Below, piece after piece: positions 1-64,000 of a stretch of 64,000 nucleotides of DNA. Source of the DNA: Octopus vulgaris (Eukaryota); contig OX597827.1 of NCBI GenBank assembly GCA_951406725.2, positions 78,492,001 through 78,556,000 on the forward strand, read 5' to 3'. The position numbers and the translations under genes were made by a program. Within the stretch, counting starts at the first letter, position 1; each line of letters starts with the position of its first letter. The notes under the pieces were generated by a model. That model worked only from the letters and a program-made list of their open reading frames with translations, searched no databases and was not told the origin of the DNA.

Positions 1-37
1 GTATTCTTCTTCTTATTATTATTATTGTTGTTACTAA

Positions 38-240
38 GGCGATGAGTTGGCAGAATCATTAGCATGCCAGATGGAATGCTAAATAGAATTACGTTCTGAG
101 TTCAAATTCCACTGAGGTCGACTCTGCTTTTCATCCCTTTGGGGTCGATAAAATAAGTACCAGTTGAACACTGGGGTCGATATATTCGACTCATCCCCTC
201 CCCCACAAAATTGCTGCCCTTGTGGCAAAATTTGGAACTT
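38..240 (+). mobile_element. tRNA-derived SINE with Nin/Deu-like central domain (family A); further copies about 4545-4700, 7375-7585(-), 23776-23972, 25156-25388, 33720-33940(-), 44620-44815(-)
   Basis: A/B-box-like head (gagttggcagaa...gagttcaaattcc) and a recurring core tttcatccYtttggggtcgataaa-taagtaccagtt seen in many dispersed copies; (TAT)n flanks. Confidence 0.8.
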
Positions 241-636
241 ATTATTTATTATTACTGATCCAATGGTTTAATGGTTGAGAGATGATTGCACAAATTGTAG
301 TGGCGACTTTGTGGTGGTAAACAACATCATTATTTAGCACTCATTGTGGTTTATGTTGTAGTAGTTCAGTGGTAAAGGATTCGGAGCAACAGAACACAGT
401 CCGAACACACAAACCCCCACATCACACCGCAGCCAAATCTACCTCAAATCGCTCCGACCCCCCGCCTCCAGCGCCTTTAAAAATAGAAAGGATCATACTG
501 ATTGATGTTGTTCAAGGTGAACTGAGCCTAGAAAAAAAGACGGAAGCGCCACGGATGGAACGCCTTGAACATAGGTCTGCTCGGTGAGAGGCTGATCTGG
601 GACTAAACAACAAGCGCATACAAACACGTTATCTGT

Positions 637-674
<38 letters not shown>

Positions 675-1691
675 GGTGATGGAGGTGTTTTCTCTTGGGT
701 CTGTTGGGGGATTTTCAGGTCAATAATACGTTGTTTACACGATGTTATATTAAAAAGAGGAGGATGCAACACACACACACACAAAGTGGTCAGTTAATGC
801 GAGCTTTCAGACTTTAAGCGGATCAAAAAAAAATTACCCTTAGCTCAGCACACAACTATGTATGTATGTATATATATGCATGTAAAATGTTATTAGTCAC
901 CTTTTATGATCAGTTCATCTCCCCTACACTACACACACACACGTGTATATACACACACACAGACGCTAATTTCACGGTGTGTGTGTATACGAATATGTGT
1001 ATATGTATGTATATATATATATATATGTGTGTTTATATGTATGTATCTCTATACTGCCTATATATTTTATGTATCCACATAAATGTGTACATCGTATTAT
1101 ATAAACTACATAAATACACACACAAAGTTCCTGTTTATATGAATGTTTTCATTTTTTTTTCCTCGTAAATATGTGTCTATACGTGAATCGTTAGCCACTT
1201 TCAGGTTGTTTACACACATAAATTATGTGTATATATATATATATACATACACACACACAGATATATATATATATATATATACACATACACACACACATAA
1301 TTTATGTGTGTGTATGTATATATATATATATATACACGCATACATCATGAGAGAAATGTCTTTGTGGCTACTGAGACACAGAGATGAATTAAACAAACAA
1401 TAAACTTGAATAATCATTGGAGGGTCTTGAATTAAAGGTGTAAGAAACCCCCATAAATACACACAAAACCCCAAATATGTTTGGGGTTAAAGAAGATTGG
1501 GAAGGAAAAGAATAAGGAGGAGAGGAAGAACAAGGAGAAGAATGGGAAGCTTACCTAAAGAAACTTGTTTGATTCTCATTTGTCAAGAAGGTACATCAGT
1601 GGCCATAAACCAGTGACCGATTTACATGGTTGTCGTTATTGCATATTGATCCCTCACTTAAGAATAATCTATTTCTCCTTCTTCTTTACAG

Positions 1692-1833
1692 CAAACACAA
1701 AGCCCTGTCGCGGGTTTCTGTCGGAGAAAAGAGAGGATTTAAGAAAAGAGGCTTAAACGAGCGGATTATCTCATTTCTACAAACAATGGTAGACGAAGAA
1801 CCTTTCCCCGAGTCCTGTGTGGTTGCAGAATGA
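1692..1833 (+). CDS. putative terminal coding exon of an upstream gene (xKHKALSRVSVGEKRGFKKRGLNERIISFLQTMVDEEPFPESCVVAE*), product unknown
   Basis: Strong acceptor tatttctccttcttctttacag ending 1691, protein-like open frame to TGA 1831-1833, AATAAA at about 1935; no homology recognised. Confidence 0.4.
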
Positions 1834-2599
1834 ATCGGTTCGGCTGGACGAAGGAAGACGATTAAGAGAAGATGCAGGGAGGAAATACTTACCTTGGAGT
1901 GTGCCCTGACCAAAACAGCAAGGTGTGGATGAAGAATAAAAGGGTTTGCGGGGCTCGAGGGGTGCCACAAAGGTTTGCTTATTTCTGCACATATGTGTTT
2001 GTGTTTTAGGTCGCAGCTCTGAAGGTGGAGGGGGAGGAGACACGCCAACTGCTACCCTCTCTCTATGTCCCTATCTGTTTCTCTCTTTCCCTCTCTCTGT
2101 TCTTTTTATATAACTCAACCTCGCACCCCTCTTTCTCCTTCACTTTCCCCCTCTCTCTCTCTCTCTTACGCTTACTCCCTCTCTGTCTGTTTCTTAAGTC
2201 AAGGGAGATAATCTTGGCTCTGCACTAAAGAAGACACCATACGGGCTGTCATCAATTGTTTGATGTGGACTTGAATCTAAGATATTAAAAGATATTTGAT
2301 TGTCTGAAGATATAAATGAATCTATATACACACACAAACACAACACATATATTTATATTTGGTAGAAGAAACAGGATAAACAGAACTCAATACATTAAGA
2401 ATGTTATTAATTTATTAAGCCCCTCGTATTCAGAGCAGGACTTTTACATGTATTCCAGAAAGGCACAGAAAACATCTGAATTGTGTTAGAAAGTAACCCA
2501 AAGCTAAAATTTGGCTTGAAAATTTTTTTTTAAATATCCCTTTTCTGATCAGATTTTCCTGCTTGTCTGATTTGGACAGGCTTTCACTGTCTGAGTCAG

Positions 2600-3450
2600 T
2601 TCATAACTGGAGTTACACTTAAGCAATGTCACCCCAGAACCTGCTCCCCATGTTCACCAAAATCTTTAAACTCTTAATCTCTATGGAGATATACCCTGAC
2701 ATTTGGAAACATACTACAGTATGTCCCATTCCACAGAAATGCCACCCACCCTACCATCACACTCACTTCCAACATCTCCAAGGTAATGGAGACAGGCAAT
2801 AATAATAATGTTCTCTCTCTCCCTCTCTATCAGTAACCACCAGTACGGCTTCCACAAAGCAAGGTCTACTGGAAACTTACTCACTTATGTCACTCAGAAG
2901 TGAGCTCTCACTTTACAGATGTCCAGTGAAAGCATTGTTGTTTCCCAAGACATCAACTAAATCTTTGACCGTGTCTGGCATGTGAATCCCTTAGCAAAAC
3001 TTCCCTCCTACAAGCTCCATCCATCTTTCACCTCTTGGATTAGTAGTCCCCTATCAGATTACACCATTGCAGCATGCACTGATGAAAGTCTTTCTTCTCC
3101 TCTCTCAGCCAAGTCTGGTGCTCCCCAGGGTTCATTTTTGTCACCACCTCTCTTCTTTCTATGATTTAATAAACTATTTGCTGCTACATCCACACAGATG
3201 ATAAAATCTTTCATCCATCATAAAACTTTCTCTGACCATGCATCATTCACACACATCCACACACACGTCCTAGACACAGGACACCCAAACTATATTGATC
3301 CAATAAATAGAGACCTTGAGGGAATATTTCAGTGGGGCCATATCAACCTTTCTCTTTTAATAGAAAGAAAGAAAGAAAAAGGACACTGCTACACTACACC
3401 ATACCATGCTACCCTACTTTAAATATGAGCAGAGCTCCAGAGTCACTCCA
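2600..3450 (+). mobile_element. decayed LINE reverse-transcriptase fragment (CR1/Jockey-like)
   Basis: Translates to NHQYGFHKARSTG and SGAPQGSFLSPPLFFL (RT motifs) with stops and frameshifts. Confidence 0.7.
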
Positions 3451-3499
3451 ATTGCTGAGCCTTAACCCACTTATGTGTACCTTTTCCTTCTTTGGACAC

Positions 3500-3957
3500 T
3501 AAAACTCTGCTTGCGAAGACCTGTTGAGGCAAGTGAAATCAAAATCAAAATCAAATTCGATGACTGGTGTCTGTGCTAGCAGGGTGCAAAGAGCACCATA
3601 CGAGCGTGATCATTGACAGAGCGGCTAACCAGCTTCCGTGCCAGTGGCACTTAAAAGGTACCATTCGAGTGTGATCATTACCAGCGTCGCTTTACTGGCA
3701 CTTGTGCCGGTGGCATGTGTAAAAGATTTGAGCATGGCCGTTGCCAGTACCGCCTGACTGGCCCCATACCAGTGGCACGTAAAAGCACCCACTACACTCT
3801 CGGAGTGGTTGGCATTAGGAAGGGCATCCAGCTGTAGAAACTTTGCCAGATCAGATTGGAGCCTGGTGCAGCCATCTGGTTTGCCAGTCCTCAGTCAAAT
3901 CATCCAACCCATGCTAGCATGGAAAGCGGATGTTAAACGATGATGATGATGATGATC
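3500..3957 (+). mobile_element. SINE with (GAT)n tail (family C); further copies about 4185-4465, 5095-5310(-), 5640-5878, 12500-12610, 15960-16143, 20625-20808(-), 28815-29045
   Basis: Recurring core gagtggttggcRttaggaagggcatccagctgtagaaac...ccaacccatgctagc...gttaaacgatgatgat. Confidence 0.85.
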
Positions 3958-6210
3958 TCTCCCACCCATAGGAAACCCCAGCAGAGCTACGATAGCACCC
4001 AACAACCCTTTCCCAGCATTAGGCATTATTGCTCAATCCTTCATCCCTAGAAACTCCTCCCTGCTGATATGTTGACCTGCAACTGTTTAAACAAGACATT
4101 AACAGCACACATCTTGCCAGGCTTGGAGAGCTTGCAAGGGTCATAAGTTCTGCCCCTTCCTCTAAGTTCAACAATTTAGAGGCAAGTGAAATCAAATCAA
4201 ATCAAAATCGCTGACATGGCCAATGACACCACTGCCTTACTGGCACGTTAAAGACAACATTCGAGCATGGTCGCTGCCAGTGTTGCTGTATTGGCTCCTG
4301 TGCAGGTAGCACATTAAAAAGACCTTTTGAGCATGGTCATTGCCAAAATCGCCTGACTGGCTCTCGTGCCAGTGGCATATAAAAGCACCCAGAGTGGTTG
4401 GCATTAGGAAGGGCATCCAGCTGTAGAAACTTTGCCAAATCAGATTGGAGCCTGGTGCAGCCATATAATCGACTTAATCCGTTTGTCTGTCCTTGTTTGT
4501 CCTCTCTGTGTTTAGCCTCTTGTAGGTAGTAAAGAAATAGGTATTTCGTCTGCCGTTACGTTCTGAGTTCAAATTCCACCATGGTCAACTTTGCCATTCA
4601 TCCTTTCGGGGTCAATAAATTAAGTACCAGTTGCATACTGGGGTCGATGTAATCAACTGGCCCCTACCCCAAAAATTCAAGCCTTGTGCCTAGAGTAGAA
4701 AAGAAAAAAAAAAGAATTTTTGTTGTTGTTGTTCTTATTTTTTAGGAGTGAGGTTGGCTGTATCATTAGTGTTGGACAAATGCCCTCTGAGATATATTCT
4801 GGTTCTGAGTTCGTATCTTGCTGAGGTCAACTTTGTCTTTCATCCTTCTGGAGTTCACGAAATAAAGTACCATTGAAGTACTGGTCTGAATGGTACTGAT
4901 TCACCCCATCCCCCGCCACTAAAAACAGAAAATTTTTATATATTTTCAAGCCTTGTTCCCATCTATCCTTTATATCTTACTTATTTAAGTCATCAGATTT
5001 CGGCCATGCTGGGGCACCATTTTGAAGAGCTTTTTACTTGAATGAATTGACCTCACCTCACCCCAGGACTTATTTTTTTAAAAACAGGTACTCATCATCA
5101 TCATCGTTTAACGTCCGTTTTCTGTGCTAGCATGGGTTGGATGATTCGATCAGGGTCTAGGAAGCCAGGAGGCTGCACCAGGCTCCAGTCTGATCTGACA
5201 GTGTTTTTACAGCTGGATGCCCTTCCTAACGCCAACCACTCCGTGGGTGTAGTGGGTGCTTTTTACATGCCACCGGCACAGGTGCCAAGGGAGTCTGGCA
5301 GCGGCCACGATTGGTTTGTGCTTTTTAAAAAAAAATTAATATCTACCAGACCACCCCCTCTCAGCCACTCCAATTCTTCTCAACATCACTTACTATTTTT
5401 GCTATCTCCAAACACCGCCCCCCCCCCTCTGTACTACTTATACTACTACCCCTATCATTCCCTTTTGGCAAACCCTTTCTCTCAATTTGACTGTCACTCT
5501 ATCTTTCTCTCTGTAACTCACCCCCTACCTTCCTTGTCCTACTAAAGTAGCCAATTACCTCCTCAATGGAGAGTAGGCTACCTCTGTCCTCCCATCGTAC
5601 TTTAATTTCTCAGTTCCACTACCTTTCTCAGCTGAGAGGTCCTTGTCATGCAAGCTTGTGGGTGTTGGTACCACCTAAAGAGCACCCATGCTGATGCCTT
5701 GTGAAAAGCACCCAGTATACTCTGTGAAGTGGTTGGCATTAGGAAGGGCGTCCAGCCGTAGAAACCATGCCAAAACAGACAATTGAAGCCTGGTGCAGTC
5801 GTCTGCCTCGCCTGCTCCTGTCAAATCATCCAACCCATGTCAGCATGGAAAATGGACGTTAAATGATGATGATGATGCTTTATATAGTTGTGGTTATTTC
5901 AGACCAGTGAAACTTTGGTTGTGTGATGACCATCACCTTGAAGAATATTTCAAATGTCAAAGATTTTGTCATTGCGCCTCAAGTTGGGAAGTTGGGCGAG
6001 TGGTTTAGAAGTTTGCTTCGGGTGGACTAAATACCGTGAGACCGAAATTTGGTAGATGGAAACTGTATCGTAATTCGGCGACTGTTTAAGTACCAAGTCT
6101 TACTGGGTTTCCTGGACAAATAATAATAATAAAAAAAGACGTCAACAGAATTCTAAAGACTAAGACTCTCTCTATCTCTTTTTCTTCTCTCTTTTCCCCC
6201 TCTTTCTTAG

Positions 6211-6700
6211 CGGTTATCTGCTCTTGTTTCTCAGCCGCCACCGCTAGTCGCTGCTACTGTCGCCACTGCTGCTACTGCTACTTCCTGTACTTTCCCATCC
6301 AAATGGAGCCACAATGACAACAACAATAGAAGAAGAAGGTGTGGGCACTTGATTCGATGCCCGTCCAAGTCCTGCTCTCCGCCGGGCGCAACCCAACGCT
6401 TCTGGATCACACCGTCGGTTTATTTCACATTTCACTCTCTCTTGCCATTGTTAGGACAAAACAACGATAAAAACTGCTTTATAGATCTTACTTCATTCAT
6501 TAGTATTTCTACAGTGTATAGTGCTGTGTGTGTGTGTGTATATATATGTATATATATTCTTTATTATATATATATAGTAACTGGACACACATTAACCATA
6601 TAAAGTGCATCGTTTAAAGAGGCATCACACACACACACACATGTATATATACACACATCGCTAAGTTCTGTCAACATTTTCCTGTTACAAGCGCAACTTG
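6211..6700 (+). other. candidate 5' non-coding exon/promoter-proximal region of ZNF-A
   Basis: Locally CpG-rich, non-repetitive; polypyrimidine acceptor ending 6210 and consensus donor ttg|gtaagt at 6701. The link to ZNF-A is inference. Confidence 0.3.
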
Positions 6701-6744
6701 GTAAGTAGACAGTCGAAACTTTGCTAAAGAGTTAATATTGATCC

Positions 6745-6780
<36 letters not shown>

Positions 6781-7854
6781 ATAGGCATATATGTGTGTGT
6801 GTGTTTTTGCGATTCTTTCTTAAAGTTATACAATTTTTTTAACCTTTAATATTTGATCCTGTCTTCTTTCTCGTATTTCTGTTTGTTATTACATTCCTTT
6901 TTTTAATTTATCAGATAATAATTTAATCAGTGTGAACCTGTGCCAATGTCTGAAATGATAACGACGATGGTGTTGGCGATGTGGTTTAGATATCAAAGCA
7001 GAAAGCTACAAATTTCAAGAGGTTTTAGGTGTCAACCCAATCTTGTCCGTGCTTGAAATTGAACTGGGAGCGAAGAAATAACGGGAAACCCAAAAATATT
7101 TTGCCCTCAACTCTCCTTATTCTCTCAGCTACTGCTTCTAGTATCCGCGATTTCATACACAGACAGAAAGCCGGACATTTCAGGTGAGGGTGTTGTAATT
7201 GCTTAAATCGACCCCCAGTACACGCAATTGGGCACCTATTTAATCTGCTCCGGATGGGTGAATAGAGAAGTTGGCCCTGGCGGGATTTGAACGTAAGTGC
7301 ATGAAGCGTTCTGGCCATCAATGGGTCTACTTTGTACAATCATGAAATGCAAAAAGCAGAAAGGTTTAATAATTCCTTCAAAATTTGGCGCAAGGCCAGC
7401 AATTTTCGTGGGATTGGGTAAGTCGATAACACCGACTTTAGTTCTCAAGTATTTTATTTAATCGATCCCGAAATGATGAAAGGCGAAGTGTATTTCGGCG
7501 GGATTTGATCTCAGAACGTCGAGCCGGAAGAAATACCGCAAGGCATTTTCTCCGCCGCGCTAACAATTCTGCCATCTCGCCGCCTTAATATTAATAAAAG
7601 TGGTTTTTGATTTTGTCACGGGGTCACACGTTTTGTGGGTGGGCCGAGACGATTATATCAACCTCAGCAATTTCACGCGAATAATTTACATATTTAATTC
7701 CACAAATATGGCAGGTTTCGAAATATTTTTCTGTTAAAGCATTGCCATTACACCTGAAACACTGCTAATTTTATAAAATGTAATTAAGCAGGAAGATGCA
7801 GATACCATTTCCTCTTCCACCCGTTCAGTCCCATAAAGCAAGTTTGTTGATATT

Positions 7855-8030
7855 GCTATTTAACTACATCAGGGATGATCAAGCAGACCTATGATCAAAG
7901 GTGTTCCAGCCATGACCATCCTGTATTTTATAAACCAGTGTATGCATTGTCCTACATTTTTTTTTAAAGGACAGTGAAGGGTGATTTGGTTGCTATTTTT
8001 AGAGATGTCGAGCGATCACATCGAGGAGCG
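7855..8030 (+). repeat. dispersed repeat family E; further copies about 8660-8885 (with 55-bp tandem duplication), 9190-9360, 33420-33580(-), 42675-42880, 42980-43170, 56690-56820(-)
   Basis: Recurring gcagacctatgatcaaagg...ccagccatgaccatcc and gatttRgctgctatttctagcagg blocks. Confidence 0.7.
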
Positions 8031-10499
8031 CCTCCGCCGTCCTTCAAACAAGGACAGTTGACGTGGGTCGGGTTCGGGGATGTTGTCTATTCCTGTAGAC
8101 AACTATTTACGGTTCCACGAAAATAATTGGCAACAAAGTTAACGAAAATAAAGTCTGTTACATGCTTCTCTCATCACATCCATTCACAGACTTCTTCAAA
8201 TCCCGCTCGAAGACACACGCCAAAGATGTAGCGGCCTTCTCTTTAGGAAGATTTGGTTTTTTTTTTTTCTTATTGAAGGCGGGATGAAAGTGGATGAGCG
8301 GTAATGTGTGAAGAGGTATCTATGTCGAGAAAAAAGACCAGTTGCCTGGTTTGACGATAAACAGGGTCTAATGATAGTTTTTTTTTAATAATTTCATTAT
8401 TTTTTGTATCCCAACATAGCAATATCCTGTTTTTTAAATTTTTATTTTCATTTCTTCTTGTTGAACCCCCTCTCTGTCCTACCCTTATATAATCCCATCC
8501 ACCTATAGAATACTTATAGAAATATTAAATCGACCACGGTTTTTCACTGGTACTTTATTCTATTGAGTAAATCTTCCACTAAAAGCGCTCCATCCTTAGC
8601 TATCCAGTTCTTTTCTATGTCAGTTTATTACATTGTCAAATAAATATCTTTAAGACGGTGGGGCGTTAATAGAGGAAGATTTAACTGCTATTTCTAGCAT
8701 CTTGAGTGACCACACAGGGGCGTTAATAGAGGAAGATTTAACTGCTATTTCTAGCATCTCGAGTGACCACATAGGAGCCACCTTGTTAACTCGTTTTAGT
8801 TTCAATTCGCTGACGTTTAAGCCCCAGGTCAGTCGTTGCCAAACAGCCCTGGGATGAAAAACGTTCCGGCTTTGACCATCCCATCTATTTATATATATGA
8901 GGGACTACATTTCCCTGCATATCCTGCTTCATTTTCGGTTTTTCGATACGAAACTTCTCTGGTGAAAAGATTAAAGATGTAAAATCTTGTCTCTCTATAT
9001 ATCTACCTCTCATTCTGTCTGTCTGTCTGTCTCTCTCCTCACTGTGTGTGTGTATATATATCCGCCTTTTTGTCTTATTGAGAAAATGTATATGATCACA
9101 GTGTAAAATACCAGTGATACACTGAAGTTCATTCAACTAGCACCACTCCTTCATTAGCCTTGTGTCTAATGAAAAGAAGTTGTTACTAGGCACCAGGTAA
9201 GTCCTGGTGGAGTAGACCTATTCAACCACAACAACCCATCAGTATGTGTGTGTGTGTGTGTATCCAGTGTCCAACGTGTCTTTCATTTTTTTAAGATCAT
9301 AAGAGTGTGATTTGAGGGAAATTTAGCAGTTATTTCTAGCAGACCAATTAACCATGTATGGACCAACGCCTCTCAACGTGTCAGTAAAGTTAGTACATCT
9401 GTACTGCCTGATTTCGGTAAAATAAGTACCAGTTGTATCATCGGGTATCACGGTTGGAGCGAATGTGGTCTTCCAATTATAGAACTGGCCGTTGTTTGAA
9501 GGAAGTTTGGCTGCTGTTTTTAGCAGGTTAACTCAACCCTTATGTGTGGCAAATGTGGTGAGAATCGATCTGGTGACTTAGTTTGGGTCTTCCATAATCT
9601 ACGTTCAAATCACATTGAGATTGGCTTTCGATTTTTATCGGTCCTGGGTCATAAAACTCAACTCCAGCAGAATAATTAGATCGATTCTGTCACTCGTATC
9701 TCCCCCTCCTGACCTCCATTTGTGCCAGGTTCAATCACCTGATGATTTCAGGAAAGGCATGAACGTCACACAATCTCATCGGTCCTACCTTGTGAACGTG
9801 TATGTAGCCCGGAGGTATATGCAACACAGAACACAGAGTCGGTTTGTCTCCCCTACGTTCGGGGTTCAAAACCCGGCTGGGGGTCAATTAAATCAGTACC
9901 ATCAATACACTGGGGGATCGAATCAGCTTGTAACATCACTCTTCAGCTCCGAAAAAATGTCCTGTACCCCACTAAGGTTATAGAACAAGACATAAACACC
10001 CTTATTTCACCTTTAATTTTTTTATTTTACAAACCTTTGATTCTCTCCTTAACCCCCCCCCCATTCACAGCCCCCCCCCCCCCCGCTGTCCCTCCCACTT
10101 TTTTTCTATCAATGTCTGCTGCAGGTGTTCTCTATTATTTATTAATACGTCGCCTCTTTCTTTCTCTTTGTATTTCCTTTTCCATTTATCTTCGTCCTGC
10201 TCCCTTTATATCTCACAGCTATCACCACCATCATCATTGCTATCTCCTCATCAGAAGGGTCGTGGGAGGAAGCAGTCACCACCATCCTCAAATCACCGTC
10301 TTAGATATAAATAAAATAAAAATTAAAATAAAGGCAGCATTTGATGTAGTCCTTATCTAACAGTTACTCCTTGCACGTTGGAAGAAGACAGGATGGTCAC
10401 AGCTGGAATGCCTCTGATTATAGGTCTACTCGCTCGGGCTGACCTGGGTGTAAACATCATCATACTATAGATTACCAAAATACTCATCACCACCACCAT

Positions 10500-11540
10500 C
10501 ATCATCATCATCATACACTACATCAACTACATTTTCTATAAATCTCCCTCTTATCTTTCGTTTTCTCTCATCCTCTCCTGTAATACATTATCCATCTCTC
10601 TCCCCCCTCTCTCTCTATCTATATATATTCATGTTTACTCTCTTTCCATCTCTAATACACTATCTCCCTCCCTCCCTCTCTCTCTAATGCATTATCTACT
10701 CCCCCTCCCTCCATCATACAACATCTTTCCTCTCTACCTTCTGGCATACATTATCCTCTCTCTCTCTCTCTCTCTCTCTCCCTCCCTCTAATACATGTAT
10801 ATATTCGTTGTCTCTCCACTGTTATACATTATCTACAATCTCTCCCTCTATTACCTTATCTAGTTTATCTCTTCCCTCTTTAATACATTACCTTCTCTTT
10901 CTTCTTCCCTAGTTGAGTATCTCTTTCCTTCCCCCCTCTCTCTCTCCAATACCTTATCACTTTTCTCTCCCTCTCTCTTACATTAATCTATCTTGTTTTC
11001 TCTTTCCTCCTCTTCTAATACATTATCTTTCCTCTATCTTGCCTCCCTCTAAATTATCTCTCTCTCTCTTCCCTTCTCCCCCTCTCTTTATTTCCTATCT
11101 TATCCTTTGCCCATTTTCTCTGTTCCTCTTCTCTTGTTTTCCCCCCTCTCTCTCTCCTTATTACTTACTCCTACCTCCACTTTCTTTTCTTTTCTTAATC
11201 TCGTCTTCTCCCTCCTTTCTTTTACTTCACTCTCCTCCTCCTCCTCCTCCTACGTATATTTTTTCTTTTATATAATTTTCTTTCTCTTTTTCTTCCTTTT
11301 CTTTTTGTCCCTTTATATCTTTTCATTTCCTTTCTTTTCAATTTTTTTCTTTCACATTTTCTTGTCCCTTATCTCTCTCTCTCCCCCCTCTCTCTCTCTC
11401 TCTCATTTCCACCACCATTATTTTTTTTTTATATTTCCGTTTATTCTATTCCCTTATAATTCTTTTTCTCTCTCCTTTCTTTCATTGATTTCTTCTTATG
11501 TATATGTTTTCTTTCATTCTTTCTATCTTTCCACATGAAA
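10500..11540. repeat. about 1 kb polypyrimidine/(CT)n low-complexity tract with recurrent taatacattatc motif
   Basis: Almost purine-free plus strand; motif recurs roughly ten times. Confidence 0.85.
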
Positions 11541-12904
11541 TCATTTACTAGAATCTAAAAAAAAAAAAGGGAGAAATAATCACCAGAACGAATAGCAGCA
11601 ATTCTTTTCTTCTTTGGCTTTGGTTGGTTCCATCATCATCATCATCACCACCACCACCACTACGCATGCCATCATCATCATCATCAACATCATCCCCATT
11701 ATCATTGCTATTTTACCATTATCATCTCCACAACCCAAAACCAAGACCTCGCCACCACCACCACCATCAGCACCTCCCCCCCACCATCATTGATGTTATT
11801 TCACCATCTACTTCAGTCTTCATTCTTGTGGAGGTTTTTTTTCTCTCTTTTTTCTTCTGGATCTCAGAGACACACAGACAGACCAGAGATAGATTCACAC
11901 AGAAAAGACACAACTGATTAGTTGATAAAGTTAGGCTCTTCACATCAGCATACACACACACATTCCATGAAATAAAGACAAAAAGAAAAACGTTACACAC
12001 ACACCATAAATGAAATAACAAAAACAGTATGTATGTATTAATGTATACACACATACTCGTATTTGTAGGGGTCATTTTTGCTTGTGTGTGTGCATGTATG
12101 ATGATCCTCAGACATCCATCTTCGAGGCTGGCATGGGTTGGACAGTTTGGCAGGTTCCAATGTGTCCAAAGACTGCTTCATGCTCCAGTGCCTGAAGATT
12201 GTGGCAGGTAGAGTGCCGTGAAGTACCTGTGCCCAGGTAAGCTCGGTTTCCCTGCATGTTTACGATTGTATTATATGCACTACAAAGTGTGCATGTGTGT
12301 CCTCCATTCACCCTTGCAACTTCAACCCGCCCACACTCCTAATTCGTCTGTCTCCTATTTACTCTTGTACCTTGAGGGTCCACCCAGAAACTTCAATCAC
12401 TTCCACCCTCTCTTCCCAAATCTAAGTTCTGGCTCCTTCTCTCAAACATTAATTCTGCATCTCCAAGCCTTAAAGCTGCTTCTCTCAAGGTTTTTGTAGT
12501 CTTGCAAGGTGCATGACAACCTCACTAATGCTAATGCCACGTAAAAAGCACACTCTGTGAAGTGGTTGGCATTAGGAAGGGCATCCAGCTGTAGAAACCA
12601 TGCCAACAAAAACAATTTTGTTTTAAATCCTCCAGTAAACCCTGACCCCCACACCATGCCCATAGTTTGAGAGACTGCATCAGTTTCAATGTGTGAGGAC
12701 CAGTGGAATGAAAATACCTTACTTTAGAAAAACCCCAGTTGAGTGTTGGTGAGAGGAAGAGCATCCAGTCATAGAATATCCACCTCAACAAGTGTCACCC
12801 AATGCATGTGAATACAGGAAAACAGACACAAAACTCATGTTGGGAAGGATTGTTTTTGTTGAAATGGTCTGAATGAAGGCATCTGAAGACAACGTTTATA
12901 CACT

Positions 12905-13323
12905 CTTTCTTTTGCTTGTTTCAGTCATTTGACTGCGGCCATGCTGGAGCACCGCCTTTAATCGAGCAAATCGACCCCGGGACTTATTCTTTTTTGTAAG
13001 CCCAGTACTTATTCTATCGGTCTCTTTTGCCGAACCGCTAAGTAACGGGGACATAAACACACCAGCATCGGTTGTCAAGCAATGCTAGGGGGACAAATAC
13101 AGACACACAAACACACACACGCATATATATATATATATTTATATATATATATACATACATATATACGACGGGCTTCTTTCAGTTTCCGTCTGCCAAATCC
13201 ACTCACAAGGCTTTGGTCGGCCCGAGGCTATAGTAGAAGACACTTGCCCAAGGTGCCACGCAGTGGGACTGAACCCGGAACCATGTGGTTGGTAAGCAAG
13301 CTACTTACCACACAGCCACTCCT
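12905..13323 (-). mobile_element. full-length tRNA-derived SINE (family B, octopus OK-like)
   Basis: Reverse complement starts aggagtggctgtgtggtaagtagc...gggttcagtccc (A/B boxes), with an internal (TA/TG)n; near-identical to 15293-15648. Confidence 0.85.
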
Positions 13324-13819
13324 AGACATTCTTTATTTCAAATCTCTACAATCGTTTCCACACTTGATTGCACCCATTGTTACATTGGTGAGATGATTTA
13401 ATTAACCTATCGTGTAATTGCTATCCAACATCAAAGGTTTAAGATGGGTTCCTTGAGGTGAATATTTTAAATAAGCCCTCCATTAGATTTATTTCTTTCT
13501 CTGTGAGAATGAATACCCAAGTATGTTAATTACATCATCTCACTAAATTACTAAATTGGTGTAGTCATGTATGGAAGCAACTGCAGTAATTTGGAATAAA
13601 GAATGGTTGTTCATTCATTTTGTATTATTCATCTATTTATATAAGCTCTGTGGATACTGTGGAATCCCTGATGTATGTCCAGTAACAGGAGTATTTCTAC
13701 TGTATGATAACATCTGGTGGCCAGTAACTATGGATGAGCTTTGCATAGCATGCTGCAAGGTTTTTAGTCAAATTTGATTCAACTGTGTGTGTGTAGATTG
13801 TTTGAAGTGATGTACAGAT

Positions 13820-14320
13820 TTTATACATAAAGAAAAAGGGGGCAGTCAGAATTTTGGATAATTCTTTATTAGTGCTTTCATCTCATTCATGGAGACTCCT
13901 CAGATATAAGGTTTACAGAAAATTTCTTGCCCTTTTTATACAGATCTAAAAGAGGATTTTTGTTGTTTTGTTATCTGTACATGAGTTTATATTGAGAGGA
14001 AAGGCAGAGAGGAAGATAGAAAGAAGGACAGAGAAGAGAAAAGAAAGAAAGGATATGTTTGGGGGATGATGTGTGATTTATAGCTTTTTCATAGGTAGCT
14101 GATGATAAAGACAATTGAAGATGTCAAATTTTGTCCTTTAAAGAAAAGAAGACAGATAAAAAAAAGGACAGAGAGAGAGAAGGGCTTCTTTTCAATTGTA
14201 TTGAAATCAATATGGTCAGCCTGCTGAAGTTTTAATTACAATTCAAGATGTCAGCATTGATTTAGTTATTGTTTTTGAAGGCATCTCTCTCTCTCTCTCT
14301 CTCTCATTATATACATATTA

Positions 14321-14357
<37 letters not shown>

Positions 14358-14955
14358 CACACATATATACACACTTATTCACCCAAAGCATCTCTCTCTC
14401 TCTTTCATATACATATCAACATTTGTAAATATTTACATACATACATATCTATCATATATATATATATATATTATACACACATTGCATATGTGTATATAAC
14501 ACACACTCAGAGATGCTTTCAAAAACAATAACTAAATCAATGCTGACATCTTGAATTCTAATTAAAACTTCAACAGGCTGACCACATTGATGCAATGCAC
14601 TTGAAAAGAAGCCCTTTTCTCTCTCTCTCTCTCTCTCTCTTTTTATCTTTTCTTGTCTTTCTTTCTTTCAAAGACAAAATTGACATCTTGAAATGTCATC
14701 AACCACCTGTGAAAAAGCTACAAATCACAGACCATCCCCAAATGTTTTGCTTGTATCTTTCTTTCTTTCTTTCTTTCTTTCTGCCTCTCTCTCCTCCCTT
14801 TTTCCCTCTTTCTCTATATATACACATATATAGATAACAAAACAAAAAATCCTCTTTTAGGACAAGAAATTTTCTGTAAAACTGAGAATAAGATATGAAT
14901 GAGATGAAAACACTTATAGAGGATTATCCAAGATTCTGACTGTTTCTTTATAATC
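13820..14955. mobile_element. long imperfect inverted repeat (arms about 13820-14290 and 14510-14955), probable Penelope-like pseudo-LTR palindrome
   Basis: caagatgtcagcattgatttagttattgtttttgaaggcatctct is mirrored by agagatgctttcaaaaacaataactaaatcaatgctgacatcttg; the match continues about 450 bp; microsatellite spacer; hammerhead motif in the left arm. Confidence 0.8.
13864..13910 (-). ncRNA. minimal type I hammerhead ribozyme motif (HH1)
   Basis: CUUAUAU-CUGAGGA-GUCUC(CAUGAAU)GAGAU-GAA-AGCACU-A/AUAAAG: intact core, 5-bp stem II, short stem III, CUA triplet. Confidence 0.7.
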
Positions 14956-15053
14956 TCTACGTGTGTGTGTGTGTGTGTGTTAAATAAAATGGGACAACAA
15001 AGCCAGGGCTGTGTGGAATTTATAGGACATTTATATAGAGAAAGAGAAAGGTA

Positions 15054-15101
15054 GTCTTACAGCTGTTTCTGGGATGTTAGGGATATTCCTTCATCAGAGA
15101 C
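15054..15101 (-). ncRNA. minimal type I hammerhead ribozyme motif (HH2)
   Basis: GUCU-CUGAUGA-AGGAAUAUCCCUAACAUCCCA-GAA-ACAGCUGU-A/AGAC: intact core, stem I GUCU/AGAC, palindromic stem III, GUA triplet; stem II imperfect. Confidence 0.75.
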
Positions 15102-15292
15102 GATGTGAGATGGTTAAATGGAGGGAAATAGTAGAGTTCAATGTAAAGGAGTTATTTTGGAAAAGGATGGATATAGGAAGTATAAAGGGAAATAAGAGAA
15201 TAAAAATAAAAGTAATAATATATGTAGGATTTCACAGTTGCAGTTCCACAATATCATATAAACAACACATATATATATATATATAGGCATAG

Positions 15293-15648
15293 GAGTGGCT
15301 ATGTGGTAAGTAGCTTGCTTACCAACCACATGGTTTTGGGTTCAGTCCCACTGCGTGGCATCTTGGGCAAGTGTCTTCTGCTATAGCCTCGGGCCAACCA
15401 ATGCCTTGTGAGTGGATTTGGTAGACGGAAACTGAAAGAAGCCCGTCGTATATATGCATATATATATATATGCGTGTGTCTGTTTGTCCCCCTAGCATTG
15501 CTTGACAACTAATGCTGGTGTCTTTATGTCCCCGTTACTTAGCGGTTCGGCAAAAGAGACCGATAGAATAAGTCCCGGGGTCGAATTGCTCGACTAAAGG
15601 CAGTGCTCCAGCATGGCTGCAGTCAAATGACTGAAACAAGTAAAAGAG
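15293..15648 (+). mobile_element. tRNA-derived SINE family B; a more diverged copy lies at about 20160-20570(-)
   Basis: Same head, body and tail as 12905-13323 in opposite orientation. Confidence 0.85.
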
Positions 15649-15682
<34 letters not shown>

Positions 15683-15884
15683 ACACACACACTATATGAG
15701 TTGTCCCCCACCTCATTCTCTTTGCCATTCATACAAATCTGTCTTTTTCTCTGCCATCTTGGGTCTTCTGGATACCAATACCTCTCATATATATAGTTGA
15801 AAGTTACAGAAAAGCAAAAGATGAAGCCAGGTGTATAAACAACAAATGGGTTTATTAGTTTAATACTCGGGAAGGTGAGAAAGT

Positions 15885-15920
15885 CTTTTACATTTCGAGC
15901 CTATGCTCTTCAGCAGAAAG
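15885..15920 (-). ncRNA. degenerate minimal hammerhead motif (HH3)
   Basis: CUUU-CUGCUGA-A-GAG(CAUAGG)CUC-GAA-AUGU-A/AAAG; stems I and II form, but the core has C at position 6 (an overlapping CUGAAGA register also exists). Confidence 0.5.
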
Positions 15921-16549
15921 GAACACAGGAAATAAACAGAGAGAGAATAATATGTATGCAGGTGGCACGTAAAAAGCACCCACTACACTCTTGGAGTGGT
16001 TGGCGTTAGGAAGGGCATCCAGCTGTAGAAACTCTGCCAGATCAGACTGGAGCCTGGTGCAGCCCCTGGCTTCCCAGACCCCGGTCGAACCATCCAACCC
16101 GTGCTAGTGCGGAAAACGGACGTTAAACGATGATGATGATGATATATATATATATGTATGTAAATGTAAAAAAATACAAACTAGGACAAAAACGTGAAAC
16201 ATTTAGAAGACGATACAAAAAACGGACGAGACATTCGAAGCCTTATGTGTGTGTGTGTGTGTGTGTGTGCGTGCGCACGCGTACACAGTAGGTTTCCTGA
16301 CAGCTTTTGTCTGCCAGAAAGCATTGGCCACCCTGAAGTTATTAGCAAAAAATATTTCCTTGAGATGCCTTTCAGTGGGACCAAATCTGAAGCCAATTTG
16401 GTGACTAAGCACACTTGATGGCCACACAGCCATGCTTGTATATGCACCCTTATATGTGTGTGTCGGGGAGGGGGCGGAGTGTATGGCACAATAAAGTGTA
16501 CCCAATTCATGCTGAAAGTATTTTGTATTATATAGTTATATAGGGCTTC

Positions 16550-17190
16550 TTGTATGTATGTGTGTATGTATATATGTGTACATATGTATGTGTGTGTGTA
16601 TATATATATATATGTATGTGTATATGTATATATGTATGTATGTGTATATATGTATGTATGTGTGTATATATGTATGTATGTATGTATATATGTATGTATG
16701 TATGTATATATATATGTATATATATATATATGTATGTATATATATATATATGTATGTATGTATGTATGTATATATATATGTATGTATGTATGTATATATA
16801 TATATATATGTATGTATGTATGTATATATATATATATATGCATGTATGTATATATATATGTATGTATGCATGTATGTGTATATATATATGTATGTATGCA
16901 TGTATGTGTATATATATATGTATGTATGCATGTATGTGTATATATATATGTATGCATGTATGTGTATATATATATGTATGCATGTATGTGTATATATATA
17001 TGTATATATGTATATGTATGTATGTATATATGTATATGTATGTATATATGTATATGTATGTATATATGTATGTATATGTATGTATATATGTATATATATA
17101 TATGTATATGTATGTATATATGTATATATACATATGTATGTATGTATATATATGTATATATATATATATATGTATGTATGTATATATATG
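16550..17190. repeat. compound (TA)n/(TATG)n microsatellite; similar tracts at about 35730-36280, 39350-39550, 42040-42150, 59680-59990, 62430-62630, 63400-63590
   Basis: Direct inspection. Confidence 0.95.
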
Positions 17191-18299
17191 ATGGACTTTC
17201 CCATTGTTAGACAACGTATGAGAGTTCAACAATTTCTTATCAAACAACCACACAGATAATACAGTTTTATATTTAAAAGAGGAGGAATTATTTACATTTG
17301 ACGAATATTTCTCCCAAATGACATCAGGCTCTTAACGAGATAAAGTAAATACGACATAAAGTAATTTACGAGATAAAGTAATTCGTTGATTGTAATCGAA
17401 ATTCAGAGTTGCATTGATATACCAAGGTTAAAAGCAATCTGAGCCAATTTAAAGGGGGCTGATTTTGTGAATCAATTTAACTAGGTCCTGATTTGTTTGT
17501 AGGGATCAAATGTTTGTGTCCACATAAGCTCAGTCCTGCAATCAAATTGACATTACCTGTACAGGTGCAACGAGGGTGCAGTGGGACTGAACCCGGAACC
17601 ATGTGGTTGGTAAGCAAGCTACTTACTACACAACCACCCCTACGCCATAAGTGTACAAAAGCATGTGTTGGAACAGATTGATAGTTTGTGAGTGCTGCAC
17701 AGGTAATGCAAGGAGACACCATCGACAAGGAAGATGCTGGCAGTAAGTTCCGAGGATTTAGTGTGTGAGTTAGGAGTTCATCAGGGCCCAGTTCTGGTCC
17801 CTCTTCTGTGTATCAGAGTCCTCCAGACTATCATAACGCAACCCGGAATCAAGAAACACTGAAATAAACCTAACAAAGGGTAACATTTGAGTCAGCAGGG
17901 AAAGGGACAGATTTGGATGAATGGTGAAGAGGGTGGGGGGGGGGCAGCTCATGTGGTGTGTATATATGTGTGTGTGTTGTTTATATGATATTGTGTGGCT
18001 GTGGAGGTGTGTGTATGTGAGTGTGCAGCTGTAATTGTTGTTGTGTATGCATGCTATATGTATGTAGGTGTGTGGAGTATTTGTCAATATCAGTCAGGTG
18101 AGTGTCTTGTTGTGTGTGTGTGCTGTATGTATATGAGGGTGCGTTTATGTATGCAGAATGCTAAAGTATGTCAATTGTTGGGGTGTTGAATAAGTGCTGG
18201 GGGTATTTATCAGTTGAATGTACGTGTGTTTGCATATGCATGCGTGTGTGTGTGTGTTTGAGTTATTGTGTTCTGTCATGTCAAATGTGCATCTTAGTT

Positions 18300-18675
18300 T
18301 GTTAATTTTTTGGCTCAAAAAGCAAAAAGCAAGGCCATGTAGGGGGACATGGAGTTATGTACAGGGTGGTGTTCATGTAAAGAGTTCAGGCCACTATCTC
18401 GTCCGGCAGCTTATTCCAAGGATCCGCAACCCGGACGGAGAAAGCCCCTCTCCTTCGATTGAGGTGAAATCGTCGCAGATAGAGCTTTTCGGAGTGACCC
18501 CGCAGCCGACGCTCTGGAGCAGGAGTGAAGAACAGCTCTTTCGAGAGGTTACACTTCCGCTTATGATGTTGTGAGCAAGAATGAGATCACCACGGCGTCG
18601 TCGTTTTTCTAGAGAATAAAGGTCGAGCGTCTTCAGCCTTTCTTCATAAGACAAATGCTTGAGACCAAGAGCCAT
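18300..18675 (-). mobile_element. 3' end of a CR1-type LINE
   Basis: HLSYEERLKTLDLYSLEKRRRRGDLI...RLRGHSEKL...AFSVRVADPWNKL; near-identical to 54745-55205. Confidence 0.85.
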
Positions 18676-18956
18676 GTATGTGTTAGTGTGGTGTAATTGT
18701 CCAGAGATAGTCATGTGTTTTTATGTTACTTTTAGGTGCGTGTGTGCATATTTGTATGTGTATATGAGTCAAGTGGTTTTGTATGTGTGTGTGTGTGTAT
18801 ATTCACATGTATGCATACCAATGTGATTGTGTGGGTTAAATGGATTGGGGCTGGAAATTCATACCCAAAGGTTCCCTAGGTGTCATGTAGCAGGACTGAA
18901 TCTGACACCCCCAGGGGCTGAAGCGAACTTCTTCCTAACAACAGCTTTACCTCTTT

Positions 18957-19150
18957 ATAATCACATAGCCATACTTGTGTATTACTAAACAGCCATACCT
19001 GCATACAACTACACAGTCGAACCTGTGTATAACCACATAGCTATATTTGCATACAACTACACAATCATACTTGCATATAAATACACAATCATACCTGTTT
19101 ATAACTACACAGCCATACCTGTGTATAACCAGACAACCATACTTGTACAG
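18957..19150. repeat. 24-bp minisatellite (ataaccacacagccatacctgtgt-like), about 8 units
   Basis: Visible 24-nt period. Confidence 0.8.
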
Positions 19151-19173
19151 TATATTAGTAAATTTTGTATTTA

Positions 19174-19494
19174 CCATGTTTTGATGGCCTACAAGATGCA
19201 CGAGTGCATAGGACCCATTCTAGTCCCGGTTATACTTTAGTAAAATAAATTACTACTAAAATAATGTTTTAATTTACCTGTATATCTTTATGTTATTACA
19301 GGTAATTATAAGCAATTTATTGCATCCATATTCGATATAAACATTCTGTAGGCAATTGTTCATCAATAGATGGCAGGACACGTTTTGTAAACATACATAC
19401 CATTTTGAGCCCACATTGAATGCATTGGACGCAGAGGGGTTTTAAATGGCATTTTGGGGTTAAAAAGGTGCCTCTTATAGGCCATCAAATGTGA
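19174..19494. mobile_element. MITE with about 28-bp TIRs (Tc1/mariner-pogo-like)
   Basis: tttgatggcctacaagatgcac ... gtgcctcttataggccatcaaa inverted termini. Confidence 0.6.
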
Positions 19495-19734
19495 TATATT
19501 TTTTCAGTTAATCATTATTCTACAGATTTAGTGTTTTGTTCGTTAAGTTTCCAGAGGTAAACTTTTTAATAGTTTGCAATATGATTTTTATTTCAGTTGC
19601 ATTTTGGAATGGTTGGCCATTGTAACCATTTGATTCCAAAGCAACTGTCCACTTTGGATTTATTTCATGACATGTTAACACTTCCTTTGTAAAATTGGAA
19701 CCTGGTCACCAACAGTCACTTGATTTCATAAAGA

Positions 19735-19820
19735 GGAGTCAGAGTCGGAATCGGAGTCGTAGAGGCGGCAGTAGTACAGGAGTTGGAGTTGAAGTTTTTT
19801 GTTTCGACTCCACAGCCCTG
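19735..19820. mobile_element. terminus of a hAT-like element with GGAGTC repeats
   Basis: ggagtcagagtcggaatcggagtcg...cgactccacagccctg. Confidence 0.5.
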
Positions 19821-20112
19821 GTCTCTACTGACTCCTCACCCTGACAACTATATCTCTATCTGTTTGTCTGTCTATTTATCCATCAATCCACTAACACACC
19901 TCACACACATCTAATATAGAAAAAGATTGGAAGAGGCTGTAGCACTGCCTGTGAGATTTGAGTGTCACCTCTACCTGAAATGTGAAGCTGTGTCAACCAT
20001 TACATCCAGGTGACATCACAACCTTTGACTATCTAAATTAGTAGACTTAAATTAAGTGACTACAATTATACCTGAGATTTCCGTCCACACAATATTCAAG
20101 GTATTGTGTGTA

Positions 20113-20157
<45 letters not shown>

Positions 20158-21014
20158 TTTGTCTTTTTTCTTGTATGTCATTAGACTGTGGCCATGCTGG
20201 GGCATCACCTTGAAGAATTTTAAGTTGATTGAACCACCCCAGTACTTGTTTTTTTTAAAAGAATGGTACTTGTTCTGTTAGTCTCTTTTATGAAACTGTT
20301 AAATTATAGGGATGTAAACACACCAACATCAGTCATTGAGTGGTGGTGGGGGACAAACACTGACACAAAGACACAGAAAATACACACACACGCACACATA
20401 TATATATAGTATATGATGAACTCCTTTCAGTTTTTGTCTACCAGATCCACTCACAAGGCTTCGGCCGACCTGAGGCTATAATAGAAGACACTTGCCCAAG
20501 GTACTGCACAGTGGGACTGAACCTGAAACCATGAAGCTGGGCAGCAAGCTTCTTACCACACAGCTACACCTGTACCTATTATATATATATATCATCATCA
20601 TCATTTATACATATATATATATATCATCATCATCATTTAACATCCGCTTTCCACATGAGCATGGGTTGGACGATTTGACTGAGGGATGGTGAACCAGATG
20701 GCTGTGCCAGGCTCCAATCTTGATCTGGCAGAGTTTCTACAGCTGGATGCCCTTCCTAACGCCAACCACTCCGAGTGTAGTGGGTGCTTTAACGTGCCAC
20801 CGGCATGATATATATATGTTTTATGTAGTCATGTAGTACATCCTTGCTCTTGGCATAGAACTGGTTAGAAAGTTAAGCTTTGGTTTCATGTCAACTGATA
20901 CAGATTGAAGTGTTTCATGCTTTGCTGTTTGCGATGGGTCGGGGGGTGAACACCATGTGCTCGTGTTTTGTTAGAATATTAATGGCCTCCTTCTCTGTTT
21001 CAGATCTCATCTAA

Positions 21015-21167
21015 ATGGCTGTCTTCTACTGCTGTCCTGCCAACTGTTTATATCGATATAAAGTTACGCTGAAGAGCACGTTCCACCATCATCTCCACCA
21101 CCAGAACTACAACACCTCTGAGGAGAATCTACCAAATCTTGTCAGCTGTGAGCTTTGTAATCAATAA
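21015..21167 (+). other. 50-codon upstream ORF in the presumed 5' UTR of ZNF-A
   Basis: Lies 11 nt after acceptor ttctctgtttcag (21003); context aaaATGg; MAVFYCCPANCLYRYKVTLKSTFHHHLHHQNYNTSEENLPNLVSCELCNQ*. Confidence 0.4.
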
Positions 21168-21344
21168 ATTGATTAGAGAGAGAGAGAGAGAGAGAGAGAA
21201 GAGAAAATTAATTTAAAGAAAGAAAAAGATTTTTTTTTAGAAAAAATATTTAATGAGAATTGTAAAGTTTATTGGGATATATTTGTAGAGGAACTGAAGT
21301 GAAAAGGACTTTTGGAAGGTTTTCCTGTCAAACGGGTGATCACC

Positions 21345-22760
21345 ATGTATTCCGACCAACCCATATATCCTACAATGGTGCCACCACCAAACTACCATAC
21401 TTGTGGTCTCCATCTGCAAGACAGCAATGACAACAGCAACAACAACAGTAACAATAATGGTAATAACAATAACAGCAACATTCCTGGTAGCAGTGATGAG
21501 ACGAGTGAAACGAGGGAGGGTTCCGGCTTAAGCAGTCGGAAATCAGTGGCCATGCAGGAGCAGCCGGTTTATTATAATCACAAACATGGGGAGAAGCCGT
21601 ACAAGTGCAACACGTGTCGCAAGGCTTTCTCGAGACGAGCGGATCTGAACAATCACGAAGTAGCGTTTGCTGGGGGCAAACATTTTAGTTGTGCATACTG
21701 CTGCAAGGCATTTTGTCAACGGGCCCACTTGAAGAGCCACGAACGCATCCATACAGGTGAGAAACCATTCCAGTGTGAGTCATGTCCGAAGTCGTTCAGC
21801 CAAAAGATCCACCTGAAAGTCCACGAGAGGGTCCACTCGGGAGAAAAACCCTATCGATGCCACATGTGTTGCAAAGCGTTTGCTCAAAGGGACCACTTGA
21901 GTAACCATCAACGCGTCCACACGGGAGAGAAACCTTTCAGCTGCACGTTCTGTTTGAAAGCGTTCAGTCAGCGTGCGCATCTGAGGAACCACGAAAGGGT
22001 CCATACGGGGGAGAAGGCGTTCAGCTGTTACATCTGTAACAAAACGTTTAGTCAGAGAACTTACCTGCGTAACCACGAGCGGATTCACACTGGGGAGAAA
22101 CCATTCAACTGTGACGTGTGTTTTAAGTCGTTTAGCCAGAAAGCCCACCTCAACACACATGAACGCATTCACACAGGCGAAAAACCATTCAAGTGTCACG
22201 TGTGTAAGAAAGCGTTCAGCCAGCGCGACCATTTGAACAATCACCAAAGAACTCATACTGGAGAGAAGCCATTTACCTGTGTGTACTGTCACAAATCATT
22301 TAGCCAAAGAGCTCACCTGAACACTCATGAACGAACCCATACAGGTGAGAAGATACCGTCACCATGTTGTCAGCCGGCTCCAGCTACGACCTGTTTAGTC
22401 CATAGCTGCAAAGCAGCATCGCCGGTCGTTCCGACCTGCTGCTCGGCACACAAAGTCACCCCCAAACGAAACAATGAACCAAAGATTCAAAACCGACACC
22501 CAAACTACTGCAATCACCACCACCACCATCACCATTACCACCACCACCACCACCATGCTGAATCGCAGGAGTCTGGTGAGAAGTCGTTGGCGGCCAATCA
22601 AGACACCAACAGGAAGACCTACACTCCTCGAGGAGCGAGTTCCACAAAGAACACCGGCCATTGCGAGCATTCTTCATCTCAGCCGGTAGAGACCCCACCC
22701 GCGGCAACGGCCCAGCAACAACCACCACCCCCAGCACCGCCACCACCACCACCACCACCA

Positions 22761-22792
<32 letters not shown>

Positions 22793-22860
22793 ACAACAGC
22801 AACAACAACAACAGCAGCAGCAACAACAGCAGCAACAACAGCAGCAGCAGCAACAACCAA

Positions 22861-22891
<31 letters not shown>

Positions 22892-22967
22892 AACAACAGC
22901 AACACCCAACTCCGGCACCACCTTCCACCCCACATGCTTCGCAGCTCTCCCCCATCGCCAACCCTAG
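21345..22967 (+). CDS. C2H2 zinc-finger transcription factor ZNF-A (8 intact + 1 degenerate finger; poly-N, poly-H, poly-P and poly-Q tracts); true end probably 23226 after correcting a 1-nt frameshift at 22857/22858
   Basis: caccATG start (the ORF-track TTG start is not used; in-frame TGA at 21300); tandem CxxC-x12-HxxxH with TGEKP linkers. Confidence 0.95.
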
Positions 22968-23226
22968 TAACATGGGAAGGGGCAGCAACAACGGTGGCGG
23001 CGGTGGTGGTGGTGGTGGTGGTGGTGTTGGGGTTCAGCAGCCAAACCCTCCCACCCTGATCCTGCAGCCATTGAGTATCCCATCGACATGCAGTCACCAG
23101 ACCCTTCAGAACTGGGAAAATAGCTATTCCTGGGCCAGAGGTTTCCCTGCCATGTCCCCTACCTGGGGCACAGGTTGGACTAATTCCCCCAGTGTCTTCC
23201 CATGTACTTTGAGACAGAGCAAATAG
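22858..23226 (+). CDS. out-of-frame (+1) C-terminal segment of ZNF-A: Q15-HPTPAPP...poly-G...QNWENSYSWARGFPAMSPTWGTGWTNSPSVFPCTLRQSK*
   Basis: PolyQ codons resume in this frame straight after the extra C; the C-terminus aligns with that of ZNF-B. Confidence 0.8.
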
Positions 23227-23403
23227 TCAGGCTCCCATCTCTGCCCCCTGCTTCTTTTCGTCTTCATTTCATCCTTCATTTTTGACAAACACCAAACTAA
23301 TGGACACCTCTACATTAACCATACACAAATACATACGACAAATACATCCTAAACTACACAGTTCATACACACACACGGGTATGTATGTTTATATATATAT
23401 ATA

Positions 23404-23600
23404 TACCGGACTAAACACATAAATGTGAAACAAGGTGGAAAAAAAGAGTACTCAAATACCAGTAGTAGAGTAATATGCTTTATTTAAAGCAGCAGAAAAT
23501 TCAACAAAACCTGTTACTCTGAGTTTCACGTCCGACAAACGGCAACGTGAAACTCAGAGTAACAGGTTTTGTTGAATTTTCTGCTGCTTTAAATAAAGTA
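23404..23600. mobile_element. (TA)n-inserted palindromic element (Penelope-like fragment) in the ZNF-A 3' UTR; copies at 62633-62810 and 63253-63396
   Basis: Perfect 54-bp inverted arms 23478-23531/23545-23598; same leader taccggaNtaaacacataaatgtgaaacaaggtgg in all three copies; hammerhead-like remnant at the centre. Confidence 0.8.
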
Positions 23601-23972
23601 TATATATATATATATTCACATATACACTTGTATATATGTGTGTAAACATATGTAAACAGGGTTACACATCCAAATCAAAGTTTTGTTCATCTGACTTTCT
23701 CTGTCAAACTATACACATCCTCAAATTTTGTGTACAATCGACCAAAAAGCCAATTATTATTATTATTATTATTTAAGGTAGCCAGCTGGCAGAATTGTTA
23801 GCACGCCGGGCAAAATGCTGCCAAGCATTTTGCTTGTCTTTATATTCTGAGGTTGACTTTGCCTTTCATCCTTACTGGGTTGAAAAAAATAAGTACCAGT
23901 TGAATATTGGGGGTCGATGTAATCGACTTAACCCTTCCCTCGAAATTACTGGCCTTGTGCCAAAATTGAAAC

Positions 23973-24012
<40 letters not shown>

Positions 24013-26276
24013 GTTGTTGTTATTCTTATTCTTATTATTTTGCTTTTATATCAAATCTTTCCATTACATCTTGGATCATCCAGACAATATGGGATTTAGA
24101 AATCTGCAATTTTTGTTTGTGAGACAAGAAAATATTTTGAATAAATGAAAGTATTTTTAGCATTATCCACAGAAAATTTCTGATAGGTATCATGATATGA
24201 ACTTCTGAATGAAACCTCTGTTTATATGTAAAGTAATGTTATATACTTCAAATATGACAAACGTATACATATATACCAGGCTTCACACACTGCTTACGTA
24301 TATAAAAACTTTACTCAAATGTGACAAATAATGACATTTACTTAATAATAAATCTTTGTATTCTTCATCAAACACATTGTCACCAACAGAAATAATCCCC
24401 TTGAAAATAATTCTTAAAAACCCATTCTGAGTGGAGCCCTACAGTCAGTCAGATCCTGAAGGATGTGGTTGTATCTTTTTATTGGCTCAGCCAAAAGGGG
24501 GAACCAAACCATCTCTGACCCTTTTTAGGGTGTCTGAGACTAATAGGAACAAGGGAGGAAGGTTACCTTAGATTGTAGAGCAGGCCTGACTACATTCAAC
24601 AGAGTTGATCCCACAAAAGGGCAGCTAAGGGCCAGGTTGTGTTGTTTAAGCAGGTCTACCACTCAGTATATCATATGTCGTCCCCTCTGATAATTTTTCC
24701 TTACTTTTTTTCTTCCCTTAATTCCATGGTCAAAAATGAATATATTTGTGGGTTCGTTTTATTTTTCTTTCCCCCCTCCCCGCTCCCGTTTTATTTATTT
24801 CTCATTATCTCTGTATGAATGTTTTTTTTTTTGCAGTTTGAAATTAAATTTTCAAAGCTTCAAGAAAAAAAAAAATTTAAAAAAAAAAGAGAATCTAAGG
24901 AATTTATGAGAATTTTGACTTTATTCATTTATTTGTTTGTTTTGTTTGTTATTGTGGTGGCTGTGTGGTTAAGAAGTTCACACTGGAACCACATAGTTTG
25001 GGTTCAATCCCACTGTGTGGTACTACAGGCAAGTGTCTTCTATATAACCTTGTGCTCACCGCTCCCTTGTGAGTGACAAAGAAATTGTATTGAAGCCTCT
25101 CATATTTTGTGTGTGTAAAATGGACGTTAAACGATGATGATGTATACTAGAATTTAGGCGACAAGCTGGCAGAAACGTTTGCATGTTGGGTGAAATGCTT
25201 TGCAGTATTTCGTCTGCTGCTGTGTTCTGAGTTCAAATTCCGCCAAGGTCGACTTTTCCTTTCATCCTTTCGGGGTCGATAAATTAAGTACCAGTTACGC
25301 ATTGGGGTCGATGCAATCGACTTAATCCATTTGTCTGTCCTTGTTTGTCCTCTCTATGTTTAGCCCCTTGTGGGTAGTAAAGAAACAGGTATATACTAGA
25401 ATTTGTGTTTGAAGCAGCTTATACAATGTAAACGCTTTATGTATGCTTAAAAGCTGTGAAACAGTAGTACTTTGTTGAGAGTAGACCCCTTTAAAGATGT
25501 ATTATTTAAAAGCACACCATACTTCAAAGATAGGCAGAACAAAATCACACAGGAAGTGAAAGAGAGTGAGAGATATTCATATCCCCTGGTCATTTCCATT
25601 CTTCAGTGCCCCACCCTCGTCCACCATGGAAAGAGCCTGCCTTGGCCAGCTAGAGATATTTAGACAAATAATGTAAAAGCCATTCTTACAGAAACCGTGT
25701 AAGAATGACACACGGAAAACAAAATCAAATATATAGATTATATAGTTTGCTTTATATTTAGGGAGTTGAGGCAGGATTTTACAGCCAAATACTCAGCATC
25801 GCTTATCTGTTTTTCAAGTAAGAGACTCATAAATTTCATAGGTCTTTGAAAACAGCAACTGGTTGTAATGTCACTCAGCACAATGCCAACATCCATACAC
25901 ACATATTTATGATGAGCTTCGTGGAGATTCTGTCTATTAAACCCTCTTACTAGATTTTGGTCAGCTTGAAGTGAGAGTTGAAAGCACTTAACCAAGGTGC
26001 CATGCCAAGCGACTGAACCAGGAACTAAGGTTTTTCTAAACCACACAGATGATTTGTTTAGAGTGATCAAACGTTTGTGTCCACATAAGCTCAGTCCCTC
26101 CCTCAGATCGACATTACCTGTACAGGTGTACCATGTGCCACATGTTTCAGATGATGGAATGATTGCAGAGCAACGTGAAATGAAGAGTTTTGCTCAAGAA
26201 CACAATGCAACGCCCGGTCTGAGAATTTTATATATTTATATAAAATCAAAACAAGCAACAGGGATATCCAGAGGTA

Positions 26277-26365
26277 ATGCAGTACAATTGTTTCATGCGA
26301 CTCCATTCAATTGAAAAATACAAACATTACATCAATTTAGAATGTAGAGCAATCTTCAGCTGCAT
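26277..26365 (-). ncRNA. type I hammerhead ribozyme motif with extended stem II (HH4)
   Basis: AUGCAG-CUGAAGA-UUGC...CAUUC(long loop)GAAUG...GCAU-GAA-ACAAUUGU-A/CUGCAU: 6-bp stem I, intact core, palindromic stem III, GUA triplet. Confidence 0.8.
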
Positions 26366-26532
26366 AAAAATATAGAATTTAATTAAATTCAAAGGATTCA
26401 TTTGTATAATTTTCTTTTTATCCAAAACCACAAAGAGGATAATAAGTAGACAAAGAACATGTTTTATCAACAACATCACAGTTGTAACTGTGATGTTACA
26501 ACTGTGAGATATATATATATATATATATACAC

Positions 26533-26904
26533 ACATGGGAGCACTCCATCGGTTACGACGACGAGGGTTCCGGTTGATCCGAATCAACGGAACAGCCTGC
26601 TCGTGAAATTAACGTGTAAGTGGCTGAGCACTCCACAGACACGTGTACCCTTAACGTAGTTCTCGGGGATATTCAGCGTGACACAGAGAGTGACAAGGCC
26701 GGCCCTTTGAAATACAGGTACAACAGAAACAGGAAGAAAGAGTGAGAGAAAGTTGTGGTGAAAGAGTACAGCAGGGTTCACTACCATCCCCTGCCGGAGC
26801 CTCGTAGACCTTTAGGTGTTTTCGCTCAATAAACACTCACAACGCCCGGTCTGGGAATCGAAACCGCGAGTCCGCTGCCCTAACCACTGGGCCATTGCGC
26901 CTCC
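26533..26904 (-). mobile_element. tRNA-derived SINE (family D, octopus OR-like)
   Basis: Reverse complement begins ggaggcgcaatggcccagtggttagggcagcggactcgcggtttcgattccc (A and B boxes, no complete tRNA). Confidence 0.8.
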
Positions 26905-27600
26905 ACTCATATATACACATACGCATACACACGCACACATTTTTTATTTTCACTCATCAGGAAGCTACAAAAGTGATTCAAGGACCAAGAGTTTCATTAT
27001 CCAGGATTACTGAACAAAATGTAAACTGTTGTTTTAAGTTTTCAAAGCGTTTATTTTTTTTAATTGCGACCCTTATTGTGTTTAACATGACATGTACTGG
27101 GTCTTAGCAGCACCAAAACAACTATGTGAAACTGTTTTGGACCCTTTTTTTAAAAAAGATATCTAGGACAACGAAATATAGCGATTGCCATCTTTAATAA
27201 AATGAAGACACTTCCTGGCAAACAAAGAAGAATTATGTAGAGGCAAATTATTATTTGTTTCCTCTTTTATGGGTGGGTGGGTGGAGGGTGAATAGGTATT
27301 TGTCAGTTTGAGAACCACTGGATTATTCATGTGTCCTTCACTTTAAGAGGATGGTAGGGTGTTATTTCTCGCAGTTTACTGACTCTGAAAGGTATACACA
27401 CACATTCATTATTAGAAACGGAAGCAGTATGAGTTGAGAATGGCATTCTGTTTAGCCTATTTAATATGGATTCACTGCAAGAAAGCCACAATATTGCAAC
27501 CCTCATTTGAGAAAGTATTTCATAGTACAGGCATATAGTGTTTAAAAGCCAGAAAAGTGTGTCAGAAGCAGACAAAAGGCGTCTAGCAGCGGAGAGGGAA

Positions 27601-27646
27601 TTGCTATACCTGGGGTTTCAGCATATTTGCACGTCATCAGTAGCAA
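27601..27646 (-). ncRNA. type I hammerhead ribozyme motif (HH5)
   Basis: UUGCUA-CUGAUGA-CGU-GCA(AAUA)UGC-U-GAA-ACC(CCA)GGU-A/UAGCAA: 6-bp stem I, intact core, 3-bp stem III, GUA triplet. Confidence 0.8.
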
Positions 27647-28389
27647 ATATCCACTATCAACTGCATGCTTAGATAGATTTAGCCTCTACTGATATGGAAA
27701 AGCAGTGATCGACAAATCACTGGTGTCACAAACAGCTGGACAAGCATTTGCGATTAGGAATGGCAGCAGTATTGGTTCAGAAAGCAATCTGTATATTTTA
27801 CTTAAGTACATTGTAGCAAGATGTAGGAGTCGAACCCCAGTCTCTAAGTAATCAGGATATTGCCATGAATGAACCACACATATTTTCATGTGTACATTCT
27901 ATTTATCGACCAATCGACTCGCAGGAAATCATGCCACAAAGTTAGAACAAAAGTGAATGTCCTGAGATTTACACGCTTTTCTCTGGTGATAAGCAAAACC
28001 TGCAAAGATCAAATGCAGAGGTTGAAAACAACCTGGGAGCACACATCTCACCTCACGCCATAAACGAGCCAGTCCAGGGCAGAGCTTTAGCAAGACTCAT
28101 CAGAGTAACATGTCTCACCCCCGCCCCAAGATAACCAACGGCTAAAAACAGTTAAAGACCCATTATTTCACTCTTGCCCAAAGCAAACACACGAGATGTA
28201 ACTAGGTTAGGGTAAACTCACATCTCAATTTTCATTGAAGACCAATTCGTTCCTGTCACCACAGCAAGCTATTAATAACTGTAGAATTTAGACTCTATGA
28301 AAGTCGATCCCTGTATCCTAAGTCTCTCCATAGTATCTCAAAACTCGTATACACACATACATATATATATGTGTGTGTGTGTGTGTGCA

Positions 28390-28804
28390 TCAACGAAGAC
28401 CAAAGAGCAGTGATCTGGGAGATGGTAATGATGAACTGGTTCACCATTTTCATCTCCAGAGCTGGCTGAATCTTCTCATCAGTGGTCAAGGTTGACAGGT
28501 GTCCTGCTCCCTTTTCGTGCTTCACACTTGTCCGGCCTCTTTTAAACTTCTCGATCCATTCATACACACTTCTTCATGGTAGTGCACTGTCCCCATATTC
28601 TGCTAAAAGCTTCCATTGAATTTCAGCACCTGACACACCTTCCGGCCAGAGAAATCCAATCACTGCTCTTTGTTCTTCTTTGGTGTACATTGCTGGTGGA
28701 GCAGAAAGAAAAATGGCACAGTCAGGCTCAGACTTCGATGCCTTCAGTGATGCTAAAAATCCTATAAGCAATTTCTAATGCCTGGTTACTTTCCATCCAC
28801 CCTG
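28390..28804 (-). mobile_element. 5' fragment of a mariner transposon (HTH region)
   Basis: YTKEEQRAVIGFLWPEGVSGAEI and YEWIEKFKRGRTSVKHE across a frameshift; TA-flanked terminus cagggtggatggaaag. Confidence 0.75.
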
Positions 28805-29451
28805 TATATAAGCGTGCCGGTAGCAGGTAAAAAGCACCAACTGATTGTAGACGTTGCCAGCCTCTTCTGGCCCCTGTGTCCGTGACATGTAAAAAGCACC
28901 CACTACACTCACAGAGTGGTTGGCTGCAGAAATACTGCCAGATCAGACTGGAGCCTGGTGCAGCCTCCTGGCTTCCCAGACCCTGGTCGAAACGTCCAAC
29001 CCATGCTAGCGTGGAAAACGGACGTTAAACGACGATGATGATGATATATATATATTTGTGTCTGTTTGCAACACACGTAGCCAGCCTAATCCATAATAAT
29101 CTTACACAAAAGACCATGCCGACAATGGAGAAGACCGGCCTCTGCTGTGCGTCAATGGTGACCCAACGCAAACAAGCTTTCTTACCTCGACATGTCTCAT
29201 TTATCAGCGGCAAACATCTTATTTAACGTGCAGTATTGTGGCTTTAATACGTAAGTGGAGTAACATTGCAACGGACTTGCAATTATCTCGGTCACTTATA
29301 CGCCATAGACACTGGGCCTGGTGAGTCCCAGACTAATTCGAGACAGTCATTTGTTTCACTCCTGCGTTTATACAATACCAAACGATCACAATTTCAATAT
29401 TTCTAAGGATTTTACTGTATATGGTACAAACTTATGTGTTTTAGGGTTTTA

Positions 29452-30448
29452 GGGGCGATTGCAGTTTCGCGCCTTTCCTTGAAAAATGCATTAAAAAAAA
29501 AATTTTTTTTAGGATTCTTGCATTTTAGATGTCGGAGATTACGAATATGCAAGAAAAAAATTGTTTTAATTTCACACCCTCACTTCTTCCCCTCATTAAA
29601 AATGTTGATTCTGTTTACTTGAAAGAGATTGTAGCGAATTGACGAAGATAATGCAAACTGAGGTTAGACATAGACAAAACCATTAAAGGGAAAAGAATTT
29701 GCGTTTTACTTGTGTTTGCCTTCAATAATCGTAAATAATTGAATGGAAACTAAATCGACACCATTTTATGAAAAACAATCATTAATGTTTAATAATTAAC
29801 GTTATAAAGTTTAATAAGGGGCTCGAATTTCCCCTCTCCCCCAATTTTAAATTTTTCATTCCTTTATTTATTTATTTATTTATCCGTTTATTCATAAAAG
29901 ATATCTGTCAATGTGGCGGTCCGTCCTATAGAAGATGGTGTTACTGTTGTTTTTAGCCCCCAGGAAGACGCCTCATATCTATCCATCCCTTTATATACAT
30001 ATCTATATCTATATGCTTATTGAATTAAAAATTTTGAAAACGCGGTTGCTTGCATATTCGGAATCTCCGTCACCTAAAACATAGGGGAAAAAAATTTCGG
30101 AAAAAGTTCAAAATTTTAAAGGATGGGGTGGGGGGGGTTAACTTTTTTTGGGCATATTCGTAATCTCCGATATCTAAAACATAGGTAAAAAATTTCAAAA
30201 TTTTAAATTGGGGAGGTGGGAGGTGAAATTAAAAAAAAAAAATTGCATATTCGGAATCTCCGTCATCTAAAACATAGGGGGAAAAATTCGGTAAAAGTTC
30301 AAAATTTTAAGGGGGGGGGGACTGGGGGGGTATTTTTTTTTTGGCATATTTGTAATCTCCGACATGTAAAACGTAGGGATCCGAAAATGGTTTTTTTTTT
30401 TCTTTTAAATGCATTTTTGAAGGAGAGGTGCGAAACTGCATTAGCCCC
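29452..30448. mobile_element. non-autonomous DNA transposon, about 100-bp imperfect TIRs, four subterminal repeats on the right
   Basis: ggggcgattgcagtttcgcgcctttccttgaaaaatgcatt / aatgcatttttgaaggagaggtgcgaaactgcattagcccc; gcatattcgKaatctccgWcaYctaaaacatagg x4. Confidence 0.75.
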
Positions 30449-31803
30449 GGGTATATAATGTTACTATAGCTTGTATGGGTGATATATATATATATTTGGA
30501 GAATAAAGCGGGGCTTACAAATATAGAAATTCTAAGATTTAAGCATTTATATTGTAATATTTATAATTTAAGATAACTGCGGGACAGAGAGTAGACAGGA
30601 AAAGAGAAAGACAGAAGCGGGGGTGGAGGAATGATGAAGAAATATATAAAAATTAAAAGATGGGAACAGATGATAAAGGTTTCCTTAAGACAGTAAATAC
30701 GAGGCAATGTAATGTAGAAAAGATATTTATGAAAGAGGATGTTTAAAATAAATAAGGTGAATGACCGAATGGAGAGAAAGAAGGAGAAGTGTGAAGAAGA
30801 CGAAGAATTGAATGTATTAAAGTTTAAGAGACAGAAATGAATAAACTCATATATAATATGTACGAGAAGGTAGAAGAAAGGAGACAAAATGACAAGATAA
30901 AGATGAAGAAAAATTATGGACATGCCTCTGTGTGTATGAAATGCCTTTTAACATTTGGTTTATAGAGAGATTTTGACACAAAAATGCTGGTTAGAAAAGG
31001 AAGATATAAAGGTTGGAAGGATATTTAGAGTGCTTCAAGACAGTTTTAAATCCAACCAGTAAGTAGAATAAAGTCCTGTAGAAAGAAATAGTTCTGGTGA
31101 CGATACTTTGAAATGAGCTCCTTCCCAGATGTCAACAAAGAAAAGAGAAAAGGTCCAAGGAAGAGTTTCTTTTCTCTTGATGTCTAAAACGTTACGTGTC
31201 CATCGTGTAATAGTCTTTAAGCTCTAGTTGAGATTTAAGCAACATTTAAGAGGAAGACACATAAAGGATCATCATTGGTGATAAATATAGCAGACAATTA
31301 AAGGTGAGTAGAGCTATTTTTGGATATGAAAATACATTTTGCCAGACTGGATGGAACCTATTTTAAAGAATATGTCAAATGAAACAGTGCCATTCGTGGC
31401 AGTCAGCACCAAACTTTGCAGTTGACACCTGATGTATGGAAAACGTTTAGAGCAGATTTCATTTGTTCTATATTTAAGAGACATAACGTATTTGTAACAA
31501 TTGTCTGAACTTAACCAGAAGTCTGTGATATTGTCAAGGCCTTCATTCTTAAGATATTGATATGGATGAATTATATTAAGCGTATCTGATTGCAAAAGTA
31601 ATTATAGATTACTCGGCATTCCTTCGATATAACTCGACAAAATCCAAACATTTCACTTCGGGTATTTCCGTGGGTTGTGGAGTATGGATACAACGAAATC
31701 ATTTTAAACTTGAAGAAAAAAAGCCTTGCATATTTGTTCTTACCTGTTTTATGTGTGTGTGTGTAAAATCCGCAAATTTCTAAGCAGAAAACAGAATCGG
31801 GTC

Positions 31804-32013
31804 CTACTTAAGAACAGTGGTCCCGGTGCGCGCACTCGCGCTAGCTAGTCGTGACTAGTCGATCCTACAACGACTACCTAGCAAAGTAAATAAAACACAA
31901 AATAAAAAAAATTTTTACACGAAGTAAATAAAACACAAAAACACAAAGTAAGGATCGACTAGTCATGACTGGCTAGCGCGAGTGCACGCACCGGGACCAC
32001 TGTTCTTAAGTAG
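31804..32013. mobile_element. MITE with about 63-bp near-perfect, CpG-rich TIRs
   Basis: ctacttaagaacagtggtcccggtgcgcgcactcgcgctagc...gatcct mirrored at 31951-32013 with 3 mismatches. Confidence 0.85.
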
Positions 32014-32280
32014 TACCGAATACCGATTACTCTTGAGTGAAAAACGTTATCTGAAGCAGTCTATTTCGAGGTCTTATACAATCCTTAAAAAAAGTGAGTG
32101 CTTATATCTTCACCATCTCATGCAGAACTAAATTCTTCAACGACGTCTTCAGCTTCGAGAAACGAGAGAAGAAACCGTTTGTAAGCTCCGAGTATCTAAA
32201 AATTTCTGGAAAGTTTTACTCGGACGCAAACAAGTTCCTGACCAACGGAAAACTCCGACAAATGGCGAACACACACGCAC

Positions 32281-32346
<66 letters not shown>

Positions 32347-32446
32347 TAATTAGAGACAAAACCACTATTATGCAAATCAAACAAAGAAAGACTTAAGCCA
32401 ATACATAAAATAATTTATATAAATTAAAATTTAACAATTAAAATAA

Positions 32447-32686
32447 CTGTCGTGTTTGGGGAGAGTCATTTTCTTTTTGTGCCTTATAATATAACACATT
32501 CACCGGTAAAATTTCCACATTTTCCTTATTTTTATTTTCCTAAAATTTTCGTTGCGTCTTGCAACCTTTTCAATAGTTTTGACTAAAAAATTTTAGGAAA
32601 ATAAAAATAAGGCAAAAGTGGAAATTTTACCGGTGAATGTGTTACATAATAAGGCACAAAAAAAAATGATTCTCCCCAGACAACAG
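32447..32686. mobile_element. palindromic element between (TA)n tracts with a U3-A8 variant hammerhead motif at its centre (HH6, 32539-32577, minus strand)
   Basis: About 95-bp inverted arms; centre reads CUA-UUGAAAA-G-GUUGC(AAGAC)GCAAC-GAA-AAUU-U/UAG on the minus strand. Confidence 0.65.
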
Positions 32687-32743
32687 AATATGCTGCAACA
32701 CACGAACTCATATAAAGAATCTTGCAAACCAAATCCAAAAACG

Positions 32744-32798
<55 letters not shown>

Positions 32799-34224
32799 TT
32801 AATAATAATAATAATAATAAAAGATTTATATAAAAGACTTATCTTAAACTGCAGATTAATGAATTAGTTAATAGGAAAAGAGCGATAAAGAAGAGAGAAA
32901 AAGATCAATTAAGACTTAAATGTTTAGGATTTTGCTGGTTACACACACACTTATGGTAACCAATGACCCATGTATGCAACCTACTCCTCTCCAGAAATGG
33001 CCATTCCAGATTTAAAAAAAAAAAAACAATTGTGGAACCTAGTTAATGAAGTAGGTTTACCGTCACTAAATATAAAAAAGAAACAATTAAAAAGACGTTT
33101 GAACTATTTGAAAAATGTTTAACTGTCGGTGGTGCCCCAGCATGGCCGCGGCCTTCGGGGCTAAAACATTTTTAAGGATTTAAGGATTTTGTCATGTATT
33201 TACGAATTCCACAGGTGCAGCGAAACAGAAAAGATCTATTATTAAATTGAAAAAATTAGTTCTATTAAAAAATTCAAATCTCTTGAATTTCATGATTTAA
33301 AACAATTCTAGTAATCGTGTATTTTCATGCAATTATGTTTTGTATCAAAAGCTTATGGTCCACCTTTTATGAATCTCGCCAAAACTTGCTGATATCATCC
33401 CAGCCAGCAAAGGAGAATCTCTATGTAGTCGCATGATATGCTAGAAATAACAGCCAAATCTTTCTCAAATCGCATCCACTATCTTAAATTAGGAAAGGAC
33501 GTGTTATAGAACGTAGTCCTTCATTCTCCTTAAAAAGAAACCCAGAGTGGTCACGGCTGGAATGGCTTCGATTATAAATCTGTTGGATGTTTGCGTTGAG
33601 CTGGCTTTGAACAATAAGGGTTATTAGTACATCCCTTAAAGAATACGGCCCCTTTCCCTCGGTGGTCGGAGTTCAAATTCCAAGCGTTGCCTTTGTTTTT
33701 CATCTGATAGAGTTCAATAAAATACATAGAAATAATTTAATTCTTTCTATTTTAGGCTCAAGGCCTGAAATTTTGCGAAGAGGAGCAAGCAGGTCGGTTA
33801 CGTGGACTCCAGTGTTCGACTGGTACTTATTCTGTCGGTCCCGAAAAAGATGACAGGTGAAGTCGACCGCGGAACCAGAAGAAATGCCGCTAAATAAATA
33901 TTTTGTCCGTCTCACTAACGATTCTGTCACCTCACCGCCTTAGAAGATACCAGTAATATCATGTGGTTCAGTCAGCGACACCACTTCCACTCCCCTCCTT
34001 ATCAACAATTACTGGTTTTGTCACCCAGAGAAAAGAAACCAGTCCATTATTTGACGCCTGTATCATAAAAGTATCCCAAAGAAACGTTGTGGTCCATCAT
34101 TTCATTGTATACTAATGTCCTTCTCCCTCCCTAAAACTCAATTAAAATATAATTTCTAACATGAAACCAGAATTTTCTAGGAGAAAGAAACAGTGAATAG
34201 TTCACTTGTAATTTCTCTTTCGGT

Positions 34225-35307
34225 AAACCTACACAATTATGCCCCTCCCGGATTTTGCTTTTTAAGGAAACTTTCTACAAATATGCTTCAGATGGTGTAG
34301 ATTCCGATTATATGGGAATATATAGTGAAAGAAATTTTGCGTGGATACGGGAGAGGAGTTTCGGAAAATTCACACGAGTCGACTTTATTTCGTCAGAACT
34401 TTCGGGAAAATGTTTTTTTTTTTCAAAGAAATTCTCTACTAACATCTTTCCGAGTGTGTAGATTACAGTTATATCTGAATTTAATATGTAAAAAAATGGA
34501 GGGCTCGCACACATACATTCTGACACACATTGCATCTATCTACAAAATGGAACTTGAAATTTCGAAAAAATTGTGCTGTGTTTCAGTATGTATGTGTGCG
34601 TGTTCACCACTTTATTTTACCACATTAAATCTCTTATATATATAAAGCTGAAGTTGTCTGTGTATGGCAGGTTTGGTAGCCTTCAACTAACACTATCTCC
34701 TCCGAGACCCTGCAGCGCAAGTTGACCAAAATTGAGAGTATGATAGAAGAAGGCTTGCTCTTCCTTCCGTAGAAGATAAAATTCAAATTGGACCATGTTA
34801 ACACCAAAAATTATTTACATCAAAAATGTGCTTTTTTTCTATGAAAATCCCAATTTTTTACGATTCTTTGACTGCTTTGTTGCCATTTTTCGGTGTATTT
34901 CAACCAGAAAAATGTTCACTTAAAGAGAATAACACGCTACATAATGCAAAATTTTTACTTTTCAAAAATTCCAATTCTAAAGGGTCGAAACAAACCCGAG
35001 CAACGCCGGGTGATACTGCTAATTCCGTTATAATTGTAACTTACACCCTCTGAAAGGTATTTGTAGGAAATTTTTAGTAAAAAATGCCTATTTTCCTGAA
35101 AGTTATGAAGAAACAAGGCCGATTCATGTAAATTTTTTCTGAGGCCTCTACCTACACACAGAAAATATATTTCCCAATAAATTCCGACACAATCGTAATC
35201 TACGCCATCTGAAGCGTATTTGTAGGAAATTTTATTCAAAAATATCCATTTTTCTGGAAGTTATGAGGAAACAAAGTCAGAGAAGGGGGGCACATTTGTG
35301 TAGGTCT
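34225..35307. mobile_element. foldback/MITE with about 250-bp diverged inverted arms, interrupted by a Helitron
   Basis: ctacaaatatgcttcagatggtgtagatt mirrored by aatctacgccatctgaagcgtatttgtag; termini cctacacaattatgcccc / ggggcacatttgtgtagg. Confidence 0.75.
34630..35022 (+). mobile_element. non-autonomous Helitron
   Basis: A|TC 5' end (tctcttatatatataaagctgaagttgtc); 3' GC hairpin cccgagcaacgccggg followed by CTAA|T. Confidence 0.75.
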
Positions 35308-35751
35308 GTCGTTGTTTCGTCAATCCCAGAAAGAAACATTCAAAGATGAAAAAGGGCGAAATGTTTGCCATTTCCAGTTCTCCATATTTTAAAATTAATT
35401 TAATAATATTTTTCCTTTATATTAACAATTCTCCGAAATAAATATTTTGTTACAGGATAAAAGTATTATAAAATCTCAACAGTTATTTTTATTTTTATCA
35501 ATTATAATTTTAAACCAAACCTAGTTTTGTTCACAAGGATTCAAACTTTAAATCGCGCGCAACATACACACTCACGCATTCGTACATTTATTTGGATGTT
35601 TACTAAAATATATTGTATTATTAAACTTTAGATAAAACAGTAAATTTTTAGTTTCCCTTCGCTTTAGATCGTTTAGGAGGGTTGGTGCCCCAGCATGGCC
35701 GTAACCTCAAGGCTGAAACATATAAAAGTATATATATACATACGTATATAC

Positions 35752-35820
<69 letters not shown>

Positions 35821-36021
35821 TACATATATACACACATATATATATGTATATATATATACCACCTATTGATCCCTCCATTTTTTTATTGCTCTCTCTCTCT
35901 CTGTATATATATATATATATATTAATCGTGTGTGTGTATATGTATGTATGCGAGGAAATATAAAAATAGAGGATATACACAGAATACACACACGCACATG
36001 TATACATGTACGTATGTATAC

Positions 36022-36086
<65 letters not shown>

Positions 36087-36128
36087 CATATATATATGCA
36101 TACATACATATATGCATACATACATATA

Positions 36129-36173
<45 letters not shown>

Positions 36174-36240
36174 GCACATATATATGTATATATATACATA
36201 CATACATGTATGTATGTGTGTGTATATATATATGTATGTA

Positions 36241-36279
<39 letters not shown>

Positions 36280-36627
36280 TGATCAGCAGAAGTTACAAAG
36301 TGGCATGAGTCAAGAACTTGAGACTTTCGTGCTTGTCTCACTTATTAAAAAATAATAAAACAAAACAGAAAGATTCCAAACTAAAATATACATTTTACTA
36401 AACTTATATACATTCAATAAACACAAAATATATATTTTTATGAGTTCCTGTTTTATACAAATAAAGCAGAAAACACTTTTGTGTTTACAGTTCTGTGCCA
36501 TTTAAGAACGGTTCGTCAAGCTCAACTAATTCGCGATCTACATCATCATTTAACCCACCAACAATAAGAACACTGTTCCCTAAACTATCCTTTATTTCGT
36601 TACAGTATATTAAACCTTAGTGTTGCT

Positions 36628-36860
36628 TTTATAAGCCGAGATATTGCGGCCCGAAGCCGGTTCTCTCTCTCCTTCCCTCCCGAACCGACCTGAACCATGG
36701 CCGAGCACTACCCTTCCCCTGCGTACAGTTGGATTTATCTCCCCTTGGCTTCTACCCTCTTCCTTGGTTGCCGACTCATTATGTTGACGCTTGTTGGTAA
36801 AAAAAATTCCGCAAATAAAACTAATTCTGGTCTGTCTGTGCGTCGTATTATTTCGTGAGT
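36628..36860 (+). promoter_or_regulatory. candidate promoter/first exon (possibly of ZNF-B)
   Basis: TATA-like ttataa followed by a CpG-rich unique segment and donor-like gtgagt at about 36855; assignment is inference. Confidence 0.25.
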
Positions 36861-37206
36861 GAAGTGTGTGTATGTATTTTGCTTTCTTACTCAGGTGGCC
36901 GCGTAAATCTACACTGATGTAGCCTCAAAAGTGTGTATATATATGGTGAACCAGCGAGTGACGGATAACTGGCGCAGCTGTCCAGGTTTGTACACCTCCT
37001 CCTCCTCCCGTGCTCTGGCTTCAACCAGAGAAACTCCACTAAATAACACACAGCAATTCTCTTCTCTAGACCAAGTGGAAAAAAAAAAAAAAATCCCACC
37101 TTTCAATATTGCTTAATTGTTCCTGTAATCCCAAATTCCCAAATTTTATAGAGAAAAAAAAAACAATATACACACACACATACACACGCACACACACATA
37201 TAGACG

Positions 37207-37251
<45 letters not shown>

Positions 37252-39346
37252 CACATACATGCATAAATGAATGTGTGTGTATGTATAGAAATACATATAC
37301 AGACGTACACATACACATACATACATACATGCATATATATACACATACACATACATGATCATACATGCACACATATATAAGTATGTCTAAAATATTCTCT
37401 AAATGTAAATTAGAAAAAAAAGGTTCAATTTGATTAAGTTTAATAATTCTTACAATCAGGACTGACAGGTTGCAATAAGTGGAGAGAGAGGAAAGTCCTC
37501 CCTTTGAAAGCCTTACGGAAAGTTAGGACGGCTCCTTTCGTGACAGACCTTGATTCACTCAAAAGCTTCCGACCCAGATGAGAAACCAATTTGCCAGACA
37601 CATAGATATTTACGTAATTTTCAGCAGATTCTCTTCTGCAGCATCGATAGCAATGTTCCCTTTCTTCTATGTGGAGTTATTTTTCACTTTTCAGTTTGTA
37701 TTTAGAAGTGGGAATGTGGAGGCTAACTGCTTGATAATCTCATAATCTAGACAAACCATAATTGGTCAATATTACTACCCACCACATAGAAATGTTACAG
37801 AAAACAACGGCAAGAAAAAACACTGAACGCTCTCACAAGAATTCTTTGTTTCTTTTTGTCTGTCTTGCTGGAATTCGTCTGAAAGAAATTACATTGATTT
37901 TGGTTATTTTCCTACCATATCTAAACTAGATCTGCTTTCCGTGTCTCTCCCTTTGAAGAGATAGGAAAAAAAACTAAAGTTAATTTATTCACTAATGCTG
38001 GTAGTAGAACTGTAGACTTTGGCTTATAGTCATATCAAATAGTTTCTCTCTCGAAAATTATGGCAGTGAACGGACTCACTAGTTGAGGAATAACCTGGAA
38101 AGCTAAAATTCTCCAACACAAAAATATTGTAACTCTAAACGTATTGGTTAATAGGTGTAGTGGCTTCACGGCGAGAGACTATCTATGTCCTTCACTACGC
38201 TACATTTCATAGGTTCCAGTTAATATTTATTCTAGTGATACGGTATAAAGTTCAGCTTTGAATGTCACTAAGATTGTTTTGTTAATTGAGTAAATTGCTA
38301 ATTGATAAATAATATAGACACCCAATTGATCAGGTGTGAAGAGGCGGGCAGCCTAAAAGAATCAGGATGAATCTAATAACGAAAAGGATTCTACGTTCAT
38401 CTAACAACACCTTCATTTGTATAGCTACGTCTCTTCCAACTTACCTAGCTTTTCCTTTTTCTATTTTCATGTCTTAACAAAAAGTTACTACCCGAATCGT
38501 TCACACAATAAAGCTAGAGTCACCCAGTCGGTGATTTTGCTAGACCCGTTTATGATTCTAGAGAAGAAAAAAAATAACTAATTAATAAATTAATTAATAA
38601 ACTAAAAGGGGACCCAAACTTACATATGTTCTTTTCATGACATACATTACAATACTGACACACATCATTACTTCTCAACTGCTGTATATTTGCCCCATAT
38701 TCTTCATCAAATACTACACAAAAAAACCAAATAATTGCTCGTTTCGATTAGCCCCAATTACTGCAGTTCGATTTATCCAGTTCTATTTACTAGAACACAA
38801 CAACATTTGAATAAACTCTTAATTAATTTGAATGTTTTGGTATTTAAAAAAAGTTCCTCATTTATATAACTTGTTAATTTTCCGATTTTAAAGATGTCTC
38901 CTCGTATTTCTTAAAGTAAATCTTCCTCTTAAAATCTGACATTTTTCTTACAACCATACTCTAAAGTATAATGTATTGGGACTCTGATCTCATGTCATTT
39001 CATTTATATTTTTGTTGCCTTAATTAATTCACCGATATTTCCTTTTCCATTTAACAATAACTGTATTTCCTTTCAATTTAATATAGAGGTGATTATTTAC
39101 AGGTAGAATCTAAACTACAATATATCAGGTTTCTCCTGTAATTAAACATTTTAGTTATCACCTGTAATTAAACTTTACATGTTTCTTATTGACACACCTT
39201 AATATTCGTTAACATAAAACGACAGAACTAGACAGGCTAACGTATAAAAATATATAAAGATGTGTGTGCGTGCGTGTGTTAAATATGGGATTCAGCCTTC
39301 ATAGAATGACTAATAAATACTAGAAGGGTCTAAAATATATATCGAG

Positions 39347-39431
<85 letters not shown>

Positions 39432-39496
39432 TGTATGTATGTGTGTATATGTATATATATATGTGTGTATATATATATATATAATGTACATAAATT

Positions 39497-39554
<58 letters not shown>

Positions 39555-40976
39555 GTACATTATTGCACATAAACCTGAAACACCATTCAGAATTTTACGG
39601 AAAATGAATCGAATAAACAAACATTAGTTGATGTTGCTGTTTAATTTTCAAAATTCATAACTAAAACATTAATATGAATTGAAATTATAGCTGATGGAAG
39701 AATTTCTTTCCTCATAAATTGTTAAATCTTTTCTCATTTAGATTTCTGTTTTAACTGTCCTTAAAAATCTTTATATTTTTATACAAATAACTGGTTAACT
39801 TGGGTATAATTTTACATAAATATATGTGTTCAAATTTGTTATAATCCAACAAATTCTACCTGATGCCATGGTTCTGAATTCGAGTAGACAACAATTATGT
39901 CTAATTAGTGTTTTTATTTATAAACATACAGTCTGTTCATGGTTTATTCTAGAAACGTCTGATTTGAAAGTATTTAAACAATTTACATCCCATTTGTCAG
40001 CCATGTAACATTTCCTACTACCAAAACCTAGCAAGAGAAATGATTTAGTCTCATAAAAAATAACTGATACAGTTTTCATAGAAGGAGGACAGTTTTGCTT
40101 GTCTCAGAATTACATGAAAGTTTACAACGAATGACTAAAAGAAAAAACTTCATAAAATTTGAAAAAGCTGTTGCCAGAAAGTCTATGTATTTGATGGAAA
40201 GTCTCAAAGTGTCTCAGCTAATGCAATTTAATTCCGGGTGGATTAATGTAACACTATATATTTCACAATACACCCCAAATTTCTGTAGTTATTTCGTTTT
40301 TGACTTTAAACAAATTTCTCTTGTTCTTCTATTTTAGATTTGCTACTTAAAAAAAAAATCCAATTTGCTTTGTGTTTTGTTAGGAAAATTTATCTGAAAC
40401 ATCTTAAGAAAATATAAAGATAATAGTTTTTATAAAAAAAGTTCTCCTTGTCTGTTTCAGCTGGGTGTATACGTCAATGTAATAGTTTTATCATCTCACT
40501 TATGGACCATTTTGTGTCACATTTTAAAGACTGCCTCGGGTGGATAAAAGACTGTCTAGAGTATCTAGGGTAGATTGTATGTTTACATGGGTCTATTCAA
40601 CCAAAGATTTCGTGGAAACAAATTGTATAAATAATATTATTTTTTCTTTATTTTATTACTTAAAGTCTCAAGCCTTGCATTTGTATGGTTAATGAATGGT
40701 GCCATGGTTTAGGGATAGATTCTATAAAAGAAAGAATGGAAACTATCAACAACTGGACTTTATTTTCTATAACTGGTTGTTCAATTTATATTTTGTGAAA
40801 GAGAGTAGAAACGTTTTTCTCTTTTTTTTTCTGTTAGAACCCAAAAGAATATTTCTCTTTTCGGTTTTGGTTTCCATTTCAGAAAAAAATACAACTAAGA
40901 ATAGAAACCAGTTTCAACAGTACAAGAGATTCCGTTCTGAGTTCAGTTGTTTCTACACGTGTTCTGCGTGTGTGTG

Positions 40977-41032
<56 letters not shown>

Positions 41033-41034
41033 TA

Positions 41035-41076
<42 letters not shown>

Positions 41077-42042
41077 GACTTGAACATCTGTTGTTTGTCA
41101 TGAGTTGAACGAAACTTCAGAAAATACCAAATGAAATTAGGAAATAAAAATAATCAGCGATGTTGTTTTATACTTTAATTTGTAATTTACAATGACCTCA
41201 TAACTCATTAAAGGTTTCGTACAAATTGTACAGAAATAGCCAAGTAGGAATGGGTGAAATAGAGGTCTTAATGTTTTTGTACAAAAAGAATCTTATTGAG
41301 CCAAGCCCTACGGATGTAGCTTTATTTCTGGTTGAATATTCATTCGTATTTTAAGTGAATAACGAGCGAAGAATTAACGATTCAATACATCTTTGGTGTA
41401 TTTCTTCTTTAAATATGCAAACTATTTCGTCAATTTTCAGTTCATCAAAGGTTCATCTATATTCCTTTCAAGACTTCTGAGTCGAAAGTTAGTTGGTTGA
41501 AATCTTAATCTTCACAATCATTAGACGTATTTAGCCATTGTGAAAAGTGAAAAGTTGTGAAATTGAAAAAAGAAAAAAGTGACTGTCGAGATATATGTCA
41601 ACTCTGTCTTAAATACTGACCTGTTACTCAAGGTCAAAAGTATTGAATATAGATCAATATTTAGCAATGATCTGTATGTGGGTCTCTTGAAATGGACTTA
41701 CAAAAGAAACACACAACTGTTTTAAAACATTGTACAAGAAAGGTTGGTGTGAGTTAAGGAGTTTCGTTGCATCAAGTATAATATGGCTTGGTTACCGGCA
41801 TAATATGCTGCAACGTCGTATTTTCTTAAACATTGCCTTGTTGGCTATAAAGTCTGTCCTGTCCTGCACTAAGAAATCGAAGGCAAATAACTTAAACCCC
41901 TTTTCTCCTAATTATCAAAGCTCGAAACCTTCGTTGACTTTATCTTTGATCTTAAGGCCCCGCATCAAAGTTTCGTCCATTCACTACCTGTTCTACCATA
42001 TACTTCATAGAACCTTTCTAATAAATCAATGTATTACATATA

Positions 42043-42156
<114 letters not shown>

Positions 42157-42394
42157 ATGCATGAATGAATGTATGTATGTAGGTATGTATGTATGCGTGT
42201 ATTATGTATGTATATATATATGTGACACATACCTATAACAAGGTATATGTGCAAGTATATATATATATGTATATGACCACTTGCATAAAAAAAATTGTGC
42301 TCTATTAATTATAATGATAAAAAAAAGGTTAGGGGACATAACTCTAAATGATTCGCGTTCAATCTTGTATATAAAAAATCGTCGAAGGGAGATA

Positions 42395-42425
42395 AACCAA
42401 TTCAGGCGCCAGTGACGTCACAGAG
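42395..42425. promoter_or_regulatory. CCAAT box adjacent to a perfect CRE (TGACGTCA 42413-42420)
   Basis: aaccaattcaggcgccagtgacgtcacag in otherwise CpG-poor DNA. Confidence 0.3.
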
Positions 42426-43355
42426 TCTTTTAATCACACCTTTAATTAGTTGAGTGCGATCAGTGCATGATAGCTGATTTGTCGAGTGAGAGGAGGTTTT
42501 TGTTTAATGGTGGTGGTGGTGGTTGTGGAGGTTAGTCTTGAGCGTGTTGTTGTTGTTGTTGATGGTGGTAGTGGTGGTGGTGGTGGTGGTGGTGGTGGTG
42601 TGAGTGGGTGTGGTAGATCTTGATGGATATGGGCGGTAGTGGTGGTAGTGGCTGGTGTTTCTAGAAGTGGGGTGGGGTTGTTTAACCCAACGTCAGCTCT
42701 GATCGAGCAGATCTATGATCAAAGGCGGCTCCAACCAGGACCACTCTGTCTTTTGTAGTTACCTTGGAAAACCGTATCAAATATTTCCTCCCCCCCCCCC
42801 CCCCCAAAGCAGCAGGGTGTAATTTGAACAAATTTAGCTGCTATTTCTAGCAGGTTCAGCGGCCATATGGAAGCTCTCTGATTGGAGCCTCATGGTGAGG
42901 AGGTGTGAAAGTGGTGGTGGAAGGGGGATGATGGGATGACAATAGTAGCGGTGGTGGTGGTGGTGGTAGTGGTGATGATGTTATTTAACACCAAGCCAGC
43001 TCTGATGGAGTAGACCTATCGTCAAAGATATCCCAGCCGTGACCATCTCGTTTATTACATAGAAATGCTGTATACTTGAGATCTGTTTCCTTCTGTTTTT
43101 TTAAAGACAGAAATGGATATGATTTGAATGAAATGTAGTCGTTATTTCTAGCAGGTCTACCGACCACTTAGGATTGGGGGGTGGGTGGAGTTGGTGAGAG
43201 AATCCGGAATGGCAGTGGTGGTGGTGGTGGTGGTGGTGGTGGTGGTGGTGGTGGTGGTAGTGGTGGTGGTGATGGTGAGGATAAGGGAGAGGTGTGGCTA
43301 TTGTGGTGGTTGTGGTGTCACAAGACTTCGTTGTTGTTACTCCTCCTCCTCCTCC

Positions 43356-43387
<32 letters not shown>

Positions 43388-44854
43388 TGGTGCGGTGGTA
43401 GTGAAGTGGCAGGTTGTTTGGCTCCCAAGTTGTGTCAGTATTGTCCAACACTGATATTCGTCCCCTGGTATTTTGAGCTACGGTCAGCTCACTCGCGAGC
43501 TCTACTGGTAACATGTGACCCAGTACAACCTGTCACGTGGTCCGGCCGTCAGCAACTGAACCGAAAACCCCGCGAGATAAAAAAAAAAAAAGGAGACCCG
43601 TCCAAAGTAGATGAACTCAGAAAAGCCAACGGCCATCCGGCTACATGATATCCACGTGCACATTTAGCCTACCAGGGTGTGGGGCAGACTCTAAGTCGTG
43701 GCGAAGACAACTACCCCAGGATATAGAGAACTCTGATAGAAAAAACCTGGGGTTTGTTCATCGTTGAGGTTTTAGTAAACATTTGCACTAAATTCCTGCC
43801 ACCAGCATTTCCAAATATGTTGCTGGTCCAATACAAGCCTTTGCCACAATAAAGAAGTCGTCTGTACTGCGAGGGTCGTCTAATAGTTGGATGTTGGACT
43901 CTTCAAACGCCGAAATCGATGGGAGAATATGTTATACGTTGAGTAAACAACAGTGTTGATTTTTGTTGGGGACATGGAGGCTAAAATACGTCCTAACAGC
44001 TCCAAAACAAGCCCCAATGTCACTAAACGGTCGGCACTGGCTTTATAGTAATAAGCAGTTCAAAAATAAATCTTTCAATCCAGAGGATGTCTGTATATGA
44101 TAGGCCACACCGCTGTCCAAAGAACTGGTCCCTATACTTGACAAATAATTGAACCGAGTAAGAATTAGGTAAACTGTTTAAAAGCACAACGAAACTCCTG
44201 CTGTTCATTTGATCTTCAGACTTGTACGAACAAGTGGTTTCATAGAATATACATCTAGAATTTGAACAGACATGAAGATGTCTCTGTTGTTTACAAAACA
44301 TAACAAGAGGGTTTATTGCTTCGGAAACTTCTCGAGTTTGGTGAATGAAATTGGTTCGACGGAAAGTGTGGGAAAGGCCGTCAACCGAGCTGTCTTTTAA
44401 ATTTGAGAAGCAGTCATATTATAAACGATGTGGCGTGATCGTGATTCTATGTAGGGGTCACATTAAGGATACAATCGTTTGTGGGATATTCAGCCACTTT
44501 CCATGAGAAGGAGGAACTTTATGGGAACACGTCAGGGGAATTGTGCTGGATGTCGACGTCCCAGCTTTATCACAAATGGTCATTTGCACAATGATTCTTT
44601 CTATGATAGGCATAAGGCAAGGCCTAGGAAGAAATTCTGTTTTCATGGGGCTGGACGATTACATTGACCCCAATGCTCAGTTGATACTTATTCTGTCGAC
44701 CCCAAAAGGATGAAAGGCAAAGTCGACCTCAGCAGAATTTGAACACAGAACGTAAAGCCGGAAGAAATGCCACCAAGCATTTTGTCCGGCGCCATAACGA
44801 CTCTGCCAACTCGCAGAACACAATGCCACTTACACAATAATATTATGAAAGTCA

Positions 44855-44897
<43 letters not shown>

Positions 44898-45844
44898 CTG
44901 CGAGATAACGAACCCCTTTTGTCTTCCCCTAGAGTCATAGTGACCCTGTGTAAAGATTTCTTTAAAGATCCAAGTATTTCAGACCCTTATAGTTGATTGT
45001 TATTGATTTGGTAAAATGGAAGAAGCTGCCACCCACGGGCTTTGAAGGACCCCACCATACACACACACACAAACACACACACTCCCTCATGACATCGGAG
45101 AGATTGGTGAGGAAAATGCCCTTCTTGAATTGTAGCTCAAGAGCGAAGGAAAAACATAAGGCAGGGATCAGATTCCTGAGGGATAATATTCTGGGGGAAA
45201 AAAGGACCGAGCCTAGTTGTTAGTATGAAGTTAGAGACGGAGGTGGGGTGGGGTGAATATATGGGGTAGGGGAGAAGAAGAAGGGTGTGGGTGAATGGGA
45301 AGATAAACCAGTTTGGAAGAGAAGCAGAGTGTGCTGCAGTCGTGGTAGAAAAGATGTAGAAAGGACACGCCATATTTGTGAGTTTGCAGTTTGAGTTTGA
45401 CTTCATATTAGTCGTCTGTCGGATGGTCATGGAGGGAATGGTGCAGTGTACGATGTATGTATAGGTGGTCTTTTGGTGGATACAGTCTACGATGTCAGCC
45501 TTGGTGATGCAGGTTTTGCTATGTTGAGGTCACCAGGAAAGAGATGTAAAGTATATTGATTTCGTATTTTTGTAAAAGGCCGACATTTTCAGGAGACCGC
45601 GAAAGGCGATTAAATCGAGTTCGGTGCTTCACTGATTTCACTAATTTCTGAAGCCCGAAAGGATGAAAGACAAAGTCGACCTCGGCGGAATTTACAACAG
45701 CAGTAACAGCGACAGCAATGGCAGTGGCCAAAATGGTGCTGCAGAGACTGGAACCATAAAGGGTCGAAAGAGCGGCAGAGTTGGCGACATATACAAGAAG
45801 AACGACAGAAAAAAGGAAGAAACGGGGGGAAGAATAAACACTGG

Positions 45845-46300
45845 GTCTACGTTGATCTACCGTACTACGAAGAGATGATGGAGAAGAAGTTAAGAAGCGA
45901 CATCAAGAGATCTGGTCTTTCCGTCAGAATCATGAGACGCTACCTCTCACACATCAATAACATACCGGACATATTCTGCTAAAACCAATGTCCAGTCCGA
46001 ACAACCCTATCAACGGACAGTGTCCGACTGTGTTTTAAATCCAAGGCGCTGTACCAAATGACGCGCTCCTGCGGTACGACCTACATGAGATCGACCAAGA
46101 GACGCGATCACCTTAGAGCGAAGAATCATCTACACCAAAGCTACACCACTCGGTGCCGTCTTCCAAAACCACCAACACTGTGACTGGGGTTGCTACAACT
46201 GAGGGGGAAGGATAGATGCAGTTAGCCTCAAGATTACAAAGGCACACTTCATTAGGAAAAAAGCATCTACGTTGAACTGCCGTAATGAGCTGGATTCATG
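45845..46300 (+). mobile_element. Penelope-like element remnant (RT thumb/linker + GIY-YIG endonuclease)
   Basis: YVDLPYYEEMMEKKLRSDIKRSGLSVRI, then LYQMTRSCGTTYMRSTKRRDHLRAKNH (decayed VYxxxCxCGxxYIGxTxRxLxxRxxEH) and AHFIRKKASTLNCRNE. Confidence 0.75.
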
Positions 46301-46423
46301 GGAACACATCTGCTGCTTACAGGATCTTTAACCAGCATTAGTAGTCATGAAGAAAGAGCGATAAATAGCGATTAAGAAAGTCTAATGAAGAATCATTGAT
46401 TCGAAAGCGCTCATGAAATGAAC

Positions 46424-46494
<71 letters not shown>

Positions 46495-46497
46495 CTA
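46424..46497. repeat. (CTAT)n microsatellite
   Basis: Direct inspection. Confidence 0.95.
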
Positions 46498-46759
46498 CCT
46501 CCTCCTCATACCTCCTTCCACTCCACTACTGTTTATTGTATTCTCTCTTGTTCTAGTTTATTTCCATCTTTCTCCTTTGCCTTTCCTAACTTCTTTTACT
46601 AACCACGTTGTCTTGTTATCTTACTATACGCTTACCATGTTGCCAACACATTATAGAAGTTTATTGTTTAACTATGTTTACGTAGTGGAGTGAAGAGACT
46701 CCTACTATCCTCAGATTGTCTCATCTCATCTCATATTCTTTACCCATTTAATCCTGGTA

Positions 46760-47535
46760 GGGTTGCTGGGACAGAGTCCTCAAGCATGCCTTCCATCGTG
46801 TCTCCTCAAAAGCAATTGTCCCCAATTGATTGGCTGGATTCCCAAGTGAGACCAACCAAGCTCATGAATGTCATCCAATCATTAAGCTTGTTCTCTACCC
46901 GTGGGGGTCTCTTGCTGTTTGGTTTTGCCTGTAATACTTGTTCAGAAATGCATTCCTGAGTAATTTTTACATGTTGTAACATCAAAGCTGTGACCTCTCA
47001 ATTCAGAGAAGTGGTGGCTATATCTGGAGTGCCTCTCTGATCTCCAAGCTATGCATTTTATTGATTAATGTTACTTCAACAACCCTTTGTTGGGTGGAAA
47101 TCCCCATCTTGCTTCTATATGCAATCGTAGTCTTTCAGGCATTACCCAAGATTCATGACCAAAGGTAGGGGTAGGTACAAATACCGAATTGAAGATGACC
47201 CCAAGACACTTGAACTTCCCCACCTGCTTCAGTGGAACTCCACTCACATGTAAGAGTACATTAAGCAGGCTTCTTTGAGAAGATGAGTGTCTCAGTCTTG
47301 AGAATACTAATATTCATTCCTGCTGAGCAGCACTTGGTAGGAAACTTCTAATGTGCACATTGGCAACCACCTCCCAATGAACTGAGTGGTACCATGCATC
47401 TGCAAATTCTAGCCACCTGATCCTACATCTGCCAGTCTTGATACTGATTCCAACCTGGCTGTGCATGTCAATCCTGTCCATAAAGATTATGAACAAGGGA
47501 GGCGACAGTACTAACCCGTGACTTCGACTTATCAC
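46760..47535 (-). mobile_element. decayed RTE-type LINE RT fragment
   Basis: LSPPLFIIFMDRI, LEFADA and QVGKFKCLGVIF motifs with frameshifts. Confidence 0.65.
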
Positions 47536-47669
47536 CATTTATCAGAGATTGTATATGAATATATGTTGCGACTGAAATATTTTAAATTATAGGATTCTTA
47601 TTAAAAAAACAAGCGCTTAAATACATACATACACATACATACCTACTTACATACATACATTCGTATATA

Positions 47670-48820
47670 TCAGGCTGAGTAAAAAGTAAGCAACGTTTTG
47701 AAACATGAAATTCATCACAATATATTTCAACAATGCGGAAATCTTATTCAAAATAAGTACCGTTACAATCAATATATTTTTGCCAATGAGTTACAAGTTT
47801 GTTTATTCCGGTAACATAAAAATTTGGAGTTCTGGAGCTGATGAACTTTTTGAACGCACTTTCAGCATCGGTTTGATTTTTGAACTCCTTCTCTTGTAGG
47901 AAACAATGAAGTGCTTCAAAAAGTGGTAGTCGGTAGGAGAAAGGTCGGGAGAATAAGCTGGGTGGGGAAGAACTTCGTAGCCAAGTTCTCTCAACTTCTG
48001 GAGCATCATTAGTAAAATGTGTGGTCGAGCATTGTCATGCAGAATGATTGGCCCTCTTCTGTTGACCAGTCTGGGATGGAGGAGTAGCAGTTTATTGTTC
48101 ATTTTCGCAATTTCATGGCAATATGTTTCTGCAGTAATGGTTTTCCGAGTTTTAAGAAATCATAGTGGATGAGTCCAGCTGTACACCACCAAACAATAAC
48201 CATAATCTTCCTCTTGAAGAGCTCGGGTTTAGGGAAGATTTTCGGTGCTTCATTTTGGTCCAACCACTGTGAAGATCGTTTTTTACTATTGTACAGAATC
48301 TACTTTTCCTCGCAAGTTACAATACGGTCGAGAAATAGATCGGTCTGGTTACGGAAAAGCGACGAGCAAATTTCATATCTGTGCATTTCCTAATTTTCAT
48401 TCAAATCGTGTGGTACCCATTTGTTGAGCATTTTTGATTTTCTGATCGCATGCAAATGGTTGCAGGCAGTTTTCTGACTAACCTGAAATTCTTTTGCCAA
48501 TTCTCGAGTGGTTTTACGTGGATCATTCTCAATGGCAGTCTTTAATTGACTGTCATCGATGACTGATGTGTGTCCTCTACGTCCTTTTTCGAAGTTGAAT
48601 AGCAAAATTGCTCGAATATCGCGCTTTGACAGTTCCATTTCAGATGATTGTAACAACGGTGAAAAAAATATCAATGTTAATTTATTGATGCATTTGGGCG
48701 AATCTGTCTTTATTATCAGACAATTGCAAAAAAAAAAAATGTTTAAAAAAATTCAAAGCTCTGCAAAAGTCCAGTACACATTCTTCATGATTCAAAACGT
48801 TGCTTACTTTTTACGAAACC

Positions 48821-48823
<3 letters not shown>
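47670..48823 (-). mobile_element. mariner transposon (DD34D), decayed, both TIRs present
   Basis: TIR tcaggYtNNgtaaaaagtaagcaacgttttgaa; WVPHDL, IILHDNARPH and YSPDLSPTDYHF motifs. Confidence 0.92.
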
Positions 48824-48858
<35 letters not shown>

Positions 48859-48914
48859 CCGCGTGTGTGTACGTATGTGTATATGTATGATATTCTCTAT
48901 TAGAAATGCACTGA

Positions 48915-50200
48915 AAAGTAGGGGCTTTTATATCAAGTCTTTGTTGACTTAACGAAGGTTTTTGATGCAGTTAACAGAGCTGCATTGTGGAAAAGCCTTG
49001 GAAAAGTTGGGTGTAAGGATGTTTATGCTGTTGTACCAAAACATGAACGCTCGGGTCGTCTTCAACGGAAAACTGTGGAACGAAGTTCCGATTGATAATG
49101 GAGTGAAGCAAGGCGATCTTCTTGCTTCTACGCTCTTCGATATTCGTTGCTCTTCTGCGTTGCATACATCCCATGACTGTGATAAGGGTGTCCTCTTGTA
49201 GTTTAGAACTATTGGAAGAGTTTTCAACTTGAGATGGTTCAACATCAAATGGGAAACGCTTGAAAATTTGATCAGGGAACCCCTTTTTATGAAGATGAAG
49301 TCGATTTCCCGGCTCACACTGACGAAGACAAACAACACAGAATGGATCGTTTTGCTGCTTCATGTAAAATCTTTGGTCTTAGAATAAATCTGGAAAAACA
49401 AGGTAATATTTACACCTGCAACAAGCAAACTGTATGTTGAACCAGATATAGTGTATGGTACAGAATTGGATGTGGTTGACACTTTTGTTTACCTGGGTAA
49501 CATGTTATCAAGAGATGATTCCATAGATGCAGAAACACATCTACACATTCAGAAAGCATCAGTAGCATTTGGGAAACTTGAAAAGGGAGCCTGGGCAAAT
49601 TGCAGCATCCCCAGCAAGACCAAGCTCGACGTTGGCAAGACTTGCAGACAAATGGCTCTACTGTACTCTTCTGAAACATGGCAAGTACACCCAAGTCATC
49701 AGAAGCTGCTTGAACACTTTTACAAAATGTGTCTGAAACACATATTCAAGTTCAAGGGGCAAAATTACACACCTGACTCAGAAGTTCTTGTAAAGGCAGG
49801 GTGCATTAGCTTCCCGTCCCTCATCATATCTATTCAGATGCTTTTGAGGATAATGAAATTCAGAAGCAGTTGTTTACAGTGAGTTGTGCTTTGAAAGTAT
49901 CCTCAGCACAAACTACAAAAAAAGGTACAAAGACTGCATAAAAGGTAACCTGAAGGACCTGCAAATCAATGTAAGACACTGGGAAGAACTTGCTTCAGAA
50001 AGAGCTGAGTGTAGGAAGAATATAATGGAAGGTTGTAAGACTTTTTCAAGAGGGTTGCCTTGAACACAAAAGCCTAAAGGTGCTGTCATCAGAACTTCAA
50101 TGAGAACGTAAAATGTTGAAGGTGTGAAATGCTTGGTTGTGGACTCGTTTATAAGGCTGGGTGTGTGTCACCTGTCTGAAATCCCATGACAGGTCAACAA
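48915..50200 (+). mobile_element. decayed RTE (BovB-like) LINE 3' portion
   Basis: NGVKQGDLLASTLF, FVYLGNMLS, IQKASVAFGKL, LLYSSETW. Confidence 0.8.
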
Positions 50201-50216
50201 CATGCAACATTCTTCC

Positions 50217-50299
<83 letters not shown>

Positions 50300-51419
50300 C
50301 ACGTGTGTATCTGTGTGTGTGTGTGTATGCACGTGTGTATCTGTGTGCGTGTGTGTATGCACGTGTGTATCTGTGTGTGTGTGTGTGAAAAGTGCTTGCA
50401 AGTTGATTTCGGGCCGGAAGAGACTTATGCCACAGCGCAGAGATCATGAATTACTTTCAGGATAGAGTGGGTTGTGCTCTGTGAGTAAATCTCGAACTCT
50501 GTACAAGTGCTGCAGCTTGGCCTTTGTCCATTTCAGAAGAGAGTAGAGCATTTCAATACTGTCATCGCCCACGTGTTTATCACTTTAATGATGTTCCCTT
50601 CATTTAATTTTGTTTTAAGTACCTTCCTAATTCTCCTCTTGTACTCTTTAGTGACTTCCTCTCGCATTTCTCCTTCCATTATCCTATTGTTTTGCAGTAC
50701 TCCTAGGTATTCGTATCCCTCATTATTTCACAACGATCTGATGACGTTGTCTTGTGGTAATTTTATGCCATCAGACTTTACCTTCCGGCCTCTCTATAAT
50801 TAGTATAATTAGTAAAGAACACTTACAGACTGCATTCCAATATCTTTACTGAATACTCTCAGTGTTTAGATCAGAGAATCCAGATCTGTCTCTCTTTTTG
50901 TATATTGCTTGAGGTCATCCAATGACCTCAAGTAGGTGATGTATTCCCAACTTGGTAAACTCATAGGTAGGCCTGGATTTTCTCATTATGCTTGTCGGAG
51001 GGATTAGTACAACAACAAAGAGTAACGGGGAGAGTTAGTCTCCCTGGAAAATGCGATTCATTTGCACATGTCACTTCTACTTTCCACATTCTCATTGCAT
51101 TCTCCAAAAAGGTTGTTTATCTTTTCATTGCCTCCGGGCGTCCTCAAGCACTCCAGGGGCCAGCTGTGTGGGACATTGTCGTAAGCGTTCCTCTAATCTA
51201 TCCATTCAGCAGCTAAATTCTTTTTCCTTACTCCTGCTTAGTTTAATATTCTGCTGTCAACGTATAATAGATCAGCAGTTCCCTTGATTTCTTCCTACAT
51301 TCTTTTTCTTCCTCTGCCAATAGATTCTCCTTTTCCTGAAAATCATACACTTCATCTGTTGTTGGCATCTTTTTTGTCTCCGGAGACAATGGAGTTGCGC
51401 ATAAAATAATCTAGTCCGG

Positions 51420-51870
51420 CTTTTACATTTCATGTCCTACTGCCGTGGCTGTGTAGTCCTATTCTGGACAAACACTCCCTTTGGCAGGTGCCGCAAATGT
51501 AGCGAAGACTTTGCCTGGCTGGTTGTAATGTCGTAGTTTCTTGTTGACGTCTTTTCTTGTCTTTCTATTTCTCCCCCCTCTCTCTCTGTCACTCCTTTGT
51601 GTTCCCTCTTTTACGGTACGTCGCCAATCTCTACGGTTGCTGGCAACTGCTTCCCAGTTGCTAATATTGCTGTTGCAGGCCTTCATGTTCCTTTTGCAAA
51701 CATCCTTGTATCGTAAGAACGGTCTTCCTACAGACCTAGTGCCCCTTAGCAAGCTCTCCGTAGAGTATGTCCTTGGGGATTCTGCCATCTTCCATACGGT
51801 TAACATGTCCAAGCCATCTCATACGTCTTTGTGTGAGGAGTGCAAACATGCTTGGTATTGCTTCATCGGT
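51420..51870 (-). mobile_element. RTE LINE 3' fragment nested in the R4/Dong-like element
   Basis: GTRSVGRPFLRYKDVCKRNMK...WEAVASNRRDWR. Confidence 0.8.
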
Positions 51871-52756
51871 TATGGGGCCAGTTAATAGTTTCCAGAGTAA
51901 TGATAAGCAAGTAATAGGTCTGTCATTGCTGACTTCTCTTTCCTTTGTCCTGTGTCAGCACTGGTCTTTCTTTTGTCATCAATGTTAGTGTTCCATTTTC
52001 TATGCAGTCGTTAAAAAATGGTCGTACATAGCTGTGAATAGTTTGGAGGATTTTCAGCCAGAGACCCTGGACACATCTGGTCCGGGAGATTTCTAGTTTG
52101 CTATTTTCTTGATCATCTCTTATTTTCTTGTCCCTGACTCTTATATTTCCTTGTGTCTCCAGCTTCCATTTCTCTTTTAAATTGTCGCAGCCTGTCTGCT
52201 TTTATATCATGTTGGATTTCTTTGCTCCAGATTTCTGTCCACAATTTTCTTTCGCTCTTCTTAAAGAGTCTATTCCGCTAGTACTGATTTCGTCTCTGTT
52301 GCTATATGTTTATTTTATTTTTTTACCCGGCGTAACTTGGATCTTCTTGTTTTAATTCCTCTTCAGTTGATTGCAGTCCTCTCCGTCTTATGTTGTTCTT
52401 CCTTTGCAGTTCGCTCCTGGGGCTTTCCTTCGTCCTCTTCTTTTCTATGTTTGTATTTATCCGTCCAAGATGTCCCTTGAGTTGCTCAGTTGGGTTCTCA
52501 ACCCTTCGTTCCCATCGTGGGGCTTTGTCTTTTGTTTTCCTTTGACTTTTAATCCCAAGAATGTCCACAACGACAGAAGCTGCTCATTACGTGAGGTCAT
52601 TTACGAGATCTTGTTGATCTGTTATATTTTCCATGGAGATTCTCGTTACCATTTCGTCTATCTTTTTCGCTACATTATATTGTTTTCCTCTTTCGATTCC
52701 TCTCGGAGTTGGTGGTCTCTTTCTTTCTCTATTTCGTGTCTCAATCAGGTGTAGTG

Positions 52757-54030
52757 TTGGGTCATCCCATAAATAATGCGGTTTTTTATACTTTTATTTT
52801 TCAAAATTAAGATAAATTTCTTTTTTAATCTGAAATATACTCTCCTTCATTTTCTGCAATGCTCTTTCATCTGTCTGGTAGACTTACAAGGCCCTCTTCC
52901 AAAATTCACTTGCCCGTGACGGAAAATACTCCTCCAGTACTATTCTGACCTCATCTACAGAATTCATATTTTTTCCATCCAAATGATTTTGAAGACTGCG
53001 GAATAAATGATAATCAGATGGGGTAATGTCCAGCGAATATGGTGGGTGGAGCATCGTTTCCCATTTAAACTGCTCCAGCCTTTCGAATGTCATCCTCGCT
53101 GTATGTGGCTGAGCATTATCCTGATGGAAGAACACCTTTTGTCTTGAAACCAAAGATGGTTGTTTTACTTCTAACGCTGACTTAAGCTGCTCACAGTTGA
53201 TCTCCTTCATTATCGTTTAGTTTGGGTTTAAAAGTTCAAAGTGAACTAAACCTTTCATATTCCACCAAACACATAATAACACCTTACGTGAGTGAAGACC
53301 TTCTTTAGCCTGAAGTGCCGGTGTTTCTCCTTTCCCTGCTCACTGTCTTTGGCGCTTGACATTTTTATAAAGAATCCATTTCTCGTCACCAGTCACCATT
53401 CGGTCCAAATGAATTTCATTCGTGAGATGTGACAGCAAAGAAGAGCACACATTCATTCTCTGTGCGCGATTAGACTCGGGAAGTTTGTGAGGAACCCATT
53501 GACCTAATTTGATGACTTTTCCGATGGCACAGGTGTTGATGAATGGTTGAATGACCAAATACAAGCTTCTCTGCTAGTTCCTCAACAGTTACGATGGGAT
53601 TTTGTTCCACCAGGGTTTGCAGGACGTCCTCGTCGAGCTCTACAGATCTTCTAGGACGAGGATCGTCTTCTAGGCAGTAGTTTCCGGCTTGGAATTTCTA
53701 GAACCACCGTTGACACTGACTTACGCTTATTGTTCAGTCTCCATATACTGCATTAATATTCCTCGCGCTTTCAGTCGCGTTGTTGCTTTTATTGATTGAA
53801 TTCATAAATCAAAATATGCCGAATATGTTCCTTTGTCACTTCCATTATGGCTTCGAAAAGATAACTGTTAAAACCCAACTGCACTCTTCAAAACTTGCAC
53901 TAAAATTAAGGAAAAGGTAGAACTACTAACTGCTTTTATAGCAAGTTGATAGAGGTTGTTTATCCCGTCCCCCTCCGACTTTTAGTTCATGCAATTGAGA
54001 AAAAACCGCATTATTTATGGGATGACCCAA
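52757..54030 (-). mobile_element. mariner transposon (DD34D), near full length, perfect 30-bp TIRs
   Basis: ttgggtcatcccataaataatgcggttttt / aaaaaccgcattatttatgggatgacccaa-TA; WVPHKL, VTGDEKW, HQDNAQPH, YSLDITPSDYHLF. Confidence 0.95.
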
Positions 54031-54744
54031 TAATAAGCTTCTTTCTTCCTTTCCACAAAGTAGAATTCACCTTCATTCGGGCAGCTGTTTCTTTTGTTTG
54101 AATTTACTGGTCCCTCTATTAAGCCCTGTTCTCGTCCTGCTTTTGTTCTTTTTTATTGTTTTTTTGTTCTTCGTGTGCAGTATTGTCACTTTCACACCCG
54201 TTCAGTATTGTAGAGATCTCCTCCTGTTCCGACTGGGATAGTCACTGCCTTCTGACGATTAAATTTTAAGGATCTAAAAGTCTTTCTTCCGTGATAGGGA
54301 GCACGTCTCTCTTTGTTCAAATTTTGTGCATTCTTTTTCGGTACCAATTTTGGTAGACGCGCTTCTGCATTCCATTACAGTTCTAGTATCGTTTTGAGTC
54401 CATTTCCTCCTAATCTTTGTAACAGTATTTGGATAACGACCAGGTACACCCCGCTGCGCAGTGGAACACTTGCCGTGCGAGAGACCTTCACTCTGGGTTC
54501 GGGTCCCATAAACGCAGTTCTGATGATTTCTATTTGGCATTACAACTGTGTTGGTGAGGTGTCGCAATCACCAGTGTTTTTTATCGAGACACCATCTCTA
54601 GGGGCTTCAATTCCTAGACCGGGTGGTGCATTGTCTTCTTGAACGAACCACTTCATCTCACGTAGCTCTGCGATCTCTTTGGCACCTGATATGATATGTG
54701 GCACACCATACACCTGTTCAGATGACGTTGATTTGATGAAGAGA

Positions 54745-55205
54745 GTTAAGTTAAGTTAATTTTTTGGCTCAAAAAGCAAAAAGCAAGGCCATGTAGGGGG
54801 ACATGGAGTTATGTACAGGGTGGTGTTCATGCAAAGAGTTCAAGCCACTTGAGGTCAAGGGAGACTTTGAACTGAGCAGTCGTCGGCATCTTCACTATCT
54901 CGTCCGACAGCTTATTCCACGGATCCGCAACCCGGACGGAGAAAGCCCCTCTCCTTCGATTGAGATGAAATCGTCGCAGATAGAGCTTTTCGGAGTGACC
55001 CCGCAGCCGACGCTCTGGAGCAGGAGTGAAGAACAGCTCTTTCGAGAGGTTACACTTTCCGCTTATGATGTTGTGAGCAAGAATGAGATCACCATGGCGT
55101 CGTCGTTTTTCTAGAGAATAAAGATCGAGCGTCTTCAGCCTTTCTTCATAAGACAAATGCTTGAGACCAAGAACCATGTGGGTAGCCAGCTTCTGGACTC
55201 TTTCG
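54745..55205 (-). mobile_element. 3' end of a CR1-type LINE with (TTAAC)n tail
   Basis: Same sequence as 18300-18675; gttaagttaagttaa tail on the plus strand. Confidence 0.85.
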
Positions 55206-56247
55206 AGAGAGTGAGCTAATGTACATCACAAGCATTTAATCACTATAATCAATTCATTTGTGCAGATCGTTCGGCAAAAGCTGAACGCTCACACGTCGTC
55301 TTCGATGGGAGAGTCCATCATCAACATTATTATTAGTATTATCTCTTTTTATCACAGGTTTTGTTGGAACTCCTGGAGTCTTGCATGCATAGCGAGCTTC
55401 TTACCTGCAGCCTACGGTACCATGCTATCCGTTCTTTTCAGCTATCTAATCCTTTCCTAATTATTCTGTCCGTGCCAAGGAAGCAAACGTTTTGTAACAG
55501 TTCCACTGGGAAACTCTTTTCCAATTTCCTTGATATTCCTCTTGATGCTTTCTCATGTCGTCCCAAGGACAACAATAATTGAAAATATCTTCCTCTCCTT
55601 CATTTTCCACAGCCGGGTTATTTCGTACTGAAGAGATTTCGTAAATATCTATTTTCGCCTTCCTTCTTCAATATTTGTGGATCAAAGGGGCAGGCAACAT
55701 CACATATATAATCACATGTGGTGCATGTTATCCACAACCACAATGTCCGGTCTGTTAAGCTCTAGCATCTGAGCTGCTTGGGTTGGGAAATCCACAGGAT
55801 TTTGCAGGTCCCCGACTCCGCCACTCTGTACGGTCTGCGCTCATACCACGTCTTACCTCTCTCTAGAGACCACTTTTTGCACAGTTTCTAATGTAGCACT
55901 TTGCTACCTGTCTCTTTGTGGCACTGTGTCTTAGTATATGAGATTAATGTGTGTTTGTAATTATATATGTACTTATGTGTGCCATTGTGTGTATTGTGGT
56001 CTATGAAAAGAAGCACCATGTTCTTGCATGTTATAAAAAGGGACTAAAAGTGTTAGCGACAGAAAAGGTATCTTTGGGGGAGTGTTTTCTATAAGCTTGG
56101 ACTGATCAATAGTGAAAGTATTGTGTAGATGGAAACTATATGGAAATGCGTCGTGTGCGTGTGTGTGTGTGTGTGTGCGCGCGCGCGTTCGTGTGCGTAC
56201 GTGCGTGCGCGTGTGTGTTAGCGACGGAAACAGTATTAATACCGAAT

Positions 56248-56587
56248 GGCAATCTTTATATCGTACTAAACGTGGATATATTATTAGAATACCAAATACT
56301 GTCGTATTCGCCTTGAGAGAGCCTCTCATATAGACAAAACGGTAAATTGTTGCCAGTCAGATTTGGCTGGTATGCGGGGACCGGGCGCCTGCCACTGAAG
56401 AAACACAGTACACTGAAATCACGTGATCCGGCTGTTGCGGTACCTATAGCAGGCAGTTCTCATCTGCCACAATATACATGTGTGCTCTTAGTGCTTTACG
56501 TCTATATGAGAGGAATTCTCAAGGCAAATGCTGCAATATTTGGTGTCCTAACAATACACCCATGTTTAGTTGCACATACAGATTGCA
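56248..56587. repeat. imperfect inverted repeat (about 87-bp arms) 400 nt upstream of the ZNF-B coding exon
   Basis: ccttgagagagcctctcatatagac mirrored by gtctatatgagaggaattctcaagg; the ORF track shows related peptides on opposite strands. Confidence 0.7.
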
Positions 56588-56989
56588 TATACTCACATTA
56601 TTTTTGTCCACATTATTTTTCAAATTGCCATCATCACAATGAATCAACAAACAACCCACCTCCCTCTTCGTGGGAAAAGGAAGGGGCCTCTACATAGTCA
56701 CTCAACCTGCTAGAAATAACACACAAGGTGTCTGTGAAAAAAGTAGGGATTCACTAGATAATGTAGTTCTAGATACATTATAAGGGGATGGTCATGGCTA
56801 GAACACCTTTGCTCAATCATGAAGACTAAATCCATGTCATGAAATTTTATTTCAATATAATTTTCTCTTGATACATTTCTGCTTCACATTTTTTGTATTT
56901 CAATTTTTCCATGTTTCCTGTTTATGGAACTGTCACATTTTCTTGTATTTTAAATTGGTTTTGTTTCCTGTATTTTGTAGCCGTGCACC

Positions 56990-59416
56990 ATGTATCCAGT
57001 ACAGCCGATGTACACTCCAGGGAACCAGTTCAATTTCGAGGTGCATGGCCAGTCCTATTACCCCAACAGCCATGTGAAATACCATGACAAATCTCTTCCT
57101 ATGGAGAAACCGTTCAGCTATGATTTCTTTACAAAAAACCTCTCAAGCCGTGTCACATCAAACAACAGCAGCAGTCACCTCCATCACCAAGACAACAGCA
57201 ATAACAATAGCAACAACAACCACAACAGTAGTAGTAACAATAATAACAACAACAGCAACAATCTTCATCAATGCAACAGCCGGGGTGAACGACTCTCTTC
57301 AGAAGAGAAGCAGTATTACTGCGGCTTCTGTAAAAAGTTTTTCGCCCAAAGGAGCCAACTGGAAGCTCATGAGATGACACACTTAGAGAAGACGTTCAGC
57401 ACTTCATTCTTCAGTCGAGCTTTTCCACTTCAACATTCTTCTGACTTCAAGAACTTTGATCAAGTAACAATGGATCGTTCTTTTGGCCTCCCCAGTAACT
57501 TCGACAACGAGGCCGACCACAATAACAATCCAAACTCCATGTTCTCCAGTCGTTCCGCATTTCCGTTTTATTCTTCTCATTCTCATCTTCACAGCCAAGG
57601 CATCCCAAAAGACACAAAGGACATAGACCTTAGTCGTCCCCATTGTGACAATACGGCAGGAGCAGCTTCAGTTGGGTTGACGTCAGCTGATAAATTATTC
57701 AATTGTGATATTTGTGGAAAGGCCTTTGCACAGCGGACCAATCTGGCAAACCACCGACGGATCCACACGGGTGAAAGGCCCTTTACTTGTTTGGAGTGTG
57801 GAAAATCTTTTAGCCAACAAGGGAACTTGAAGATACATGCACGAACACATTCCGGAGAGAAACCTTTTAACTGTGAAACCTGTGGTAAATCCTTTAGCCA
57901 GAGAACTAACCTCGACAACCATCGGCGTGTCCATTCTGGAGACTTGTTCAACTGTCGCTTCTGCTCGAAAGCGTTTTCTCTGCAAATTAATCTTCGCAAC
58001 CATGAACGGGTCCACACTGGCGAGAAGCCCTTTAAATGTACTTACTGTCCGAAAATGTTTAGCCAACAAGGAAATCTGAGAACTCATTTAAGAACTCACA
58101 CAGGGGAAAAACCCTATCACTGCGACACTTGTGGTAAGTCGTTTTGTCAAAAAATAAACTTAGATAATCACCGTCGAATTCACACTGGAGATCTGTTTAA
58201 GTGTTCGTTTTGCTCGAAAGCTTTCTATCAGCAAATCAATCTACGTAACCACGAACGCATCCACACAGGCCAAAAGCCGTACCACTGTGCATATTGTGAC
58301 CGCACTTTCTGCCAACAGACAGAATGGAAAAACCACGAACGAGTTCATACAGGAGAAAAGCCATTCGTTTGTGCAGTTTGCGGGAAAGCATTTAGTCAAC
58401 AGGGGAACCTGAAGATTCATTTGAGGACCCATACTGGAGAGAAACCTTACAGTTGTATGGACTGTGGAAAGGCATTTTGCCAGAAGATCAACCTGGACAA
58501 CCATCGACGCACTCACACGGGGGAGCTGTTCAAATGCACAATGTGCTCGAAAGCGTTCACTTTGCAGATCAGTTTGAAGAACCACGAACGGGTGCACACG
58601 GGGGAGAAACCATTCATCTGCACAGTGTGCCAGAAAGCATTTAGTCAACAAGGGAATCTCAAGACGCACATGCGCAAACATACGGGTGAGAAGCCTTTTT
58701 CGTGCAATGTCTGCGGGAAGGCCTTTTCCCAGAGGGGAAACCTCAATCACCACCGAAGAACACACACAGCAGCGGAATTAACTGCAAAGTTCTCGTTAAC
58801 CTCCCCAGCAGCTGCTGCAGTTGCACTGAACAAACCAAATGATAGAAGTAACAACAACAACAACGATAATAACAATAATAATAATAATGGCAGTAGTACA
58901 CCAATTAAATCTTCAGTTGGGTCACCACCATTGACACCGGCTGGACTAACATCACCCTATCCAAACAGGGACAATAAACTCTTTCAAAGGAATATCGGGG
59001 GTTTGAAATCGAGTCTTGACCTCAGTAGTATTGGTGGCAGCCCCGATCCCGATGGACCTCTCCATAATTCATCACTGATTGATGGGTCCATCAGCTCAGG
59101 GACTGGAATATTAAAAGACCGTCTAAGGGACCAACAGGCCCTCAGTGCCTCGGCACGTCTACAAGCTTCTGCAATGACGTCATCGTGGATGGCTTCCCCT
59201 TACCTACAAGATATGCCACAAAGCTGGGAAAATAATTACCTGTGGTCGCGAAGTTTCGCCATGCCGCCCATGGCAACCTCTTACTGGCCGAATGTACCGG
59301 CCCCGTTGCCATGCGGAAGTATGAAGCAGGGCAGGCAAAGTCCTTGGACCAGCATCCAGGGAATGCACACTTCCCAAAAATGTGCAATCGATGCGCAAAA
59401 TCACTGCATGAAGTGA
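56990..59416 (+). CDS. C2H2 zinc-finger transcription factor ZNF-B, 808 aa (13 tandem fingers + 1 isolated finger)
   Basis: Acceptor ttgtttcctgtattttgtag ends 56980; caccATG; uninterrupted ORF; canonical CxxC/HxxxH fingers. Confidence 0.97.
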
Positions 59417-59715
59417 TGCGTCGCCAAGACATGTCGCAATCGTGAAACGGAAGAAAATAGTTATATATATATATAAAAAAAAAACATTTGTATCTTCACA
59501 CCAAGCAACAACAACAACAACATCAACAAAAGCAATATGATGCCCAATTAAAGCATTTGAAGTTTGAAATAATTAATTTAGGTTGTTCAAACAGAAATTC
59601 CTTGTTTTTAAAGAAAGACAACAATGCACGCACATGCACAAGTGTAAATACAACAATAATATATAACAAGACACACTTTTATATATGTATATATATATAT
59701 ACATGTGTGTGTGTT

Positions 59716-59792
<77 letters not shown>

Positions 59793-59811
59793 GTATATAT
59801 ATATATGTATG

Positions 59812-59843
<32 letters not shown>

Positions 59844-60314
59844 TATATGTATATGTAAATGTATATATATATATATATATGTATATGTGTGTATATATAT
59901 ATACATATACATATATATATATAATATGTAATATATAATATATATATATATGTATATACACATTCATACATATGCACATATATATATACACACATATAAA
60001 TACATCTATCTGTATAATATACATATTCATATATTGTATGTATACATACATACAGCGATATCTATACTTTTATATACACCTACTCTTTCACGTATCAGTA
60101 TAAATGTAATTGTTGACAAACCTTATCTGATTGGTTTATATTGTTGATTTTAATATTATTATTGACAAAACAGTAATAATTGACTGCACGATGTAATGAT
60201 GTTATGTTGTGGCAAACGACGGCTAAATGGAAACTGCTGACGGTACAATACGACCATTGACAGTGCAACAGAGAAAGTGATAGCACAATGTAAGAATTGA
60301 TTGTCCACAGTCTA

Positions 60315-60865
60315 TTAATTGACAGTAAAATATAGCACCTGATGGTAACGTGTAGCTATTGATTGTGAAATGTAGCTTTTGACAGTAAAATAATACTATT
60401 CATGGTAAAATGTAGCTATTGATGGTGATATGCAGCTATTGACAATAAAATTTAGCTATTTATTGTGAAATGTAGCTATTGACGGTGAAATGTAGCTATT
60501 GACGGTAAAATGTAGCTATTGACAGTAAAATATAGCTATTGACAGTGAAATGTAGCTATTGACGGTAAAATGTAGCTATTGACGCTAAAATGTAGCTATG
60601 GGTAGTAAAATGTATCTATTGACGGTGAGATCAAGCTATTGGCAGTGAAATGTAGCTATTGACAATAAAATCTAGCAGTTGACGATAAAATGTAGCTATT
60701 AGTGGTAGAATGTAGCTATGGACAGTGAAATGTTGCTATTGACGCTAAACTGCGACTATTGACAACAAAATATAGCTATTGACACAAAAACTGTAGTTAT
60801 TAATAGCAAAATGTAGCTATTGACGATAAAACATCATAACTGATAGTAAAATGTAACTAGTGACA
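60315..60865. repeat. 20-bp minisatellite (gacRgtRaaatgtagctatt), about 27 units
   Basis: Exact 20-nt period visible in the 60-column layout. Confidence 0.95.
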
Positions 60866-61324
60866 TGAAGGTCCTTATGTTCATGATTTCACAGCAAGAC
60901 TAACTCTGTACAGGTGTGACACCGTATATTAATTAACTAATCGAAACCGATAAAAAGAACATCAGATAAATTAATATGCTAACAGACAAACCAATGAATA
61001 CAGGTCAACTGATGGAATAACATACATAATTAAAGAAAGAACAACCAAAAGGTTATTGAAGAACTGATTAATTAATTAAACAAATGAGAAGATAATGGAA
61101 CAACTGGTAGATTGATGAGCAAACCAACAAACGAGTGGAACCAGCTGACAAACTAATGGGATAACTAGCAAGCTGGTGGGACAATTGAAAAATCGATGGG
61201 ATAACCAAGAAACTAAAGAGACAATTGATAACCTGTGGAAACTGACAAGCTTATGGAACTGATGGACAAAAGACAGGCCGATAGGATGATTGACAAGCTG
61301 ATGTATTAAATGATAAATACATGG

Positions 61325-61928
61325 GTCAACTGACAAGCTGATGGGCTAATTGTTAAGTTGATGGGACAACTGACAAGCTGATAGGATAATGAAGAGGTTA
61401 GTAGGATAACTGACAATCTGTTGTGTTAACTGATGAGTTAATTTGACAACTGACAAGCTGATGGGCTAATTGATAAGCTGATGGGACAATTGACAAGCTG
61501 ATGGGATAATTGATAAGCTGATGGGACAATTGACAAGCTGATGGGACAATTGACAAGCTGATGGGATAATTGATAAGCTGATGGGACAATTGACAAGCTG
61601 ATGGGATAATTGACAAGCTGATAGGATAATTGACAAGCTGATGGGACAATTGACAAGCTGATGGGACAATTGACAAGCTGATGGGATAATTGACAAGCTG
61701 ATAGGATAATTGACAAGCTGATAGGATAATTGACAAGCTGATGGGACAATTGACAAGCTGATGGGACAATTGACAAGCTGATGGAACAATTGACAAGCTG
61801 ATGGAACAATTGACAAGCTGATGGGATAATTGACAAGCTGATGAAACAATTGACAAGCTGATGGGACAATTGACAAGCTGATAGGATAATTGACAAGCTG
61901 ATGGAACAATTGGTAAGCTGATGGGACA
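61325..61928. repeat. 20-bp minisatellite (tgacaagctgatgggaYaat), about 28 units, decaying leftward to about 61100
   Basis: Exact 20-nt period. Confidence 0.95.
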
Positions 61929-62219
61929 GCCACAAAACACATTTGTCACAATTGGAAACAAAAACTATCTCAGTATTGTAAACCAATGGCATAAATAATA
62001 TATCAGACCTAGTTGTTTAGCAAACAACGACAAATTTAGTGTGAATAAAGAAGAAACAAACAAGAAATGTGTTATACAAATAACAGTTTTATATGAAAGT
62101 AACAATATGTTGTTAAAATGTAAACCACATGACCTCATGATTTTAACACTGAATACAGAACATATACACACACTATTTCATACATGTGCACACACTTGTA
62201 TAAATATGTGTGTCACAGT

Positions 62220-62264
<45 letters not shown>

Positions 62265-62429
62265 GACAACAGAATAAAACAGGAGATTCAGTCAAACATT
62301 TTTATTATAACATCATTCAGTACATAACCATTACATGTGTTTCACTGACATATACTAGTGCTCTACTATTTTTGTTCAAAATGGCAATTTTTCAATACAT
62401 ACACACACACACACACACATTTCTACGCA

Positions 62430-62596
<167 letters not shown>

Positions 62597-62806
62597 TATA
62601 ATTCTATAAATATATATATATATATATATATATACCGGAGTAAACCCATAAATGTGAAACAAGGTGGAAAAAAGAGTACTCAAATGCCAGTGGTAGAGTA
62701 ATATGCTTTATTTAAAGCAGCAGAAAATTCAACAAAACCTGTTACTCTGAGTTTCACGTTCCCATTCGTAATAGGTTTTGTTGAATTTTCAGCTGCTTTA
62801 AATAAA

Positions 62807-62850
<44 letters not shown>

Positions 62851-62854
<4 letters not shown>

Positions 62855-63012
62855 CAGAAAATGGAGAAATATTGATGGACAACAATTGACTTACATCAAT
62901 TATTATTAATTAATTCAATGCAAATAGACTGCAGTCTATTTGCATTTAATTAATAAATAATAATTGATGAAAGCCAATTGTTGTCCATCAATATTTCTCC
63001 ATTTTCTGTTTT
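62851..63012. repeat. loopless palindrome (about 80-bp arms) inserted in (TA)n
   Basis: Centre ...atgcaaatagactg|cagtctatttgcat...; arms match out to aaacagaaaatggagaaatattgatggacaacaattg. Confidence 0.9.
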
Positions 63013-63184
63013 CTTTTAATTTTCACTCTTGATAAACTCACGTTTATCCTTGTGTTTACCTGTAATTTGTGAGCATAACATGCTCTCAAATGCATGCCCA
63101 TGGTTAAACACAGGCAATATACCCGGAGTATAATGGATACTTCTATCCCTTAGACGGTTACTTTAACCTCTAACTCAGCTAACC

Positions 63185-63250
<66 letters not shown>

Positions 63251-63404
63251 AGTACCGGAGTAAACACATAAATGTGAAACAAGGTGGAAAAAAGAGTACT
63301 CAAATACCAGAGGTAGAGTAATGTGCTTTATTTAAAGCAGCAGAAAATTCAACAAAGCCTGTTACTCTGAATTTTCTGCTGCTTTAAGTAAAGTATGTAT
63401 GTAA

Positions 63405-63547
<143 letters not shown>

Positions 63548-63962
63548 GATATATATGTAGATATATATATGTATATATATGTATTCATATAGTGTATGTA
63601 TGAATGTGTGTATATATATATATATTTATATAATGTTTATATATATATATTTGCACATATATACATACATTTGTGTGTGTGTACACTCGTGCGTGTATGC
63701 ATGTATATATGTTGGCTTGCAAATGTGTTTCAATCCTTTTTAAGATAGAACTGAAAATGACTGAAAGATGTCTGCAAGCATTATTCCAATTCAAAAACAA
63801 ACATACAAACACCACTAATGGCAGTATGGAGTTCTTTACTTAGGTTGTGAATACGCCTCTTCAGGGCAACAGGCACTTTACACAGATTTATGTATCTGTG
63901 TGTGTGTATATACACATATATATATATATATATTCATATACATATATATATATATATGTATG

Positions 63963-64000
<38 letters not shown>

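Follow-up and report, generated by a model that had tools for sequence, protein, structure and literature searches.

KRAB, SCAN and ZAD are accessory domains of zinc-finger families. Cephalopod genomes carry a tandem C2H2 zinc-finger expansion (PF00096/PF13465), which is described in passages of PMC12513265. We analyzed a stretch of 64,000 nucleotides from Octopus vulgaris (contig OX597827.1, positions 78,492,001 to 78,556,000 of the forward strand), hereafter the window, which contains two genes of this kind, ZNF-A and ZNF-B. The nearest named proteins are P0122 and P0123 (ZNF-B of Octopus bimaculoides and O. sinensis) together with P0083 and P0124. ZNF-A resembles them in its tandem fingers with TGEKP linkers, its similar N-terminus and the same C-terminal motif. 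It differs from them in having nine fingers, other DNA-contact residues, long Gln, His and Gly tracts and a motif that ends about 25 residues earlier.

The reading frame of ZNF-A is broken within a CAA/CAG repeat. Long-read assemblies can contain false frameshifts where there are tandem repeats, as reported in parts of PMC12212083 and 10.1101/2021.07.02.450803, where most of the indel errors removed by polishing are located within tandem repeats or within homopolymers. The ZNF-A break is like them in being a single-base indel in a low-complexity coding repeat, with clean flanks and an intact downstream frame. It is unlike them in that its status as an error is a presumed one and the site is a CC pair with no long homopolymer. 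Frameshifting on the expanded CAG repeats of HTT and ATXN3 (passages of PMC4231732) shares with ZNF-A a Gln frame that continues as an Ala-rich frame. In that system the event is translational, involves long pure CAG hairpins and is mostly -1, whereas ZNF-A shows a DNA-level break in a CAA-rich mosaic and would need a +1 shift.

Results

The features of the window are listed in Table 1. ZNF-A belongs to the cephalopod C2H2 expansion and is unexceptional within it: it scores 104.2 bits against PF00096 (cut-off 25.2), with tandem fingers of the form C-x2-C-x12-H-x3-H. Neither a second His nor the TGEKP linker is present in the first finger (21606-21668); an isolated or irregular N-terminal finger also occurs in P0121 and P0083. 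ZNF-B clusters at 90% with O. bimaculoides and O. sinensis proteins. No KRAB, SCAN or ZAD Pfam family was found at E up to 1 among the six proteins scanned.

Table 1. Coordinates of ZNF-A, ZNF-B and other features of the window
Feature	Position	Strand	Remark
ZNF-A coding sequence up to the break	21345..22856	+	504 codons; N-terminal MY..QP.YP-like stretch, as in ZNF-B and P0083
Nine tandem zinc fingers	21606..22340	+	eight canonical C2H2, first without second His; PF00096, 9 stretches
His tract (7+6)	22515..22556	+	in frame
Pro tract (8)	22737..22760	+	in frame
Gln tract, 32 codons	22761..22856	+	frame 0; 18 CAA, 14 CAG
Break	22857..22858	+	CC in place of the repeat's single C; one base inserted or two lost
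Gln tract, 15 codons	22858..22902	+	+1 frame; 9 CAA, 6 CAG
Frame-0 ending, 36 aa + TAG	22857..22967	+	no likeness to paralog tails
+1-frame tail, 122 codons + TAG	22858..23226	+	Gly11 at 22993-23025
In-frame ATG of the tail	22972..22974	+	the tail has one other Met codon
Trp-rich C-terminal motif LQ ... WEN.Y.W.R.F ... P ... W.N.P ... C	23062..23223	+	common to cephalopod zinc-finger paralogs
ZNF-B, intact paralog	56990..59416	+	808 aa, 14 fingers; same motif at ~59144-59368
Two similar ORF pieces	18394..18720; 54827..55225	-	presumably resembling a LINE reverse-transcriptase ORF at its 3' end
Transposase pieces	47803..48752; 52884..53216	-	taken to be broken and mariner-like
Two adjacent minisatellites	60318..61928		period 20; 25.6 and 30.4 copies

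The assembly as written carries the break. A codon count bore out the first-pass annotation, which had described 32 Gln codons, an extra C and 15 more Gln codons in the +1 frame. The CC at the break is the only one in the Gln tract; the repeat unit is 3 and the longest run of identical bases is 2. All 47 Gln codons, on either side of the break, vary only at the third position of their own Gln frame, and 27 of the 47 are CAA. From ATG 21345, frame 0 ends at TAG 22965-22967 to give 540 aa, of which the last 36 are at first Thr/Ala-rich. The +1 frame is open as far as TAG 23224-23226, so that the earlier figures of a stop at 22967 and of a 626-aa ORF after removal of one base (504 + 122 codons) were both correct. 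When the 107-codon tail is shuffled, 262 of 10000 versions remain open by chance. ATG 22972 is in the +1 frame, 4 nt past the frame-0 stop, and 84 aa follow from there. One inserted base and two bases lost from a Gln codon are indistinguishable from the sequence: an internal copy across the break spans 13 codons in the one case (matched by 99 and 181 of 5000 shuffles) and 12 in the other, which is weak. The break sits in a long microsatellite that is the longest repeat of the gene and the most repetitive part of ZNF-A. In ZNF-A and ZNF-B alike, the remaining tracts (His, Pro, Gly and Asn) keep the frame.

The claim that the +1 frame, open to 23226, ends in a motif shared with ZNF-B was confirmed by alignment. 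The +1 tail scored 90 against the tail of ZNF-B and 122 against that of P0083, a third Octopus paralog, and in neither case did any of 1000 shuffles reach the score, while the frame-0 ending scored 30 and 32 against the same tails, which is background. With the +2 frame, ZNF-B tails gave 59 and 64 (reached by 1 and 0 of 1000 shuffles) and P0083 gave background; the ZNF-B scores are probably a low-complexity match of an Asn/Ser run to the ZNF-B Asn tract. A profile made without ZNF-A gave the tail 54.1 bits among 2076 window pieces, with the next non-ZNF-B piece at 6.6 bits; the profile has four rows, two of which were found using the tail itself, so it is not fully independent. Over 32 codons, the differences between ZNF-A and ZNF-B at the three codon positions number 13, 10 and 18, and codon-usage scores were -1.4, -20.4 and -5.5, which lend weak support.

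The motif is present in 14 of 143 collected proteins, and in 12 of these 10 to 14 fingers lie upstream in the same chain. The 14 rows form three paralog groups, five rows being near-identical relatives of P0042; relatives of five of the 14 built the profile, and P0108 and the P0042 cluster had not been found before. In ZNF-B, two other paralog groups and unnamed relatives, fingers and motif come in that order within a single reading frame. Outside the window, the carriers of this Trp-rich segment of about 50 aa are P0042, P0083, P0108, P0122-P0124, P0126, P0128 and P0130-P0134. A search of 1.84 billion representative proteins with the tail returned five matches. P0126 (from cuttlefish) and P0128 carry the motif; P0125, P0127 and P0129 were discarded as matching through a Gly run only. 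P0126, which has no fingers as annotated, is a single chain in which blocks rich in His, Ser and Pro, ordered as they are in ZNF-A before the break, lead in one frame into the motif. Its front scored 117 against the pre-break region of ZNF-A, a score reached by 0, 3 and 22 of 1000 block shuffles. The motifs closest to that of ZNF-A are those of P0128 (53%) and P0126 (42%), both finger-less as annotated; these two proteins may be gene-model fragments.

Judged by these likenesses, the +1 tail is real coding sequence. Tail homology, the motif-bearing relatives and the third-position variation of the Gln codons together argue that the +1 frame was translated until recently. As would be expected of an assembly artefact, the downstream frame is intact and is homologous to paralogs that read through. 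Since the tail is intact, an old break, which should have let it decay, is excluded, but a recent real one is not.

No intact ZNF-A ortholog was found in protein searches with the whole ORF (dominated by other finger proteins), the tail (0 of 24 candidates) or the post-finger region (0 of 257), nor among the representatives, of which P0126 is at most suggestive of an unbroken ortholog. By exact look-up, six readings of ZNF-A were absent from a collection of 15 billion proteins, in which ZNF-B is present. The gene may therefore be missing from annotations, or be mis-modelled, in Octopus genomes. A metagenome scan of 28 stretches left a single one that passed, L001; this is a bacterial contig with the match outside its ORFs, and it was dismissed as chance.

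Fourteen sequencing runs contain 0.85-0.92 of the sampled words of the region. The contigs of four of these runs (X9, X1, X4 and X12) were compared with 22350-23350 and align in eight pieces with no gap and no joint; this comparison is one of the flanks, as 22712-23039 was set aside as a repeat in all four runs. The one substitution listed in the flanks is C22459A (Thr372Asn), which X4 and X12 carry and X1 and X9 lack. The contig ends at 22759-22789 and starts at 22997-23002 do not tell the alleles apart. Three runs that we guess to be RNA cover both flanks, and three contigs from such putative RNA have lengths that run parallel to the DNA contig, without a difference, over about 21177-22711.

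The tail motif matched no Pfam family; the best E value among PDB sequences was 0.22, and the Atlas gave no usable match for two queries. AlphaFold modelling of the motif gave no confident fold (pLDDT 53, pTM 0.24). The motif was not found in print within the open literature searched, with subscription papers outside its scope. The words "motif" and "C-termin" occur 0 times in the portion of PMC12513265 consulted, and passages of PMC10547256, whose large supplements lay outside the scope, name no octopus accessory domain. The ZNF-A tail ends about 25 residues short of ZNF-B and P0083, its TAG aligning with a Gln of ZNF-B; P0128 also ends shortly past the motif.

Discussion

The extra C in the CAA/CAG repeat is likely to be an error of the assembly, and the animal itself probably has no frameshift here. 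An error is favored because the break is in the longest repeat, the flanks match independent contigs and the other tracts are in frame. An assembly indel was also the leading reading of the first-pass annotation; it fits all the evidence gathered, and the alternatives offered beside it proved weak. The base would be absent from the animal, consensus or polishing having presumably failed in the repeat, and the gene would encode one protein of about 626 aa with nine fingers, His, Pro, Gln and Gly tracts and a conserved Trp-rich tail. Counting against an error are the failure of the searches to find an intact ortholog, the finger-less annotation of P0128 and P0126, whose motifs are the closest, and one published figure: of the frameshifted genes in accurate human HiFi assemblies, 78% had support as real ones (parts of PMC12212083), a figure whose weight depends on the technology behind this assembly. 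It is unlikely, yet the most probable of the alternatives, that the base belongs to a recent indel allele of the sequenced animal, probably heterozygous, which would be an ordinary loss-of-function variant with a 540-aa product containing the fingers and Q32 but not the tail motif. Such a product had been called DNA-binding-only, a description that did not hold up, as about 170 residues with His, Pro and Q32 tracts come after the fingers. Decay of mRNA with a premature stop follows a junction-dependent rule, and the stop here is in an apparent single coding exon, so the message might be spared. None of the 14 main runs exceeds 0.92 of the sampled words, which fits individual differences although their position is not assignable, and passages of PMC12212083 note that frameshifts in good assemblies are often real. 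Against a real allele, natural length change in a trinucleotide repeat typically occurs by whole codons (PMC3590770, in part), and the motif has been kept from cuttlefish to octopus, which suggests that its loss would be selected against.

The remaining readings accept the base and keep the tail in use, and even taken together they are very improbable. It is highly doubtful that the base is fixed in the species while the tail is still produced, whether through +1 ribosomal frameshifting, through re-initiation at ATG 22972 or through an intron spanning the break. Just as doubtful is the idea that the C is real and gives separable products, namely a 540-aa finger protein alongside a tail of 84 aa started at ATG 22972, or else the full-length form by recoding. 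P0126 and P0128, two finger-less motif proteins on record, would then represent the same arrangement and not fragments. Re-initiation had been proposed earlier and looks weak: ATG 22972 has a good context (A at -3, G at +4), but it is preceded by a 540-codon ORF. UGGGA upstream of the restart codon is a motif of viral re-initiation, and there is no TGGGA in the 102 nt before the ATG (22870-22971). For an intron, a phase-compatible GT at 22686 and AG at 22944 are present, 22686 being the only such donor after 22600; the three putative-RNA contigs run 26 letters past it without a joint, a length below the 31-letter bridging rule. A hairpin of -68.8 kcal/mol, beginning where the tract ends, has z -2.5 relative to dinucleotide shuffles and might stimulate frameshifting. 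The stretch was picked after the fold had been seen, however; 31 and 32 of 500 synonymous recodings equal it and the wider region has z -0.02, so these controls revealed no stimulatory structure beyond the sequence dictated by the protein. In passages of PMC4231732, -1 frameshifting occurs on CAG and not CAA repeats and +1 products are rare, whereas the Gln tract is 27 CAA of 47 and requires +1. Least probable of all is a switch in which slippage toggles the tail between cells or individuals. The break does lie within a long microsatellite, but slippage by units preserves the frame (PMC3590770, in part) and the other tracts are in frame. The toggling allele suggested earlier lacks a substrate in a tract that would slip codon by codon and contains no run above two bases; neither a unit other than a multiple of three nor a long mononucleotide run was found. 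In nature a trinucleotide repeat typically moves by whole units, and an assembly error is the likely reading that we retain.

Whether the tail motif is a partner-binding element appears evenly balanced; it might recruit a partner protein to the DNA bound by the fingers. Like KRAB, it is a short, lineage-restricted conserved segment on a finger array. It differs from domains of the KRAB type in being C-terminal, in matching no Pfam family and having no confident fold, and its function is a candidate one. If the extra C is an error, there is only a gene model to correct; if the base were real and regulated, ZNF-A would be a rare case of a transcription factor with a detachable effector. The durable point is that the motif is kept in zinc-finger relatives of octopus and cuttlefish and has no family model; as a candidate effector within part of the cephalopod zinc-finger expansion, it is open to testing.
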